A DNA stretch of 64,000 bases from a virus. A program made the translations under genes and the position numbers. Below, one piece after another: positions 1 through 64,000 of this stretch. A model generated the notes under the pieces. It saw nothing but the letters and a program-made list of their open reading frames with translations. It did not search any database and had not been told where the DNA came from. Location of the stretch: positions 1,962-65,961 of the IMG/VR virus record IMGVR_UViG_2773858005_000001; one strand, written 5' to 3'. The number at the start of each line of letters is the position of its first letter. Position 1 is the stretch's first letter.

Positions 1-32
1 TAAATCCATCCTTATCCCCCTTGTTTAGTTCA

Positions 33-61
33 AAATTAAAAGCACATATTTAAATGTGCTT
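33..61 (-). terminator. Intrinsic terminator after the tail module; next gene (ATG at 9, RBS AAGGGGG, probably holin) runs off the window
   Basis: Minus strand AAGCACAT-ttaaat-ATGTGCTT followed by TTAATTTT. Confidence 0.55.
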
Positions 62-75
62 AATTGCTTAATAAG

Positions 76-309
76 TTATTCAGCATCTTCTTGATCTTCA
101 ATTTCATATATTGCTTCTTTAAATTTTTCTATATCAGCTCTAACTGCTTCTTTGTTTGCTATATAAGCATCTTTTGAAGTAATTGAAGTTGTTACAGATG
201 TTGGACCATCTGCTTCATTGCTGATATTTGCCGTCAACATAGCAATCACATCATCACCAATCATTACTGTACCTGTCACTGCAATTCTTTTATCGATTCT
301 AATAGCCAT
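76..309 (-). CDS. Small conserved phage tail-end hypothetical protein
   Basis: ORF (start MAIRIDK after GGGGG RBS) in the position typical between tail fibre and holin. Confidence 0.6.
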   Translation of the reverse strand: MAIRIDKRIAVTGTVMIGDDVIAMLTANISNEADGPTSVTTSITSKDAYIANKEAVRADIEKFKEAIYEIEDQEDAE

Positions 310-310
310 A

Positions 311-751
311 TTATTCCCCCCCCTTATTTTCAATATCTTCTAATTTGTCTAACACCAAATCGTACAATTGCGCTTCTACACCACTTAAAAAAGCGTCTGA
401 TTCGTCAAGAGCGACAATCAAATGCTTTAAATGTGGTTCATATTCAGTTAAATCAATAACATTTTTTTCGTTTGCTAGTTCATTTTGCGCTATTACCGCT
501 TCGGCTTGCTTACCTGGTAGCCACGAAACAAAAGTGTTACCTTCTTTTGTAGTTGTGACTAATTCTCCGCTATCATCAACTAAGCAGTATTCTTTTAATA
601 ATTCTTGTTCGTCCTTTGCGTAAGTTTCAAACTTAACTGATACTAATTTAACAAACTTGCTGACAGCACGAGAATTACGCCCTTTTGCTTTTACACCCAT
701 TAACATTTCAATCATTGGTTTTAATTCTGCATTGTAAAATTCTATTTTCAT
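311..751 (-). CDS. DUF1617-like phage protein
   Basis: 146 aa acidic protein after the tail fibre; KGRNSRAVSKFVKL..YAKDEQELLKEY pattern. Confidence 0.6.
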   Translation of the reverse strand: MKIEFYNAELKPMIEMLMGVKAKGRNSRAVSKFVKLVSVKFETYAKDEQELLKEYCLVDDSGELVTTTKEGNTFVSWLPGKQAEAVIAQNELANEKNVIDLTEYEPHLKHLIVALDESDAFLSGVEAQLYDLVLDKLEDIENKGGE

Positions 752-2964
752 TATTTAATTCGCTCCTTTAATTTTTCTATTTCCATTTGATGGTCTTTGA
801 CAATTTGTAATAGCGGTACAACCAAGCGGTCATATTGAATACCCTCTACTTCTTTTGTTCCATCATCGTTTAACTCCCCATATGAAACAAACTCAGTTAA
901 ACCCGCCTCAACTAAATCTTCAGCAATTAAACCATGAATGCGCTCAACGGGTAATACTTCATCTTCCGGATTATCCCAATCAAACGTATCCTTGTTGTCC
1001 AACGCCCTTGCATACGTTTCTGTATTAGCTTTGTCATACCAAGTTTTGTGCTTTAATTTTAAGATATTCTTATAGTTGTCTGTTTTATCTTCCTCAATAG
1101 CCAACTTGTATTTAGAAGCTGATGTCGAACGCCCAATTGTTCCTAAATCTGTTATATACAAATTAGGTGCGCTAGAGTATGTCCTCCTGTATATAACATT
1201 CGACTGAACGAATGCACTTGTACTGTCGCTTGATAATAAAATGTGATCGCCGTCTTTTGCAGATAATCTTACGGTATTTGCTGATATAGCTACCTCCGAT
1301 TTATTTCTTGAAGTATTTCCAATCTCTATACTAGCAAGTGATTTATAATTAAGGCTGCCATAACTATATAAATCGCCTGAGGACAAGTTAATCACTTGCC
1401 TAGAAAAAACATTCAAATAACCCTCTTTATTTCCCGATATAGCAGAACCTTGATTCACTGTCGAATTAGCTATATTTTTAACTGCATTAGAAGTTCCTAA
1501 AGAATAACCATCTTCTCCGATTAAAGCTAATCCACTTGCATCGAGAAGCCGCCATTTGTATGTTATAGTTCCATATTTCTTCGAATTCCCTATAGTTAGT
1601 TCTGGACTACTATTTAAAGTTATTTCACCTTTTGAAATTGTAAATCCACCATTACTATCGTACGATTCAACAATACCTTTAGTGACATCGATAGAAAATA
1701 GTTCATCTGCGCGTTTTATAATGCCTTTTTGAAAGGTTACTTCTCCTGAATTAAGATTAATCGCAAGATTCGCACCTGTTATAATACCAGCGCTTATATT
1801 GGAAGCGTTTAGGTTAACAACGTTTATCTTACCTGCATCAATCGTCCCAGCAGTTAGTTTGTTAGCTGATAAACTATCAATCATTGCGTTCTTAATAACA
1901 GCATTATCTATCTTAGTTTTACCGCTTATCCAAACGTTCTCACCTGCAATCACGATACCTTCAGTCGATATGTTTATTTGATTTATAATACCGTTCTTGT
2001 CTACTTTTAGGTTGATGTTGTCCGCTAGTTGTGAGATTTGTGACGATGCTTCTGCGTTGCTTAAAATGACTGTATCACCTTTTGTTGTAGGCGTATAATT
2101 ATCTTTTAAATACACGATTTTCCATGTTTTTTTATCTGTGGAAATTTCTAATTTAACATCGAGATAATCTCTACCTGTCGCAACATATATCCACAATTTT
2201 AAAGAGCTTAATGTTTGATATATTTTTTTGAGGTCTATAATAAATGATACATCACCGTTTGCTGTCGCATATTTAGCATTATCATCACTTACACCGTCAG
2301 TCACATAAACTAAATTTGTCCATGCACCTTTTTCTGCTGTTGGCAAAATGTTCAGTGCGACGTTTTTATTGTCACTATCATTTACTTGTAACTCCAAAAG
2401 GTGATTTCCTGAGTTAACGCTATTTCCACTGCCTGAAAATCGCACATATCTCACATTTTCGTTATTTTGCAAAGATACTGTACTACTAATCAATTCCGCT
2501 GTCTGAGTTTTATTACTATCAAAGTCCGCGTTACTTACTTTACTAGCAACTACTTCAGCAAGTTGTGTGACCGTTGACGAGTCTGCTTTTGATTTAACTG
2601 CTGTTTGCAAGCCTGCTGTCGTTTGTTTAACCGAGCTTATAGCGCCTGTGTTGACATCTACCTTTTCAGACAATGCCTCTGCTTTATCAAACCCTTCTTG
2701 AGCTTTTTCGAGTGATTCGTCCGCTTTTTCTTGTGCTGCGTTTATCTTTCCATCAGCCACAATAAGTTGATTTTTTATATCTTCTGTCTCTTTTGTGCTG
2801 GAAATAAACTCCCACTGAACGCCATTCCAACGGTATTGCTCGACATATTTGCCGTTTTGTTTATACCAAACATCCCCTAAAGATGGATTCAGTGGTGCAG
2901 TGTTGCTAACGACTGTTTCCTTTATGTCTGTTAATGTTAATTCACTTCTTGTGATAATTGCCAT
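751..2964 (-). CDS. Tail fibre/minor tail protein with discoidin-like domain, gp58-like segment and C-terminal S74-type chaperone
   Basis: WNGVQW motif, coiled coil, NAVIKNAMIDSLSANKLTAGTIDA repeats, C-terminal SASKYK..HGLIAEDL..IQYDRLVVPLLQIVK. Confidence 0.8.
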   Translation of the reverse strand: MAIITRSELTLTDIKETVVSNTAPLNPSLGDVWYKQNGKYVEQYRWNGVQWEFISSTKETEDIKNQLIVADGKINAAQEKADESLEKAQEGFDKAEALSEKVDVNTGAISSVKQTTAGLQTAVKSKADSSTVTQLAEVVASKVSNADFDSNKTQTAELISSTVSLQNNENVRYVRFSGSGNSVNSGNHLLELQVNDSDNKNVALNILPTAEKGAWTNLVYVTDGVSDDNAKYATANGDVSFIIDLKKIYQTLSSLKLWIYVATGRDYLDVKLEISTDKKTWKIVYLKDNYTPTTKGDTVILSNAEASSQISQLADNINLKVDKNGIINQINISTEGIVIAGENVWISGKTKIDNAVIKNAMIDSLSANKLTAGTIDAGKINVVNLNASNISAGIITGANLAINLNSGEVTFQKGIIKRADELFSIDVTKGIVESYDSNGGFTISKGEITLNSSPELTIGNSKKYGTITYKWRLLDASGLALIGEDGYSLGTSNAVKNIANSTVNQGSAISGNKEGYLNVFSRQVINLSSGDLYSYGSLNYKSLASIEIGNTSRNKSEVAISANTVRLSAKDGDHILLSSDSTSAFVQSNVIYRRTYSSAPNLYITDLGTIGRSTSASKYKLAIEEDKTDNYKNILKLKHKTWYDKANTETYARALDNKDTFDWDNPEDEVLPVERIHGLIAEDLVEAGLTEFVSYGELNDDGTKEVEGIQYDRLVVPLLQIVKDHQMEIEKLKERIK

Positions 2965-2979
2965 GTAAACAACCCCTTC

Positions 2980-5433
2980 TTAATATTTAATTTGACGGTC
3001 AATACCTGCGCCAAATCGCACTAAATTTATTGTGCGTGTTTTACTATTTAATATCATCACGTCAAAACCATCTTCCAATCGTGTATTAACTGTCCTGTCT
3101 AATACAACACCTTCAGCACGTGCCAAACTGTCAATAATAGAAACGCAAGGCACTGTCATAGCAACGCTTGTGTAATCTTGATGATAGTGTCCGTTAAATA
3201 TCGCACATACATCACGCTTGCCAGAAAAATTAACGGAGATGCTTGCTTTGTAATCTACAATATTTGATGTCATGTTAACATTTGTGCCGTTTTTGTAAGC
3301 TAATACAATCGCTTTTATGATGTCACCGTTTGGCTGTATAACTGCCGATGTGTTAAAAATACCTTGCAACGATTGATGTACCATAATAATCACTTTATAA
3401 TCATTAGGTGTGTTTTTTAAAGCGTTGGCGAACCATGTGATTTGCGCTTGCTGAAAACCACCTTTATTTATAATCGGATATTTAACCTTACCGCCTACTA
3501 ATATAAATGGAACATCAAACGAGTTGAGTATAAACATACGTGTTTTTTTATCTTTAATATCGTAGTAACCATAGCTTGATTTATCAGATTTATTTGTAAC
3601 ATACCCAAACGATTCGCTTTTTTTGCTTATTAAATCGTGCATTTCTGTGGGTGTAATCGTCTGTGTACCGTCATTTTCATAACGACTTTCGTCACCCCAG
3701 CTATTATTGTCGTGGTTACCATTGGCAATAAAATATGGAGTTGCAGACTTAGATAGCTCACTAACAGCCGCTTTAACGTTAGATGTAACGATTGCTTTCG
3801 TGCTGTGTCCATCTACCAAATCCCCTAAATGCACTAAGGCATCTGTGTTAATCTGATGCGTTAATTCAACGGCATTCGTAAAATGTGACATTGAACGTGC
3901 TTTTATATTATTGTCATTAACGCTGTCTGTCGCATAGTGAGTGTCTGTGATAATAGGAATCACTACGCAATTATTATCAGCAATCGCATCTACACGCATA
4001 ATAACGCTGTCAATCTCACGTTTAAAAAAGTCTGCTGATATATAGACGTAACCATCTAATACTAATTTAGCCCTAAATACGGCTTTTTGTTGTAATTCAA
4101 TCGCAGCTACAGTTATCACATTACCGACATTTTTATTAGCTCGCTCCCAATTTAAATCATGCGAGCCGTCAGCGTTGATTTTCTCCCACACGAGTTGATT
4201 AGGCTCAACGTTATACACTCGATTCCCTTTAAACACACGTGCGATGATTGTTGTATCACCTGCGCCGTTTTTAAAGCTCGTACCGTTCGTAGTAGATAAT
4301 TCGATACGGTAAGGGTCTTTATTTTGACCGTTATTTATTTGGTCCTGCAATTTTCCGATTAAATCGGGTGTGACAGTCGTGATTGTATTGTACTCGCCTA
4401 ATATGATTTTATTTTTGGTTGGGTCTGCTTCGGATATTTCCTTTTGCACAACTCTACTGATGACAGTTAAAATAGGCGACATTTCAAAGTCAACGACTTG
4501 TAACGTGTCACCTAAATCTGCATCAAAGTTAAGTTCTGCGACATCAATCGTATAGTTGTATTTCGGATGATTATAAAACTTAAGTTGCTCTTCACCCCAA
4601 TATTTAAGCCCTTGTGGATCTAATATTGTTTCGTGTTTTACAAAGCCTTCTAAATATTTATTGCCGCCATTCCAGGTATCATTCGCAGCATCATCAACAA
4701 TGAACAATTTGCCATCATTTGCATTTGCAATTGTGGCTGATTCGCCACTAGCTAAATTTCCACCAAATACATATAACTTTGTGTACATTTCAGTGTCGCT
4801 ACCTGTCCGATTGATGCCAACCACATTGCGACCGTATTCGATTCTTCGCCCTGTTTTTTCTCCTAATTCGTCATGGATTTCAATGACTTTATTAAATACT
4901 TTCCCGTTGCGTATCTGTACATACGCACGCATTTCTTTTTCGTAATCTTTATTGAGAGTATCAATCCAGCTCATTGCGTTACTGTTATTATCAATCTCAT
5001 ATGTTTTAAAATCACCATCTGAATCAACGTCAGCAATCCAGCCACTACGTTGTAAAACGTAATTATATGCAATAGTTGCTGATGCGTTTTTTAGCGTGTC
5101 TTTAGTTGGTACTGTTTTATTTAAATCCCACGCGCACAAATTGATAGCTGACACTTTTTTCATATGCGTACGACCGACAGCAATGTCTTCCCACTCATTG
5201 ATTCTAAACGCATACCAGCGACCATTTTCGTATTCTTTCAACAGATGATAACCTTCTGTCATCATGTCCGTTTCCACAAAACCATAAGGAACAGATATTT
5301 CTAGCGTATCTGTCCAAACTTTACCTTGTTCGTCTGCGATTTTAACAACTCTTAGATCATCAAAAAAAGCACAACCCCCGTCTAGCGAGAGCGTGCCTGT
5401 TATTTTTAAATTTTTATCTGCAATTAAATACAC
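2980..5433 (-). CDS. Tal-like baseplate/tail-spike protein with C-terminal metallophosphoesterase domain
   Basis: N-terminal prophage endopeptidase-like region; calcineurin-like motifs DTH, GDLVD, GNHD, GHYH. Confidence 0.8.
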   Translation of the reverse strand: MYLIADKNLKITGTLSLDGGCAFFDDLRVVKIADEQGKVWTDTLEISVPYGFVETDMMTEGYHLLKEYENGRWYAFRINEWEDIAVGRTHMKKVSAINLCAWDLNKTVPTKDTLKNASATIAYNYVLQRSGWIADVDSDGDFKTYEIDNNSNAMSWIDTLNKDYEKEMRAYVQIRNGKVFNKVIEIHDELGEKTGRRIEYGRNVVGINRTGSDTEMYTKLYVFGGNLASGESATIANANDGKLFIVDDAANDTWNGGNKYLEGFVKHETILDPQGLKYWGEEQLKFYNHPKYNYTIDVAELNFDADLGDTLQVVDFEMSPILTVISRVVQKEISEADPTKNKIILGEYNTITTVTPDLIGKLQDQINNGQNKDPYRIELSTTNGTSFKNGAGDTTIIARVFKGNRVYNVEPNQLVWEKINADGSHDLNWERANKNVGNVITVAAIELQQKAVFRAKLVLDGYVYISADFFKREIDSVIMRVDAIADNNCVVIPIITDTHYATDSVNDNNIKARSMSHFTNAVELTHQINTDALVHLGDLVDGHSTKAIVTSNVKAAVSELSKSATPYFIANGNHDNNSWGDESRYENDGTQTITPTEMHDLISKKSESFGYVTNKSDKSSYGYYDIKDKKTRMFILNSFDVPFILVGGKVKYPIINKGGFQQAQITWFANALKNTPNDYKVIIMVHQSLQGIFNTSAVIQPNGDIIKAIVLAYKNGTNVNMTSNIVDYKASISVNFSGKRDVCAIFNGHYHQDYTSVAMTVPCVSIIDSLARAEGVVLDRTVNTRLEDGFDVMILNSKTRTINLVRFGAGIDRQIKY

Positions 5434-5447
5434 AATGTGCCTCCTTC

Positions 5448-7472
5448 CTAATCCCGTGTAGGTCTATAATCTAACAACCACGTGGCTGTTGGTACATGCT
5501 CGTTATATGCTGTCGCAACTGTCCCGATTTCCAGTTTCATTCGAATAGTCAGCGCTTTTTTTGCATATACTTTGCAGTAATAAGCGTTAGCAGGTACAAC
5601 AATAGTTGCTGATTTAATCGTATTTGCATACTCTGTATAACTGATAAACGTTTTACTTTTTGTGTAAAAGAAAATCCGTCGCGCGCTGTCGCTATCTGTA
5701 TTCAATATGCTGAAAGTTAAGTTTTGCGCTGGTACACAAGCTATCCACGTGGATGACCTGTCTATAGTATCATTGCTACTACTCATGAGCTTGCCAGTTG
5801 ATGCCTGTAGGTAACCAACATCAAAAGTTGATTCGTTGACGAGGTTATCACTATCTATTCTTAAATTGCTAGGTTTAGGAAATAAATTGTACTCAATCGG
5901 TACGCCTCCTGTAAATTTAGGGAATCGAGAGCCAATATAAAAGTTGTCCATAAACGGCTCACCGTTTTTATAAAAACAACCGTCCTCTGAATCAATTCTT
6001 AGTTCTTCGCCAGCACGTGCAATAATTTCTTGTTTTGATGTTATGCCATTGCCACCGTTTAAAATGTTCCAAACTTTAACATCCGTTATTGCTAATGTGT
6101 TAACAGTATATTTTGTCGGAGGATTAGCTCTATCTTCCGCTATGTCTGCTTTTGCTAGGAAAAATGCAATCCCTGCCAGTTTTTTATTGTAAGTATTTTT
6201 AGTATCTGTAAAGGTTGTGGTGATTGGCTTGCTCCAAGCGTTACCAGCATTGTTAGCCTTTAATTTCATGACGCTGAATGTATACTTATTTCCAATTTTC
6301 AAAACATCAAGATAGCCGTAAAAATCAGTAAACGTCGATGTTGCTGTGGACGATGGAACACTGATTGTTTTATAGACAACTTCTGTTTTTTTCTTTTTAT
6401 TGACAGTTACCGTTTTTGTGCCATTTTTAGTTTTAACTTTAATCGTTGTTACTTTTCCTTTTTTAACAGTACCTGGACTGTTGTAAACGTATTTAAAGTT
6501 ACTTCCACTTTCCACACTGAAGACGATATACGGGTCTTTACCGTCGGATTTATCATTCAGTGCAACTTTTCCGATTCTTGCACCATTCGCATCAAGCAAA
6601 TAAAATTCTGCTGCGCCTCGTGAACGTGCATAGTGTTGTAAGTTACACAATCGTACTCTTACACGATAATCTTCACATTCTTGTCCTAAATATTGCTGAA
6701 AAGCTGGTCCATGATAGCCCGCCATATTTTCACCGAAACTTTTAACTTGGATGCCATCGTTATATATTTTTAAGCTGCCCGATGCAGTTCCATCTAGCTT
6801 AAAAGTAACGTCAGCGTTTTCAAGAGTTGTCCAGGGAACGGTCGTTGAGCATTTATCATCTAAAATTAACGGCTCGTTATTGACTGGCGTTTCACCTTGC
6901 ATAAAATCAACATCATTGCCGATATACGCCCATTCGCCGTTATCATCCACAATCGCTAACTTTGTGATGTCTGTATCCGGTATACAAGTAAAAACAGGCT
7001 TAACATCCGAATACCCGTCAGCTGTAATAGTAACAGGATTTTCTCTGATTTCTTGAGTTATCATTTTGCCATACTGATGCGGATCAGATGCCTCAAATGT
7101 GATTGTAAAAGAAAAATCACACGTTGCTTTAGCAAGTCTTGTTGACTTACTTATATCCACAAGAGAAACATACATCTCCCAATCCATCGATGTTGTAAAT
7201 TTTAACGACACTGCATTTGTTGTAAATGGTCTTAAGACATTCGCAATATAAGCCTCTTTTTCTGCTCGTTCACTTTCATTTTGTGCTAAACAGACACATT
7301 CCAATATAATATTTTTAGAGCCGATTGACGTCCCTTGTGATATAGCACCAGTCATACCAGGCACATCTTGCGAAGATGCAGAAAGAGAACCCATGAAAGA
7401 GTTCTCAACATCCTCTAAAATTATTCCTAAATCATCGTAACTATCGAGCGTATCTAAAATAAATCGCTTCAT
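5448..7472 (-). CDS. Distal tail protein (evolved Dit) with insertions
   Basis: Directly after TMP; FSFTITFEASDPHQYG Dit motif; 674 aa with a Lys-rich hairpin and a CBM-like C-terminal segment. Confidence 0.75.
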   Translation of the reverse strand: MKRFILDTLDSYDDLGIILEDVENSFMGSLSASSQDVPGMTGAISQGTSIGSKNIILECVCLAQNESERAEKEAYIANVLRPFTTNAVSLKFTTSMDWEMYVSLVDISKSTRLAKATCDFSFTITFEASDPHQYGKMITQEIRENPVTITADGYSDVKPVFTCIPDTDITKLAIVDDNGEWAYIGNDVDFMQGETPVNNEPLILDDKCSTTVPWTTLENADVTFKLDGTASGSLKIYNDGIQVKSFGENMAGYHGPAFQQYLGQECEDYRVRVRLCNLQHYARSRGAAEFYLLDANGARIGKVALNDKSDGKDPYIVFSVESGSNFKYVYNSPGTVKKGKVTTIKVKTKNGTKTVTVNKKKKTEVVYKTISVPSSTATSTFTDFYGYLDVLKIGNKYTFSVMKLKANNAGNAWSKPITTTFTDTKNTYNKKLAGIAFFLAKADIAEDRANPPTKYTVNTLAITDVKVWNILNGGNGITSKQEIIARAGEELRIDSEDGCFYKNGEPFMDNFYIGSRFPKFTGGVPIEYNLFPKPSNLRIDSDNLVNESTFDVGYLQASTGKLMSSSNDTIDRSSTWIACVPAQNLTFSILNTDSDSARRIFFYTKSKTFISYTEYANTIKSATIVVPANAYYCKVYAKKALTIRMKLEIGTVATAYNEHVPTATWLLDYRPTRD

Positions 7473-10400
7473 TAATTCGTCACTCCTTTAAAAAAGTTGC
7501 GTGTTGTATCTTTTGATTGTTGTTGTTTTGTGATTGCAGGCTCTAATTTTTTGCTATCAAGATAGGTGTTATTATCTTTATTAACAAGTTTCATCAACAA
7601 TGCATTTTGCTGCGTTAATAATGCGACTAACTCGCTGTTGTCGTTTTTCTGATTATTGACAACAACAGTACCACCATCTTCATCACCTAGAACATTTTTA
7701 ACTTGTTTTAAAAGTTGCATTGCTCTGCTGCGTTTCGATGGGTGTAAAGGTATAATTGCTTCGGCTCGATTACCTTCAGCAATTTGTGCTACTTGGTGTT
7801 GACTAACAATGCCACCATTTGCGTACCCATGACCTTTACCAATTACACCTAACATACCTGCTGCGCCGTATCTTGACTTAGCATAATTAATACCTGCTAA
7901 AAGACTATGCAGACCATTAAGGCGATTGTTATATCCTGGAAACTTGTACGCTTCAAATGTTGTGCCAATTACCTGAACTAAACCTTTAGCTAAGTCACCA
8001 GTTTTATTATTAATATCACCAATGTTCCCTTGAACAGCTCGTGGATTTCCGCCCGATTCAGACTGAATTTGACGTAACCAGGCATTCACATAGGCAGGAG
8101 TAACTGGCAAGTGATTCATTGCTAACGCACGTTTTACGGTACCTGCCCATCTTGTAACACCTGCTCCGCTCGGCTCTTCTCCACCCATGCCATCAAACAG
8201 TTTTTTCAACCAGTTGCTTTGATTCTCAGCGTGCTTTTCCGCACCATTACCAATGTTTACTCCCGAATCGCCCTTAAAAGACGTCTGAGAAAACGCACTC
8301 GAGGTTAATTTCTTCCACAATTCGGCGGGTTTGTCGAAAAAGCCCATAATGTCTTCAATTTTGCTGCTAAACCAATCTTTGACTGATGCACCTGTACCTT
8401 TTGCATACATAGGAGCGATGCCGAAGTTTTTAAACTTCTTAAATATATCTTCAGTCTGTTCACCACTAAAAACTTGCGACCCTTTCGGTAAATGGGTGAG
8501 TGTGGGAGTATCTGGCGAAAGTGCCATATTACCGTTAGCATATTGAATTAACTCTTGTTTACCACCATCACCAACCCAAGCTGTTTCTGCAGCTGCTAAA
8601 GCACCGTTTGTACCTGTAGCCCACGCATTGAATTTTAGTAACGGTAACTTGCCATTTCCACCTAAAGAGCTTGTTAAATCGTTAGCTCCTCCAACAATTC
8701 CATTAAAATTGCCAATAACACCTTTGCCTATTTCAGCAGATGCATCTAAAGGTTTATTTTTCTTGTTAAGAAGTCCTTTGCCTAATTCAGTAGAACCTGC
8801 TTGACCTTTAGCATAAGCCCATGGGTCAAATGTTAAGTTCTTTTGTATTCCTGTTTTTATGTTTAATGCTTTTGAATCTGTATATGCTTTTTTGCTTTGC
8901 ATACCATTAGCTAAACTATTAATTGTTTGCTTACCTTGGTAGTCCAAGTTTATATTAGCTTTATTGCGCATCAAACCTTGATACCCTTTCATAAAGGTAT
9001 CGACATTAATTTTACCGCTAGTGTAAGCTTTGACTAGGGAATCCATCGTAAACTTACCTTGACTACCTAAATCTACCTTTGCACCCTTTTTAATAACGCC
9101 AGAGATATTATCCATAGCTTCTTTTGCACCAGGTAACCCAAGTTGAATACCGACTTTCAGTGTAGCCATTGAATCCGCTGATAACTTGCTAATATCTTTA
9201 CTAAAGATACTATCTAAAGTAGTTTTATATTTTTCACTTAAAACACCTAAGTCAGTTATACCCACACTCATGCCAGATTTAAAAGTTGCTAAATCCGCTT
9301 TACTCCATGAAGATAAATCTTTCTTGAATATATTTTTAAGTTGTCCATCGTATTTGGCTTTAAGTTCCGCTTCGTCAATCTGACCAGATTTCAAACCTGC
9401 ATTTAGAGTAGCTACTTCTTGTTTCCCTAAATTTGTTAAATCTTTAGGGAATAGATCCATAACTTTTCCATTAAACGTACCTTTAATTTGGTCTAGTGTT
9501 AAAGCTCCTGCAAACAATCCTTCTCTTAAAGTAGCAACATTATTTTTACCAACTTCTGACAAATCTTTCCCTGCCATCGATTCAAGCTTTTGGCCAAAGA
9601 AAATTTTTGCCATTGCAGCACCTTCATCAGTTCCACTTTGGAAACTATCAAAAAATTCTTTGGCTGTTTTCTTACCGTAACGACCTAAATCAATTTTATT
9701 AGTTGTATCAGTTAAATCTAAACCCCACTTTTCAGCAGCTTTTTTAATTTCACCATCAGATTTAAGACCATCAAGATATGCATCTTTAGCAGCTATAGCT
9801 TGCTTATTAATCATCTGGCCAGTTGCAGTCATTTCGGATTCTAGTTTATCCCTGTCTTCTTTAGCATAACGAATAGCTTCTTCCACAGATGTGCCTATTT
9901 GCATGTAGTAATTACGTTGGTTAGATTCATATATTTCAAGATTTTCTTTTTGTTTATCAGTTAAATCCTTAGAAGATTTCATAACACCCTCGTTATGTTT
10001 CTTCGTAGCAGCTAACCAATCTTCTTGAGTTTTGTATATCTTCCCAGTTTGTTCATCCCAATACTGCACTTGGCCATCGCCATATTTTTGTGTAGCATCA
10101 TCTAAAGTTTGTAATGTTTTCAAGTTAATGTTTTTCACGCTTTTCAATTTAGATGCCATATTAGATTGAGCTGTAATGTATTTTGCATTGGCCTTTTCTG
10201 TGCGTGATAATTTATCACCTTCTAAAGCAAACATAGCAGCTGCATATTCTTGCTGAGTAATGCGGTCCTCGTCTAGTTGTTTTTGCAAACTGTCACTAGA
10301 TTTTTTGTAAGATTTATCGCTTTCTTTCAACGTTTTATCTTTAGCTTTTTTCAACTTGTTCATTTCTTCTATATAAGTCTTATTATCTAAATCACCTTTG

Positions 10401-13036
10401 CGCTTAGCCCATGAGTTCCCTAGATTTTCAAGATCATTATAATTTTTAGCGAACACGCTTGTCTTGTTTTCAATAAAAGATGTGTAGGTATCAAATTCTC
10501 GTTGTTGAGTAATACTCAACTTCTGTAAATTACCACCTACTTTATCTGTAAGCTCTTTAATTTTTCTTTGAGCTTCTTCTACTTGTTTAATCTCATCATC
10601 ATAGCCACTATTAGAATTACGTTTTGCACCCGAAACGAATTTATCACTTTGAACACCACGACCTGCTCCGATTGAATCAAATACGGTGTTTGTTTCAGTT
10701 TTAAGGCTTTCTAATTGTGTTTTTACTTCACTAGCCATGCCTTGATAACTCTCAACAATCTTAGATGATATTGAAGCACCCTTTTCAGCAGATGCTGTTT
10801 CTAATGCTATGAGTTGAGTATTTGCTTCATCACGCATCGTAACAAAACTATTACCCGCTTTAGCTGTGGCATCCGATACATCCGAACCGAATAAACGTAC
10901 ATTTTCAGCAGTTTTTTCCTGTTCAGCTTTTTGTTTACTTAAAGCTTTAGCTCCCGCAATTGCCGCGACACTCAAACCAACAACTGCTGCAGTTGCTGCA
11001 ATAGTTGGCAAACCCATAGATGCAATAACTGGCAATAATGATTTACTGGATTTAGCCATACCGCCAATTCCTATATCAGCTGCTTTAGCTTCTTTAGATG
11101 CTCCTGCCAAGGATGGAGTTAGAAAACCTAACCCTTTATTTAATTTTGCTAACCCACCCACTGCAACTGAAGATATTTTTTGAACTCCAGATATTCCTAA
11201 TGCCAGTGGTCCAATAGCGGCTGCAGTACCTGCAACTACCATTGTAGTTTTCTTAGCGCCATCTGACATGTTATCAATACTATTAATAAAGTTAGTCACT
11301 TTTTCAGTCACATCAGAAATAACGGGAGCAAATGTTTTACCCATCGATATACCGAACGCCACAAAGTTGTTTTTCATTACTTTAATTTTCGATGCTGTTG
11401 TTTTATATCGTTCGTTTGCTTCGTTAGTTAACGCTGAATTTTCATCCCATGCTTTTGTGGAAATATCTAACGCTTTACCTAGCAACTTGCTATTACCTGC
11501 TAAACGTAGCATTGTATCAGATTCACGAATACCTTGAATACCAACATCTTTTAAGACATCATTAAGGTTTTCTCCATTTGAGGATGCTTTACCTAATCCC
11601 TCAACGTAGAGTTGCAATGCTTTTGCAGGGTCTTCTGAAAACAACTTAGCAAACTCATCACTTGTAACACCTGCGACACTTGCAAATGAATCTAATTTAC
11701 GTTCACTCTTATCTAATTCTTGTGTGAATTTTTGAAGACCTTTACCATCGAGATTCTTTTCAGCTTCAGCAATCTTTTCAGCGTATCCACTATGAGATGC
11801 AACAACGTTCTGCATTTTTTTCAATGCCATACTCATTGCTGTACCGCCTGCTTCGGCTTCGATACCCACCGAACTCATAGCTGTTGCGAGTCCAACAACA
11901 TCAGCTTCACTCATACCGATTTGATTACCAACACCTGCTAGGCGCATTGCCATAGATGATATTTCAGATTCTGTAGTTGCAAAGTTATTACCTAAATCAA
12001 CAATCGAACTACCTAATCTATCAAACTTTGTTTGACTCATTTGCATGATATTTGCAAAACGTGCAAATTCAGTAGCAGCTTGTTCTTGTGTTAAGTTTGT
12101 GGATTCGCCTAAGTCAATAATTGTTCTGCTGAATTTCGCAATGTTTTCTCGTTCGATGCCTAACTGTCCTGCAGATTCTGCCACAGCGGCAATATCATTT
12201 GCTGATGCAGGTAATGCTTTTGACATATCAATAATAGTTTTACTGATTTCAGCGTATTGTTCTTCTGTCGCATCCACAGTTTTTCGAACACCTGCAAAAG
12301 CAGATTCATAATCGATAACTGCTTTAGTAGCACCTGCGAACCCTGCGACAATTGGTGTTGTGACACCTAATGTCATTTTACGACCAACAGCGGCAGATTT
12401 TTCACTCGCTGTTTCTAACTTTTTACTGTACGCTTCAAGCTCTTTGGAACGTTTTGTAAATGGTGAGTTTTCCACAGCTTGCGCTTTATTAAACTTATCC
12501 TGTGCCTTAGTTGCTCCATCAATACGTTTTGATAACGTGTTGAATGATTCAACCTCTTTATTGACTGCCTTTTCTGCATTATTTAATGCTTTGGGCATGT
12601 CTTGCAATTCTTTATTTAACTTAGTATATTCTTTCTGATTAGCTGAAACTTCTTTTTTAGCAGCTGCTAATTCAGTTTTATTAGCTGTTCCAGATTTCTT
12701 TAGATCATCATAACGTTTCTTAGATTCGGTGAGGACTCTATTAGATTTTTCAATCTCACCGTTTAACGATTTATTGCGTTCTTGCAACGTTTTATAGTCA
12801 CCTTGCGTTTGTTTAACCATCTTAGACTGGACTTCCATTTTCTTAGTCAATCCAGTTATAACAGCTTCATATTTCTTTGTTGATTGTTCACCTTTATCAA
12901 ACGCTGACAGGTTTGCTTTCATTTCTTGATTAACGTTACCTAATGTACGTTTAAGACCTGCCATGCCCTCGTCAACACCTTTTGTGTCCAATCCTAAGGC
13001 TATTTCCATACCTTTAATACGTTCAGTGTTACTCAT
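7472..13036 (-). CDS. Tape measure protein with C-terminal lytic transglycosylase (SLT-like) domain
   Basis: 1854 aa, YESAFAGVRKTVD TMP core, helical repeats, IQSESGGNPRAV..GLVQV..AGINYAKSRYG. Confidence 0.95.
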   Translation of the reverse strand: MSNTERIKGMEIALGLDTKGVDEGMAGLKRTLGNVNQEMKANLSAFDKGEQSTKKYEAVITGLTKKMEVQSKMVKQTQGDYKTLQERNKSLNGEIEKSNRVLTESKKRYDDLKKSGTANKTELAAAKKEVSANQKEYTKLNKELQDMPKALNNAEKAVNKEVESFNTLSKRIDGATKAQDKFNKAQAVENSPFTKRSKELEAYSKKLETASEKSAAVGRKMTLGVTTPIVAGFAGATKAVIDYESAFAGVRKTVDATEEQYAEISKTIIDMSKALPASANDIAAVAESAGQLGIERENIAKFSRTIIDLGESTNLTQEQAATEFARFANIMQMSQTKFDRLGSSIVDLGNNFATTESEISSMAMRLAGVGNQIGMSEADVVGLATAMSSVGIEAEAGGTAMSMALKKMQNVVASHSGYAEKIAEAEKNLDGKGLQKFTQELDKSERKLDSFASVAGVTSDEFAKLFSEDPAKALQLYVEGLGKASSNGENLNDVLKDVGIQGIRESDTMLRLAGNSKLLGKALDISTKAWDENSALTNEANERYKTTASKIKVMKNNFVAFGISMGKTFAPVISDVTEKVTNFINSIDNMSDGAKKTTMVVAGTAAAIGPLALGISGVQKISSVAVGGLAKLNKGLGFLTPSLAGASKEAKAADIGIGGMAKSSKSLLPVIASMGLPTIAATAAVVGLSVAAIAGAKALSKQKAEQEKTAENVRLFGSDVSDATAKAGNSFVTMRDEANTQLIALETASAEKGASISSKIVESYQGMASEVKTQLESLKTETNTVFDSIGAGRGVQSDKFVSGAKRNSNSGYDDEIKQVEEAQRKIKELTDKVGGNLQKLSITQQREFDTYTSFIENKTSVFAKNYNDLENLGNSWAKRKGDLDNKTYIEEMNKLKKAKDKTLKESDKSYKKSSDSLQKQLDEDRITQQEYAAAMFALEGDKLSRTEKANAKYITAQSNMASKLKSVKNINLKTLQTLDDATQKYGDGQVQYWDEQTGKIYKTQEDWLAATKKHNEGVMKSSKDLTDKQKENLEIYESNQRNYYMQIGTSVEEAIRYAKEDRDKLESEMTATGQMINKQAIAAKDAYLDGLKSDGEIKKAAEKWGLDLTDTTNKIDLGRYGKKTAKEFFDSFQSGTDEGAAMAKIFFGQKLESMAGKDLSEVGKNNVATLREGLFAGALTLDQIKGTFNGKVMDLFPKDLTNLGKQEVATLNAGLKSGQIDEAELKAKYDGQLKNIFKKDLSSWSKADLATFKSGMSVGITDLGVLSEKYKTTLDSIFSKDISKLSADSMATLKVGIQLGLPGAKEAMDNISGVIKKGAKVDLGSQGKFTMDSLVKAYTSGKINVDTFMKGYQGLMRNKANINLDYQGKQTINSLANGMQSKKAYTDSKALNIKTGIQKNLTFDPWAYAKGQAGSTELGKGLLNKKNKPLDASAEIGKGVIGNFNGIVGGANDLTSSLGGNGKLPLLKFNAWATGTNGALAAAETAWVGDGGKQELIQYANGNMALSPDTPTLTHLPKGSQVFSGEQTEDIFKKFKNFGIAPMYAKGTGASVKDWFSSKIEDIMGFFDKPAELWKKLTSSAFSQTSFKGDSGVNIGNGAEKHAENQSNWLKKLFDGMGGEEPSGAGVTRWAGTVKRALAMNHLPVTPAYVNAWLRQIQSESGGNPRAVQGNIGDINNKTGDLAKGLVQVIGTTFEAYKFPGYNNRLNGLHSLLAGINYAKSRYGAAGMLGVIGKGHGYANGGIVSQHQVAQIAEGNRAEAIIPLHPSKRSRAMQLLKQVKNVLGDEDGGTVVVNNQKNDNSELVALLTQQNALLMKLVNKDNNTYLDSKKLEPAITKQQQSKDTTRNFFKGVTN

Positions 13037-13050
13037 TAAATACCTCCTAA

Positions 13051-13254
13051 CTAACCGAGACGGTCAAGAAATTCATGCGCTGGTATAGCTTTTTGTTTTT
13101 TAGCTTTTTTGGTTTCTTTCTCTAAGACCAATGTCAGCAATCTTTCGTATGGCTGACTATCAACTTCGGTAACTGTCCATCCGTAACTCGTCATGCAATA
13201 TCTACGAATGTCGTTCAAAGTTTCCACTTGTTCTTCGAGACTTATTTCTTCCCC
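13051..13254 (-). CDS. Tail assembly chaperone extension (gpT-like), probably made by -1 frameshift
   Basis: -1 frame reads EISLEEQVETLNDIRRYCMTSYGWTVTEVDSQPYERLLTLVLEKETKKAKKQKAIPAHEFLDRLG* and overlaps the end of the upstream chaperone at GGGGAAG. Confidence 0.7.
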   Translation of the reverse strand, partial: GEEISLEEQVETLNDIRRYCMTSYGWTVTEVDSQPYERLLTLVLEKETKKAKKQKAIPAHEFLDRLG

Positions 13255-13595
13255 TGGTCTTCTTCCTCTTCTTCGTCTGGTTCAAAGGATTCGGGAGATA
13301 CAGCTTTCATGACATCTGTCAGTTGTTGTTCCCAGTTATCACGAGTTAATCCGTTCTTAATATCTGTGGGAGTGAGTTCCTCTGATGCGAACAACTCGGC
13401 AACATATTCAAGTTGCAAGTTGATTCCACCGAAAATACTCGGCTCTTCTTGTTCGGTTAATTTGCGAATTTTTGACTGTAAAATAAAAAAGTTCTCAATG
13501 TCCGCTAATGTTGCAACGCCACGAGAATAAGTTTTTTCTTTGCCTGTGTTGGCATCTGTAAGAGTTAATGTAATTTTTTCTGTCATGTTATCCAT
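13242..13595 (-). CDS. Tail assembly chaperone (gpG-like)
   Basis: Position between tail tube genes and TMP; acidic C-terminus. Confidence 0.75.
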   Translation of the reverse strand: MDNMTEKITLTLTDANTGKEKTYSRGVATLADIENFFILQSKIRKLTEQEEPSIFGGINLQLEYVAELFASEELTPTDIKNGLTRDNWEQQLTDVMKAVSPESFEPDEEEEEDQGKK

Positions 13596-13618
13596 CCTTT
13601 ATTCGTATTTTTAAAAAA

Positions 13619-13645
13619 ATAAAAAAGAGTAGGTTTCCCCACTCT
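13619..13645 (-). terminator. Intrinsic terminator-like hairpin inside the tail operon
   Basis: AGAGTGGG-GAAA-CCTACTCT followed by a T-run. Confidence 0.7.
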
Positions 13646-13656
13646 CTTCTTGTTTG

Positions 13657-14085
13657 CTATTCAGCTGTCTTAATAGTTACTGCACAAGTTGCCGTCTTAG
13701 TGCCAGCTTTAGCTGTAATTGTTGCTGTCCCAACTGCAATAGCTTTTACAGTACCGTCAGCTCCTACAGTTGCTATTTTCGCATCACTGGTTGTCCACAC
13801 AACCGTTTTATCAGTTGCATTGGCAGGGGCTACTGTAGCTGTTAATTTTTCAGTTTCTCCAACATTTTTAGCTAATGTCGTTTTATTTAAAGTGACACCT
13901 GTTACCACGATAGGCAACGTTTCAAATGCAGGCACATCGACCTTTTCACTTTCTAACTCGCCAACTTTACGCGATAACGTAAAATCACCTTTTGCATATT
14001 TAGTTGCAGGCGTTAGCGCAGAAAGAGAAACCTCAATCTCTCCTTCTGCAACCTTTTCACCTGTTTTATTGTAAGCAATTAACAT
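13657..14085 (-). CDS. Ig-like display protein: partial Fn3-like N-terminus plus Big_2 domain
   Basis: LSALTPATKY..ESEKVDVPAFET then VTGVTLNKTTL..LTATVAPANATDKTVVWTTSDAKIATV. Confidence 0.85.
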   Translation of the reverse strand: MLIAYNKTGEKVAEGEIEVSLSALTPATKYAKGDFTLSRKVGELESEKVDVPAFETLPIVVTGVTLNKTTLAKNVGETEKLTATVAPANATDKTVVWTTSDAKIATVGADGTVKAIAVGTATITAKAGTKTATCAVTIKTAE

Positions 14086-14100
14086 GTTTACACCTCATTC

Positions 14101-14157
14101 CTAATCTGCTGTTATTTTAGCTGTAGTTGTTCCCGCAACTACTTTTAGCCCTTTGGG
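14101..14157 (-). other. Candidate -1 programmed frameshift of the major tail protein giving extension PKGLKVVAGTTTAKITAD*
   Basis: X-XXY-YYZ heptamer C CCA AAG (14157-14151) just before the stop; -1 frame open to TAG at 14101. Confidence 0.75.
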
Positions 14158-14726
14158 CTTGTAACTGCTGTTTTAAATAAAGCTGTTTCAAATGCTGCTA
14201 ACGCTTTAGCGCCTTTACCTTTACCAAATACGCGCGCTTCGCCATCGATTTGCTTAGTCACAAATTTACCTTTAAGTGCATCTGCTTCTAATTCTTTAGG
14301 GTCTTTTTCTTTTGTATTAGCTTTAACACTTTCAGTTGAGAATTTACCTTTAGGCAATCCGAAATACACATCGTTTCCTTGAGGGTCTTGAGATTGTGCA
14401 AGCAATGCAACATATGGTGCAATTGTGTTTTCGCCCGACCAAGAAATTCCATCTTCGCCTTCTACTTGACCTAACACCGCGTTTAATACTTCGTCTGGTA
14501 AGTCTAAAACTGACATATTAACATCAAGCTCCGTTGCACCTTGTGATAAAACGTAGTAAGCAACATCTGACCCGTATTGAGTAATAGGTTCAATATCAAA
14601 ACCATTGATTTCAATATCTACTGTTGCACCTTTGTTAGTTTCACCGTTGATTGTAAATGTTTTTGTTACTTTATCATCTTCACCTAAAATACCGATTTTC
14701 ACTTGTTTAAATCCGACTAATGACAT
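14145..14726 (-). CDS. Major tail protein (phi13-like family)
   Basis: MSLVGFKQVKIG..APYVALLAQSQD..YFGLPKGKFS; position after tail completion genes. Confidence 0.9.
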   Translation of the reverse strand: MSLVGFKQVKIGILGEDDKVTKTFTINGETNKGATVDIEINGFDIEPITQYGSDVAYYVLSQGATELDVNMSVLDLPDEVLNAVLGQVEGEDGISWSGENTIAPYVALLAQSQDPQGNDVYFGLPKGKFSTESVKANTKEKDPKELEADALKGKFVTKQIDGEARVFGKGKGAKALAAFETALFKTAVTSPKG

Positions 14727-14762
14727 AATTAATTCACTCCTATTTTCTGTTTTTTTGTATTT

Positions 14763-14786
14763 AAAAAGACACTCTATTGAGTGTCT
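14763..14786 (-). terminator. Terminator-like hairpin immediately upstream of the major tail gene
   Basis: AGACACTC-aata-GAGTGTCT then TTTT. Confidence 0.6.
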
Positions 14787-15166
14787 AGTTGGTAACGGAA
14801 TGGAATGCCTATATATCTCCGAGCATCCACATAGCGTTTTGTTCCATTAAAATATTCATCAAAACCATTCGTTTGTTGATATAAATTAATGTTTTCTAAT
14901 TCTTTTCGTATTTCATTTTGCACAATTTTTACAACCTTACGATCATGCGATTGCACATCAATCTGATATAAATATTCTTCTGAATGGTTCGTATTGCCCC
15001 CATAATTAACTGGAACAGGAACGTCCATAGGAATAATTAACATGAATGGTTTGTCAGTTGCAGCAGTTTCTGGAAGTTCGTAGTAAAAAATACGACTTCC
15101 ACACTGTGCTTTTATGACTTCATTAGTTTTTAATTTTTCATAGATTACACTTAGCATGTCTATCAT
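14774..15166 (-). CDS. Tail completion/terminator protein
   Basis: Position; EEYLYQIDVQS..YVDARRY pattern. Confidence 0.7.
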   Translation of the reverse strand: MIDMLSVIYEKLKTNEVIKAQCGSRIFYYELPETAATDKPFMLIIPMDVPVPVNYGGNTNHSEEYLYQIDVQSHDRKVVKIVQNEIRKELENINLYQQTNGFDEYFNGTKRYVDARRYIGIPFRYQLDTQ

Positions 15167-15564
15167 AATTTTTTACTCAACTCCTCTTTCACTACTTTGA
15201 AATAAACACTTTCACTACTTCTCAATGACCTAGCAATAGCACCCACGCCTCGTGGGAGTATCTTTTTACCATTCTTCGTGTAACCAAACTCGTTCAAATG
15301 AATGAGCCTGTAGCGGTCCTTAGAACCTCTCCAATTGACAACAATTGTACGAACACCGTTTTTGTAAATGGGTTCATTGACAGTGATTTCATCTTTCGAT
15401 GCACCAGTATCTTTAAAAGTGTCGAAATTCTTTTCTAATTCACTAACGAAAGGTTTTGAAGCTTGCGTTAATGCATTATCAACAATCACTAGCATTTCAT
15501 CACGACCAAACATTTTAGAAAGTTGGTCCTCAACTTCTTTAATGCCTTTGATGTCCACACTCAT
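15163..15564 (-). CDS. HK97 gp10-like tail component
   Basis: MSVDIKGIKEV..DTGAS..RLIHLNEFG. Confidence 0.75.
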   Translation of the reverse strand: MSVDIKGIKEVEDQLSKMFGRDEMLVIVDNALTQASKPFVSELEKNFDTFKDTGASKDEITVNEPIYKNGVRTIVVNWRGSKDRYRLIHLNEFGYTKNGKKILPRGVGAIARSLRSSESVYFKVVKEELSKKL

Positions 15565-15923
15565 GATTTCAACCCTAAAACTACGGTCACAAAATCATTG
15601 TTTGTGACATCGTGTCTTACATCAATTACATTGAAACGTTTACCTGTGTAGCGATAATCAAATATCTCCACAAAATGCTTGTTGGTGACTGTGTATTCAC
15701 CCTTTGTATCACGTATAGTAATCGTCACAGCTTCTTTAGTCTCTACAGTGGATAACAACTCTAAATCTTTCATAGAGCTGTTATAAACCTCTGCAAAGCA
15801 TGTAAATAAAGAAGCTTTTTCATAATCACCTGGTTCAGGACCAGAAGTACCATACTCATAAAACTCAACTGCCGTTCTTAACTTGCCAGAATGTACTTTC
15901 GGTGGATTATACTTTTGTTTCAT
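15561..15923 (-). CDS. Head closure/head-tail adaptor
   Basis: GKLRTAVEF..AVTITIRD..KRFNVIDV; position. Confidence 0.75.
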   Translation of the reverse strand: MKQKYNPPKVHSGKLRTAVEFYEYGTSGPEPGDYEKASLFTCFAEVYNSSMKDLELLSTVETKEAVTITIRDTKGEYTVTNKHFVEIFDYRYTGKRFNVIDVRHDVTNNDFVTVVLGLKS

Positions 15924-16194
15924 CTGCAAAACCTCCCAAAACTGACTCCAATCCTACAGACGTGAGTTGAGAGCGAAAGTTTTCATCGAAAAATTCAACC
16001 GAATCATTATAAACATAACGAGAACGTTCAAGCACCAACTCAATGGCTCGATTGTTGTCTTCTAACGTAGCTAAACTACATTTATGTTTAATATCATCCA
16101 CAGATGCTTTGATGATCATCAATAAATTAGCATCTTCAGCACTGTGAGAAATATGCATTCTATTTTTAAACTCAATTAACAATTCTTGCTCCAT
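15907..16194 (-). CDS. Head-tail connector (gp6-like)
   Basis: EFKNRMHISHSAEDANL..LVLERSRYVYND. Confidence 0.8.
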   Translation of the reverse strand: MEQELLIEFKNRMHISHSAEDANLLMIIKASVDDIKHKCSLATLEDNNRAIELVLERSRYVYNDSVEFFDENFRSQLTSVGLESVLGGFADETKV

Positions 16195-16205
16195 GAAATC
16201 CCTCC

Positions 16206-16272
16206 TTAATCAGCAGTTAAGACTGCACCATCAGTGTCAGCCTTTACTTTGATATTTAGAGGTGGCTTAGGG
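16206..16272 (-). other. Candidate +1 programmed frameshift of the major capsid protein giving extension KPPLNIKVKADTDGAVLTAD*
   Basis: Capsid ends CCC TAA; +1 frame open for 20 codons to TAA at 16206. Confidence 0.75.
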
Positions 16273-17409
16273 TTTCTCAACTTCTGTTTCGATTTTCAAG
16301 TCCCAAATTGCCGCAACTTTATCATCTTTAGCTTTACCATATGCAAATTGTTTTGCAGTGTATAAGTCTAAATCTTCTAAAGCGAGTGTTTGGTCATATT
16401 TTTGGATATTTACACCACCTGCTACATAAGCATCGTAACGTTCTGCAACGTATGAGATAGCTTTTTTAGCTGGAACAAATACTGATTCCAAGATTGTTAA
16501 GTTGAAAGGCATAGCAGTCACATAAACGCCGTTTGCGTTAAGGTGAGTGTATTGAGTGCGCACATCCCAAGCATCGACTGGATTAACTAACAAAGTAACT
16601 TTGCCTGCTGAGTTAAAAGCTTTACCATTTTCTTTGATAGAGTGGTATTTAAATACTTCAACTAATTCTTTAACAGTCGATTTAGGGTCTGAAAATGTCA
16701 ACGTACCTGTCGCTTTTTTCTCTGGGTGCTTGCCATCTACAATTGCAACATCTTTCTTCACTTCACGAGTTAAACCGATAGGTTGTTCTTTACCGTCACC
16801 TGTAATAAACCCAATTTCTAACGCAACTGAAAACGCTTCAGTGATTTGAGTAACAACATAACGTTTAATCCAAGCAGGACCAAAGTCGTTTAAATCTTTT
16901 GGTAACACTACAAATGCTGTTAATTTGTTTTGAATTGCTTCTTCATCGCTAAATGCAGCATCTAATTGCCCTTTAATTTCACCAAAGATTTTACCCCAAA
17001 CCGCAACGCCGCTTGTTTCTGATTTCAAGAATTTCAAACGTAAACCAGTTGTTTTCATTCCAATTGAAGCTAAGAATGGATGTTCAGTAGTTAGATCTTC
17101 GAAAATTTCATCAATGATAGTTTGTGGTAAAAGTTTTTCTTCTTTATAACCAACCTCTGTATTAATATCGTTGAAGAATTTAGTTACTTCTGCTGTCATT
17201 GTTGGGTTGCCACGAGTAGCATCGAATAGTTTTTCAGCTTCGTTACGTGATTCTTTACGACTTTCTGCGAGTAAATCCTCAGCCATCGCATTCATCATGT
17301 TCATGTATGCTTCGTCCTGCTCGTCTTGTGGTGCTTTTTTTGTAACTAAGTCAGCGAAAATCGCTTTTTGTTCGTTGTATTTTTGTAAACCTTTAAGTTT
17401 CATTGTCAT
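16267..17409 (-). CDS. Major capsid protein, HK97 fold
   Basis: LLPQTIIDEIFEDL..ITGDGKEQPIGL; follows portal and protease. Confidence 0.95.
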   Translation of the reverse strand: MTMKLKGLQKYNEQKAIFADLVTKKAPQDEQDEAYMNMMNAMAEDLLAESRKESRNEAEKLFDATRGNPTMTAEVTKFFNDINTEVGYKEEKLLPQTIIDEIFEDLTTEHPFLASIGMKTTGLRLKFLKSETSGVAVWGKIFGEIKGQLDAAFSDEEAIQNKLTAFVVLPKDLNDFGPAWIKRYVVTQITEAFSVALEIGFITGDGKEQPIGLTREVKKDVAIVDGKHPEKKATGTLTFSDPKSTVKELVEVFKYHSIKENGKAFNSAGKVTLLVNPVDAWDVRTQYTHLNANGVYVTAMPFNLTILESVFVPAKKAISYVAERYDAYVAGGVNIQKYDQTLALEDLDLYTAKQFAYGKAKDDKVAAIWDLKIETEVEKP

Positions 17410-17433
17410 TATTATTCCTCCTATTTTTGGGTA

Positions 17434-18195
17434 TTAAAAATAGAACCTTTTAGTTTTAGGTTCTTCTGGTTGATTATTTTCAATGGCTGTTTTGCCACTG
17501 TTTAAAAATTCTTTTTTCAAATCTGATACAGCTTCAGCAACTATTTCTTTCAATTGACCTGCATTCAAAGCTACGCTGACAGGTTCAGTAGGTGTTGCCT
17601 TACTATTCAACATTTTATTAATTACTGCTTGTGGAATGGCTGTCGTAGGCATACTAGCTACTAACTTAACTGATTCATCAGCGAAAAGGATTTCATCTGC
17701 AAACCCTTTTTCTTTTGCTTCCACAGCTGTTAGCCAGGTCTCTTTATTCATCAGTTCTAAGATTTCAGATTGTTCTAAACCTGTTTTAGCTTCATATGAT
17801 GCTGAAATAGATTTATTGTAATTTTTAATTACTTCTGACTGATGGGCCAAGTCTCTATAGTCGCCCGATGCACCAGACGATACATTGTGAATCATTATCT
17901 GCGCTGTGGGTGAAATTTTAACCGTGTGACCAGCCATAGCTATAACTGATGCAGCAGATGCCGCAATACCTGTAATCGTAACGTTAACTTTACCGTTATG
18001 TGATTTAAGTGCTGTATATATCTCACTGCCTGCAAACACATCACCACCACCGCTATTAATATTAATATCAATATCCTCACCATCTACGAGTTGCGAGGTG
18101 ACAGTTTTAGGTGACGTTGCTTCAATATCGAAATAATCGTAAATCCATTGTTCCGAGTTTGAAATAATTGGGCCATTAACCATGATTTTTTTCAT
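17434..18195 (-). CDS. ClpP-type prohead protease
   Basis: INSGGGDVFAG, GIAASAAS, MIHN, ETWLTAVEAKEKGFAD. Confidence 0.95.
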   Translation of the reverse strand: MKKIMVNGPIISNSEQWIYDYFDIEATSPKTVTSQLVDGEDIDININSGGGDVFAGSEIYTALKSHNGKVNVTITGIAASAASVIAMAGHTVKISPTAQIMIHNVSSGASGDYRDLAHQSEVIKNYNKSISASYEAKTGLEQSEILELMNKETWLTAVEAKEKGFADEILFADESVKLVASMPTTAIPQAVINKMLNSKATPTEPVSVALNAGQLKEIVAEAVSDLKKEFLNSGKTAIENNQPEEPKTKRFYF

Positions 18196-19373
18196 TAATT
18201 ATCACCTCCTTTCAAATCTGTATTTTCAGTGCCATTTGAATAGTTTTTAGTTACTAAAAACTCATCTAATCCATCGACAGCATCATATCCAAAGCGAATC
18301 CTTACTTCATTACGACTAAATGAACCTGAACCAACTAACTTATCAATAGCTTCTGCTAATTTAAGCGGATTAGGCACATTCATTCCGAATATCTTAAATC
18401 TATGACCGCGGTTATATTGATTCGCATCTAAAAGAGAGCCGTTTAATTCGTCCTCAATTTTCTGTATCAATGGCGCAACCGTAAAATCTAGGTAAAACTC
18501 TTTGTTGCTTTCTAAATCCACAACAGAGCCATGAATTAAGTTAGGTGGAATACCCATCGCCGTTGCAATAACATCAACCATTGCTTTTCTCAGCGTTTCC
18601 ATTTCATCAATACGTTGTGACGTTACTCCGATTGTGTTAGAGACTTCTTCGTATTTAAAGGCTGACGTTTGCGGCACGATTGCTAATGACTTCTTGTCAA
18701 AGGCTGAATACAATTTATTGATATAATTTTGCAGTGGACTAACATATTCTGAATCACCTGTCTTGCTATCTTCTTTCATAAGCTTCTGCATTTCATTGGT
18801 ATCAATATTTACGACACCCCTAATTTGGTTATTACGCATGGCTACTTCAATAAGTCGAGAAAAAAGAGCGCTGTAATCATCGAATAGTTCATCGACAACA
18901 GCACTCAATTTTTTATTTTTATAGCGTAGATAAATAACTTCATTACGTTCAAATGATCGCTTGAATGTGTAATCATCAACTGTTACTTGCGAAAACCGAT
19001 TCTCATAAACAGCATATTTTTTCTGGTCAAAGCTATCAGCTATTAATAAATCATCATCGTCACTTAAAACAATTAAACACTCATTGTCATAGACTAACTT
19101 AGTGACGGCCGCTTCCCAAAAATCAGAAGCTGTTTGATTTTTATTAGGTTTAACATTCAGTTTATGCATCCAATCAGAAGGGATTGTTTTATTTTCATTG
19201 ATCAGACTGATTTTATTTTGTGCAATGGACCTTGCTAGAAAATTAATGCAATCCTCTAAAGCCATCCTTTTGATATAACTTCTATTCGCCATATCTTGCA
19301 AAAAATCTATATCAGCAATGTTAATGACTTTGCTTCTGCTGAACAGATTTGACACGCTTGCAAATAATCCCAT
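18195..19373 (-). CDS. Portal protein (HK97-like)
   Basis: KPNKNQTASDFW..IATAMGIPPNLI..SRNEVR. Confidence 0.93.
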   Translation of the reverse strand: MGLFASVSNLFSRSKVINIADIDFLQDMANRSYIKRMALEDCINFLARSIAQNKISLINENKTIPSDWMHKLNVKPNKNQTASDFWEAAVTKLVYDNECLIVLSDDDDLLIADSFDQKKYAVYENRFSQVTVDDYTFKRSFERNEVIYLRYKNKKLSAVVDELFDDYSALFSRLIEVAMRNNQIRGVVNIDTNEMQKLMKEDSKTGDSEYVSPLQNYINKLYSAFDKKSLAIVPQTSAFKYEEVSNTIGVTSQRIDEMETLRKAMVDVIATAMGIPPNLIHGSVVDLESNKEFYLDFTVAPLIQKIEDELNGSLLDANQYNRGHRFKIFGMNVPNPLKLAEAIDKLVGSGSFSRNEVRIRFGYDAVDGLDEFLVTKNYSNGTENTDLKGGDN

Positions 19374-19394
19374 TTATAATTTCACCCCCTTTCC

Positions 19395-21038
19395 TTAAAA
19401 ATCAAGGTCGTTAAACACATCTAAGAATCCAGAAACGTCAATATCTATAATTTCATCAGCACGCCACAGCGCATGAACAAAAGCTTGAAAACCATCAGTC
19501 TTACGTCTGTGTTCGTCTTTTTTCAAGAATTCCTTGTTACCGTCTTTCTTAGTGTGGACGGCAATGTTATTCGTGTACCAACGCATCAAAGGATTGTCAC
19601 CAAAAATAATATTTTGATAGGAAAACATATCTTCGATACGTGGTGCTAATAAGCTATGTGCAGCGCGGGGATTTCTTACAACTTCATACTCCAATCCCTC
19701 AGCTTCAAATAACGGTCTGAATAAATCCATACGAAAATTATCAGCAATTATTTTCTGTAAACCATAAATTTCACGCATTTCAACAAACCAGTTAATGATA
19801 TGTTTAGGATTAATAGAGGGTTCATCCACAATTGTGAGTAATCCTTGTTTTTCCCATTCGTGAATTGGTGGCTTTAGTTTAGCAACGTCCAAATAACCCT
19901 TTCTAGCGAAAGAGTGTGTTTTCCAAATATAATTATCGCCATCTCGGAATAATAATCCCACAGCAGCGAAATCTTTAATGCTACCGTAATCCAGACCGCC
20001 GATACAGGCTTTGTTTTTCAAATTAGGCATTTCTCTGTTGGTTGCCATAATGTCTTCCCAAGAAGCCACAACCTTGTCAGAATCAACTTCTGGTAGGTTC
20101 ATACGTTTTGTCATAAACGCTGACCGTCCACCAGGATTATTTTCTAAAGCTTTATATTGTGTTCTTACTTTTTTCAGTAATTGTTTTGCATATTTCGATA
20201 ATGGAAGTTCGAATGTTGGATTCGCTTTCTGCCAAAGCGACTCATCGTCAACTTCTTTCGCAATATCCAATTTACATAGGAAAGGAAATATCCTATCATC
20301 TGCACTTTCACCTCGTAAAACAGCCATACAACGTTCCATGAGCTTGTCGTAAAACCCTTCACGTACAAAACCATTCGTACCAATGAAAAACTCTCGTCCG
20401 TTAAATATCTTACCTAAACCACCACTGAAAACGTCAACAACTTCCCGACCTTCCATTTCGTGAATTTCATCGTACATTATGCAACCTTGACGACCACCAT
20501 CTTTTGTTTTAGCATTCGATGTCTTGAACATAAACGTTGAACGTGTTTTGTTATTTGTGATACCAGATTTACGATGATTGTACGCTTTCTGTAATGTAAC
20601 ATTACCATCCACAATATCGAAAAATTCTTCAAAGCTGACTTTTGCTTGTTCCTCACTATTGGCAACAATTGAAACATCATATTTCTTAATGCCATGCTTG
20701 TTGCTTGTAAAAAAAGCAGCGAGAGAGGACATGAAACCATTCTTACCTCCACCACGGCCAAGCGTGATGAAAAATTCTTCATAGAACAGTGAATCATCCT
20801 CTTTGAACCTTAAAAATATAAACGGTGTGATGAACTTTTCCCATTTGGCTAACGGAAAGAAGTATTTTGTTGTAAATGCAACGTAATCATCAATCATTGT
20901 TTCATCAAAATAAATATCATCACGATTCAAAATATATTTACCTAAGTATTCAAGCAACATAATGCGTTCTTTATTTAAAACAATATTCCCACATTCATAT
21001 TCGGAAATATATTCTTCTATATAAACGTGTGAAATCAT
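19395..21038 (-). CDS. terL: Terminase large subunit
   Basis: Walker A GRGGGKN, Walker B YDEIHE, nuclease GGLDYG and KTDG motifs. Confidence 0.95.
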   Translation of the reverse strand: MISHVYIEEYISEYECGNIVLNKERIMLLEYLGKYILNRDDIYFDETMIDDYVAFTTKYFFPLAKWEKFITPFIFLRFKEDDSLFYEEFFITLGRGGGKNGFMSSLAAFFTSNKHGIKKYDVSIVANSEEQAKVSFEEFFDIVDGNVTLQKAYNHRKSGITNNKTRSTFMFKTSNAKTKDGGRQGCIMYDEIHEMEGREVVDVFSGGLGKIFNGREFFIGTNGFVREGFYDKLMERCMAVLRGESADDRIFPFLCKLDIAKEVDDESLWQKANPTFELPLSKYAKQLLKKVRTQYKALENNPGGRSAFMTKRMNLPEVDSDKVVASWEDIMATNREMPNLKNKACIGGLDYGSIKDFAAVGLLFRDGDNYIWKTHSFARKGYLDVAKLKPPIHEWEKQGLLTIVDEPSINPKHIINWFVEMREIYGLQKIIADNFRMDLFRPLFEAEGLEYEVVRNPRAAHSLLAPRIEDMFSYQNIIFGDNPLMRWYTNNIAVHTKKDGNKEFLKKDEHRRKTDGFQAFVHALWRADEIIDIDVSGFLDVFNDLDF

Positions 21039-21340
21039 AATCCATCATCATCCTGATCACTATCAATAAAAGTAAATGTTTTTTCTAGTGACAGTAACGC
21101 GGTATTAATTTTATTCTTAGCATCAATTGCAGGATGAGTTTTCACGAAGGATTGTTTGCCGTTTTCAGTTACGACAACGGGACCTTGTTCTCTAATTGCA
21201 TCATCTAATTGATAGTAGATATCCAATAAATTTAGATACCGTTTTACTTTCTCAACTTCACGTGCGCTATTGATATTAACGTTTTTCATCAGTTCTTTTT
21301 CAATTTCTCCAAACTCTAAATCTCGTATATTAAAGCTCAA
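21035..21340 (-). CDS. terS: Terminase small subunit (P27 family)
   Basis: NGKQSFVKTHPA..KINTALL; overlaps terL start. Confidence 0.9.
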   Translation of the reverse strand: MSFNIRDLEFGEIEKELMKNVNINSAREVEKVKRYLNLLDIYYQLDDAIREQGPVVVTENGKQSFVKTHPAIDAKNKINTALLSLEKTFTFIDSDQDDDGL

Positions 21341-21389
21341 TTCCCGACACCCCCCTTCATGTAATTTTCATTTTTTCTGCGGAAAAGAC

Positions 21390-21399
21390 CCCCACCCCG
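21390..21399 (-). other. Candidate cos site CGGGGTGGGG
   Basis: G-rich 10-mer between HNH and terS, flanked by C6/G5 runs; resembles 3'-overhang cos ends of Listeria cos phages (from recall). Confidence 0.5.
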
Positions 21400-21491
21400 T
21401 TCCCCACAAGGGATTTCATCGTTGAAATATTTTGGGCGGGGGTATTATCTGTTGCTAAAAGTAAAATGATTTTTATTTTTCTTTCGTTTTT

Positions 21492-21797
21492 TTACCAGCG
21501 TTCGTCTGTCCACTTAGGATTTTTCTTTGTAAAACGATTATGTTTTTGATTATGATGCCTCACACATAATGTGATTAGATTATCTATTTCAAGTCCTAAC
21601 TCTGGATAGTGTTCTAAGTCCTTTATGTGGTCAACATCTAAGCGCTTATGCTTATCTGTATCGTGCTTGTTAGTATAAGTAAGACCATCACGCTTGCACT
21701 GTTGGCACTCGTAGTTATCTCTGCTCAATACTTTAAGTCTTACTTGACTCCAAGCTCTTGTCTTGTAGAACTTAGAACGTTCTTCTTTAGTTAGCAT
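21492..21797 (-). CDS. Terminase-associated HNH endonuclease
   Basis: RDNYECQQC..VDHIK..NLITLCVRHHNQKH. Confidence 0.92.
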   Translation of the reverse strand: MLTKEERSKFYKTRAWSQVRLKVLSRDNYECQQCKRDGLTYTNKHDTDKHKRLDVDHIKDLEHYPELGLEIDNLITLCVRHHNQKHNRFTKKNPKWTDERW

Positions 21798-22269
21798 TGG
21801 ATTGTTTATGGTTTGATTGGTTAGGTTGCTGTGGTTGTGGTGTATCTGTTGGCTCTGCTTGAGCTGGCTTGCTGAAGTACAGCTTGACTAACTCTTCTTG
21901 CAGCAATGCGATGTCAGCCATTGTAATGTCATCCACATGCTTGCTTACGCCCGTCTGCTCTTCAATGAATGTTTGGGTTAACTGTATGTTGTGTGGCGTT
22001 GTAGCGACACCTCGCATTGTTACAGCAAGGATTGTAGCAGCTTCATCTGCTCGAACACTGTACGCTGAAAAGATACTGTCAATCATACTGACGATTGCAT
22101 CCAGACTCTTCTCTTTCTGTAGATCAATAAGATTGTTAATGTATGGATAGTTAGTGTTAGGTTTGACGTTCGGTGTGTTAGGTTCAGTTGATTGCTTAGC
22201 CTTTGGTTGTTTGGTGTTAGGTTGTTTGCCTTTAGATTGTTTAGTTGTCATTATGTTCGCTCCTTTCAT
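21787..22269 (-). CDS. Hypothetical protein with Q/P/N/K low-complexity termini
   Basis: ORF with KQPNTKQPKAKQ and PQPQQPNQ stretches; start may be 22251. Confidence 0.6.
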   Translation of the reverse strand: MKGANIMTTKQSKGKQPNTKQPKAKQSTEPNTPNVKPNTNYPYINNLIDLQKEKSLDAIVSMIDSIFSAYSVRADEAATILAVTMRGVATTPHNIQLTQTFIEEQTGVSKHVDDITMADIALLQEELVKLYFSKPAQAEPTDTPQPQQPNQSNHKQSNAN

Positions 22270-22778
22270 TCGCTTACTTCGGGTCTGATTGGTAGGTCGT
22301 TGTCGTGTGTGCGAATATGTTTCACTCGGTATTTTGCGTTAACTGTTTCTCTTTGTATCTCCGCCGCTGTTTCATTACCTGTCGCTAAACGGACATACTC
22401 AACGTTGTTTTGATTGTCATGTGACAAAATACGAACATCAACAAACGGAATGAATAATTCAGTATCTCGGTGGTCTTTAGTTGCCCACACAAATTTAATG
22501 CTTTCCAATCCTTCTGTATCTGAGTACGCTAAGTTTCCATCTATTGATATGATTGGCACGTCACCACGCTTAGGCACACGTATGTTAATGTAATCATCGT
22601 CATTTGTACCAGCAGCTAGTGGTATGTGTTCAACACGTGAGAATCGTTTTTCATAACCAATACCAGGACCTATCACATCCCGAAGTGCCTTACGTTGTTT
22701 ATCACTACGGTTGTTCGGATTAAAAATATACTTAATAATTTCGTCTGTATTGTTAGTTTGTTTTGTCATGGTTATCAC
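22266..22778 (-). CDS. Hypothetical protein
   Basis: 170 aa ORF with GGGAG RBS, translationally coupled to the next gene. Confidence 0.65.
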   Translation of the reverse strand: MITMTKQTNNTDEIIKYIFNPNNRSDKQRKALRDVIGPGIGYEKRFSRVEHIPLAAGTNDDDYINIRVPKRGDVPIISIDGNLAYSDTEGLESIKFVWATKDHRDTELFIPFVDVRILSHDNQNNVEYVRLATGNETAAEIQRETVNAKYRVKHIRTHDNDLPIRPEVSE

Positions 22779-22801
22779 TCCCTAACTTAATTTAATGTAT
22801 G

Positions 22802-22825
22802 AAAAAAGACACCCTGTTGGATGCC
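22802..22825 (-). terminator. Intrinsic terminator after the tRNA
   Basis: GGCATCC-aaca-GGGTGTC then TTTTTT. Confidence 0.75.
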
Positions 22826-22837
22826 TTAATTGTTCTA

Positions 22838-22909
22838 CTGAGATAACAGGACTCGAACCTGTAACCTACGCATTAACAGTGCGTTGCTCTACCATTGAGC
22901 TATATCTCA
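22838..22909 (-). tRNA. tRNA-Asn (GTT), CCA not encoded
   Basis: Cloverleaf: acceptor TGAGATA/TATCTCA, D arm GCTC-AATGGTA-GAGC, anticodon arm ACGCA-CTGTTAA-TGCGT, T arm ACAGG-TTCGAGT-CCTGT. Confidence 0.95.
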
Positions 22910-22916
22910 TTATATA

Positions 22917-23190
22917 GTGTGGCAAGACCGTTTTTATAATCCACACACGCACGTCTGCGTTTATTTTAAGCTTCACTTTACGAGCTTCGGAAATCGCTGA
23001 GAGTTGTTGTTTTGAATCGATACTCACAAAGGATTGCTAGTAACCTAGCTATTGCTGTACACAATATGATGTTTCGGTAGCGGCTTTTCCGAGCCATCAT
23101 CTACCTATCACTTGCTGACGTCCCGAACGTCAGTGTGAGCCAACTAATTGTATGTACCGCTCCCACAGCCATACAAGTTAATCGCCCATC
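22917..23190 (-). ncRNA. Candidate structured non-coding RNA in the late-operon leader
   Basis: No ORF of 60 aa or more; at least seven stem-loops (see findings). Confidence 0.55.
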
Positions 23191-23253
23191 AAGTTTTTTA
23201 ACTAATATCATCGTAACATGGATTTATCAATAGATGTGTTGGCAAAATGTAGG

Positions 23254-23661
23254 CTACAACTTTGTGCCATTGAATTCAATTATCTTTTTCAATCGTGCAT
23301 GTCTGTCACGGATGTACTGATAACTATAGCCAGTTAACACAGCTATCTCAGACAGCGACAACTCATCCACATACCTCATAATTAATATACGATTATCCAG
23401 TCCCTCAAAACGTTCAATCAAAGTTACGATTCTTTCACGATGTGATTGCTTTTCTTCTAATTTAGTTTTCAAGTTATTAATCACCTCTTTTATTTCACCT
23501 TGTTTTTCAAGTGATGTTAAGAACGTTTGTGTTTTCTCTAGATCCCCACCATCTAGCCAACGACTTAACTCTTTTTCCTTACACTCAATTTCCAATTCTA
23601 AAATATCAATATCTGTCATTGTGTCATTGTATAATCTCAACCACTCGTATATTGTAATCAC
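23254..23661 (-). CDS. ArpU/RinA-family late transcriptional activator
   Basis: IERFEGLDNRILIMRYVDELSLSEIAVLTGYSYQYIRDRH sigma70-r4-like HTH; last gene before the late region. Confidence 0.85.
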   Translation of the reverse strand: MITIYEWLRLYNDTMTDIDILELEIECKEKELSRWLDGGDLEKTQTFLTSLEKQGEIKEVINNLKTKLEEKQSHRERIVTLIERFEGLDNRILIMRYVDELSLSEIAVLTGYSYQYIRDRHARLKKIIEFNGTKL

Positions 23662-23843
23662 CCCTTTGGTTTAAAATAAGCTGTGTATCTTGCGTTTAAT
23701 AAATGTGGCACACCGTTAGTTGTCGTGTCCGTTTTATCCCTTTTGTAATATTTAACCAACTCATGACCCTCAATAACTTTCTCACCCACAGCTCTGCAAA
23801 AATCTTGATAGTTGCCAGACCTTTCAATTCTTATGAGTTTCAT
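23658..23843 (-). CDS. Hypothetical protein
   Basis: 61 aa ORF with RBS, coupled to the next gene. Confidence 0.55.
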   Translation of the reverse strand: MKLIRIERSGNYQDFCRAVGEKVIEGHELVKYYKRDKTDTTTNGVPHLLNARYTAYFKPKG

Positions 23844-23852
23844 TTTGGTTCA

Positions 23853-24410
23853 CTACCTTTCTATATAGTATGGTTTATTATTTGAATATGCTTCTCGATA
23901 AACAATATCTTTTCGTGTTACTTCTACCATCAACATTGTTCTTCTAAATTCATCATCTGAATATACACAATCTCCAAACCGTGATTCGTCTTGCATGTCA
24001 GTTGCAGTAATGTCCAGTTTTTTAAAAGCTAGTTTCAATTGATTACAATGTTCTTTATTGTAAAATAAATGATTTTTGAAATGCTTACGGATTAAATCGT
24101 TTGGTATCTCGATGAATACTGAATCCCCTCGTTGGTATGTACTTTCAAACAACCTTTCATCCCCCAATAAAGATTTTGCTGATTTCTCATACCTCACCTT
24201 TAAGTCAGATTGAACATTTCGGAATTCTTCCACAAATAGAGCAGTGGATGGTTTTAGCTCTATCGGCTTTTTCACCCTGACCGGTATGAAATTTTCGTTA
24301 TTGTGTTTGCGTTCGTGAGATTCTTTACCAACGTTATTTATTTTTCGTTCCAAACCAATAAATATAGCTCCAAATATAAACCCTATGCAAATGCTCCAAA
24401 AAACTGTCAT
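23853..24410 (-). CDS. Hypothetical protein with N-terminal membrane anchor
   Basis: VFWSICIGFIFGAIFIG hydrophobic start. Confidence 0.6.
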   Translation of the reverse strand: MTVFWSICIGFIFGAIFIGLERKINNVGKESHERKHNNENFIPVRVKKPIELKPSTALFVEEFRNVQSDLKVRYEKSAKSLLGDERLFESTYQRGDSVFIEIPNDLIRKHFKNHLFYNKEHCNQLKLAFKKLDITATDMQDESRFGDCVYSDDEFRRTMLMVEVTRKDIVYREAYSNNKPYYIER

Positions 24411-24412
24411 TT

Positions 24413-24523
24413 TTACCACTCCTTATTTCTTATATTTTCAATTGTTTTAATGTACACAATCATGGCAACAGGTGTTGCGACTGCTAACATGATTGCTAGT
24501 ATGTTAATGTTTATTTTGTTCAC
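24413..24523 (-). CDS. Small membrane protein (36 aa), not in the ORF track
   Basis: GGAG RBS + GTG; MNKININILAIMLAVATPVAMIVYIKTIENIRNKEW. Confidence 0.5.
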   Translation of the reverse strand: MNKININILAIMLAVATPVAMIVYIKTIENIRNKEW

Positions 24524-25229
24524 TCTCCAGTTCAATCAAAGCCAATGTTGCATAACCTATGATGTCTTTTAGTGTATCTTCAATGCTCTCACCGACTTTA
24601 TCCTTTTCTCCTGCGACTAGTTGCTCCAATCGCATAAACTTGTCGTTTAATCGCATCTCTACACTTATCATTCCATATTTTTGATATTGTTTAGAAAATG
24701 AATCACCATAGTTTTCGTTTTTCGCAACGATAATGTCTTTGATTTCTGTGAATAGATCATTGATGTTTTCTGATAGTGTCGGTCTTTTTAGTGTTTTACC
24801 TAGTTTCTCAAATCCGTAACGCATTGCATCTATCGCATCGTTAGGTGTACCTTTAAGCGCTCTCCTCTGGGCAGCAGATATAACGTCAGCTAAAGCAGCC
24901 GGCGTAGTTGCCGCTCTTTGTACTAATTCCTGTATTTTATTAGCATGAGCTAAAGGAACGTTTTGTTCTTTTGGGACTGATGTTTCTTCAACATCTTTAA
25001 CGTATCGGTATGTACGCCAACCATCATGATTACTTGATAATTCCACTAACATATCAGAGTGGTTCTTTGCTATTAAAACTAAGTCTTCTTTCGAATGAAC
25101 CGCACTAGTGTATTTTAGATATTTATTTTTAGATAAAACGGCATGATTTAATTTGAAAACAATCAATAAATCACCTGTTCTCACTTCGCTATTAAGAACT
25201 TCTTTATACTCCTTACCTTCATGAATCAT
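24504..25229 (-). CDS. Protein with C-terminal DUF1599 / nucleotide-modification-associated domain
   Basis: KNENYGDSF..RLNDKFMRL..ESIEDTLKDIIGYATL. Confidence 0.7.
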   Translation of the reverse strand: MIHEGKEYKEVLNSEVRTGDLLIVFKLNHAVLSKNKYLKYTSAVHSKEDLVLIAKNHSDMLVELSSNHDGWRTYRYVKDVEETSVPKEQNVPLAHANKIQELVQRAATTPAALADVISAAQRRALKGTPNDAIDAMRYGFEKLGKTLKRPTLSENINDLFTEIKDIIVAKNENYGDSFSKQYQKYGMISVEMRLNDKFMRLEQLVAGEKDKVGESIEDTLKDIIGYATLALIELESEQNKH

Positions 25230-25537
25230 AAATCTGCCTCCCTCTTTTCCAAAACATCTACTGAAACTGTTATTCGTTTGTAATCATTTATAAAACCGTC
25301 TTCTATTTTGAATCTGACTACTTCTTTTAAGTGAGGGGCAATGTCACGCAACAAATTGTCTTTAATTAATTCTTCGTCTTTATCAATAACCCCGCTCGGA
25401 AATAAATCTCTAACATTGACTGTCTTTACCTCTCTTTGCCTAGGTTCGTGGAATTTTATTGGCATCGGAATACGATAATCTTCGGGATTTGCTTTTTCAT
25501 TTGCTTTTCTAACTAGTTTTTTTAGTAGTTGTTTCAT
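25226..25537 (-). CDS. Hypothetical protein
   Basis: 103 aa ORF in the co-oriented middle region. Confidence 0.6.
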   Translation of the reverse strand: MKQLLKKLVRKANEKANPEDYRIPMPIKFHEPRQREVKTVNVRDLFPSGVIDKDEELIKDNLLRDIAPHLKEVVRFKIEDGFINDYKRITVSVDVLEKREADL

Positions 25538-25918
25538 TTACCAACCCTCCAATAAACCAAAATCGTAATTGCTCTCAATAAATCTAATTGTTAAATCATT
25601 ATTTATTGCATTGCCTAATACTTCGTAAATAAATGAGAATTGCTCCTTATTAAAATCTGTTTCGAGGTACCCATTTATCATCAACCTAACACGTTTTTGC
25701 CAGTAAGGACTAACGCCTTTTGTTGCACTTCTTGATAGCCAATTCAATATTTTAGCAATCAACTCAGTTTTATTAGTCACATCTTCCAATCTGAAATATA
25801 GATTTTTGGAAGGTACAACTATTAATTCATCTCGTTTATTTATAAAAACATTTGGCGAATAGTGTCTTACACAACCGATGAACTTAGATAATTCAATTTC
25901 TATACCAGGATTTATCAT
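25538..25918 (-). CDS. Hypothetical phage protein
   Basis: 126 aa ORF with GGAG RBS. Confidence 0.6.
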   Translation of the reverse strand: MINPGIEIELSKFIGCVRHYSPNVFINKRDELIVVPSKNLYFRLEDVTNKTELIAKILNWLSRSATKGVSPYWQKRVRLMINGYLETDFNKEQFSFIYEVLGNAINNDLTIRFIESNYDFGLLEGW

Positions 25919-26058
25919 TCCGCACTCTCCTTTTGTTCAATCTGATCACGAATTGTTTCTAATCGTTCAATCAATGTTTTTACGTCTGCTAAATCTAATT
26001 CAAGCGTTTCTGACTCGCATGTTATTAATAACGTTTCATTTTTTATTTTTAGGTTCAT
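25915..26058 (-). CDS. Small hypothetical protein (47 aa), not in the ORF track
   Basis: GGAAAGG RBS; MNLKIKNETLLITCESETLELDLADVKTLIERLETIRDQIEQKESAE. Confidence 0.5.
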   Translation of the reverse strand: MNLKIKNETLLITCESETLELDLADVKTLIERLETIRDQIEQKESAE

Positions 26059-26075
26059 TTTTTCTCAACCTTTCC

Positions 26076-26423
26076 TTAAATATCTTCAATGCACGAAAAT
26101 TCTTTAGCAAATGCATTCATCTGTTTATCTGTTAAAAAACCACTTTTTTTATCATCTGAATAATCTACACGGTAGTTAAAAACGCACCTTTTTGATAAAT
26201 CTGTTTTCGAAAATTCTACTGCCAAATCAAATAATGCTAATTTATCATCGTGTTTATCAAACTCAGAAAAATCGGTACATATATTATTTTGTTTATCAGA
26301 ACTAACAGAAAAAATGTTTCCGATATTGTTTTTGAATACAACATACTCACCATAAACTCCTGTTTCCATATTAATACTGCTATCTATTTTTTCTACAGCA
26401 TTTTTCAAATCAACTAAATTCAT
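26076..26423 (-). CDS. Hypothetical protein
   Basis: ORF with AAGGGG RBS before MNLVDLK. Confidence 0.6.
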   Translation of the reverse strand: MNLVDLKNAVEKIDSSINMETGVYGEYVVFKNNIGNIFSVSSDKQNNICTDFSEFDKHDDKLALFDLAVEFSKTDLSKRCVFNYRVDYSDDKKSGFLTDKQMNAFAKEFSCIEDI

Positions 26424-26444
26424 TTTCATATCCCCTTTCAATTA

Positions 26445-26795
26445 TCATTCGATTTTTACGTGATATTTTTCCACTCTCAAATTTGTGACCCCTTTATTTA
26501 CATATCCGTGTAGATACGATTTACTTTTACCTATGAAAATAGATGCTTCAGTAAGTGAGCTGAAATTCATTGTACTAAATCCTAAATCTTTCCACTGTAT
26601 ACAGATTTTGTACCTTTTATGAACACGTGGTGCAATTTCAGACTCCATCAGTTCGAGCTCTTTACCTAACTCACGAATCTCTTCGCATACTGCACAGTTA
26701 CAATTCACCATTGAGATAAAACCTATTTCCTCATGCCCCTCATATAAATCTGCAATCTTAATTCTTATCTCACGCTTTTTTTCCCGTGTGTTCAT
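26445..26795 (-). CDS. Zn-finger plus NUMOD1-like HTH protein
   Basis: CNCAVCEEIRELGKEL and FSSLTEASIFIGKSKSYL. Confidence 0.55.
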   Translation of the reverse strand: MNTREKKREIRIKIADLYEGHEEIGFISMVNCNCAVCEEIRELGKELELMESEIAPRVHKRYKICIQWKDLGFSTMNFSSLTEASIFIGKSKSYLHGYVNKGVTNLRVEKYHVKIE

Positions 26796-27114
26796 ATCCT
26801 CCAACCTCCACAATTTTTAATGCATCTTCTGCTGATCGTGCGACACCTGCAAGTACTCCGTTTTTAATCATTGCTTCAATAAATGTTTTCTGTTCTGGTC
26901 TGATACGACCCGTTTCGTTTTTCACTTCCACAAAGAACATTTTTCCGTCTGAAATACGATAGCCAAACAAATCACTAAAACCTTTTGGCAATCCTGTGGA
27001 AACTGGTATTCCTGTTTTCGTATAAAACAAACCAACGTTACCTCGAAAACACACACAACCATTTGAAGATAATGCCACTCTTATTTCATTTTGTATTTGC
27101 TTTTCAGATTTCAT
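26770..27114 (-). CDS. VRR-NUC domain nuclease
   Basis: EKQIQNEI..GLPKGFSDL..FVEVKNETGRIRPEQKTF. Confidence 0.9.
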   Translation of the reverse strand: MKSEKQIQNEIRVALSSNGCVCFRGNVGLFYTKTGIPVSTGLPKGFSDLFGYRISDGKMFFVEVKNETGRIRPEQKTFIEAMIKNGVLAGVARSAEDALKIVEVGGYEHTGKKA

Positions 27115-27146
27115 GCTTACCTCCTAAAAAACTAAAAAATTTAAAA

Positions 27147-27385
27147 TAGGGAGGCTAGGGATGGTAGGGAGGGATGATAGTTACTTTAAACACTTTATAT
27201 ATAAATATATTTTATTTATTTTTTATTTACTCTTTTATTATTATTACTATCCCTACTATCCCTACTATCCCTAAAAAGAATAAAGAGTATATATAAATAT
27301 AGTAATAGCAAGGGTTTAGGAGATTTTTTCGTTTTCCCTCAACTATCCCCAAACACTCCCTAAACTATCCCTTGCCCTCCCTAAA
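27147..27385. repeat. Putative phage replication origin (iteron-like repeats around an AT-rich core)
   Basis: TAGGGA x3 (27147-27170), AT-rich 27190-27245, tandem ACTATCCCT x3 (27246-27272), further ACTATCCC copies ~27342-27372; directly downstream of the primase-helicase. Confidence 0.75.
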
Positions 27386-27390
27386 AAATG

Positions 27391-29700
27391 TTAATTGAAG
27401 CTTCTCATATCCAAGTTGTACGGTTGGGATTCATCTAATAATTGAACACCGTCATAAATCATGACTCCATTTGACTTTCTTTTATTAAATTTCCCTGCCA
27501 TTTCTTTACCAAATTTTGTATTGCTCATCATATATTGACCGTTTTTACTAGCCCACTCTCTATATGCCTCATAGAAAACTTTAGCTTTGACCGTTTTTCC
27601 AATGCCAACTACACAACACTCATTAATGAATAATGCTGTTGCATCCATTTCTTCACGATAATCTTTACTAGCCGCTTCAACTATTGCAGGACGTTTTAAA
27701 CCCTCTCTCTGCCATTTTAAGCAGCCCTCAACGGCCCAATTTAAAATACCTACGGATTCACGCTGCAGTTTATATTTAAGGTTCTTATCAACCTTTTCAT
27801 CGGGAATTTGCACATTGAATGGTATTAAATTTAAACGTCTCCAAATTCCATCGTCCGTTCCTCGGATAATTGGCTTATGGTTTGTTGCTAACCACAATTT
27901 AAACTCTGGGTTAAATTCGAACTCTCTACCATACAATTGCCTTGCAGTGACCTTGTCGCCCCCTGTAAGCTGTTTTACTAACCCCTCGTCCAAACGCAAA
28001 CCCTCGTTCGGTTCGCTTGATGTGACGAACCTAGCGCCTTTTAAACGTGCTATATCTGTGTTAGCTCCACCAGATTGCTTTACCATAATTGTGGAAGCCT
28101 GCATGTTAGTCGCATAACTCCCTACAATGTTTGAAATAGCATCTAAAAATATAGATTTACCGTTACGGCCATTACCAAAAAGTATAAAAAGTGATTGCTC
28201 TCGTGTGGATCCAGTGAGTGAATATCCGACTGCTTTTTGAACGTACTCAATCAATTCTTTATCGTTATCGAATATCTGATTAATGAAGTCTATCCATTGT
28301 GGACAATCAATTTTGTTAGTGTATTCAACGTCAGCTATACGTGAGAACATTTTTGCCTGTTCATGGTCATAAAGCTCACCAGTTACTAAATCAAGGTAAC
28401 CATTTTGCACATTTAATAATGTTTTCTCTCTATCGAATTCTTCTGGTAAAACTGCCGTTCTGTGTTCGATTTCAGTCAGCATATTTTTCTTTGATGTAGT
28501 ACCGCGTGATTTTTTAATATGTTTCTGAAATGCTTTTTGCACTTCTTCATCTTCCTTTTCATCGCCTGTAGTAGAAACTTTTTCATTCCTCATGTTTTCT
28601 ACGACTGTATCTGCCATTGTTCTAACGATACCTGTCATGTCCAATTGCCAACTTTTACCGTCATAATAATAAAAAGCTTTATCAATAAATGAAAATCTGA
28701 CATAACCATCATATGTTTCAATGAATCTGTCTGCATTACCTGTATCGTCATACGAGAAAAACTTTTGCGGTTTCTCTTTATCTTCTGTTTTAATGTATAT
28801 TGCGAAATCATCATCTGATTTTCTAGGCTGATAGATATTACCACATTCATGAATCGCTTTATTTAACAATTCAGCTCCGTAGGTGGTGTTTTTACGTTTT
28901 ATATCGTATTTCTCACGCATTAGCTTTGAACTTCTGAATAAACTATCCATCATAGAGAAATCTCTACCTGTCCAAAATGCTAAATCATTAGCAAATGCCA
29001 TATCAGCTTCGGATTGTGAAGTGTAAACTGTTTCCCAACCGCCATATAGACAGATTTCAAAACGTTTGCCTGTTTTACTGGCTAAGGCCTTTTCAATAAC
29101 TTCTGCTTCAGATAGTATGATTCGCTTTTCTTCATCTTTGGGAAGTAGTGAGAGATGCGTAATTTTTTCATGCGATCCGATATATTTTTGATGCAGCGGT
29201 TTAATCGTTTCAGTACAATCAACAATTTTTTGATACTGTTGTGTAACGATATGACCTGTGACAACGAAAAAGCGCCCCTCTTCGTAAAATTCATAATTAC
29301 CTTTTCTACGTCCACCCTCGGGTAAAGTACCTTTACATAGTATGTGGATGCCTGTATTTGACACTGAATATTCAGCGTAACTTTTTAACGTATCAGTGAA
29401 TTCACTGACAAGGTTATTGTCAGTGTCCCCACCTAAATACATCGTTATATCTTCTTGCGCATTATCAATATCCACTCCGAAAACGCCATTCCCTAACATA
29501 AAACCTATGCCATCAAACTCACTGCTCTTTTGTAGAGCAGTTTCAAAGTCTGACCATGTAGCTGAATTATTGCTTTGAGCTAACTTTCCTGTATGTGGAT
29601 TAATCGGTTTCTTAGTAAGTTTGCCATTCTTCTTTGCTGCAGAAGCCCAGCAAACCCACTGGTTCATTTCTTTTAACTCGACCGGAATATGTTCATACAT
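27391..29700 (-). CDS. Primase-polymerase / D5-like SF3 helicase (P4-family primase)
   Basis: N-terminal GIGF..DID..SVSNTGIH; QSEAD; YDDTGNA; Walker A GNGRNGKS. Confidence 0.93.
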   Translation of the reverse strand: MYEHIPVELKEMNQWVCWASAAKKNGKLTKKPINPHTGKLAQSNNSATWSDFETALQKSSEFDGIGFMLGNGVFGVDIDNAQEDITMYLGGDTDNNLVSEFTDTLKSYAEYSVSNTGIHILCKGTLPEGGRRKGNYEFYEEGRFFVVTGHIVTQQYQKIVDCTETIKPLHQKYIGSHEKITHLSLLPKDEEKRIILSEAEVIEKALASKTGKRFEICLYGGWETVYTSQSEADMAFANDLAFWTGRDFSMMDSLFRSSKLMREKYDIKRKNTTYGAELLNKAIHECGNIYQPRKSDDDFAIYIKTEDKEKPQKFFSYDDTGNADRFIETYDGYVRFSFIDKAFYYYDGKSWQLDMTGIVRTMADTVVENMRNEKVSTTGDEKEDEEVQKAFQKHIKKSRGTTSKKNMLTEIEHRTAVLPEEFDREKTLLNVQNGYLDLVTGELYDHEQAKMFSRIADVEYTNKIDCPQWIDFINQIFDNDKELIEYVQKAVGYSLTGSTREQSLFILFGNGRNGKSIFLDAISNIVGSYATNMQASTIMVKQSGGANTDIARLKGARFVTSSEPNEGLRLDEGLVKQLTGGDKVTARQLYGREFEFNPEFKLWLATNHKPIIRGTDDGIWRRLNLIPFNVQIPDEKVDKNLKYKLQRESVGILNWAVEGCLKWQREGLKRPAIVEAASKDYREEMDATALFINECCVVGIGKTVKAKVFYEAYREWASKNGQYMMSNTKFGKEMAGKFNKRKSNGVMIYDGVQLLDESQPYNLDMRSFN

Positions 29701-29720
29701 TAATTACACCCCACTTATGA

Positions 29721-30233
29721 TTAAAACGGTAAATCATTATCTTGGATTTCAAATGGTTTCCCTGCACCTGCAAATGCCTCTGATTGGCTATCGTCTTTAG
29801 TTTTAAATACGTGATTGAATGTCGGGAATTTAGTTGTTTCCCATTTTTTAACGTTTAAGTTGTTGTAAGTTGTGCCGTTATATTCTGATGTTTCATTTTT
29901 AACCGTCACTCGGCAAGTTTTAAGCGTGAAGTCTTGAAGCAATTCATCAAGTGAGTTGTATTGTTTACCGTTCGGTAATTGCAAAGCCTTACCAATCGTA
30001 TTAATCGCTTGTGTGTTAAACTGGCCAGTTTGTTTTGACGCCCAAATTTTATGAAAAACATATTGATTTTTACCTTTTTGCTCAATATCATTACGAACAA
30101 TCATTGATAAGTTGATAAATTCAGTCCCATTTTTAGCTGCATCTTGCTTAGTGAGGTAAACAACAACCTCGTAAGTACCATCTTGTAATCCGCCTTCAAA
30201 AACATTTTCGTGATCTAAAGTAAACATTGACAT
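29721..30233 (-). CDS. DUF669-like single-stranded DNA-binding protein
   Basis: DGTYEV..CRVTVKNETSEYNG..NVKKWE, acidic DDLPF-type tail. Confidence 0.8.
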   Translation of the reverse strand: MSMFTLDHENVFEGGLQDGTYEVVVYLTKQDAAKNGTEFINLSMIVRNDIEQKGKNQYVFHKIWASKQTGQFNTQAINTIGKALQLPNGKQYNSLDELLQDFTLKTCRVTVKNETSEYNGTTYNNLNVKKWETTKFPTFNHVFKTKDDSQSEAFAGAGKPFEIQDNDLPF

Positions 30234-30290
30234 AATAATTTCTCCTTTTGGCTCGTTGGCCTTTTTATTTTTTTGGTTTGGTTTGGTTAG

Positions 30291-30782
30291 TTAAATTTCT
30301 TCTTCGATGTGGTAACCGTCTGGTATATTAAATTTTCCAACTAAATCTGCATATTCTGTGCGTGTGAATTGGGTTTTAATAGTTAGACCATTTTCTGAAA
30401 AATGATGAAAAATAGTGTCATCATTAAAATTGTGATTCAAATAAGATACTGCTAACTCTTCGTGGCTATCTAACCATGCTTTTCTGTATGTGTACTTTTG
30501 GTAACCTGTAACATTTTTGTACAATTCATAAGATAATTTGTGAATTTTATCCATTAACTTATCAGCGTTACCATATTTTTTCAAAGCTGCGTAACGATTA
30601 ATCATTGAAAAATCGTTATCTCCACCATCCGAACAAATCAATAAACACTCTTCGTTTTTGGAAATAGATATTTTTATCATTTTTTCAGATAAAAATCTAG
30701 TTTTAACAACGAGTCCATCGTCCATTTCTTTAACTTCTTCTCTAAATTTATTAAAAACATTAATACCTACTCGATTATCCAC
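30291..30782 (-). CDS. Hypothetical protein
   Basis: 163 aa ORF with GGAGG RBS. Confidence 0.6.
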   Translation of the reverse strand: MDNRVGINVFNKFREEVKEMDDGLVVKTRFLSEKMIKISISKNEECLLICSDGGDNDFSMINRYAALKKYGNADKLMDKIHKLSYELYKNVTGYQKYTYRKAWLDSHEELAVSYLNHNFNDDTIFHHFSENGLTIKTQFTRTEYADLVGKFNIPDGYHIEEEI

Positions 30783-30794
30783 ATTCAGCCCTCC

Positions 30795-32144
30795 TTATCT
30801 AATCCCTAACCGTTTAGCTTGGACCCACGCCCAACCTTTTTTGTAATTTTTTTCTTTCGCAAGCTCCTGCAACTCTTTCAAACTGCTGCATTCCTCTGCT
30901 GTTTTAAAATTCAGCTTCATTTCAAACTTATCAACTTTTTCAAGGTCTTGGTCTACTTCTTCGTATACCGTTTCTTTCACCTCGATTGGCTGTTCATGCC
31001 CACAGTATGGACATTTGCGGTCAATGCCTGCATAAGTACCAAAACACTGGACACACGTTTTTACAGGTGTTTCAATATCGTATTTCGCTTTCTTTTTAGT
31101 GTTTAACGTCCACTGACGGCTCATATCTGGCAAACCGAATGTATTCACATTAGCTACATGGTCAATGATGATAGAGCGTTTATTCGGCTTATAACGCATA
31201 CCTCGCATGGATTGCTGTATATACAGCGATAATGATTTTGTAGGTCTTAGCATTATTACCGTGGAGCAATCGGGAACGTCAAAACCCTCACCGATTAAAT
31301 CCACATTGCAAAGGACCTTAATCGCTTTATCTCGGAACGCTTGTATAATATCGTCACGTTCCTTTTTATTCGTCTTCGCATCAATATGTTTTGCTGTTAT
31401 GCCTGCATCATTGAATGCCTGTGCTGTTTTCAAACTACTATCTAAGCTGTGGCAGTAAGCGATAGCTTGCTCTCCCTCAGCTAATTTAAGATAGTGTTTT
31501 ATCACATCACCGTAGATTGCTTTGTGTGTTTCCATTTCCTTATCAATAGATTGCTTAGTAAATTCCTTTAAGTGACCTATCTTTAAGTTTTCTTGCTGCA
31601 TGAGCTTTGGTGCATAGTAATCATAAGGTGCTAAACGTTCGTTTTCGATTAACCATTCAACCGACACACCTTCTATTAGAATGTCGTTGATTCCACCCAA
31701 TCCGTCACCGTTTAAACGTACTGGTGTTGCTGTGAAACCTAAGCGCCTTACGTCACTGAAATAGTCATAAATCTTTTGATAAGATGCTGCTAAACCATGA
31801 TGCGATTCATCAGTGATAATTAAATCGGGCGTAAGAGTTTTATCTAAGTTTCTTACAATTGTTTGGACCATTGCGAATTGCACATAGTTGGTATCTACTC
31901 CCACAAACTCGAATGTGTTTTTAATCTGATCTATCAATTCTTTACGGTGGACTAAAAACAACACTCGTTTTTTATTTGCAGTTGTTTTCCGAGATATTTC
32001 AGCAATCATAATTGATTTACCAGAACCACATGGACTTACGATACAAGGTGATTTATAACCTGTCGAAAACGCTTCACGTGTTCGTTTGATTAGGTCCTCT
32101 TGATAGTCGTAAAGTTTAATCGTCATACTGTACCAAATCTTCAA
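30795..32144 (-). CDS. SF2 (DEAD/ResIII-like) helicase
   Basis: PCGSGKS, DESHH, TATP, QQSMRGMR, C-terminal CxxC..CPYC. Confidence 0.93.
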   Translation of the reverse strand: MKIWYSMTIKLYDYQEDLIKRTREAFSTGYKSPCIVSPCGSGKSIMIAEISRKTTANKKRVLFLVHRKELIDQIKNTFEFVGVDTNYVQFAMVQTIVRNLDKTLTPDLIITDESHHGLAASYQKIYDYFSDVRRLGFTATPVRLNGDGLGGINDILIEGVSVEWLIENERLAPYDYYAPKLMQQENLKIGHLKEFTKQSIDKEMETHKAIYGDVIKHYLKLAEGEQAIAYCHSLDSSLKTAQAFNDAGITAKHIDAKTNKKERDDIIQAFRDKAIKVLCNVDLIGEGFDVPDCSTVIMLRPTKSLSLYIQQSMRGMRYKPNKRSIIIDHVANVNTFGLPDMSRQWTLNTKKKAKYDIETPVKTCVQCFGTYAGIDRKCPYCGHEQPIEVKETVYEEVDQDLEKVDKFEMKLNFKTAEECSSLKELQELAKEKNYKKGWAWVQAKRLGIR

Positions 32145-32781
32145 CTAAGCATCCTGGACGTTCATCAATTTGATTTTTCACAAATACTCCTGGAGATGGT
32201 TCTAAGATAAAACCTCTCGTTTTTTTCTCTGGATTGATTGCTAACTTACCTACGACATCACACAAGCCCATGACGTTATCAACTATCTTAGAAGATATTT
32301 GTGGTAAAAATCTGTTGAAAATTTGACCGCCCTCCGTTTGAAATTGGTCTGTTGTTTCCCACGCTGTAATAAAAATATCTTTATCAATATTTTTCAACGA
32401 ACGTATTGCTCCCATAATATAAAACTGCATACGTTGGTAATCCGCCATTGATGGAACTAAGTTATTTTTTCCTGTTCGTCCCATTTCAGCTAATAAAGCT
32501 CGTTCTAATTCTGAAATATTATCAATGAAAATATTGTCATAATCAGACGTTTTACAAAATGTGATTACCTCACCGAATGAATCCCATGGATTTTCAGTGT
32601 TAACTTTCACTATTTCGATATTAGGGATACCTTTTAAAACTCCTGTGGTCTTATCTATATCCACAACTAAAGTTTTACCTTTTAAATATTTAGCAACTGT
32701 GGTTTTACCTGTCCCTGGCTGCGCATATATCAAGCGCATTGTATTGCGCCTTACTAAATCTTCCGCTTTCGTAATTTCCAT
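32116..32781 (-). CDS. AAA_24 / Sak4-like recombinase
   Basis: LIYAQPGTGKT, IFIDNISE, ITAWE; precedes helicase and SSB. Confidence 0.85.
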   Translation of the reverse strand: MEITKAEDLVRRNTMRLIYAQPGTGKTTVAKYLKGKTLVVDIDKTTGVLKGIPNIEIVKVNTENPWDSFGEVITFCKTSDYDNIFIDNISELERALLAEMGRTGKNNLVPSMADYQRMQFYIMGAIRSLKNIDKDIFITAWETTDQFQTEGGQIFNRFLPQISSKIVDNVMGLCDVVGKLAINPEKKTRGFILEPSPGVFVKNQIDERPGCLVEDLVQYDD

Positions 32782-33027
32782 TTAATCATCACCAACCGTT
32801 TCAGATTTTATTTCTTCTAACTTTTCGATTACATCTTCATAGCCACATTCTTCTAAATACCACTCAAGCTCCGCTAAAACTTTGTGAGCAGGATTCGTAT
32901 CGTTGTAGAACGATTGAACAAATGTATAATTAGAATTTTCTAAAACTCCTTCAAAACTAACATGGAAATTATCGGCACCCATTTCTTCCATCAATTCAAA
33001 TTTTGCTTTTAACTCTTCCTTCTTCAT
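32782..33027 (-). CDS. Hypothetical acidic protein
   Basis: 81 aa ORF with RBS. Confidence 0.55.
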   Translation of the reverse strand: MKKEELKAKFELMEEMGADNFHVSFEGVLENSNYTFVQSFYNDTNPAHKVLAELEWYLEECGYEDVIEKLEEIKSETVGDD

Positions 33028-33039
33028 TTAACTAACCCC

Positions 33040-33519
33040 CTATTTAATTGCTAACGTTTGACTTCGTTTAAGTGATACTCCTTTAATTTCAGCACCATTT
33101 TTAAGCGCTGATTTTAAAGTAGCCTTGCTGATTTCACGCTTAGTTACATAAAAATCGTCTGGAATGCCCTTATCATCTTCAATAACTACACTCTCAGCAT
33201 TGTTGCGAACACTGAATGTGAATAAATCAGTTGTGATTTTCGTTGTATCAGTTGCATTCATGCTGTCTAATAGATTTAGTTTCATGTTTGCGATGTTTTT
33301 TTCAGTACGCTTACGCATATCAGATAAACGTATTTCTTCATTTTTAATGGTTTGCGCATGCCCTTGCAGTTCTTGAATCACTCGGGCATAACCGTCAGCT
33401 TTATCTTCAATCGCTAGGTTAAGGCTCTCTAGCGTATCTTTGAAAATCTCTGGATCACTCGTTGTTGCGAGTTCCTTCAATTGGATTGCTTGATTGGTTA
33501 ATTCGTATAGTGTGGACAT
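33040..33519 (-). CDS. Siphovirus Gp157-family protein
   Basis: MSTLYELT..IEDKADGYARVI..KTALKNGAEIKG-like end. Confidence 0.9.
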   Translation of the reverse strand: MSTLYELTNQAIQLKELATTSDPEIFKDTLESLNLAIEDKADGYARVIQELQGHAQTIKNEEIRLSDMRKRTEKNIANMKLNLLDSMNATDTTKITTDLFTFSVRNNAESVVIEDDKGIPDDFYVTKREISKATLKSALKNGAEIKGVSLKRSQTLAIK

Positions 33520-33695
33520 TATTTGACCTCCTTTTTATAAATAATTAAGGCATGATAGAAATGCTTTCCTTCAAAAACTGTTGCTGAAAACTCTATATTT
33601 TCAATAACCAATGAATTAATAAACAAAAACTCATTTATCTGAATATCCAAATGCTGTGGGTTTGTTGCGTTAAATGTTTTTATCTTGTTCATCAT
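33519..33695 (-). CDS. Small Cse60/DUF2758-like protein
   Basis: KIKTF..LDIQINEFL..IENIEFS..YHALIIY; start moved to the ATG after the GGAGG RBS. Confidence 0.55.
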   Translation of the reverse strand: MMNKIKTFNATNPQHLDIQINEFLFINSLVIENIEFSATVFEGKHFYHALIIYKKEVK

Positions 33696-34666
33696 TTGAC
33701 CTCCTCTACAAAATCGTGGCGCCACTCAACTGGTGTGATGAGTTTTAAATCGGCTACTCTTGACCACGTGTTGCTGTTAGTTGCAGTTTTATTTCCGTTA
33801 TCTTTTAGATGTATCGGCATCGAAGACCCGTCTACCGAATCAACCTCGAAAATATATCCTGCACGACCTCTATAGCCACCACCGAAACCGTCCAACAACT
33901 CCACTAAATCACCGACTTTATACTCGTCTTTCTCACGACCGATTAACGTCTGTAAGTGTGATTTTTCTTCTTCGGTTGCGTGGCGGATATACGATTTATC
34001 TGCATAAGTTTGTTCACCATCTGAGTACCACTGGATTTTATACTCCTGTTCTGAATCTAATTCACACAGTATAAACGCAAAACGTCCATTCACAGAAATA
34101 GCATCGCCAATATCAAACTTAACCTCTTTTGGATTCGTAGCTTCTGCGATTTCAGCATCGGTTGCTCGGCGGACGTCTGTGTATCGAACGTTCCAATTTG
34201 CAGACCCGTCAATTTTATCCGCTTTAAAAGCTACAGGTGAATAATGTTCAGTAACTTTAATAACGTCAGCAATTTCGAAACCGTGGTAGTTAGTATTATC
34301 CGTAATCACAAAATACTCGCCAACCTTAACGTTCTCATATGATAATACTTCTTCGGGTTCTTCTTTGATGAGTTCGAGCGATGATGGCGGATATACTGCC
34401 TTGTAACCATCTTCTTGTTTAACGGATACATCCCCGTCGCCCCAAATTTTCGTTACATTTCCTTTGCCGCCGATGTATTTTCCCTGACTCTGGTAAGCAG
34501 AACTACCGACAACTTTTACCGTATCACCAACTTTAAACTCCGTAGTTGCCTCTGCTAAACTTTCCTCAACCGCTTCAGCAGCCTTTTCAATATCAACACC
34601 TGCAAGTTCCTTTAATTCTGTTGTTGAAAATTCCCCTACCAATTGCCCATCTTTATAAAGTTTCAT
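33692..34666 (-). CDS. Protein with tandem KOW/SH3-like modules
   Basis: Repeated FKVGDTV / VKVGEYF / FDIGDAI / YKVGDLV modules with RxAT-E-E linkers. Confidence 0.7.
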   Translation of the reverse strand: MKLYKDGQLVGEFSTTELKELAGVDIEKAAEAVEESLAEATTEFKVGDTVKVVGSSAYQSQGKYIGGKGNVTKIWGDGDVSVKQEDGYKAVYPPSSLELIKEEPEEVLSYENVKVGEYFVITDNTNYHGFEIADVIKVTEHYSPVAFKADKIDGSANWNVRYTDVRRATDAEIAEATNPKEVKFDIGDAISVNGRFAFILCELDSEQEYKIQWYSDGEQTYADKSYIRHATEEEKSHLQTLIGREKDEYKVGDLVELLDGFGGGYRGRAGYIFEVDSVDGSSMPIHLKDNGNKTATNSNTWSRVADLKLITPVEWRHDFVEEVK

Positions 34667-34686
34667 TTTATCCGCTCCTTTAGTTT

Positions 34687-34887
34687 TTATAATTCGTCAA
34701 GGTACTCGCCTAAACGATTGTATGTTTCGATTGAATCTAGTTGACTAGTATCTACCTGTTGGTGAATGAGTTGCAATCTTGCATCCGAATCATTGTAAGC
34801 ATCCGTATTTGATAACATTTCATAGATATAAGCCAGTTCAGCATTTGTTAAATTTAAGGTTGCTTGTTCGTTCCAAAGTTTAGGCAT
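34687..34887 (-). CDS. Hypothetical protein
   Basis: 66 aa, GAGGAG RBS. Confidence 0.55.
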   Translation of the reverse strand: MPKLWNEQATLNLTNAELAYIYEMLSNTDAYNDSDARLQLIHQQVDTSQLDSIETYNRLGEYLDEL

Positions 34888-34940
34888 CTATTCACTCCTC
34901 AATGTGGTATAATAAAGCCATAAATATTTGATTTAGTTGA

Positions 34941-35144
34941 CTAACTAACGGGTGCGACCGTTGTTGGTCTTTTTTTATAGTTATTATCAATAATGTGTTT
35001 CGCTATCTCATACATCTCTGTACCGTCATTCAGACGTACACAGTACGAGTTATCTAACACACTGGTGATGATAATTACCTCCATACGTTCAGAAGCTAAC
35101 TCACCTGTTTTAATAACATCTAAAACATCGTATTGTTTAAACAT
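34941..35144 (-). CDS. Hypothetical protein
   Basis: 67 aa, GGAGG RBS. Confidence 0.55.
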   Translation of the reverse strand: MFKQYDVLDVIKTGELASERMEVIIITSVLDNSYCVRLNDGTEMYEIAKHIIDNNYKKRPTTVAPVS

Positions 35145-35318
35145 TTACTCACCTCCCTTCACGTATCTACGGTATTGAGTACTCGTATCAATAATGTTAT
35201 TGAAGTATTTCTTACGTTTACTCTTTGCAGTCATTTCAGAAATCATTACATCGTAGATAACGTAACTAATCGGAATCGCTCCGAATACAGCAACTAAAAT
35301 CCAGTAAAGTGTTGGCAT
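35145..35318 (-). CDS. Small membrane protein (57 aa), not in the ORF track
   Basis: GAGG RBS; MPTLYWILVAVFGAIPISYVIYDVMISEMTAKSKRKKYF... Confidence 0.55.
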   Translation of the reverse strand: MPTLYWILVAVFGAIPISYVIYDVMISEMTAKSKRKKYFNNIIDTSTQYRRYVKGGE

Positions 35319-35334
35319 TATTTGTACACCTCTC

Positions 35335-35637
35335 TCAATCTATTTTTTTACCGCATTCTTGATACATCCACTCACGGACTCTTTGAGCGTTATAGACTAA
35401 TTTTGTACTGTCTGTGTACAATTCGCAGTAATTTCTAAAGCTGATATTTTTTAACAAATGTTGTTCAGCCCAAGAACGTGATACTTTCAATTCTTGCAAA
35501 AGTGTTTTTATATCCCACATAGTGCCGTTATATCGTTCTTCAAAAGATTCACGAAGCACTGGATATAAAGCTTCAAATAAATCTGTTTTCAATTCATCTT
35601 TCATATTAGAAAGAAAGTCTTCCTTAAATACATTCAT
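35335..35637 (-). CDS. Excisionase-like / DUF771-like winged-helix protein
   Basis: MWDIKTLLQELKVSRSWAEQHLL..VYNAQRVREWM; position after cro. Confidence 0.5.
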   Translation of the reverse strand: MNVFKEDFLSNMKDELKTDLFEALYPVLRESFEERYNGTMWDIKTLLQELKVSRSWAEQHLLKNISFRNYCELYTDSTKLVYNAQRVREWMYQECGKKID

Positions 35638-35653
35638 TTCAATTCCTCCTTTC

Positions 35654-35932
35654 CTATACATTTTGTAATTCTCTTTCCTCTGCCAACGTAACGCTAAAAG
35701 CGTTACTATCGCCAAAAAAAATATAATTCATTGGACAAGCATATAACTCAGATGCTTTAACCATATCTTCGAAGTTCATTCGACTGGAATTTGATTCCCA
35801 GTTTTTCAATGTTTTTCGTGATACACCAAATTTAGATGCCGCTTCTATTTGTGTCATACAAGCTCTTGCACGTAAACTTTTCATAGTTTGCTTAGCGAAG
35901 TTAGGAATTTTTGTTTCGTTCATTATTATCAC
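35654..35932 (-). CDS. cro: Cro-like HTH repressor
   Basis: LRARACMTQIEAASKFGVSRKTLKNWE; divergent from CI. Confidence 0.85.
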   Translation of the reverse strand: MIIMNETKIPNFAKQTMKSLRARACMTQIEAASKFGVSRKTLKNWESNSSRMNFEDMVKASELYACPMNYIFFGDSNAFSVTLAEERELQNV

Positions 35933-36054
35933 CTCTCTTTCGATAAATTAATATTATCACGCTAAAAGCGTTATTGCAACCTTAATTACCCCAAAAGCGT
36001 TAAAATCTCCCCTAAAAGCGTAAAAAAAGTTTACTTTTAACGCTTTTTACGGTA
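35689..36054. promoter_or_regulatory. Lysis/lysogeny switch: five 17-bp operators (consensus TAACGCTnnnAGCGTTA) and divergent promoters
   Basis: Sites 35689-705, 35957-973, 35986-36002, 36007-023, 36038-054; cro promoter TTGCAA-17-TAATAT (minus); cI promoter TTTACT-17-TATAGT (plus). Confidence 0.85.
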
Positions 36055-36094
36055 TAGTAATTATAGAAGCATATATGGAAGGAATTGAAAAACG

Positions 36095-36787
36095 ATGAGC
36101 AATGATGTCGCAAAAAAAATATTTTCAAAAAATTTAAATAAACTTATCAAAAAAAATAAAATAACTGTTATGAATTTGTCTGAAAAACTTGATATTTCAT
36201 ATTCTACAGTTTCAGATTGGAAGAATGGAAAGAAAATGCCGCGCGGAGGTTCACTACAGAAACTATCTGACTTCTTCAATGTAAACTTGTCTACATTGTT
36301 AGATGATTCTCCTGAAGAAGAATTTAACAATACTGTAGAAAACATCTCTCAAAATGTAAAAACGCTCCCTCTTTATGGAAACGTTGCGGCAGGTGCTATT
36401 GCTGAAATTGAGGGTGTTGATGTATGGAATGTGGAAACAATAGATATTCCTAGCGTGATGTTAGGACGTTATGCAAATGATGATCACTTGTTTTCTATGT
36501 ATGTGAATGGGGATTCAATGGATAAAGTTATTCCTAGCGGGTCAATCATTGCTGTAAAAACACTTGAAGATAATTTATATAAAGATGGCGACATTGTTAT
36601 ATTCAGTCACCACGGTGAGTATTCATTAAAAAGATACCGCCCTTCTATGATAGAAGGTTTTGTAATATTCGAACCAGATTCAAACAATCCAGACTTTAAA
36701 AACATACCAATTAACAACTCATCGCTTCATGAAGCAAATGAGGTAAGTATCTACGGTAAAGTTATATTTTATTCAACCACACTATAA
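36095..36787 (+). CDS. cI: CI-like repressor with LexA/S24 autopeptidase domain
   Basis: N-terminal HTH; VAAG cleavage site, GDSM serine, LKRY lysine. Confidence 0.93.
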   Translation: MSNDVAKKIFSKNLNKLIKKNKITVMNLSEKLDISYSTVSDWKNGKKMPRGGSLQKLSDFFNVNLSTLLDDSPEEEFNNTVENISQNVKTLPLYGNVAAGAIAEIEGVDVWNVETIDIPSVMLGRYANDDHLFSMYVNGDSMDKVIPSGSIIAVKTLEDNLYKDGDIVIFSHHGEYSLKRYRPSMIEGFVIFEPDSNNPDFKNIPINNSSLHEANEVSIYGKVIFYSTTL

Positions 36788-36862
36788 AAAAGACTAGCCA
36801 GTGCTGATACACTGCTAGTCTTCATGGTATAGAAACTTACAACTATATTATATCATGGGGGA

Positions 36863-37429
36863 ATGAATAAAATGAGTAAAATTTTCAAGTTAAGTATGGT
36901 AGTTTTGTTTGCGGTGTTATTAACTGCATGTGGAAACGACACAGCGAAAAGTGATAAGAAAGAAAGCTCTGAACCAGAAGAAGTTTCAGTTCCGAAAGAA
37001 GAAAATTCTGAGGAATCAGTAAGTGAAACAACCTTTAAAGATGATACTCTTACTACAGTTAATGGTAGCACTATTAAGTTATTAAGTTCAAATGTTGATA
37101 AAGACTACGATAACAAACCTATGTTTGTAATTTTATTTGAATACACTAACGCAACAGACGAACCTAAAAATTTGCAAGAGGCTTTTATGAATTATTTTGA
37201 TTTAAAACAAAACACTGGAGACACTACCGAAACTTTGTCTATGGCGATACCAGGAGAAAACTTTAAATATAATGCTGAGAATGAAAACTTATTGAAAGAA
37301 GTTAATCCAGGCAAGACTGTAAGAGGTGTTTACATGTATGAATTAGCAGATGATAAGAGCCCGTTAACACTAGTAATATCTGATGAAATGATGGATTCAA
37401 TAGGTACAAAAGAATATAAATTAAAATAA
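36863..37429 (+). CDS. Lysogeny-module lipoprotein (DUF5067-like), candidate superinfection exclusion
   Basis: Lipobox LTAC; KEVNPGKTV..YELADDKSPLTL. Confidence 0.75.
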   Translation: MNKMSKIFKLSMVVLFAVLLTACGNDTAKSDKKESSEPEEVSVPKEENSEESVSETTFKDDTLTTVNGSTIKLLSSNVDKDYDNKPMFVILFEYTNATDEPKNLQEAFMNYFDLKQNTGDTTETLSMAIPGENFKYNAENENLLKEVNPGKTVRGVYMYELADDKSPLTLVISDEMMDSIGTKEYKLK

Positions 37430-37563
37430 AAAAATAAGCACTCCCCCAACCTACCAAGCCAAGGAGTACTTACACAAAAATACATAAATACAAATCTCTT
37501 TATGCTATATCATTGTAGCATAACTAACTTGTAAAATAAAAAAGTTTAGGAAGTGACTTACAA

Positions 37564-38676
37564 ATGAGCGTAAAAAAAATGCCCAACGGTACATGGATGG
37601 TCCGTACTAGATACAAGAACGCACAAGGGGTATGGAAAGAAAAGAAAAAGCGTGGCGTTGAATCTGAACGTAAAGCTAAAATGATAGACCTGCAATTTTT
37701 ACAAGAAATTGAAGACGGTGTAATTGATGAAAAAGAATGGACCCTAAGGAATTTCTTAGATACATTTTTCGATTTATATAAAAGCGATAAAACATATGAT
37801 ACAAAAGCTTTATATCAAATTGCATTTAAACAAATATGTGATTATTTTGGAGAACAAACTAAAATTAACACAATAAATTCAATGTCCTATCAAGGATTTA
37901 TAAATGATTTAGGTAAAACTAGAGCCTTGGAAACTGTAAGGACTCGTCATAAAAAGCTACATGCAGCTTTTAAGAAGTGGTACGATTTAGATTATATAAA
38001 AAAAGACCCTACTCTCAATGTAGAATTAACAGGCAACGACCTCCACGTTAAGAAAATTAGATATATAAACGGTTCTGATATGGAGTTAATTGCAACAACA
38101 ATCAAAGAAAAATATGAAGGTTCTACCGCCTTTATAATGATTGCTGTAAAAACAGGGATGCGCTTTTCAGAAATAGCTGCCCTTACATGGAACGACATTG
38201 ATTCAGAAAAACAAACGATAACTATAGATAAATCTTGGGATTATAAAGATAAGCACACATTCAAGCTTACAAAAACAAATCGATCTAACAGAACAATATT
38301 TGTGGATAGTAAGTTAATTGCTTATTTAAAACGATATAAGACAAAACAAAGCGCACTATTATTAAGCAAAGGTGCTAATAATAAACTTGATTTGCTTTTC
38401 GATGGCGGCACTGGCAGACCTATAAGCAACAACGCTGTTAATAAAGCACTTGCCCTTCTATGTGAAAAGTTAGAGATAGAGAAAATAACCGCTCATAAAT
38501 TAAGGCACTCTCGAACAATTCAATTATTTGAAGCTGGGGCTGATTTAAAATATATTAGCGATTCTCTCGGACACGAATCTATAAAAACTACGTTAGATAT
38601 TTACACTCATGTATCGGATAACTTGAAAAAAATAAATGACAAACGTGTTGAAGATATGTTTTCAAAGTTCGGTTAG
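37564..38676 (+). CDS. int: Tyrosine integrase
   Basis: TGMRFSE, HKLRHS, LGHESIKTTLDIYTH. Confidence 0.96.
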   Translation: MSVKKMPNGTWMVRTRYKNAQGVWKEKKKRGVESERKAKMIDLQFLQEIEDGVIDEKEWTLRNFLDTFFDLYKSDKTYDTKALYQIAFKQICDYFGEQTKINTINSMSYQGFINDLGKTRALETVRTRHKKLHAAFKKWYDLDYIKKDPTLNVELTGNDLHVKKIRYINGSDMELIATTIKEKYEGSTAFIMIAVKTGMRFSEIAALTWNDIDSEKQTITIDKSWDYKDKHTFKLTKTNRSNRTIFVDSKLIAYLKRYKTKQSALLLSKGANNKLDLLFDGGTGRPISNNAVNKALALLCEKLEIEKITAHKLRHSRTIQLFEAGADLKYISDSLGHESIKTTLDIYTHVSDNLKKINDKRVEDMFSKFG

Positions 38677-38696
38677 TGGTCACGAAATTGGTCACG
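38677..38696 (+). repeat. Arm-type integrase binding repeats TGGTCACG x2
   Basis: Direct repeats at 38677-84 and 38689-96 immediately after the int stop. Confidence 0.65.
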
Positions 38697-38798
38697 GAAG
38701 TATAAAAACGCCTATTGTTTCACTTTCGTTTTCTTTTATAAATCATTGATAATGAACGTTTTCTTCGTTTATAATACTTTACGATACGCCCTTTCCAG

Positions 38799-38810
38799 TC
38801 CTCTCAGGAC
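38799..38810 (+). other. attR core, duplicated tRNA-Arg-like 3' end (TCCTCTCAGGAC)
   Basis: Resembles the CCCTC-TCAGGAC 3' end of the tRNA-Arg used by Listeria phage PSA (from recall); ~120 bp after int. Confidence 0.6.
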
Positions 38811-38818
38811 ATAATTAC

Positions 38819-38893
38819 AAACCCTCCTAACCCTTGATATATAAGTGGTTAGGAGGGTTTTTGTTTGTAGTGTGCCACAAATTATGCCACAAA
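38819..38893. repeat. 14-bp inverted repeat plus TGCCACAAA x2 (arm of an older integrated element)
   Basis: AAACCCTCCTAACC/GGTTAGGAGGGTTT at 38819-38860; TGCCACAAA at 38873 and 38885. Confidence 0.6.
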
Positions 38894-39182
38894 ATAATTA
38901 AAATAAGAAGCTTTCTATAACAAGAGAGCTTCTTTGACTTTGAAAATATATCTGCCTAAATACCTCCATGACCAAGCAATAGTCTGGCTGTGGAATAGTA
39001 AAATGCGAGGTGTTAAAATCAATATTTATCAATACTATATAAAGGTAGAAACCATTAGTTGTATAAGATTCCACAAATTTTTGTTCAAAAAACTTATTTA
39101 AAACAGCAACACTAATACAACTTTTAACTGGATTTAAAATTTCATATATCTAACTACATTAAGCTATGTATAATTCCAAATT

Positions 39183-39859
39183 TCACTTATTTCCAAGCAA
39201 GGGTTTGTATTTTACATATAGCGATTTTTCAATCTTATCCAATACTGGTATGATATAACTCTCTACTGTGGCTATATAACAATATTTAACCTCGTAACCA
39301 CTTTCGCTATTTGCACATAAAAACGCCGCTAACCTCATGCTATAAGACCCCTTATTACCTATGCCTAGGTGTTCTCTCAGTCTAGAATTAATCTTTTGAG
39401 ATTTCCCTACATACAACACAGCAAAATTTTCGTTATTAATTTCCACACTATTATCAACCTTTTTATAAAATTCCAAACTGTCTTCATTTATTTTTGGAAC
39501 CTTCTTATCTTTCTTAAAAAGATTCCAATTTTTTAAAAAATCAAAAAAAACTCTCCATCATCAATATTAATTTTCAAAAGAAATATGTATACACCATTAA
39601 CAGACTGTTTACTTTCTGAAAATTCATTTTCACCATCCAGAAATTTTACACTTGTATCAGTTGTATCTCTACTATTTTTATTTATTTCAAGACCTATTTC
39701 TTTTGAAAGATTTACTAGTGTTTCTTGAAGCCCTTGTTTTTGAATCACCAATTGATTTATTTCCTCAGTAACCTTACAATCTTGTTCAGCATAACACTTT
39801 ATTTTGGAAAGAATATCACTTTTATTTTTCAATTTACTCAACTCCTTTTCTTCTGACAC
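39183..39859 (-). pseudogene. GIY-YIG-type nuclease split by a frameshift in a T8 tract
   Basis: Adding one T at 39543-39550 joins the 108 aa and 97 aa ORFs (EFFFDFLKNWNLF..EDSLEFYKKVD); LYVGKS..INSRLREH motif. Confidence 0.7.
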
Positions 39860-39937
39860 AAAACTTTCCCTATCTATAGATTAAAAAATATATTATACTG
39901 TTTTTCTTTTTTTGAAATTCCCAACCATATTAAAAAA

Positions 39938-40756
39938 CTAATATTCATTGATAGCTTTTACATACTCATCTATTTGTGAAGATTTACTTAAAATTTTTAT
40001 TGCCTCTGGTATATATCTTCTTCCTGATGAAACTGATGAATGAGACTCCAGTTCTTCGAGAATAATATTTATATCAATATCCTCGAAACATTCGAATTTA
40101 CTTACTAATGGCATAATAATCGAAGTTATTTCTGAATAAATTATATCCGTTACACGTTCTTTTAATCTTAGCGCATCTATTAAATCACTATATTTCCCAT
40201 CTGTTAAACTGAAGCCAATTTTCATATTACTATCTATGAAGTCTACTGATTCTACTCTCAAAAAACTGTATAGTTCTTCTTCAAAATATGGATAATAAAA
40301 TGCTTGTTGTGAAACAAAAATTTTTTTATTACGATTGCAAGTATCGCAACACCTTACCAAATTAGCAGGTATTACAGCGTGTTTAATATACTCATCTTTT
40401 GGTAATATATGATCTAAAGTTGAAGCGTCCTTACTCCCACAATAGGGACAACTGCTTATTCCTATTGGGTAAAAGAATTTTTTGAAATATCCCCATTTAT
40501 TACCCCTTAGCCTACGATAATAATTAAGCATTGTTTTCTTTTCTACTACTATTGTCTTACTTTTATTTTGTGTTATTCTTATTTCTTCACATTTTAAAGG
40601 TATATTATAGTTTCCATCTAAATTATCAAGGAGTGCTTCAAACTCTACTTCCGCCTCATTTAAGATATCTAATAAACCAGCTTCGTATGTATGATCACTA
40701 GTATATAAATCACTTAGAACTTGCTCTACTGTTAGTTTAGGTTTTCTTACAAACAA
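39938..40756 (-). CDS. HNH endonuclease, PtuB-like
   Basis: CPYCG..LDHILPK..NLVRCCDTCN; coupled to the upstream ATPase. Confidence 0.85.
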   Translation of the reverse strand: MFVRKPKLTVEQVLSDLYTSDHTYEAGLLDILNEAEVEFEALLDNLDGNYNIPLKCEEIRITQNKSKTIVVEKKTMLNYYRRLRGNKWGYFKKFFYPIGISSCPYCGSKDASTLDHILPKDEYIKHAVIPANLVRCCDTCNRNKKIFVSQQAFYYPYFEEELYSFLRVESVDFIDSNMKIGFSLTDGKYSDLIDALRLKERVTDIIYSEITSIIMPLVSKFECFEDIDINIILEELESHSSVSSGRRYIPEAIKILSKSSQIDEYVKAINEY

Positions 40757-40757
40757 G

Positions 40758-42230
40758 CTACTTCCCTCCAGATCTAAGTCTAGACTTTATAAATATTTTA
40801 GCTTCTATTCCAATATTAGACTCTGCATATACTTCGCTTAGCTCTTCGTCTGTTTTCGCTTCTAAATCTTTATAAAAACCCGATATACCTAGAGAAACAT
40901 TAAATATTTTTTCTGTTATTATGCTAATACTTTCACCATAACACGGGAAATCAATAGGAGTGATTTTTATCTTTTCATTATACCTTTTCATCTCATACAC
41001 ACTTTCTGAAGGTAACTGTTGAATAATGATAGGCGAATGGGTTGCTATAAAAGCAATTGCATTACGCCTATCAAATATATAGTTCAATAAATTAATATAT
41101 CCCATTATATAAGGTGGATGTAGATACAACTCTGGTTCATCTATAACTACAAACATATCTTCCTCCACAGTAGCAATTAAACTAAAGACCATATACAACA
41201 TATTGGTTTGCCCTGAACTTAATTTTGAAAAATCAGTTTTCATCTCTTTTTGAAATTCAGAAATTGAAGCTTCGCTTTCTAATTCCTGTCCATTGAAATT
41301 ATAAGATAATACTTTATTATTTATAAACTCTTTTAAGTATGGATCGAAACAACTTATTTGTTCTTCTAAAATTGTATTCAATTCTGTTTCCATTAAATGA
41401 TTTGACTTAATAATTTTAATATAGCCATAAAGTTCTTTTAATAATTTTTCACTACTTTTAAAAGTTGTATCCCTTTCACTATCATAGTCTATTATGCCGA
41501 TATATTTACCGTTCTTCAAATTAGAGATTGTATGCTTATGGTTATCAAAAGTGCTCATTGTTAATAGTAGTATTTTATTTATTGAACCATAATCTTTTTC
41601 GGTGAAATTGTATTCAAGTTCATTAAAATCTGCTTCACTTACTTTCGTGATAACTTTTTGAAGTAGCCTGGTTTTACCAACACCATTATTTCCAATTACT
41701 GCAAATACATTGTTAGAAATATGTTCGCTTTCTCCAGTATTAAAATTAAGTCCACCTTCAAATTCATCAAAAGAAAACTTCAAACAATATTCCTTTCTTT
41801 CCTTACCAGTAGATACTATACGAGGATAACTATTTTTCATTACATAGCTTGATTTATTTCTACTGAATGAACTTATAAAAAAACTGCTTCTTGAATATTC
41901 ATCAACTGTTTGGGACAATACAATATCGTGTAATTGCTCTCGTATTGCATCTTTTAAATCCGGGAAATTTTTACTATGCTTGTATATATTAGAATAATAT
42001 TCACTCGTATGCCCCACACTAACATAGCTTTGGGGCAGACTAGTAAAACTTCTTAATAATAATTCATTGTTATAATGAACTTCATTTTCCTTCAATTCTG
42101 TTGTTGTAGAATCAATAATTAAAACTCTTCCTAGCTCTATTCTTGTACGGTCTTTTATAAAAAAAAGATCATAGTGTATATAGTACCCGTAATCATTCCA
42201 AGATATATGTCTAGTTTCAAAAGATATCAT
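40758..42230 (-). CDS. ABC-type AAA ATPase, PtuA-like (Septu-type defence)
   Basis: GNNGVGKT, LSSGQ signature, IDEPELYLHP, ATHSP; N-terminal WNDYGY motif. Confidence 0.85.
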   Translation of the reverse strand: MISFETRHISWNDYGYYIHYDLFFIKDRTRIELGRVLIIDSTTTELKENEVHYNNELLLRSFTSLPQSYVSVGHTSEYYSNIYKHSKNFPDLKDAIREQLHDIVLSQTVDEYSRSSFFISSFSRNKSSYVMKNSYPRIVSTGKERKEYCLKFSFDEFEGGLNFNTGESEHISNNVFAVIGNNGVGKTRLLQKVITKVSEADFNELEYNFTEKDYGSINKILLLTMSTFDNHKHTISNLKNGKYIGIIDYDSERDTTFKSSEKLLKELYGYIKIIKSNHLMETELNTILEEQISCFDPYLKEFINNKVLSYNFNGQELESEASISEFQKEMKTDFSKLSSGQTNMLYMVFSLIATVEEDMFVVIDEPELYLHPPYIMGYINLLNYIFDRRNAIAFIATHSPIIIQQLPSESVYEMKRYNEKIKITPIDFPCYGESISIITEKIFNVSLGISGFYKDLEAKTDEELSEVYAESNIGIEAKIFIKSRLRSGGK

Positions 42231-42366
42231 TATTTATTCTCCTTAGCTTACTTCTTATTTTTATAACACTCTAAATTATACATTAAAAAAAGAAATATAC
42301 CTTACCCTTTTTCAAGAAATAAACAATACATAATACAATCTCGCTTAATTCTATATTATAACTTGA

Positions 42367-43074
42367 TCAACTGCACAAACATACATGCCTTACTTTAAAA
42401 TCCATGTCTGCCATATAAGTTAGAGCCTTACCAGCTAAATCATTGCTGTGCCAACGTGTCATTATAATGATTATTTTACCGCCACTTTCTAATCGTGACA
42501 GCATTGTATTTGTAAACCATTCCCAATGCCCTTCCAGTACTCTTGCATTGTTAGCTTCTAATGATGACTTAATTAAATCATCCACAATCAATATGTTAGC
42601 CCCAAACCCTGTAGCTGTAGTACTTGTTGCCAAGTAATTCATATAACTTCCATCCAATGACCACAAATTCATCGCTGCATCGCCGTCTTTAATTGATACG
42701 TCCGGAAATATATCACTAAAGACTAATTTATCATCAGCAGCTTTAAGTTCTTGAATCGTATTTCGCACACTTTTTGAAAACACAGTTGATAACGTCTCAT
42801 TATATGATCCTGTCATGATTTTTTGTGATTTATCATTCCCTAACACCCACTCAACAAACTTATCAGCAGTCCTTGAGTTACCATGATAAGGCGGTTCATT
42901 AACTATCAAAACATCTTCATCAGAATGTAAAAATTGTTGTAAGTCATCGCATAGCTCTTTTAAATACGTCCGTTCTTCCATGTAGAATTCCGGGGCAGTT
43001 AAGCAACAGTAATAAAATAAATCACGTCTAGCTAATTCTTTCTGTGCCGCTTGCACTATATTTGCATCAATCAT
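42367..43074 (-). pseudogene. terL: Truncated terminase large subunit (headful-type)
   Basis: Degenerate Walker A PPYHGNS (typically PPRHGKS), IVDDLIK, MTRWHSNDLAG; ends before the nuclease domain. Confidence 0.85.
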
Positions 43075-43652
43075 TTGTTTCACCTTTTTTTATTAACGCT
43101 CTTAACTCGTCAGTTGATAGTTCTTTATAAAGGAGTGTTGATGTCCATGCCTCCACTATGATTAACCTCTTTCCTATCACTCCACTTCTGTGACTGACGG
43201 TTATTCAACCAAAAAATATTAGCGATTGTATCGGTCGGCATCTGTTTTTTCATTCTTTTAACTTCAATCATCTTACTTGTTGGTGCATTTACTAAAACAT
43301 CTTCCGGATCTAGTTTTTCGCCTTCACCTAATCCATCATTAGCTTTCAATAACCTAGCGCATTCTTGTTTGAATTCTTTTTCAGTTAATTCCATTCGTTT
43401 GTAAACGACCTCTTCATACTCATAACCACTAGCTCTTTTAAATAAAGCGTCCTCAACCTCGTAATCCGCAATTTCCTTTCCCTTTTTTAAGGACTCCGAA
43501 AACTCCGAATAACGCTTCTTATAAACATAGAAAGTGGATAAAGCCACACCCAAACGCTTAGCAATCTCATCATCAATACAACCATCACGCGCCCACTTGC
43601 TAATCTCATATAAACGCCCACATACATGACTTTCATATTTGCTTCTCGCCAT
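43067..43652 (-). pseudogene. terS: Terminase small subunit-like gene with a frameshift near the 3' end
   Basis: HTH DEIAKRLGVALSTFYVYKK..ESLKKGKE; a one-base shift restores YKELSTDELRALIK tail coupled to terL. Confidence 0.7.
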
Positions 43653-43682
43653 GGCATCAACCCCCTTTCGTTTTTATGCATG

Positions 43683-43708
43683 AAAAAAGACACCGGTGTG
43701 GGTGTCTT
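43683..43708 (-). terminator. Intrinsic terminator
   Basis: AAGACACC-6nt-GGTGTCTT plus T-run on the minus strand. Confidence 0.7.
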
Positions 43709-43800
43709 AAAATCAAGTAAAACCAATTCTATTTATTTCTTTTTATTGAAGCGAGTCAATAATACCACTTGAAAGTGAAAGAAAAAAGCTCGTATTAGCT

Positions 43801-44724
43801 TTAATCGTGGTAAATAATGCTACTATCTATAGAATTATCGATAGTCATATTAAATTCAAGCTTACTGTTAGAGATATCGGATTTTAATTTATCTGATATT
43901 TCTATTTGAGAAGTCGAAATCCCCTGAGGTATTAAAGATATTTCCTCGTCGTACCAATTGTTATAATAACCATTATCTTCTAGCTTATTCAAAAAATTCA
44001 CTATCTTTAAGACCCTAATATAGCATTCATGATTTTCTTCAAAACTTACACTGATATCTGATGTATGCACAATTTTATTTCTGATACGTATTAAACCGTC
44101 TAATTTTTTTCGTAACTCCTTTGGGAATTCCTTTGAAAAATATTTCAGGAACATATTTCCCAATAATTTCACAACGGGAGGCGAAGATACCTCCTCTAAT
44201 AATATTCCTAAATCAGGTAATTTATTTATATAAAATTCTTTTACGCTTAATTCACAAGCAGTAATAATTGCAACAAATTTATCATTATTATTATTAATTT
44301 TTTTTGCGTTTTTTAATTGTATTAGAGGATAAGGAATTTTTTTATAACCTAATATCATCTCAATAAAATTTTGAGCCGAAGATTGTATACTAATATTAGA
44401 AAAATTTACGTTTACTATATTTGATATAATTGCAGTTTTCATTTTTTTCCATTGTTCAGAATCTTTTTCTTTTGTATAATATTCAGTTTGATGGTCTTTC
44501 ATTTCAATATCCATGATAACTATTAAATACTGCAACAAATTTTTTTCCAATTGTAAAAGGTACGTCATGTCTGTGAACTTTTCTTCTGTTTCTATATAAA
44601 CGAAGATACCGTTCTCTTCTAACACAATTTTTTTTAAGTATCTTTCCCCTTCAACATTAATTTGATTTTTTGAGTTGAATGGTAATTTTTTTTCATTTAG
44701 TTTTATAGAAATTTTATAAAACAT
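43801..44724 (-). CDS. HEPN-domain protein, candidate anti-phage RNase
   Basis: R-x4-H motif RNKIVH (44065-44082), upstream ITACELSVK helix; AAGGAGG RBS. Confidence 0.7.
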   Translation of the reverse strand: MFYKISIKLNEKKLPFNSKNQINVEGERYLKKIVLEENGIFVYIETEEKFTDMTYLLQLEKNLLQYLIVIMDIEMKDHQTEYYTKEKDSEQWKKMKTAIISNIVNVNFSNISIQSSAQNFIEMILGYKKIPYPLIQLKNAKKINNNNDKFVAIITACELSVKEFYINKLPDLGILLEEVSSPPVVKLLGNMFLKYFSKEFPKELRKKLDGLIRIRNKIVHTSDISVSFEENHECYIRVLKIVNFLNKLEDNGYYNNWYDEEISLIPQGISTSQIEISDKLKSDISNSKLEFNMTIDNSIDSSIIYHD

Positions 44725-44893
44725 AGTTAACCTCCTTAATAATAATAATGAAAACATAGCGCTTTATAAATCGAGATAACCAAGGTGAATATAGAAATAT
44801 AGCAGTATTTTCACAATACTACTTTAACACATAATGTCAGTATCAAAGTGCCACCTTTGTGTCTACATCAAAATGTAAGTTTATATAGTTCTT

Positions 44894-45499
44894 TTAGCTG
44901 CCTTCAATATCTTTGTTTCCACATATAATAATTGGAATAGTATAGATTTCATTATCATTATCCCTGTAACATAATTCTAATAGAACATCTTTTTCACTTT
45001 TCGAATTACCTGCAATTAATTTTAAATATTCTTCTGAAATCAATTCCTCTTTACTACTTTCTCCCATATTTAAAAGTTCAAAATTTGGAAAATCCCCTAA
45101 AAAATAATCAGATTCCGGTATCTCTGGTTTTTCTAATTTCATTATTTTCAAAAAATTTTCATACCATATTTTATTTTTCTTATTTTCTAAAAACAATAAA
45201 ATTTTCCTGACCATTTTTCTAGAATCATTTGTTCTAACTCCTGCAAAATATACATGAATTGTTCTTTGAGAATAATTGAAAATTCTAACTCTGTACAAAA
45301 CAGTCATATCATAGGACTTAATTCCATTCTCATCAGATGTTTCTTTTAAAGCTCTGATAATATGGATTTTTAAAATCTTTTTACTTTTCTTACTTGCTAA
45401 ATACAGTGAAACACCGACTGCTGAAATTGTACCTATAGCACCAAACCAATCTGCCAGACTTCCTATCTCCACAAAATCACCTTCAATTTCTTTTTTCAT
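44894..45499 (-). CDS. Membrane-anchored hypothetical protein
   Basis: ADWFGAIGTISAVGVSLYLA TM helix then beta-rich soluble domain. Confidence 0.7.
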   Translation of the reverse strand: MKKEIEGDFVEIGSLADWFGAIGTISAVGVSLYLASKKSKKILKIHIIRALKETSDENGIKSYDMTVLYRVRIFNYSQRTIHVYFAGVRTNDSRKMVRKILLFLENKKNKIWYENFLKIMKLEKPEIPESDYFLGDFPNFELLNMGESSKEELISEEYLKLIAGNSKSEKDVLLELCYRDNDNEIYTIPIIICGNKDIEGS

Positions 45500-45608
45500 G
45501 TATCATAATTAATTTTTCTATAACTGTTGACAAAATGACACTATATATAGAAGTGAAATAATATATAATAAAGTAACTATATTAATTATACTAGAAAGTG
45601 GGTTACTT

Positions 45609-46280
45609 ATGATAAAATTCAAAAAAAAATCCTGTTTTGAAAAAAAAGAATCCGAGCAAGACGAATTGGTTTTACCTTTAGAAGAAATATCTAAAATTTA
45701 CTTTGATAGTTTTTTTAAATTTACTCGCGATGCATTTAAAACAAAATTTCCATTTATACTTACAATCATTTGTTTATCAGTATATATCCTTTCAATTGTT
45801 TATACCGTAATAGTTATACAATTTTATTATAATTTAACATGGATTGCTTCTCTATCCTTCTTTATATCATCTGTTTTCGGCTTAATTTTTCTACACTATA
45901 AAACAAACTTTAAAGAATACAATAAAAAAGAACATGTAATTAAAATACGTGATTTCTTAAAAAAAAATTCCCTATACACACCACAAGATATAGAAAATTT
46001 AATTGTTCATTTTCAGAATAACATTAGAAAAGATCTTACAAAAACAGATGCCTCCGCTTATCTTGCTTTAGCAGTTTCATGTATAGTGGCATTAAATAAT
46101 TACGTTCCAACTCCAATTATTATCAATTCATTAGGCATAATTGGATTGGTCACACTAACTTTTTCAATCACTCAAAGTTTGATCCGTAAACCTAAACATC
46201 ATAAACATGCGTACTTATTGGACACTTTAGAAAATATTTTATTTACTTTAAACTCAGATGAAAATGAAAAGAATATTTAA
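45609..46280 (+). CDS. Multi-pass membrane protein
   Basis: About four hydrophobic segments in two pairs around a soluble helical linker. Confidence 0.7.
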   Translation: MIKFKKKSCFEKKESEQDELVLPLEEISKIYFDSFFKFTRDAFKTKFPFILTIICLSVYILSIVYTVIVIQFYYNLTWIASLSFFISSVFGLIFLHYKTNFKEYNKKEHVIKIRDFLKKNSLYTPQDIENLIVHFQNNIRKDLTKTDASAYLALAVSCIVALNNYVPTPIIINSLGIIGLVTLTFSITQSLIRKPKHHKHAYLLDTLENILFTLNSDENEKNI

Positions 46281-46291
46281 TTATACTAAAG

Positions 46292-46726
46292 TCATAAATA
46301 TCCCAACTTCTCCCCTACCAACGCCAGCATCTCATCTTTCTTCCGATAAAGCGTTAGTCTGCTGAGGTGCATTTGTTGTGCGATACCTTCCATCGTCAAC
46401 GTTTGGGGCTGCGTCCAAAAAACATATTTGACAAGTGTTTGCTGTTCTTTGGTGAGCATCTGAAATACTTCCTCAATTGCTTGCACAATACTTTCAAGCC
46501 GTTGAATCCGCCTGTTTTCTAATAAGGCAATCGTACGACGTTCGGGTTCTTGAATGCAGGAAGAGCCGCTTCCTATCCAAGCATTGTCATCTGCTGATTG
46601 ATAAACAGCCCCTTGCATAATATCCCGTCGTAATCTTTGCAACTCTCGTTTGGAAGCATGGAAATAACGAATTTCCTCCTCCAAATAACGACGTTTAGCT
46701 TTGGATAATGTAGATTTTCTTAACAT
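46292..46726 (-). CDS. ArpU/RinA-family transcriptional activator
   Basis: YLEEEIRYF..RRTIALL..LTMEGIAQQMHLSRLTLYRKK. Confidence 0.88.
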   Translation of the reverse strand: MLRKSTLSKAKRRYLEEEIRYFHASKRELQRLRRDIMQGAVYQSADDNAWIGSGSSCIQEPERRTIALLENRRIQRLESIVQAIEEVFQMLTKEQQTLVKYVFWTQPQTLTMEGIAQQMHLSRLTLYRKKDEMLALVGEKLGYL

Positions 46727-46741
46727 TGAGAGACCACCTCC

Positions 46742-47194
46742 TTAAGATGATAAATCAGCCAAAACCAACTCACGAAAATTTTCAAAATCACAAATTTCAC
46801 ATTCAATTCTCGGTCGGATTGAATATCGCTTTCTGCTATAAATATCGGTAATTAATTTATCGTCAGTATAAGCCAAACCACTGAGGGCATCGAGTAACGC
46901 CTTCAAATAATTGTCAGTGTCTGGTCGAGTCACAGGTGTAATTAAACCTATCTCAGCTTCCTCTGTTTGCTTTTTTGAATAGCTACTAGGTGTTTGCCTA
47001 TAAAAGGTCACAAAAACGCTTACACGATGATTAACAGCCTTTTGACTATTTCGTTGTTGAACGATTGTTGCCAAACGAATATCACGCCGAAACTGACGGG
47101 ATTTATGCGTTGTATAAACAATTACTTTATTCCCTCGCTTTGAAAAACGCGGTCTCGCTTGTGCTACTGGCGGTATTTCATAAATAAGTTTCAT
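46742..47194 (-). CDS. rusA: RusA Holliday junction resolvase
   Basis: AQARPRF..RPDTDNYLKALLDAL..YTDDKLI. Confidence 0.92.
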   Translation of the reverse strand: MKLIYEIPPVAQARPRFSKRGNKVIVYTTHKSRQFRRDIRLATIVQQRNSQKAVNHRVSVFVTFYRQTPSSYSKKQTEEAEIGLITPVTRPDTDNYLKALLDALSGLAYTDDKLITDIYSRKRYSIRPRIECEICDFENFRELVLADLSS

Positions 47195-47388
47195 AGCCCC
47201 ATCCGCCTTATTTGCAACGACATCGTCCGATTATTCAACAAGACATATTGTTCTGTTGCAGCTCGTTTTTGATAAAAGCGATACAATGCTCGTCTTTGCG
47301 CATGCTTCTCTGTAAATCCCCACACTGTTATTTGGTCTCGCTGTGTCATAACACCGTTCCACCACGTTATTTGTGCTAGATATCGCAT
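47191..47388 (-). CDS. Hypothetical protein
   Basis: 65 aa, coupled to neighbours. Confidence 0.5.
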   Translation of the reverse strand: MRYLAQITWWNGVMTQRDQITVWGFTEKHAQRRALYRFYQKRAATEQYVLLNNRTMSLQIRRMGL

Positions 47389-47880
47389 TTATTTTGCTCC
47401 TCTCAGTGTCTTTTGGTTAATTTCCGCTTTTAAATCCTCACGCAATTTTGAAATTCGTTCTAAAATCACAGGATCTGTGACAATTTCTGGTTTATCCTTA
47501 TGAATTCGGGGAATTATTATCCCTTTTGCTTGTTCATCAACTAATGCTTGTTCAACTAAATATTTTTCTAACCAATCGGGAACAATATCTGCTTTTGAAA
47601 ATGTTTTATTTCCCGTTGTTTGCTGTGCTTTTTCGGACAACAGCACATCAGCCAATGTCCTAAAACCACGTGTTTGCCACTTTTTTAAAATGCCATTTAC
47701 ATAAGCAAAATTCATTTTTTGTGTTCCACCAGCAATCGCATATTCCATTGCATGAACTAAAACATCTGCTTGATTATCAAAATCACTAAGCCAACCTGTT
47801 AGTTTTTGAACAGTATTTGGCACCAGTTTACTAAAAGCATTCGTTTCCCAAAAATTAATAATGAGCGACAGCTGATGTTA
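47389..47880 (-). pseudogene. C-terminal fragment of a DnaD-domain replication protein
   Basis: INFWETNAFSKL..AMEYAI..NFAYVNGILKKWQTRG; no native start upstream. Confidence 0.75.
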
Positions 47881-48083
47881 CACCACCACATAAAAATCGC
47901 CCTTTTCAGAGTAGAATAACGGCTTTTAATCGATCTAAATACCTAACATTCTACCTATTTTTACGTAATAAGAATACACATAATTTATTCTCTATATACC
48001 TAATGCATTTATTAAAAATCTTTAGCATTATAGGATTTATCAAAAATATTTATTGAAAAAAATATAATAAGATAGGAAAAATT

Positions 48084-48197
48084 ATGTCTCTTCTTTCAAT
48101 ATTGTTCTTAATTAATTTCAAAACTGCTGAGAAACTCTTTGCAAAAAGTATAGTTAATGGGACATCTTTTATTGAACAAGTGCCACTTATAATTTAA
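48084..48197 (+). CDS. Possible 37-aa peptide
   Basis: AGGA RBS, MSLLSILFLINFKTAEKL.., followed by a long inverted repeat ~48225-48262. Confidence 0.25.
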   Translation: MSLLSILFLINFKTAEKLFAKSIVNGTSFIEQVPLII

Positions 48198-48574
48198 AAA
48201 GATTTAAAATTTTCATTATTGATAAAGAGCTTAGCCACTTAAATAAAAGTGATTAAGTTCTTCTATTTTGCATTTTAAAACTAACCACTTTCTTCTCGTA
48301 CTTCCTATAGAAAGTAATAGGAAGTTACTTTATATGACTAACAGCGAAAGTTAATTTTCCGACTTCTCTACCTCTTAATTTGAAACCCCTTTTTTCGCAC
48401 GTTTCTCCAATGTAAATACTTTTTCTTATGTATTTAATTTCAAAAAAAATTAATTACTGCTAGTAATTTTCATACTATCGCTTTAATGAATTTGTTGTTT
48501 TATCTATTTTAATTGCACTTTATATTAAATAATGTTAAATTTATATTAGATATATTAAAGAAAGGTGTGGATAT

Positions 48575-48859
48575 ATGGATTGGTTTATTGATTTAGAAGT
48601 TGATGAACAAGAATTTATCAAGCGTTTTCTATTATCTTCAGGCTCATTAAAACAATTAGCTAAAGAGTATGGTGTAAGTTACCCCACTGTGAGACATCGT
48701 CTGGACAAAGTTATAGACAAAGTAAACATATCCAATAAAGATTCAAATTCATTTGAAATGAGTATAATGACAATGGTAATTGATGAAAAAATAACGCTCG
48801 AAACTGGCAAATTAATAATTGAAAAACATAAGGAGAGTGTCAATGGATACTATAATTAG
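48575..48859 (+). CDS. DUF2089-family HTH protein
   Basis: EFIKRFLLSSGSLKQLAKEYGVSYPTVRHRLDKVI. Confidence 0.85.
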   Translation: MDWFIDLEVDEQEFIKRFLLSSGSLKQLAKEYGVSYPTVRHRLDKVIDKVNISNKDSNSFEMSIMTMVIDEKITLETGKLIIEKHKESVNGYYN

Positions 48860-49133
48860 ATTAGTACTAATCGCTGCTATCATAGCATTTCAAACTTTTT
48901 CAGGTAGAATTGGAAATAAATACTTAGGATCAATTTTACCCATAATTTTTATAGGATTTATTATTTATAGCTTTGTAATTGTACAATTAAGCTTCTCCTT
49001 CAAAGATTTATTTATGAGCTTCTTAGGTCTAACTGTATTAGCTTCTATGTATGCGGGTGGAGTAGAAGCTAAAAAGAAAAAATTAAAGAAAGAATTAGAT
49101 AAAATGAAAGCAAAAGATATTAGTGCGAGATAA
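48843..49133 (+). CDS. Small three-TM membrane protein partnered with DUF2089
   Basis: GRIGNKYLGSILP..KELDKMKAKDI; overlaps the upstream stop. Confidence 0.75.
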   Translation: MDTIIRLVLIAAIIAFQTFSGRIGNKYLGSILPIIFIGFIIYSFVIVQLSFSFKDLFMSFLGLTVLASMYAGGVEAKKKKLKKELDKMKAKDISAR

Positions 49134-49462
49134 AATAGCACAAAATTTGATTTTATCTACGATAACTCAACACTAACAAAATAAACAAGCTACTATTTAG
49201 ATAGAAGTATTAATCTAGATAATAGCTTGTTTAACTTTTCATCATTATAAATGACAAGCTTTTTTCAGTCGCAACTAAAACATTTAAACTTATATATTTA
49301 TGTCTATACAGTCTCCCTCGCGTACATGATTCGCCACACTATAATCATGGTGAGCAACCCTTTCACAAAACCACTCATATCTTGTTTCGTTTTTGATTAG
49401 TCACTTCTATTCAAACTTCATTTAATAACTTTTCAATGCAGCGATTCCTAATTTAGGATATG

Positions 49463-49486
49463 AAAAAAGGCATCCTTTTGGATGCC
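49463..49486 (-). terminator. Intrinsic terminator
   Basis: GGCATCC-aaaa-GGATGCC plus T-run. Confidence 0.7.
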
Positions 49487-49496
49487 CGATTTCATT

Positions 49497-49682
49497 TTAT
49501 TTTACATAAGTTATTTGAGCTAGATACTCTCGAGTTCCATAGTTAGTAAATGTTGCACTAGTGTTTACTCCTTTTACCTCATGGTCAAGCTGTAATTCAT
49601 GCAAACGCTCTTTCACTTTGTTTTCCAACTCATCGACACTAATCGCCTCTACATAGCAAACTGTTATTGCAATGACAACCAC
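49497..49682 (-). CDS. Small hypothetical protein (Cse60/DUF2758-like)
   Basis: ELENKVKERL..VKGVNTSATF..YLAQITY; GGAGG RBS. Confidence 0.5.
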   Translation of the reverse strand: MVVIAITVCYVEAISVDELENKVKERLHELQLDHEVKGVNTSATFTNYGTREYLAQITYVK

Positions 49683-49744
49683 CTCCTTATGAATATATTC
49701 ATTTTACAATGGTAATTATTTATTATTTCCACAGCATAAAGAGA

Positions 49745-50032
49745 TTAACTCCCATATCTAATATAGGATAACGACGATAATTGTGACAATAATTCTTGGG
49801 TTTCACGAGGTAAAACAATTTCATTTTTAGTTAAGCATCCACTTACACTTAATTGTAGTCTACTGAGAATAAGTGTTGGTGATTGTGTTGGTTTTTCTAA
49901 CTCTCTGTATCCTTCTTCAAAAATAGAGACTAATGGGCGGTGATTTTCAACTGTCAAAGCGTTAATTATTTTTGAAATAATCACTAATGCTTCTGAAGCT
50001 CTCTCTTGACCTGATCCATACCACTTTACCAT
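49745..50032 (-). CDS. Orphan class IIa bacteriocin immunity protein (EntA_Immun-like)
   Basis: MVKWYGSGQER..LILSRLQLSVS..LSSLSYIRYG. Confidence 0.75.
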   Translation of the reverse strand: MVKWYGSGQERASEALVIISKIINALTVENHRPLVSIFEEGYRELEKPTQSPTLILSRLQLSVSGCLTKNEIVLPRETQELLSQLSSLSYIRYGS

Positions 50033-50218
50033 AATTACACCTCTTTTCATTATATGCATCTATTCGAATCTATAACTTAATGTTACCACAATTGGCATTT
50101 TAAATCTTATAAGCCAATAAAAATGTTCCAGCAATAGTCCTAAATGCACTGTTTTAATACAACAAATAAAATACTGCTACAAACTTCCTCAGTGAAAAAA
50201 GAGTTTTTTCGATCCTTA

Positions 50219-50704
50219 TTAAACTTTACGATATTTTTTTAACAGCATATCAGGAATATGACAATAATCGTTGGGAAATTTATCTAATCGATCCTGATGT
50301 TCCTCAGCACTACGGAGATAATTTGTCAGTAAACAGACTTCGACTGCAATTTGATCTGCATCATCGCGTATGTCAATAAAATGTTGCGCTGCTTCCAAAT
50401 GCTTTTTATTCTTACTATAAACGCCTGTTCGGTACTTTTCGCCAATATCTTCACCTTGCTTATTGATACTGTATGGGTCAATAATTTCGAATAGATACGT
50501 CATTAAACTTTCCACTGTTAATGTTTGAGAATCAAACGTTATTTTTACACACTCCGAATAACCATCATACTGATTTTCTAAGCTATCACTATTACCGTTT
50601 GCTCTGCCCGCTTCTGTTTTATGCACCCCAGGTATCGTTTTGATAAAAGCTTGTACACCCCAGAGACATCCACCCGCTAAATATATTTCTTCCATCTTAA
50701 ACAT
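50219..50704 (-). CDS. msrA: Peptide methionine sulfoxide reductase A
   Basis: GGCLWG, ECVKITFD, QGEDIGEKYRTG, AEEHQD..YC. Confidence 0.92.
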   Translation of the reverse strand: MFKMEEIYLAGGCLWGVQAFIKTIPGVHKTEAGRANGNSDSLENQYDGYSECVKITFDSQTLTVESLMTYLFEIIDPYSINKQGEDIGEKYRTGVYSKNKKHLEAAQHFIDIRDDADQIAVEVCLLTNYLRSAEEHQDRLDKFPNDYCHIPDMLLKKYRKV

Positions 50705-50781
50705 CCTATCTTTTATGGGATTGAGTTAATTCAACTAACTCTCACTAGCAATACTATACGATGAATTATACTGGAATACAC

Positions 50782-50816
50782 AAAAAAAAGCCCGTATCAA
50801 TTAAGATACGAGCTTT
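50782..50816 (-). terminator. Terminator of the lysis operon
   Basis: AAGCTCGTATC-loop-GATACGGGCTT plus T8. Confidence 0.8.
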
Positions 50817-50820
50817 CTAC

Positions 50821-51660
50821 TTACTTAACTAAATACATGCTATTGTTTGGAATATAGCCTACTGTGTCATCTAAAACACATTTAAGCCATCCATTTTGTG
50901 ATGTTCCTACCACGCGGACCTTGTCTCCCTTTTTACGTTTAGCAACAATTCTACTATCCCATTTCGACTGTCCTCTGAAGCCAATTTCGGTAACTACTGT
51001 ATACACAACTGCTGGGTCTTGATCATACCAATAAAGTGTTAAACTCTCCTTATACCAATATTTCTTTTCTCGGAAAATGACTTGCACAAAATCATTTGAT
51101 TGTACTCCGTAATTAATCTGTGCAGCATATCCCAAGGGTACCGTTGCTCCTACACTAGAATCCCAATCTGCTTTTGTTCGTAAATTTAAATCTTCGCGTG
51201 CATAGCGCCATAAAATGGCATTGTAAGCTTTTAAAAATAACGCTCTTTCTTCCTTACGGCGACGTACTAGCCCTGGTAATGGTTGTCCGCCTGCATTCAC
51301 AAATAGTAAAAATTCATCTGCAGCATTTCCAAACTGTTTTTTATTGACATATTGTAGTAAAGTGCTGCTATACAGTGTCCCTTCGCCTAAGTTATACGTA
51401 AAAGAAACCAACGCATCAAATTGATTTTGGTTAATACTCACTTTAACTGCTGAGTTCACTGCTTTCTCGAATCTCCTAACATCACTGCGTAAATAAGCGT
51501 CAGCTTGAGCTCGGGTAATGACCTGTCCAGCCCATACATCAGGGCCATAATGTCCATAACCAATTGTCCAATATTGCTCACTCGCAACTGGTTTATAAGC
51601 AGTTAAGCGTAATCCTTCATATTCTTTAATTAAATCTAAACCAACTTTACTAATATTCAT
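50821..51660 (-). CDS. GH24 lysozyme-type endolysin with two SH3b-like cell-wall-binding domains
   Basis: IKEYEGLRL..WTIGYGH..QNQFDALVSFTYNLG..GLVRRRKEE. Confidence 0.92.
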   Translation of the reverse strand: MNISKVGLDLIKEYEGLRLTAYKPVASEQYWTIGYGHYGPDVWAGQVITRAQADAYLRSDVRRFEKAVNSAVKVSINQNQFDALVSFTYNLGEGTLYSSTLLQYVNKKQFGNAADEFLLFVNAGGQPLPGLVRRRKEERALFLKAYNAILWRYAREDLNLRTKADWDSSVGATVPLGYAAQINYGVQSNDFVQVIFREKKYWYKESLTLYWYDQDPAVVYTVVTEIGFRGQSKWDSRIVAKRKKGDKVRVVGTSQNGWLKCVLDDTVGYIPNNSMYLVK

Positions 51661-51840
51661 TTTATATTCCTCATTTCATTCTAATTTTGTAGTTTTGTTT
51701 AATGATGAATTCATATCAATTAAGATAGAACTATTATCTATTGTTCTATAGATATACGTTTATTTTTCTTACATCCTTTTCGAAAATGTTAAATTGATCT
51801 AGTTGATACATCAAACTAGATTTAAAACTCCTCGCTTACT

Positions 51841-52653
51841 TCATTTAAATTCACCGTAAGCTTTACCTGTTTTAACATCACGAGAACACGCATAGCCTCG
51901 CTGACCGTTGTTTCGGATATAGGATACCCAAACATAACCATCTGATTTAACATAGCTGTCATAAATAACTGACTCGCCTTTACCTAGCGTGGCTTCTTGC
52001 TTAGCTTTGAGAGTGGGCGCATGTTTGATTGCTACTCTTGTATTAGGATAAAATACACCTTTTTCCGCCACACGCTTAAATTCCTGTGGTTTGAGAGCAG
52101 CAGGTGGTTTAATGGTATCCGTATTACCCTGTTTTTTAATTTGAGCGATAAAAAAATCTTTCAGTTTATCAATTACCGCTTGAGGTTGTTTTTGATTACT
52201 ATCATAACCACAATGCTCAATTAATGATCGTTTAGGACATTCTGTTGCAGTGAATTCGCAATGTAAACGTACAGTATTACGGCTGATTGGTAAGTTATAG
52301 TATTTTAAATCATCATAAGCTTGTTTAAATGCATTTTTTTCAGCTTTTAAAAAAACTTGCTTTGTTGTTTGACGATTTCCTTTTACTTCTATACCGATAT
52401 AGTAAGCATTACCTTCTGCGTTAGCCGTATGCCATGCTTTATTGAATGTATCTTCCACGCGTACAATTGTCTCTTCATCCACATAATAGTGTGCAAAACC
52501 TTCCTCAAGTTGTTTATTATTCATTTTCCCTAACCGCTCAATATGTGAGTTTGCACTCTTGTTGTCCCATGTATTATGCAAAACAACACCTTTAACATTG
52601 CCAATACGTTTGCCTGCGACTCCGCGACAGACCGCATTATTAATAACTTTCAT
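51841..52653 (-). CDS. N-acetylmuramoyl-L-alanine amidase endolysin with SH3_5 domain
   Basis: VVLHNT, FAHYYVD, AWHTAN, YIGIEV, LHCEFTATECP; SDGYVWVSY. Confidence 0.92.
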   Translation of the reverse strand: MKVINNAVCRGVAGKRIGNVKGVVLHNTWDNKSANSHIERLGKMNNKQLEEGFAHYYVDEETIVRVEDTFNKAWHTANAEGNAYYIGIEVKGNRQTTKQVFLKAEKNAFKQAYDDLKYYNLPISRNTVRLHCEFTATECPKRSLIEHCGYDSNQKQPQAVIDKLKDFFIAQIKKQGNTDTIKPPAALKPQEFKRVAEKGVFYPNTRVAIKHAPTLKAKQEATLGKGESVIYDSYVKSDGYVWVSYIRNNGQRGYACSRDVKTGKAYGEFK

Positions 52654-52656
52654 TAC

Positions 52657-52941
52657 TTACTCACCTCCCCTCAGTTCATCATACCGTTGTGCTTGTTCAC
52701 TGTCTCCGGCACCTATCGTGGTAGGATCTACAACAACACCTAACAAAACAAGGATGCTAAAAACAGCTCCTACTATATCCAATAATCGTTCTTCAATTTG
52801 TGTAAAATCAAACACTATTCCAAATAAAACCAACAATTTTGAGCATAAAAAAAGAATCGCCGGTATAAAGGCCATCCAAAATATTTTTGATTTAATACGA
52901 ACTTTCCAATTGATACCTAAATAACTTTTCACTACTATCAC
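52657..52941 (-). CDS. Holin (phiLC3-like)
   Basis: INWKVRIKSKIFW..LGVVVDPTT.G.GDSEQA. Confidence 0.9.
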   Translation of the reverse strand: MIVVKSYLGINWKVRIKSKIFWMAFIPAILFLCSKLLVLFGIVFDFTQIEERLLDIVGAVFSILVLLGVVVDPTTIGAGDSEQAQRYDELRGGE

Positions 52942-52944
52942 TTC

Positions 52945-53166
52945 CTATAATTTTGTTAAAAAGTAGCCGATTAAAGTAATACCTAGCGTGATAATAAATC
53001 CCCACGACCATTTATTACTAATATCCATACGATCCTGACGCTTTTCAAGTTCTTTTGCTAAGTGAAAAGCTGTACCAGCAATCTTTGTGGTCTCGTCTAA
53101 TCCTTTTGTATTCTCCTCAATTTTAGCAAGTTTCACTAAAATTTCAGTTTCGATATCTTTTTCCAT
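52945..53166 (-). CDS. XhlA/hemolysin-like lysis protein
   Basis: Coiled coil then NKWSWGFIITLGITLIGYFL. Confidence 0.75.
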   Translation of the reverse strand: MEKDIETEILVKLAKIEENTKGLDETTKIAGTAFHLAKELEKRQDRMDISNKWSWGFIITLGITLIGYFLTKL

Positions 53167-53330
53167 TAATCAGTACCTTTCTCGCCTACTTCAAATGTAA
53201 CTGACGTTATTTGTTTAAACTGTTCTTTCGTAAGCATATGGGCCACTACTAACAAATGAAGTTGATCCAATGTGTATCGTCTCGAGACATAAGCATTATT
53301 AATAATCCTATACATTGTTGAACTCACCAT
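53166..53330 (-). CDS. XkdX-like small protein (54 aa), not in the ORF track
   Basis: MVSSTMYRIINNAY..LTKEQFKQITS; TAATG coupling to the next gene. Confidence 0.7.
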   Translation of the reverse strand: MVSSTMYRIINNAYVSRRYTLDQLHLLVVAHMLTKEQFKQITSVTFEVGEKGTD

Positions 53331-53332
53331 TC

Positions 53333-53638
53333 TTACACTCCCCCTTCATTTTCTAATTTCTCAATTCTATTAATTAACTTAGCGGTTTGGATAAGCAATT
53401 CCTCGTTAACGATAATAATATCCTTGATGCTAACTATATTATCAAATACCTCTTCCTCGGGTTCTTTATAATTAGCATTTACCAAAACTGTATTATTCTT
53501 AAACACATAATAAAGCGGTTTGAAATTTTCCACGAATTTTTCCGGAAAATTATTTTGGTTAACTTCAATCCCACCTTCAATACTCCCCACATTTGCATAT
53601 GCTAAAAGTTCATTTTGTTCATTTAATTTTATATGCAT
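53333..53638 (-). CDS. DUF2977-like tail-associated protein
   Basis: MHIKLNEQNELLAYANVGSIEGGIEV..FVENFKP. Confidence 0.7.
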   Translation of the reverse strand: MHIKLNEQNELLAYANVGSIEGGIEVNQNNFPEKFVENFKPLYYVFKNNTVLVNANYKEPEEEVFDNIVSIKDIIIVNEELLIQTAKLINRIEKLENEGGV

Positions 53639-55335
53639 TAGTTTACCTCCTCTACTTTAAGAATAGTGAACGATTTACGATTAATTGAACCTGATGCATT
53701 TAGATCGTAGACTGAATCAATAACAATTTTAAAATTATTTAATGCCGAGAAATCTAGCTGAAGTTCATATAATCCTCCACCTTTAGCATCGATGTCAGTC
53801 AAATTAAGGTCTTGTACCGTTAATGTTGTTGTCGTGCTTAAATCAACTACTTTAACTTTACCTTTTGCACCTGGGAAATTATATGTGATTCGTATTTTAT
53901 TGACTCTATTAATAGGTTGACTTAACGTATAAGCAGTTGTTGAGACTCCATTCGCTGCTCCTTGCCATATCGTAGTAGGATTCAAAGTTTTAATCGCTAC
54001 ATCTATATCCTCTTTACCTGCAAGTTCCCACCAATCACGTCCATCACTACCATTCGTATGAACAGTTCTAAAAAATGTTCGGCCATTTCCACTTAATGTT
54101 AATTTGAAAAACTTTCTCCCCTTATCAGCTTCAATTACTTCCAACTCTTTCCAACTGGCCTCTGTTTCTATAAATGGCCCATTCTTACATTGCGTCACTT
54201 CATAAAATCCTGATTTAAGTGTTAAAAGGTCGGTTCCATTTTCTAATCTGTGTCTAACACCACTTTCAGGTAAGAGCGCATACTTTTGCCAATTGTTTGT
54301 TTTCACTTCACTTACTACTGTAACCCATTTACCATAGTTTCCATTTGCACATGTTACCGTATACATTGTACCCAGTTTATCAAATGCTGTTACATCAATA
54401 TTTTTCCCATAAATAAAAACTGAACCTCGCAACCAAGAAGTTGTTCCTGTTGGATTGTTCTTAGCTCCAGCTGATAAATAAAAAGTAAATAAACCATTTC
54501 CCCACTTAAGTGTCTCCTCAAAAAAGTCTTTCGTTGCATTTAGATCATACCTTGGAGTGCCATTGTCTGCTGTTATTTTCGGTACTTGACCATACTCAAC
54601 AATTTTTTTCAAAACGGATGCCGATGTTTCACTTACTGTTTTAATAGCGGTTGTAGAAGTTTCTTCAACTGTTGTTTTAGCACCAATAACAGCTTTTTCA
54701 ATCGCTTGTTGAGATTCTGTAGCAGTCGTTTTAATAGTATTTTCAGCATGCGACGTCGTTTTTTCGATATCTAAAGCAGCTTGTGTAACGCTTATTCCAA
54801 TCTTTTTTTGACCATTTGCAACTGTTTTATTCATTTCACTCACATAATCTGCTCCATTTGCAATCGCTTGTTCAATTTCTGTTGCTTTAGCTTTAATCGC
54901 CGATTCCAAATCGTCAAATGTTTTAATATATTCCAACATTGTTTCAGGGCTAAAGTCATTAACTAAACTATCTTTAATAATAAACGAAAATGTACGTGTT
55001 ACTAATACATTATCTTCACAATATAAATATACCTGTCCTGTAACACGACCAGTATGTTTTAAAAACTCTTTAGGAATCGTATAACTGACGATCCCTTTTC
55101 TATCATCATATATCGCTAAATAATCTCTTACTTTACTGCCATTTTCTGCAATCAACATAATATATGCTTGCATTTTATTTAATGATATCTTAATGCCTGC
55201 CCCAAACTGTGTTAATGTGAATCGTAAAACAGCAGTATTAATATCCTGATTATAAAATTCAATATTTAAATCGGATAAGGGTTTCAATTGTGAATTTAAT
55301 TCTAATTGAGCATTTGCTATTTTTTTAATTTTCAT
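53638..55335 (-). CDS. BppU-like upper baseplate / accessory fibre protein
   Basis: FYNQDINTAVLRF..SYTIPKEFLKHTGRV; coiled coil; C-terminal beta domains. Confidence 0.8.
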   Translation of the reverse strand: MKIKKIANAQLELNSQLKPLSDLNIEFYNQDINTAVLRFTLTQFGAGIKISLNKMQAYIMLIAENGSKVRDYLAIYDDRKGIVSYTIPKEFLKHTGRVTGQVYLYCEDNVLVTRTFSFIIKDSLVNDFSPETMLEYIKTFDDLESAIKAKATEIEQAIANGADYVSEMNKTVANGQKKIGISVTQAALDIEKTTSHAENTIKTTATESQQAIEKAVIGAKTTVEETSTTAIKTVSETSASVLKKIVEYGQVPKITADNGTPRYDLNATKDFFEETLKWGNGLFTFYLSAGAKNNPTGTTSWLRGSVFIYGKNIDVTAFDKLGTMYTVTCANGNYGKWVTVVSEVKTNNWQKYALLPESGVRHRLENGTDLLTLKSGFYEVTQCKNGPFIETEASWKELEVIEADKGRKFFKLTLSGNGRTFFRTVHTNGSDGRDWWELAGKEDIDVAIKTLNPTTIWQGAANGVSTTAYTLSQPINRVNKIRITYNFPGAKGKVKVVDLSTTTTLTVQDLNLTDIDAKGGGLYELQLDFSALNNFKIVIDSVYDLNASGSINRKSFTILKVEEVN

Positions 55336-55359
55336 TATTTAACCTCCTTTTTATTATTA

Positions 55360-57753
55360 CTAATTGATTGGCACCACTAAATTCATATTTAATAGGGTTA
55401 CTTTATCTACATTATTAGCTATGATCCCACTAAAATAAATTGTACCATCAGTACGAATCGCAATTTTTCTCACACCTGTTGTTCCTGCCACACTGACAGT
55501 AGTTTCCCAAGCATAATTTGGTCTAAACCCCTTTGGCAAAGTAGCATATACACTCTCTTCTGCAGGTGCATCAACTTTACCTCGAATAATTATTTGATTA
55601 CCATTATTGGCTACCCTCAAATCACCACTTTTTGCTTCACCACTAAGAGGAATATCAACATATGTTTGCGTTTTAGCATCTTGAAATTTCACCCAAACAC
55701 CTGAACTAGCACCACTTACAATACGCTGATAACTTCTAATATAATCATTTGAGTTACGAGTCAGTTTTTGTACAAAACTACCTGATAAGTCTCCAGAACT
55801 CACTTTAAGCCACCAACCTGCTACACCTTTTTCCGGATGATCCATAAACGCTGTTGAACTTGGTGTCGTTATATAATATTCACCTGCAATCCCAACGTTT
55901 GTAAGCATATTTTTATATTTTTCTGGAGCTAAATATTCGACGACATTACTTTGCGAATTATGAACAGTCCAAGAACCAAACGAGCCATCTAGATTTAAAC
56001 TTCTTTCCATTGTGAAGTTTTTTCTAGAATATGAAAATCGTGTAATTATTTGACGTAAATTATAATGTTGTTCACCAGCCATATTTTTAACAAACATCCC
56101 CGAGCCACTAAACTGTGGTGAAGGTATGTCCGACAGAGAATCAACAATGGTTGTAGTCAAATAATACTCTCCCGGATTTCGTAAATCAGACAGTTTCTTT
56201 AAACCATCTGGAGTTGAATGAGCACGTCCATCTCCACGAGTTATAGCATAATTTTGAGCGCTTATTGCACGAATACTATCAAAATGCTCTTGTGCTCCTC
56301 TTTGGTGAATAGCATAAATCATATTGTACCTTTTTTGCATTCCCCCTGACGTTATTCCCATCAACAACGATTCTTTTCCTGTAAAAGGATTTACATAATA
56401 TGCCAAACCTTCGGGCTCTCGGTAATTATCTGTGAAATTAGATCCCGTTTCATTTGGTAAATCAAAGTCACGTGTCGCGAGTAATTTGCCTGTCTTCATA
56501 TCATATTTTAAAACTCTTATCGCATTAGTTGACCAACCAGAATACCAATAAAGCGTTGTATTATGAGAAACAGCTCCTTGCATCGGCCTTTCATCATTAT
56601 TTTCATTTTTTGGTATTTGAGTTTTATACAATACTTTATCAACACCACTTTTAATATCAGATAAATCCCTAAGTTCGCAGAGACCATCACCACGACGAAT
56701 TAACATATAGCCGTTCACCATATCGACTACTGGTGTGAAATAGATATTGTTTAGAGTCTCAGGTGTATAATCTTTAAGACTTGAATCGTATGTCAAAACT
56801 GAATTTTCTTTATATGGTACTCTAATAAGTTTTTGAATTCCTGTATTGGTTCTTATAATCGTCCAAATGTAGACGCGATCACTTTCTCTTTCAATCCCAA
56901 AGTTAGTACCATGTCCACCATTTTGGACTTCCATTTTTGATAAAAGCTTGCTTCCATTAGGTGAAATATGTGAAATAACAAAACCTTCAGGTGTTTGACT
57001 ATTAGATTGCGAAGCATAATATTGAGAAGTAGCGCTATCAATATTAAATGCTTGTAAAACTGCATTACGAAATGTTGCTAAATTACCAACAAACATTGGT
57101 TCGAATTTTTCTATGTCTAAACTATGCTCAGCATCATCTAGTGGTTTCAAAACTGCATCCGTGAAATTAACACGCGCCTGTAATGTTTTATGCTCAATAC
57201 CAAAAGGTTCTGATTTCCTAGATGCAAGCAGTTCATTCAGGATTACACCGCCGGGATCAATGCTTGCTAAAATTTCTTTGACTGATTCGAACCAGTCATC
57301 AAAATCACCCATTGCATGTTCAATCCAATCCTTTAATGAATCGATTAAATCACTGGCTGTCCAAACATAATCACACCCTTGGTGCATGGGGGAAGATAAT
57401 GCTGACCAAATGATGTTGTAGTTAAAATCTTTTGTACTATACACTGCTTCTTTATTTGATTTAAAACTAAAATAAGCATTACAACGTCCAACAGATAACA
57501 TCGCCTCTTTACGCAATTGATATTCCACAATACCATTTGTCGCGTCGACAATTCGCGCAGCATCAACCACAATATGATGCTGTGCATCAACCATATTAAA
57601 TTCTGCGGATACGCCACTTAAATTTTTCACTTTCCCATCTTCAAAGATCGTTGCACGGAAAATTTGTGATTCATCATCATCTTGTCTCACTCTAATTAAT
57701 TCCACTTGATTCGCAACAGCTGTTGTACTTAACTTAAATTGATATACTGTCAT
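55360..57753 (-). CDS. Receptor-binding protein: BppU-like N-terminus, beta-propeller and tandem C-terminal modules
   Basis: RVRQDDDES; AVLQAFNID..GGHGTNFGIE..MQG..EPEGL; two GEYY repeats, similar in layout to staphylococcal phi11 Gp45 (by recall). Confidence 0.7.
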   Translation of the reverse strand: MTVYQFKLSTTAVANQVELIRVRQDDDESQIFRATIFEDGKVKNLSGVSAEFNMVDAQHHIVVDAARIVDATNGIVEYQLRKEAMLSVGRCNAYFSFKSNKEAVYSTKDFNYNIIWSALSSPMHQGCDYVWTASDLIDSLKDWIEHAMGDFDDWFESVKEILASIDPGGVILNELLASRKSEPFGIEHKTLQARVNFTDAVLKPLDDAEHSLDIEKFEPMFVGNLATFRNAVLQAFNIDSATSQYYASQSNSQTPEGFVISHISPNGSKLLSKMEVQNGGHGTNFGIERESDRVYIWTIIRTNTGIQKLIRVPYKENSVLTYDSSLKDYTPETLNNIYFTPVVDMVNGYMLIRRGDGLCELRDLSDIKSGVDKVLYKTQIPKNENNDERPMQGAVSHNTTLYWYSGWSTNAIRVLKYDMKTGKLLATRDFDLPNETGSNFTDNYREPEGLAYYVNPFTGKESLLMGITSGGMQKRYNMIYAIHQRGAQEHFDSIRAISAQNYAITRGDGRAHSTPDGLKKLSDLRNPGEYYLTTTIVDSLSDIPSPQFSGSGMFVKNMAGEQHYNLRQIITRFSYSRKNFTMERSLNLDGSFGSWTVHNSQSNVVEYLAPEKYKNMLTNVGIAGEYYITTPSSTAFMDHPEKGVAGWWLKVSSGDLSGSFVQKLTRNSNDYIRSYQRIVSGASSGVWVKFQDAKTQTYVDIPLSGEAKSGDLRVANNGNQIIIRGKVDAPAEESVYATLPKGFRPNYAWETTVSVAGTTGVRKIAIRTDGTIYFSGIIANNVDKVTLLNMNLVVPIN

Positions 57754-57765
57754 TTTATTTCCTCC

Positions 57766-60504
57766 TTATGGTCTCTTTAATCCTAAATAGGGTGCAGGAT
57801 CTTGGTATGGTCCCCACAAATCTGCTCCCACAGAGAAGTGCAAATGTGGGCCTTTTGATTGTCCTGTTGAACCCATTGTTCCAATTTGTTGCCCTTTTGT
57901 TACTTTTTTACCGATATTAACCATTCTTGTCGTTAAATGCCCATAACCGGTGCAATTATCATCGGCATGCTTAATAACGATGTATTCACCAAAACCTCCA
58001 CTTGATGCTGTTGATAACGAAGCAATAACCTCTCCACTTTCGGCCGCAAAAATAGGACTTCCACTTTTATCAGCAAAGTCCATTCCTTTATGCGTTTCTA
58101 TATTTCCCGGATTCAATGGATCATCACGATCGCCAAACCACGAAGTGATTTGATAACCTGGTGCAACTGGCATGCCGTATTTCCCACCTGGTTTTTTTAA
58201 ATCCTTAAACTTGTCATACCAAGCCTGAGCATAATCTTCACGCTCAGGATGTGCAGCGGCAGGTCTTTCAAAGTTATAGAGGAACGCCTTTGCAGCTGTT
58301 CTAGGTGATGTTGATGCTTTGAATCCACTGACTGTTTTGGGTTCGATAGCTCCAATCCATTGACCCGATTTCATACTCCATTCAATTAAATTGACTTGTG
58401 GCACAATTGTTCTGTAATCGTCAGTGATGTTTGCTGATTTCATCAACCTTTGGACGTATTCACGACCATTGTCGGTCGGTTCGCCAACAAGTGGATACGC
58501 AGAACCATCCCATTGCACAAGTCCGTATGCAGGCCCTCCGACTTGTTCGGTGTCAGGGTTCATTTGAGGACCCGATTCACCTTGGATATTTCCGAGTATA
58601 GCTGCAGATGCCGCTTTACTGTAGCTATGCCCTCTTAACGTACTCCAAATCGCCCAAGCTCGCTTATCAATGTCACTTGTTACCTCAGGTGGATATTGAC
58701 CATTCCAACCACCATTCCCTCCACCCGTTCCGCCATTGCCATCAATTTTAATTCCATTGACATAAAAATCACCTTCAAGTCTTACTTCACCAAAGAGGTT
58801 TAATTGCCGTTTATCTGCAGTTGATGATGCCGGAATTTGAACCACAGCCCTAGATAAGGATTTCACTCCACTATTAAGTGATAAAATTTGACCTTGTTCT
58901 TGAATGAACGCAACACCATTAGCTTTACCTTCAGAATATGTTGGCAAAATTGATGCGATTACTTCACCATGTTGATGTTCAATCTCCTCACCTTCAACTT
59001 TTCTTTCAAATGTCAGCTGACCACCGTCTAAAACAATTTGAAATTCATCCTCATCAATTGATTTTATGATATTACCTTTAATCAAAATACCGCTTAACAC
59101 ACCTGCACGAATATAATTCGCATTAAATTCACCATCAATTGTCCAAGCTGTTTCGAATTTATCTTTGTCAAAATCGCCATTAATAAAACCGATGCCTTCC
59201 GAATTCATCACTAAGAAGTGATCCGATTCTTTTAAGCTCTCTTTATTCATGATAACCATCTGATAAGGTTGTCTTGATTCACCTTTTTTTGCATCCCACG
59301 GTGACATTAACAACACTGATCCACCTTTAGCTCCACGAATAATATCACTTTGCCACTTACTTACTTCAGTTGAATCATAAAAATTCATTTTGACACTCTG
59401 CAATTCAGATACGCCATTTTGTACGTTGGCAAGCTGTGTTGTAGCCGAAGACCCCTGTAAATTATCACCTAAACTTGTGTCTACTTTGTTTGTTAAACGA
59501 TCATACTTAACTGAAAAGACACGTGTTTGATAATGATAGCCCTTGTCATAATCGTGAATACTCACTCTATCTCCAATCGAGCTGGCGCCAATCACTTCGC
59601 TTGAAAATTGTACCAACGGTCGAGAATTATCTAATAACATTTGATAAGTGGCTGTTAATAGTTCCTTGTCATCCTCAATATCGTCAAAAACAACCACTTG
59701 TTCTCGCCTGCGCATTTCGCCATTTTTCATTGGGATACCATGCACTTCAGTTAGCTTTTTCAATTCCAGAAAAGCCTGCCCTTTTGGTTTGACGACAGGT
59801 GTTTTCCAGTCAACTTTTTCGAAACCTAGACGTTTACCTTTACCATCACCAACATCTTCACCCTTTCCTCGACCAACAATACTTGTGATGATATTGGAAC
59901 GATTTTTAGTACGTACAACTTTTAGCGCCGTACTGCCAACTTCGTAACGTTTAGTGCTTTCTTTTCCAATTTTATCGTGTAACTCAATCCATTTTTTTGA
60001 AATACCTGTACCGCTAATTTCACATCTGAATAGCAGCTCACAGCCTAACGACTGAATCGTTTTCAGCGCATCTTTAACCGAGATATATTGAAAAGTTGCA
60101 CTGGCTACCTTGTTTACTATCCCCGTTACATGCCACTCTCCGTCTGTTGCTTTAACGACTTGCTTCGCTATTTCAGTCAATGTCTGTTTCTGAGATTGCT
60201 CTTCCTTAACGATATAATTACTCAGCTCATCGAGACCAAAATTAATGCCTTTAAAGTTCATTATCTCCGCATCAATTTCCTCTTCTTGTATTTTATAAAG
60301 TGAATAAACTGACTTGCGCTCTCTAACTGCAATGTACTCTGCTTGTTCAAGTTCACTATCATACAAACAACTGACCGTTAAAGTATCTTTCAATAAGTCA
60401 GATTTATCGCTTGTTATTTCCTGTTCTTGCAGGCATTGCATTAGTGTGCGATTGTTCTTCATTTTAATTAACTGTTGTTTGTTATCAAAAAAGTAGACAC
60501 TCAT
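57766..60504 (-). CDS. Tal with phage-tail lysozyme and M23 peptidase domains
   Basis: AAILGNIQGES..GLVQWD..FLYNFERP; HKGMD..YGHL..GPHLHF. Confidence 0.88.
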   Translation of the reverse strand: MSVYFFDNKQQLIKMKNNRTLMQCLQEQEITSDKSDLLKDTLTVSCLYDSELEQAEYIAVRERKSVYSLYKIQEEEIDAEIMNFKGINFGLDELSNYIVKEEQSQKQTLTEIAKQVVKATDGEWHVTGIVNKVASATFQYISVKDALKTIQSLGCELLFRCEISGTGISKKWIELHDKIGKESTKRYEVGSTALKVVRTKNRSNIITSIVGRGKGEDVGDGKGKRLGFEKVDWKTPVVKPKGQAFLELKKLTEVHGIPMKNGEMRRREQVVVFDDIEDDKELLTATYQMLLDNSRPLVQFSSEVIGASSIGDRVSIHDYDKGYHYQTRVFSVKYDRLTNKVDTSLGDNLQGSSATTQLANVQNGVSELQSVKMNFYDSTEVSKWQSDIIRGAKGGSVLLMSPWDAKKGESRQPYQMVIMNKESLKESDHFLVMNSEGIGFINGDFDKDKFETAWTIDGEFNANYIRAGVLSGILIKGNIIKSIDEDEFQIVLDGGQLTFERKVEGEEIEHQHGEVIASILPTYSEGKANGVAFIQEQGQILSLNSGVKSLSRAVVQIPASSTADKRQLNLFGEVRLEGDFYVNGIKIDGNGGTGGGNGGWNGQYPPEVTSDIDKRAWAIWSTLRGHSYSKAASAAILGNIQGESGPQMNPDTEQVGGPAYGLVQWDGSAYPLVGEPTDNGREYVQRLMKSANITDDYRTIVPQVNLIEWSMKSGQWIGAIEPKTVSGFKASTSPRTAAKAFLYNFERPAAAHPEREDYAQAWYDKFKDLKKPGGKYGMPVAPGYQITSWFGDRDDPLNPGNIETHKGMDFADKSGSPIFAAESGEVIASLSTASSGGFGEYIVIKHADDNCTGYGHLTTRMVNIGKKVTKGQQIGTMGSTGQSKGPHLHFSVGADLWGPYQDPAPYLGLKRP

Positions 60505-61268
60505 AACTCCACACTCCTATACACAATTGACAGCGTTGCAACATCGCTGGTCACTCGATCGCCAGTTTTGAATTGAAAATTTGAAAAATCGCTATCCAAG
60601 TCGAGTAAATTTGTGCGATCGACATTGTTAACAAACACCTTGCCGTTTTTAAAGTCAAAAAGTACCACGTCATTGACTGCTAAAGTTTCACTCGTTATTT
60701 TAAGCGTTTGTGAACCATTCACAATTGATAAAGTGGACGTTTTTGTCATTTTAGCAGTCACAGTTATTGGTGTAACTGGGTAATGGAGATGATGATTAAT
60801 CGCACCGATTGTTATATTTTCAGCACCATATTTATAAGGGTCAGAACAAAAAAGTGTAAACGTACTGATAATATTGTTCGAACTTCCTTCTACTGTATCC
60901 GCTGTTTCAAAGCGTCCATAGTAGGTTGTCGTCGGTTCGTCTTCAAATGAAATAGCGACATCTTCCTCACGATACAAACGAAACATTAACTCTTTAAAAT
61001 CGCGTTGTAATTCTAACGCATTCTTATTCTGAAGTTTATAAGTGACAGTGATGATACGTGCTGGCAATCGTTGATTCGTAATAATTGCACCAATTTGTGC
61101 TTCTGTACTTTCCAAAACGATGGCTGTCATTTCGCGACCTTCAACTTTTAATGTTGTATAACCTTCCAATATATCTTCCAACAAAAATCCATCATAACGC
61201 ATAGCTGATGTTGGTATATACTTCATTTTTCTAAATGGATCTTTTTTTACATCTTTAAATGTGTACAT
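60501..61268 (-). CDS. Distal tail protein (Dit)
   Basis: ARIITVTYKL..FTLFCSDPYKY. Confidence 0.85.
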   Translation of the reverse strand: MYTFKDVKKDPFRKMKYIPTSAMRYDGFLLEDILEGYTTLKVEGREMTAIVLESTEAQIGAIITNQRLPARIITVTYKLQNKNALELQRDFKELMFRLYREEDVAISFEDEPTTTYYGRFETADTVEGSSNNIISTFTLFCSDPYKYGAENITIGAINHHLHYPVTPITVTAKMTKTSTLSIVNGSQTLKITSETLAVNDVVLFDFKNGKVFVNNVDRTNLLDLDSDFSNFQFKTGDRVTSDVATLSIVYRSVEL

Positions 61269-61283
61269 CTAAAAACTCACCTC

Positions 61284-62669
61284 CTAAATTTGCATATTGA
61301 TTTGTGTTTCGCCACCTATCGCATCAGAAATATCTGCAACAAATGCTGTGAAATTTTGTTTGCCAATATTAACTACGAACTGGGCGGGTTGTGTTGTTGC
61401 AGTATTACTTTGACTCGCATCAGCTGTAAAAGAAGCGCTAATGGAATGGCTCATGCCGTTAACATTACTCATAACGTCGCCAAAACCATTTTGCAAACCT
61501 TTATCAAGACCAAACATAATACTTTGACCATTTTCAACGAGTAAACGTTTGTCATATGAAATTGGCCCCTTATGGTCTTTAATCCAATCCCCGATGCCAC
61601 TAACGAATTTTTTACCCGCTTCCCATGCGGCTTTCAACCCATTAACAAATCCATCAATGATTGCTTTACCAGCATCAACTAAACTAAATTCTTTTATGAT
61701 GTTAAACACACCAATCATTTTGTCGATAAAACCAGCTACTTTGTCAACGCCACCTTGGAAAAAACCAACAATACTATTCCAACAATCGCCTAAAAAGTTT
61801 GCCACCGCATTAAATGCTGCGATAGTCTTCGCTTTAATCGTATCCCAATGTCTAATTATTAAACCAACCACAATACCGATAGGTCCTCCTAATATAGACA
61901 AAAGAGTGCCTCCCCATTTTTTGAAAAAGTCAACAATTGCAGTAAAGATAGCGACTACTTTATCTTTTATTGCCGTCCACAAATTCGAAAGAAATTCGCT
62001 AATTGTTTCCCAGTTTTCATATACGAGTATTGCAACTGCGGCTAATGCCATAATTGCAAGGACCGCTATTCCCATTGGACTAGATACAAGCTTTAGTCCG
62101 TCTTTAAAAAGGTCAATCGATGCTTTCACAGTCGCTATCGTTTCTGCTACTTTAATCAACACGACAACAACTGTCCCAACTGTGAGAAAGGCGGCAACTA
62201 AAGCCGTGATAATTGGAATCAACGTTTCACTATGTTCTTGAAAATAACTGAGAAAAACCATGACTGGTTCCATTAATTTCGGGATATACGAGATGATAAC
62301 GCCAAACCCTTGATCGATCACCGAGATAATTTGACTAATAACGCCATTTATCTGGGTAACAAGTTCATCAAAGGCACCTAAATCAGCAGATTTAAGTGTT
62401 TTTGCAATTTCTAAAAAGACATTATTTAACCCATTGTCGATGGCACCCTCGATATCACCCATCGCTGTTTTAGCACCTTCTGAAATTGAACTGAACACGC
62501 CAATCTTATCAAATATTCCTGCGAGTGCTGAACCCATTTCTGCTATTTTTTGTGCTGCACCAAATGATACATCAGCTATTTCTTTTGTTTTATCAATGGC
62601 TGTTGTAATTCCAGAAACAAAACCATTATTGTCTATATTTAATTCCATGCCTGTTTTATTAGTTCCCAT
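61284..62669 (-). CDS. Short tape measure protein (461 aa)
   Basis: Trp/Phe-periodic helices (NWETISEFLSNLWTAI..), HKGPISYDKRLL motif. Confidence 0.85.
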   Translation of the reverse strand: MGTNKTGMELNIDNNGFVSGITTAIDKTKEIADVSFGAAQKIAEMGSALAGIFDKIGVFSSISEGAKTAMGDIEGAIDNGLNNVFLEIAKTLKSADLGAFDELVTQINGVISQIISVIDQGFGVIISYIPKLMEPVMVFLSYFQEHSETLIPIITALVAAFLTVGTVVVVLIKVAETIATVKASIDLFKDGLKLVSSPMGIAVLAIMALAAVAILVYENWETISEFLSNLWTAIKDKVVAIFTAIVDFFKKWGGTLLSILGGPIGIVVGLIIRHWDTIKAKTIAAFNAVANFLGDCWNSIVGFFQGGVDKVAGFIDKMIGVFNIIKEFSLVDAGKAIIDGFVNGLKAAWEAGKKFVSGIGDWIKDHKGPISYDKRLLVENGQSIMFGLDKGLQNGFGDVMSNVNGMSHSISASFTADASQSNTATTQPAQFVVNIGKQNFTAFVADISDAIGGETQINMQI

Positions 62670-62683
62670 TTTTTTCTCCTTTC

Positions 62684-63079
62684 CTATTTATTCGCTTTCA
62701 TCATTAAATCTGAAAAGTCGTTATCCTTTAATGCTTCTTCTTCCTGACCTAACACCATTCTTTCACGTTTCGCATAGTCATAAAATTTTTCAAATGATGT
62801 GTAATACGGCCGCATTTCTTTGCCCATTTTTTTCGTAGCTTTAACTTGTTGTGCTAGCCAAGCGGCTTTATGCAGCGCATAGTCTTCGTCTACCATCTTT
62901 AATTGAAATGCCGTCATCTTGAGCGTGTATTCATAAAATGTCATACGCTCAATTTTTTTTAGTTCTGTCATGTTCAAATGTCGAAAGCAATTAATAATAA
63001 TTTGTTCATAGTTTTCGAGTGAATTGAGGATTATTTTGTTTTCATCGCTTTTTTCGTATCTCTGGCTATTAGCTTTCCC
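62684..63079 (-). CDS. Tail chaperone extension (gpT-like) via -1 frameshift at G GGA AAG
   Basis: GGGAAAG at 63079-63073 in frame; -1 frame open through the 97 aa ORF to 62684. Confidence 0.8.
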   Translation of the reverse strand, partial: GKANSQRYEKSDENKIILNSLENYEQIIINCFRHLNMTELKKIERMTFYEYTLKMTAFQLKMVDEDYALHKAAWLAQQVKATKKMGKEMRPYYTSFEKFYDYAKRERMVLGQEEEALKDNDFSDLMMKANK

Positions 63080-63378
63080 GCGTTGTTACTTTCGATCTCG
63101 GCCAAGGTTTCCTCAAATACTTTTTCGATTTTATCACACGATTCTAAATAACTTTCAATATCTTCTAATGCTGGTCGTTTCGCCTCTGTTGAAGTGGCAC
63201 AATGCAATACATCAGCTAGCGCTACAATACTACCTGAATGAATTTCAATTAGTTTTGTTGATAATCCAGTACCAAATTTCATGCCGTTGTTTTCGATAAA
63301 AAACTTTTTATCCAATTCACGTACAAACTTAATTCCAAAAATAAACACCTTAACTTCTCCATTAATCTTTAACTCCAT
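63031..63378 (-). CDS. Tail assembly chaperone (gpG-like)
   Basis: MELKINGEVKVFIFGIKFVRELDK; position. Confidence 0.85.
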   Translation of the reverse strand: MELKINGEVKVFIFGIKFVRELDKKFFIENNGMKFGTGLSTKLIEIHSGSIVALADVLHCATSTEAKRPALEDIESYLESCDKIEKVFEETLAEIESNNAGKLIARDTKKAMKTK

Positions 63379-63398
63379 TACAATTCCTCCTTTAGTAA

Positions 63399-63427
63399 TA
63401 AAAAGAAGCTAGGTTTCCCTAGCTTCT
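63399..63427 (-). terminator. Terminator-like hairpin after the major tail gene
   Basis: AGAAGCTAGG-GAAA-CCTAGCTTCT plus T-run. Confidence 0.75.
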
Positions 63428-63459
63428 ACTTGTATAGTTGATATAATTTTATCGATCTG

Positions 63460-63984
63460 TTAATTATTATTCCCAGCAGGTTCTTCAACTTTCACAGTGT
63501 CTTTAAACACGTATGACACAACATTCGCTTGTTCCTCAGTCAAAGTTGCATAACCTTTTTGTCCGACACCATTAATAGCAAATTCCATTTCTAGTGCTAG
63601 ACCATCCTCAGAATTGGATGTTTTTGAAAAACTTGAAACATAACCTTGGAAATATGTTGCTTTAAATTTATCACTGTTTTTTTCTGTGCCTTTTTCTGCT
63701 TTATCAATCTCCCAAATTTCGATAATTTCAGCTGCATCGAAAGCATCATCTAATTCATCAATGTAGGTATCTCCTTTGGCAATAATCGATGTCGCTGAAA
63801 ACTCATAAACAATCGGTGCCATATTTTGCAATGGACCGTCCTTGGTCGGAACTGCTTCATTGTCACGGCTTTTAGCATTACTATGTTCCGTTTGGAATGC
63901 CATCTTCCAAGCTGCCCCATCCTTTTCATTTTTTAAAATACGGTATAATAGAATAACGTCAATTCCTTTTTTTGCTTCAGTCAT
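63460..63984 (-). CDS. Major tail protein, TP901-1 family
   Basis: KKGIDVILLYR..AFQTEH..TKDG..IEIWEID..YFQGY..GVGQKG. Confidence 0.92.
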   Translation of the reverse strand: MTEAKKGIDVILLYRILKNEKDGAAWKMAFQTEHSNAKSRDNEAVPTKDGPLQNMAPIVYEFSATSIIAKGDTYIDELDDAFDAAEIIEIWEIDKAEKGTEKNSDKFKATYFQGYVSSFSKTSNSEDGLALEMEFAINGVGQKGYATLTEEQANVVSYVFKDTVKVEEPAGNNN

Positions 63985-64000
63985 TTTTAAAATCTCCCTT

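Follow-up and report, generated by a model that had tools for sequence, protein, structure and literature searches.

The locus raises a question about three genes. A Brochothrix prophage fragment (the window, by which we mean the whole stretch of 64,000 nucleotides that was analyzed) carries a major capsid protein gene (MCP) and a major tail (tube) protein gene (MTP), each followed by a short alternative frame, and an open reading frame (ORF) that begins with a partial fibronectin-like (FN3) domain. Do the two short frames, here called tags, supply what the partial domain, here called the catcher, lacks? We consider it likely that they do, as a split FN3 docking system in which one Ig-like protein would clip onto both head and tail, with the frameshifting and the binding being inferred.

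Recoding signals at the ends of the capsid and tail-tube genes

The following features were annotated at the two structural genes.

16267..17409, minus strand: MCP gene, 380 aa, HK97-type (Pfam Phage_capsid, E 6.3e-11)
16267..16275, minus strand: +1 slip site AAA_CCC_TAA, with the rare CCC overlapping CCU and the stop codon in the A site
16209..16268, minus strand: capsid tag, 20 codons in the +1 frame, assigned by homology to FN3 strands A-B, stop TAA at 16206-16208
16201..16262, minus strand: RNA hairpin, predicted only, beginning 4 nt past the MCP stop, its base paired to the next gene's GGAGG
14145..14726, minus strand: MTP gene, 193 aa (Pfam Phage_TTP_1, E 4.3e-12)
14151..14157, minus strand: -1 slippery heptamer C_CCA_AAG, two codons ahead of the MTP stop, kept in loci L003-L007
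14104..14157, minus strand: tail tag, 18 codons in the -1 frame, assigned by homology to FN3 strands A-B, stop TAG at 14101-14103
14123..14142, minus strand: 7-bp stem-loop, a candidate -1 stimulator 8 nt 3' of the heptamer, prediction only

The MCP gene, which has 74.5% DNA identity to cps of Listeria phage B025, ends in GAG AAA CCC TAA. In SPP1 gene 17.1, CCCUAA has been proven to direct +1 shifting (PMC6316719), and AAA_CCC_stop is the tsh slip site of a Listeria phage (PMC5009743). Among the 57 long ORFs of the window, MCP is the only one with a CCC-stop ending, and of the proline codons CCC is used least (9.8%). Read in the +1 frame from AAG (16268), the sequence encodes KPPLNIKVKADTDGAVLTAD and then stops; this stop codon sits immediately 5' of the ribosome-binding site of the next gene, GGAGGG. 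The capsid tag is kept in L003-L007 with one G/S change. The hairpin on the capsid side has a predicted energy of -24.8 kcal/mol (z -2.4), and 3 of 200 shuffled sequences folded equally well. No remnant of strands C-G was present downstream of the capsid tag.

The MTP gene ends in AGC CCA AAG GGC TAA, and its -1 frame from C_CCA_AAG encodes PKGLKVVAGTTTAKITAD before a stop. Heptamers of the X_XXY_YYZ form adjoining a stop were found in three ORFs of the window, MTP among them, and the whole 91-nt fold on the tail side was predicted with a z of -2.3. Recoding signals are thus present at the 3' ends of both MCP and MTP, each with a predicted RNA structure downstream.

Likeness of the two tags

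The capsid and tail 18-mers are identical at 9 of 18 positions and have two further I/L pairs. Searching 15 kb in all three forward frames with the MTP tag gave the MCP tag as the top match (z 3.8), and only 1 of 200 shuffled tags scored as high as the real one in the same scan. The MCP tag recovered in this way lies directly past the MCP stop and is itself terminated by a stop. Because the best match in 15 kb was the MCP tag, adjoining the MCP stop, a chance likeness of the two tags is unlikely. The capsid tag of the window is as similar to its own tail tag (9/18) as it is to the capsid tag of locus L021 (also 9/18). Both alternative frames run for only 18-20 codons before a stop, which is enough for two strands and not for a complete folded domain.

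A partial FN3 domain opens the gene after MTP

The ORF at 13657-14085 is the next gene after MTP and has its own Shine-Dalgarno sequence and ATG. Its features are as follows.

14091..14096, minus strand: Shine-Dalgarno sequence GAGGTG of the catcher gene, 5 nt ahead of the ATG
13912..14085, minus strand: catcher, residues 1-58 of the 142-aa ORF, FN3 strands C-G with A-B missing
13681..13905, minus strand: Big_2 Ig-like domain, residues 61-135 (Pfam PF02368, E 3.8e-16); the ORF ends at 13657

The Big_2 domain scored 59.2 bits against a gathering cut-off of 22.8. Pfam returned no FN3 or other family for residues 1-59, whether by themselves or with the tag read through, and a phmmer search of the read-through against PDB sequences gave no match. 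A profile of the catcher matched fibronectin FN3 domains (E 1.5e-6) in an alignment to their C'-E-F region, and the top fold matches of the catcher were FN3 domains (Z 6-6.7). In the AlphaFold model, the catcher (residues 1-58) had a pLDDT of 90-95. Because this five-strand part alone was predicted confidently, the catcher could be stable without a tag. In the read-through model of the tail tag plus the ORF, the tag had a moderate pLDDT of 58-62 and strand A alone was called; a single-sequence AlphaFold run of the catcher ORF was uninformative (pLDDT 46).

Complete copies of the domain connect the tags to the catcher. Matches to the family begin at the protein N-terminus, and are therefore truncated, in 164 of 211 cases; the 47 internal copies have canonical tag-like A-B strands immediately upstream. 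In these complete copies the B-C loop, where the split lies, is 6-8 residues long. When the read-through was compared by BLASTP with the complete domains P0264 and P0212, the alignments began at tag residue 1 and had a gap at the B-C loop. Homology thus supports the reading that the tags are strands A-B of the same FN3 domain whose C-G part opens the catcher ORF, with the caveat that AlphaFold placed the tag with moderate confidence only.

An earlier note on this locus, made from the sequence alone, had anticipated much of this. Its observation that the capsid +1 and tail -1 tails share 9 of 18 residues plus two I/L swaps held in full on the sequence, as did its quotation of the start of the ORF, with Pfam confirming the Big_2 domain that follows. 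Its claim that the ORF opens with FN3 strands C-G held for residues 1-58 in profile, fold, and hhalign matches, and its claim that the tails are strands A-B is supported by homology to the complete internal copies.

Relation to known systems

The solved structure closest to the catcher is domain 2 of BppA, a five-strand FN3/titin-like remnant in the baseplate tripod of Lactococcus phage Tuc2009 (5E7T). In that complex, a 25-residue C-terminal beta-hairpin of BppU completes BppA domain 2 in trans (PMC4742702; Legrand et al. 2016). The catcher matched this domain by hhalign (probability 95.5%, E 1.4e-8, 56 columns), and its model superimposed on 5e7t_B (VIA Z 6.5, rmsd 1.7 A, 27% identity). The BppU tail, taken from the Tuc2009 genome, begins KPPTN and shares the KPP.N..V...T pattern of the capsid tag. 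It has 6 identities in 20 positions with the window tag, a match that was judged by eye because BLASTP cannot score a 20-residue tag. Common to BppU and the window tags is a donor at the extreme C-terminus of a virion protein that resembles FN3 strands A-B. The Tuc2009 arrangement differs in that every BppU carries the hairpin in frame without recoding, that there is one donor rather than two, that the BppA remnant is C-terminal, and that the site is the baseplate and not the head and tail tube. The Tuc2009 paper does not describe it as a tagging system of general use (PMC4742702).

The recoding has its own precedents. In Bacillus phage SPP1, a major virion gene ends in CCCUAA and yields both gp17.1 and gp17.1* through a +1 shift there (Auzat et al. 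2008, via PMC6316719 and PMC7666168), which places an FN3 domain on about a quarter of the tail-tube subunits; this domain is dispensable (PMC6316719, PMC7666168). The CCC_UAA signal is identical to that of the capsid gene in the window. However, the SPP1 shift adds an FN3 domain of 87 residues, complete and in cis, whereas in the window only A-B would be added and a separate gene encodes the remainder. Paired capsid and tail frameshifts are known from Listeria phages A118, A500, and PSA and from Lactobacillus phage A2 (Zimmer 2003, Dorscht 2009, Garcia 2004, Rodriguez 2005; via PMC5009743). As inferred for the window, recoding falls at the 3' ends of both structural genes; +1 shifts occur at (AAA)CCC_stop or ACA_CCC_UCC and -1 shifts at heptamers (PMC5009743). 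Unlike the FN3 half-domain of the window, the capsid extensions of PSA and A118 are an HeH-like peptide; the tail extension is an acidic peptide in PSA and a whole Big_2 domain in A118. Neither an FN3 half-domain in the PSA and A118 extensions nor an encoded catcher was found, and these extension sequences rule out the experimentally proven PSA and A118 frameshifts as split tags.

Enterococcus phage phiEf11 has the same system as the window. The -1 tag of its MCP (ORF10) matches the zero-frame C-terminus of its MTP (ORF15), and ORF16 is a catcher plus Big_2. It differs in that its tail tag needs no frameshift. Virions of phiEf11 contain two MCP bands about 3 kDa apart, for which Stevens et al. 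(2016, PMC5221750) put forward a -1 extension of 21 residues; virion mass spectrometry did not detect the extension peptide, and the authors drew no connection of the extension to FN3 or ORF16 (PMC5221750). A more distant parallel, and an analogy only, is the donor-strand complementation of chaperone-usher pili, in which another polypeptide contributes the strand that an incomplete Ig-like fold lacks. There, however, the absent strand is a lone C-terminal G strand, provided by an N-terminal extension; the fold belongs to an unrelated family, and recoding plays no part. In the open-access literature that we searched, which leaves subscription journals largely outside, we found no description of a frameshift tag combined with a free catcher.

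Recurrence in related phages

About 20 loci have the same layout; they come from phages of Brochothrix, Enterococcus, Staphylococcus, Lactobacillus, and Bacillaceae. The catcher itself is present in 231 phage records. We scanned about 10 kb in three frames per locus with the tag adjacent to the catcher. A second tag scored best in 21 of 30 related loci (z 3.2-11.6), lying directly behind the other major structural gene's stop and closing with a stop of its own. Slip sites vary by lineage (CCC_TAA, C_CCA_AAG, G_GGA_AAG, C_CCA_AAA, A_AAA_TAR, and ACA_CCC_TCG), and shift directions vary between loci. The point at which the tag ends and the domain is broken nonetheless stays at a constant structural position in at least six lineages with differing slip sites. 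Because the loci are phylogenetically related, these counts overstate the number of independent events.

Tags are more alike within a genome (10.1/18 identities) than are the tags of the same gene between lineages (5.0/18). Variable tag sites fall 33/26/57 at codon positions 1/2/3, and the tags are therefore under coding constraint. In phiEf11 and L013 the tail tag is certainly translated because it lies in the zero frame of MTP. The catcher has its own Shine-Dalgarno sequence and start codon in every related locus, and MCP homologues without a catcher had no FN3 tag.

Alternative explanations

We weighed four other readings. It is unlikely that the tags are made by frameshifting and serve another purpose, such as subunit contacts or assembly, with the Ig-like protein attaching elsewhere or acting as a soluble or assembly factor. 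Such a reading gains some support from the low confidence of the tag in the read-through model, from the confident prediction of the catcher without it, and from the absence of binding data. Against it, the tags are homologous to A-B of exactly the family whose C-G part opens the neighboring protein, tags and catcher co-occur and co-vary, and the homologous Tuc2009 pair is docked in a crystal. A chance likeness of two short open alternative frames is all but excluded. Both peptides are short, with many T, A, and V residues, and the shuffled-tag control did yield one equal within 15 kb; still, chance is untenable, since the tags directly follow both stops, each site has a recoding signal, and the arrangement recurs across many divergent loci.

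Two further readings start from the frame of the tail tag, which the catcher ORF shares in the window and in its close relatives; in the window only TAG GAA TGA GGT GTA AAC lies between them. The locus could be an evolutionary remnant, that is, an FN3-Big_2 tail extension of the SPP1/A118 kind broken by stops, with the capsid tail a relic of a comparable extension since lost and the tails untranslated or functionless. Whole-domain frameshift extensions do exist in relatives (L037 MTP, L019 MCP, and A118 tsh). We nevertheless judge this very improbable given the constant break point in spite of differing slip sites, the third-position bias of the tags, the Shine-Dalgarno sequence and start codon of every catcher, the truncated start of most family members, and the capsid tag that has no C-G remnant downstream. 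There is similarly little to recommend a cis product, in which a -1 shift followed by read-through of TAG and TGA would give one MTP-FN3-Big_2 fusion without trans docking on the tail. Two stops would have to be suppressed, and the capsid tag, 2 kb from the catcher, would be left unexplained. As a general mechanism, TAG/TGA read-through was rejected because catcher and tag frames differ in 13 of 24 loci.

A model for split FN3 docking

We therefore return to split docking. The arrangement is real and probably functional, although for this phage direct evidence is lacking both that ribosomes shift and that the parts bind. In the model, a fraction of ribosomes would shift +1 at AAA_CCC_UAA in MCP and -1 at C_CCA_AAG in MTP, so that some MCP and MTP subunits would carry an 18-20 residue C-terminal beta-hairpin equivalent to FN3 strands A and B. 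The separate gene after MTP supplies FN3 strands C-G (residues 1-58) fused to Big_2, as its sequence establishes. By homology to the solved complex, the hairpin would complete the five-strand remnant in trans, as BppU does on BppA domain 2, and this completion would anchor Big_2 noncovalently on both head and tail. Because both tags supply the A-B strands that the catcher is missing, one protein can probably clip onto both structures. The efficiency of frameshifting would set the number of subunits open to decoration, and the Big_2 payload may give weak adhesion to cell-surface polymers. Such adhesion is the function most often suggested for the Ig-like domains of phages.

The earlier note had also proposed docking by strand complementation, which is supported by the Tuc2009 BppU/BppA precedent that it did not cite, with peptide binding still unshown. 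Its suggestion that frameshift rates set decoration density is likewise unshown, as is ribosomal shifting at these sites, and there is no evidence either way for an engineerable or covalent peptide-tag/catcher pair. The co-conservation in homologous phages that it named as a check was met: both tags co-occur and co-vary with the catcher in about 20 loci.

A bolder reading, toward which we lean with considerable reservation, would make this a general, modular means of virion decoration across hundreds of Bacillota phages, with the FN3 domain split between genes. The same joint claim holds that an A-B hairpin, made substoichiometric by programmed frameshifting (or encoded in frame), is displayed on capsid and tail tube, that a free C-G protein snaps onto every tagged subunit, that tag and catcher types coevolve, and that the payload is exchangeable, being Big_2, several Ig domains, a T-rich linker, or even a lipase-like domain. 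If true, it would account for a pattern that is frequent in the genomes of Gram-positive phages but has drawn no comment, in which an intergenic gap of about 60-70 nt follows the capsid and tail genes and an orphan Ig-like gene, often misannotated as the major tail protein, is present. Recoding would gain a new function, in that it would control how much docking tag is made instead of attaching an entire domain, and fold complementation would become a general principle of virion attachment beyond the single Tuc2009 baseplate case. Tagged MCP and MTP isoforms are absent from current records. Naturally matched, orthogonal tag/catcher pairs for protein display on phage heads and tails would also follow.

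Two types of Brochothrix prophage show such matching between tags and catchers. They have near-identical Big_2 domains, different catchers, and correspondingly different tags, those of the Brochothrix-B type being VNSTTTGANVELS-like. Compared with the window ORF, the Brochothrix prophage copies are ~88% identical in Big_2 and only ~35% identical in the catcher part.

Matching tags past the capsid and tail gene stops

The window is a provirus record with a siphophage morphogenesis module on the minus strand, in the order terminase, portal, ClpP protease, major capsid protein (MCP), four head-tail connector genes, major tail protein (MTP), 142-aa open reading frame (ORF), tail chaperones, and tape measure. 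It is most closely related to phage BtpYZU02 and to prophages of Brochothrix thermosphacta, and its MCP gene has 74.5% DNA identity to that of Listeria phage B025.

16267-17409, minus strand, MCP
14145-14726, minus strand, MTP
13657-14085, minus strand, 142-aa ORF

The MCP gene ends GAG AAA CCC TAA, and the +1 frame after it encodes a capsid tag of 20 residues ending AVLTAD, closed by a TAA that directly precedes the next gene's ribosome-binding site. The MTP gene ends AGC CCA AAG GGC TAA, and a -1 shift via C_CCA_AAG would give a tail tag of 18 residues ending AKITAD before a TAG. The tags share 9/18 identical residues plus two I/L pairs, and a three-frame scan of 15 kb with the tail tag returned the capsid tag as its top match (z 3.8; 1/200 shuffles as good). 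The earlier note had reported these matching frameshift tails and the unusual start of the 142-aa ORF, and both observations were confirmed.

Among the 57 long ORFs of the window, only MCP has a CCC-stop ending, CCC being the rarest proline codon (9.8%), and an X_XXY_YYZ heptamer adjoins the stop in three, MTP among them. CCCUAA is an experimentally established +1 site in SPP1 gene 17.1, and the tsh site of Listeria phages is AAA_CCC_stop. The extensions made by the proven Listeria frameshifts differ in kind from the window's tags. Downstream structure is predicted only: a 7-bp stem 8 nt past the MTP heptamer (z about -2.4) and a longer hairpin 4 nt past the MCP stop, pairing with the next gene's Shine-Dalgarno (SD) sequence (z about -2.4).

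A likely split FN3 domain

Residues 61 to 135 of the 142-aa ORF are a Big_2 domain. A Pfam search found no family for residues 1 to 58, which we term the catcher and read as FN3 strands C to G without A and B. Searching with a profile built from homologues of these residues matched PDB entries for fibronectin FN3 domains (E 1.5e-6; C'-E-F region aligned) and retrieved 325 representative proteins. Over all proteins fetched for analysis, the catcher domain starts within the first 12 residues in 164/211 domain hits, and 47 internal copies have canonical FN3 A-B strands and a 6- to 8-residue loop upstream. When the window is read through from the tail tag into the ORF, with X between them, the resulting sequence aligns to two of these complete copies, starting at tag residue 1 and with a gap exactly at the split. 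Therefore, by homology, the tag and the N-terminal domain together make up a single FN3 domain, divided within its B-C loop.

The AlphaFold model of this read-through (141-row alignment) had a pLDDT of 84.7 overall, with 90 to 95 in strands C to G and 58 to 62 in the tag, where only strand A was called. FN3 domains match the full model across residues 1 to 81 (Z 6-6.7), and its residues 20 to 79 superpose on residues 230 to 286 of 5E7T chain B, BppA of the Tuc2009 baseplate (rmsd 1.7 Å, 27% identity). In the solved Tuc2009 structure, the sheet of BppA domain 2 is closed in trans by a C-terminal hairpin of 25 residues from BppU. hhalign of the catcher family with BppA domain 2 gave a probability of 95.5% (E 1.4e-8). 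Additionally, the BppU tail encoded in the Tuc2009 genome starts KPPTN, and the window's capsid tag starts KPPLN. Docking of tag and catcher in the window phage is thus probable on homology, without binding data or a model of the complex.

As a separate observation, truncated FN3 catchers are also joined to other payloads (fetched proteins P0243, of 518 aa, and P0123/P0124; Staphylococcus myoviruses of ~140 kb). Among these architectures, some have a lipase/acylhydrolase-like domain ahead of the catcher, and others open with the truncated FN3 and continue into several complete FN3 repeats.

Tags and catchers in related loci

We drew comparison loci from IMG/VR, GTDB genomes, and GenBank phages. 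The top match to the catcher-adjacent tag was, in 21/30 loci, a second tag (z 3.2-11.6) that directly follows the stop codon of whichever major structural gene is not next to the catcher and is itself closed by a stop. Slip signals across loci were CCC_TAA, C_CCA_AAG, G_GGA_AAG, C_CCA_AAA, A_AAA_TAR, and ACA_CCC_TCG, with G_GGA_AAG at both genes in BtpYZU02. The catcher gene of Bacillaceae prophages lies after MCP rather than MTP. The tail tag of phiEf11 and of related locus L013 is the zero-frame MTP C terminus and therefore is certainly translated there.

Tags are twice as alike within a genome (10.1/18) as for the same gene between lineages (5.0/18), a contrast that is weak for the window taken alone. 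Variable tag sites favor third codon positions (33/26/57 by position). MCP homologues without a catcher (B025, L037 to L040, and L042 to L044) had no FN3 tags. Between two Brochothrix prophage types, Big_2 is ~88% identical in protein but the catchers only ~35%, and the tags differ accordingly, which therefore acts as a natural module swap. By tblastn, the catcher occurs in 231 phage records (Staphylococcus, 145; Enterococcus, 75; Lactobacillus, 5), the Staphylococcus records including myoviruses of ~140 kb. The Big_2 part of ORF 13657-14085 has 85.5% DNA identity to BtpYZU02. Compared with fetched protein P0011 and related locus L001, this gene is mosaic, with the junction where its dissimilar catcher (~35%) meets the similar Big_2 part (~88%).

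An alternative mechanism is stop read-through, which would join tag and catcher in one chain. We rejected it because each catcher gene comes with an SD and start codon of its own and because tag and catcher lie in different frames in 13/24 loci. Docking of a free catcher remains the preferred reading. The earlier note's proposal, that frameshifted MCP and MTP tails complete the FN3 fold of a free Ig-like protein and so dock it on head and tail, has good support from homology, conservation, and a solved precedent, with frameshifting, binding, and virion location inferred. The system would combine elements of two known kinds: Ig/FN3 domains appended by frameshifting and the trans-completed domain of BppU-BppA.

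Other extensions and features of the module

The full-text literature searched held no description of a frameshift tag with a free catcher. For phiEf11, two MCP bands ~3 kDa apart have been published and a 21-residue -1 extension proposed; that work did not detect the extension peptide and made no connection to ORF16.

A second recurrent capsid extension is an MCP 3'-end frameshift into a HeH/SAP-like peptide of ~45 residues (ELKEEL type), found after MCP in related loci L037 and L038 and in cps of PSA and A118; the A118 annotation lists it as a distinct "HeH/LEM domain-containing protein." Whole-domain solutions also occur: a -1 shift takes the L037 MTP into a complete Big_2 domain (L037:9326-9600), and in related locus L019 the MCP enters a Big_2-like domain by a -1 shift at A_AAA_AAA (L019:2585-2720), while the L019 MTP retains a short FN3 tag.

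In the window's tail chaperone pair (13051-13595, minus strand), the 117-aa ORF ends CAG GGG AAG AAA TAA, and its -1 frame is open into a 58-aa ORF (13051-13227), like the usual G/GT frameshift; no perfect X_XXY_YYZ heptamer was seen in the pair. The tape measure protein (7472-13036, minus strand; 1854 aa) appears by eye, without a Pfam check, to carry a lytic transglycosylase-like motif (SESGGNP) in its C-terminal part. Elsewhere, several 2-kb bins between 36000 and 50000 have a G+C content of 0.25 to 0.32, versus ~0.36 in the rest of the window, and the sign of the GC skew flips at 36 to 38 kb.

Follow-up and report, generated by a model that had tools for sequence, protein, structure and literature searches.

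In phage λ, a short leader made from the late promoter PR', the 6S transcript, ends at the terminator tR', and the late genes need a read-through that is provided by the Q protein, loaded at a DNA site. To our knowledge, this leader is not a conserved structured RNA, and we know of no tRNA carried by it. The tRNA cluster of phage T4 yields stable RNAs (species 1 and 2, RNA C and D), which are co-transcribed with the tRNAs and freed by tRNA-processing enzymes; they have no known function and are not leaders of a late operon. We are aware of only few RNA elements that control late transcription in Gram-positive phages, and every RNA-based antiterminator known to us (put, EAR, conAn2 and canT) has been found singly. 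These four are RNA-only or RNA-based processive antiterminators reported for Gram-positive mobile elements, and put, EAR and canT act as nascent RNA without being translated (PMC11658703). Another set of structured RNAs, GOLLD, ROOL and drum, occurs in Firmicute phages and prophages, often near tRNAs (Weinberg et al. 2017, PMC5737381).

The locus analysed here lies in a window of 64,000 nucleotides (positions 1,962 to 65,961 of IMG/VR record IMGVR_UViG_2773858005_000001), which is a provirus of a temperate Brochothrix siphophage. Between a late regulator gene and a tRNA-Asn gene, it carries a non-coding folded RNA that lies outside the catalogued families and is made of two separately evolving parts. 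Like the λ PR'-tR' segment, the late-promoter leader ends at a terminator before the late genes, and, like put, EAR and canT, a promoter-proximal structured RNA of a mobile element stands ahead of the intrinsic terminators of a long operon. Whereas put consists of two stem-loops of ~35 nt, the Brochothrix RNA comprises three hairpins and a motif over ~150 nt. It further differs from put, EAR and canT in having tRNA and tRNA-like genes between the element and the terminator, and in that its function is predicted; no sequence or structure similarity to the three was detected against the models held in Rfam 15. The T4 stable RNAs, compared by description and belonging to an unrelated phage and host, resemble it in being small non-coding RNAs beside a phage tRNA. 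GOLLD and ROOL are much larger, and drum has a different architecture. The features of the locus, in positions of the window, are the following:

23254-23661, minus strand: late regulator gene ('ArpU-like', 135 aa, with a sigma-70 region 4 type domain), directly upstream of the RNA unit.
23210-23218, minus strand: extended -10 promoter TGtTACGAT, without usable -35, aligned among relatives.
~23056-23203, minus strand: leader domain adjoining the promoter, with three hairpins (H1-H3) and then a 15-nt motif.
23141-23184, minus strand: H1, with a lower stem, an upper stem UUGUAUG/CAUACAA and a conserved tip GCUG...CGGUA (covariance alignment).
23108-23138, minus strand: H2, CUGACGU/ACGUCAG on a short lower stem UCAC/GUGA (covariance alignment).
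23076-23105, minus strand: H3, GGUAG/CUACC around GGCU/AGCC with loop CGGAAA (covariance alignment).
23056-23070, minus strand: invariant 15-nt motif AUCAUAUUGUGUACA, containing the palindrome UGUACA and matched exactly only once in the window.
22995-23055, minus strand: 3' half of the core, with possible hairpins UAUUGU/GCAAUA, GCUAG/CUAGC and UGUGAGU/ACUCUCA (predicted pairings).
22910-22993, minus strand: module C, an 84-nt spacer directly upstream of the tRNA, with three hairpins, AAGCU/AGCUU, ACGCA-GACG-UGCGU, and GUGUGG/CCACAC with a CGGUCUU loop motif.
22838-22909, minus strand: tRNA-Asn (GUU), CCA not encoded (ARAGORN; Rfam tRNA model 77.6 bits).
22800-22827, minus strand: intrinsic terminator T1, with a 9-bp stem, an AACA loop and a U-tract (called at 22806-22827 in the terminator scan).
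22266-22778, minus strand: first gene past T1, ~170 aa, without assigned function; its RBS begins ~25 nt past the U-tract.

At the locus, the window shares ~90% DNA identity with the Brochothrix thermosphacta temperate phages BL3 and BtpYZU01-03. The gene order on the minus strand is regulator, RNA region, tRNA-Asn, T1, late genes, and then HNH, TerS and TerL, the RNA having the same sense as the tRNA. The regulator matches the PHROG 36 transcriptional regulator family (E 3e-16); its Pfam Sigma70_r4_2/r4 match is below cut-off and its NCBIfam sigma-70 superfamily match is weak. Homologous loci were gathered from six phage records, about 15 IMG/VR proviruses and three assemblies with a divergent lineage (L144, L157-159); L001, L003, L006 and L007 stand for BL3, NF5, BtpYZU03 and ADU4, respectively. 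Among these relatives, the space from the regulator gene to the conserved terminator and a 16-nt block behind it is a mosaic. Its 5' part contains the promoter, a 5' module of three or four sequence types and a conserved core; its 3' part contains an optional tRNA-like element X with an insert of 45-170 nt, an optional module D, module C, a tRNA or other element, an optional ORF and the terminator. The tRNA is Asn, Trp or Met, depending on the phage. In the window this layout is at its shortest, with 5' module, core, module C and tRNA-Asn.

A preliminary description, drawn from the sequence of the window alone, had listed nine stems in a single densely structured RNA of ~270 nt. All nine were found where it had placed them, and an independent scan also detected the hairpins at 23036-23049 and 22947-22960. 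That the RNA is structured was borne out on the minus strand, where a stretch of 291 nt folds better than shuffled sequences (MFE -82.5 kcal/mol, z = -2.76, 1 of 200 shuffles as good); the plus-strand fold is weaker (z = -1.53). The 148-nt 5' domain alone reaches z = -3.75, with none of 200 shuffles as good, and the divergent L144 homologue folds unaided into the equivalent three hairpins (z = -3.51). The closing helix UGAUG/CAUCA of the MFE fold of the window was discarded because it is impossible in BL3-type or L144 sequences.

The covariance model R1, built from three window-type sequences with the structure read from the window alone, recovered BL3-type, YZU03, L013 and L144 homologues at 33-98 bits. 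In the resulting alignment, which is fitted to the model and covers only about five lineages, 90.5% of cells pair, versus 74.9% in shuffles and 26-40% in slid controls, and 27 of the 38 pairs have changed on both sides; none of 500 shuffles reaches the observed values. Many G-U pairs fit the minus-strand RNA only. Thirteen of the 18 pairs of H1 are changed on both sides (91.4% of cells paired), its upper stem existing as three unrelated sequences (UUGUAUG/CAUACAA in the window type, AGCAUA/UAUGCU in the BL3 type, UGAAAGA/UCUUUCA in L144). The upper stem of H2 shows double changes in 5/7 pairs (90.2% paired), the lower stem being weaker (72.9%), and four versions of the stem sequence occur across lineages: CUGACGU/ACGUCAG (window), CUAGAG/CUCUAG (BL3), GUCAAGG/CUUUGAC (L144) and GGUGG/CCACU (YZU03). 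For H3, 96% of cells pair, with double changes in 3/5 and 3/4 pairs; GGUAG/CUACC in the window is the same or CUGCC in the BL3 type, and L144 has GAGCAG/CUGCUC and UGAU/AUCA at the stem sites. Stem sequences are swapped wholesale between lineages, but the loop motifs GCUG..CGGUA and CGGAAA stay. L018 is the only relative without the motif AUCAUAUUGUGUACA behind H3; even L144 has retained it. Conservation and covariation, which the preliminary description had proposed as a check, were thus found for its stems TTGTATG/CATACAA, CTGACGT/ACGTCAG and GGCT/AGCC, whose pairing is kept through double changes among related phages. Its stem ATGATG/CATCAT exists in the window-type lineage only and is impossible in BL3-type sequences; what is conserved at this site is the pairing GGUAG/CUACC (23101-05 with 23076-80).

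R1 was found exactly once in each temperate-phage record, always just downstream of the regulator gene, and it had no match anywhere in the virulent phage ADU4. L013 retains H1 and H2 only and L014 retains ~35 nt of the domain, both records being 60-79% complete. L008 has an unrelated spacer in place of module C and retains H1-H3.

Window-type and BL3-type phages share a conserved sequence in the 3' half of the core, for which L144 has a replacement. Variation is too small to judge the pairings H4-H6 and a long-range helix UGGGCGA/UCGAUUCA; likewise, with so little variation, the comparison speaks neither for nor against the described stems GCTAG/CTAGC and GAGT/ACTC. A separate model, R2, was built for module C, and its matches include ADU4 at 61 bits. 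In its alignment 96.8% of cells pair and 7 of 16 pairs show double changes, through which the three hairpins hold in ADU4, L018 and L014; the described stems AAGCT/AGCTT, ACGCA/TGCGT and GTGTGG/CCACAC accordingly stand. ADU4 is a virulent Herelleviridae phage in which module C lies between two X elements of an RNA array, with ROOL and drum within 1 kb of the module C copy. In temperate phages and ADU4 alike, module C precedes tRNA or tRNA-like genes. The leader domain is found only in Brochothrix temperate phages, and module C is common to these and the virulent Herelleviridae phage. Since R1 is absent from ADU4 and module C is present there, the region joins units with different histories: instead of the single RNA first described, it is a mosaic of two evolutionary units, the leader domain and module C.

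At gathering thresholds, Rfam 15 returned only the tRNA-Asn, and the RNA region itself had no family match, in line with the expectation of an unclassified RNA. With E up to 10 over 22700-23400, nothing was found within 22910-23203 except noise overlapping the tRNA. There was no threshold-level match to GOLLD, ROOL, drum, EAR, tmRNA, 6S or T-box in Rfam 15 (for EAR, only if modelled there), and no homology to those antiterminators for which Rfam 15 has models. With ARAGORN and the Rfam tRNA model, the tRNA-Asn was the only element detected, and H1-H3 gave nothing tRNA-like; neither H1-H3 nor module C is closed by a stem of acceptor type, and the tRNA-like X elements are absent from the window. 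The preliminary description had called the region richer in GC than nearby spacers; at 0.40-0.435 its GC content is higher than that of the upstream early genes (0.32-0.36) and about equal to that of the late genes. The RNA is a new family of narrow range, found in phages of one genus at ~15 loci.

Several candidates were tried and set aside. The only exact-pattern match to the core in genome contigs was a chance 21-mer in a Clostridiales MAG, within an ORF of 599 aa, and the four matches in metagenome contigs were all due to chance, with dissimilar flanks. A degenerate module C pattern gave more than 100 loci in viral contigs, mostly by chance. A packaging RNA like the phi29 pRNA came to mind from the pre-terminase position and the palindromic UGUACA; nothing supports it, and the packaging system differs. 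A cos or pac site was also discarded, the genome end of BL3 being located ~590 nt beyond T1, outside the region.

The region had been described as free of ORFs, and in the comparison no ORF proved conserved: neither frames nor start codons persist among relatives, and small frames are broken by loop indels whose lengths are not multiples of 3. A small-protein reading could point to three ORFs on the minus strand of the window (36, 40 and 53 aa) and to two genes, BL3 gp62 and NF5 gp54, annotated at the equivalent place in relatives. We give this reading hardly any credence: BL3-type phages lack the ATG at 23100, gp62 of BL3 starts elsewhere and runs into an insert absent from the window, the frame is shifted by hairpin-loop indels (5 nt; 1+3 nt), and one of the ORFs begins upstream of the predicted transcription start. 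BL3 gp62 (L001:881-1003) and NF5 gp54 (L003:1291-1422) lie inside the conserved non-coding RNA with unconserved frames and are probably mis-annotations.

The extended -10 that had been noticed near 23210 is conserved in position in all lineages (TGnTAnnAT). TGtTACGAT of the window is identical in L144 and aligns with TGaTAAAAT in BL3, YZU01-03 and NF5; a -35/-10 consensus scan did not pick it up. Transcription is predicted to start near 23203, and the leader domain begins ~25 nt after this site. As the region lies between the conserved -10 and the tRNA-Asn, co-transcription is the natural reading; both co-transcription with the tRNA and release from it, as first proposed, remain inferred from sequence. 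In public runs, available as assembled Logan contigs from which ends and levels are not readable, contig X13 of an RNA library covers 23142-23236 and on past the promoter; because it continues upstream of the promoter, it shows no start. In the cDNA run X9, the contigs are short and confined to module C, the tRNA and the core's 3' half; neither run is evidence of expression, of ends or of absence.

In BL3 (L001:1170-1215), the extended -10 is immediately preceded by three direct repeats (GGAGTTTTAG or CGGACTTTT) spaced by 11 bp; L002, L003, L005 and L006 have equivalent repeats. The late regulator of the BL3 type, gp61, is likely to bind there. In window-type phages the sequence upstream of the -10 is another one, and so is the regulator, of 135 aa versus 163 aa in the BL3 type.

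T1 and the 16-nt block that follows it (CATACATTAAATTAAG) are conserved in every relative, regardless of the cargo upstream. Only ~25 nt separate the U-tract from the RBS of the first late gene, and the tRNA gene or variable cargo lies directly upstream of T1, so that the late genes have no evident promoter of their own; they appear to depend on polymerase coming through T1. Further sense-strand terminators are located deeper in the late operon at 14767-14786 and 13621-13650. In NF5, L009, L014 and L024, an apparent second terminator (hairpin and U-tract, read by eye) lies within the leader before a moron ORF.

On the minus strand, T1 and the terminator at 14767-14786 share a nearly identical 22-nt hairpin (22804-22825 and 14764-14785, respectively), GRCAYYC-AAYA-GRGUGUC-U4, a pattern derived from these same two terminators; it could point to duplication or specific recognition of the element, instead of two terminators of a generic kind. 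The apparent internal terminator sequence before the moron ORFs of NF5, L009 and L024, and before a shorter ORF in L014, is GCAUAUC..GGUGUGC-U6. Moron ORFs occur in the late leader of NF5 (L003:554-1294, 246 aa), L009, L013 and L024; they are AT-rich and encode an N-terminal hydrophobic segment, the remainder being rich in Lys and Glu.

The preliminary description left a role in cis unconsidered. The unit is the 5' leader of a late operon and ends at a conserved terminator, which points to such a role. We propose the following course. Transcription would start near 23203, at the promoter (23210-23218) just past the gene of the sigma-r4-type regulator, and the RNA would run through the ~150-nt H1-H3 domain with its single-stranded motif, the 60-nt part, module C, tRNA-Asn and T1. 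RNase P, cutting at the 5' end of the tRNA (22909/22910), would free a leader of ~294 nt; both the transcript boundaries and this cut are inferred. The nascent H1-H3 domain would act in cis on the transcribing RNA polymerase, like HK022 put, Bacillus EAR or Tn916 canT, and polymerase from the late promoter would then read through T1, and later terminators, into the packaging and head-tail genes. The domain indeed lies between the promoter and the operon terminators in sense orientation, and three of its traits speak for a transcription-linked role in cis: its position, its single copy and its resistance to module exchange. We put the chance that H1-H3 is a cis-acting aid to terminator read-through at somewhat short of even. 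Against it, T1 may simply be leaky, and L013 and L014 are devoid of part or nearly all of the domain. In phages of Enterococcus, Staphylococcus and Bacillus, moreover, a homologous regulator is followed by the next gene after only 86-120 nt and no leader RNA was found, so late transcription by this regulator family needs no leader in general.

The same data were weighed against other readings. The leader, spacer, tRNA-like RNAs and tRNAs could form an RNA operon comparable to the T4 tRNA cluster with its RNAs C and D, from which RNase P and RNase Z would release stand-alone stable RNAs carried as cargo and acting in trans on translation, tRNA metabolism or host defence, the proximity of the late genes being incidental. 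This is a real possibility, but a doubtful one. The unit does have its own promoter and terminator, the locus is an exchange hot spot (tRNA-Asn, Trp or Met, X elements, modules C and D), module C and X recur in ADU4 beside ROOL and drum, which are thought to act in trans or have no known role, and the phages of other genera with a homologous regulator manage without a leader. H1-H3, however, is never exchanged or duplicated, always stands beside the promoter and is absent from the ADU4 array; antisense matches of the invariant motif AUCAUAUUGUGUACA within the prophage are at chance level, with none better, and transcription of the late genes through T1 is left unexplained.

The constant place of module C directly 5' of a tRNA or tRNA-like gene, ADU4 included, would also suit a passive leader whose hairpins insulate the tRNA precursor and the late mRNA and guide RNase P and RNase Z, with the T1 hairpin serving after processing mainly as a 5' stabiliser of the late mRNA; in Firmicutes, 5' stem-loops are established as a shield of mRNA against RNase J1. 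We consider this unlikely, since three hairpins, the loop motifs GCUG..CGGUA and CGGAAA and a 15-nt stretch that survive full turnover of the stems are unexpected for a spacer, and L008 swaps module C for an unrelated spacer yet keeps H1-H3. That the hairpins are functionless, being decayed tRNA genes or chance structures in a long spacer, seems very improbable. A T-arm-like hairpin does occupy the H2 position in YZU03 and the neighbouring X elements are clearly tRNA-derived, but neither ARAGORN nor the Rfam tRNA model finds anything tRNA-like in H1-H3, compensatory changes affect 27/38 pairs with a collapse in the slid controls, and the folding z-scores are -3.5 to -3.75 in two divergent lineages.

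Returning to read-through in cis, a more specific form of it, which we advance as a speculation with the odds against it, is that H1-H3 represents a novel class, an RNA-only processive antiterminator that licenses the late genes of Gram-positive temperate phages and permits a 'cargo bay' behind it. If so, polymerase made to ignore terminators would have let the bay fill up with spacer RNAs, tRNAs, tRNA-like RNAs bearing large inserts, and moron genes that bring along terminators of their own. The RNA of this locus is compact, supported by covariation and placed at a defined regulatory site, and it is amenable to a simple reporter test, for which the window, BL3, YZU03, L013 and L144 types constitute natural compensatory mutants. 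The locus further documents an exchange of tRNA-like RNAs and small structured RNA modules between temperate and virulent phages of Brochothrix, which, next to ROOL and drum, is a useful context for these unexplained RNA classes.

Additional RNA elements were observed in the relatives. The 5' module of YZU03 (L006:1740-1830) is unlike the others. Its H2 position has a perfect hairpin resembling a T arm (GGUGG-UUCAAGU-CCACU), and a 6-bp stem of acceptor type (GUCUUA/UUGAGAC) may also be present; together these suggest a decayed tRNA at this position. The tRNA-like X RNAs were detected in BL3 (L001:797-962), L002, L005, L011, L015/L017/L024, L018, L021, L144 (1833-1935) and L158, and in two copies in ADU4 (L007 ~1310-1700). 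They measure 85-186 nt in total and exhibit an acceptor stem GCGAUAG/CUAUCGC plus A, a D arm of class-II type as in tRNA-Leu and a T arm GCAAGG-UGCAAAU-CCUUGC, variable inserts replacing the anticodon arm. Compensatory changes are found in the acceptor stem (GUGAUAG/CUAUCAC), the D stem and the T stem. Neither ARAGORN, also with introns allowed, nor Rfam called the X elements.

The ADU4 array (OM135992.1 7154-10228) is composed of ROOL (L007 2444-3007), a tRNA, drum (2157-2272), X, module C, the second X, a C-like spacer, tRNA-Met, tRNA-Lys and tRNA-Arg; several annotated 'hypothetical proteins' of 30 aa overlap these RNAs. Module D, a conserved non-coding module of ~110 nt that starts with UAAUUACCAGUAUAAAGGUUGGCAAG, is located between X and module C in L021 (2840-2950), L015, L014 and L144 (1940-2060). 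Finally, L010 (3257-3440) and L012 (3253-3436) carry, in place of tRNA-Asn, an element of ~180 nt with a closing 7-bp acceptor-like stem ACUGCCG/CGGCGGU and a D-arm-like hairpin, which may be another tRNA-like RNA.
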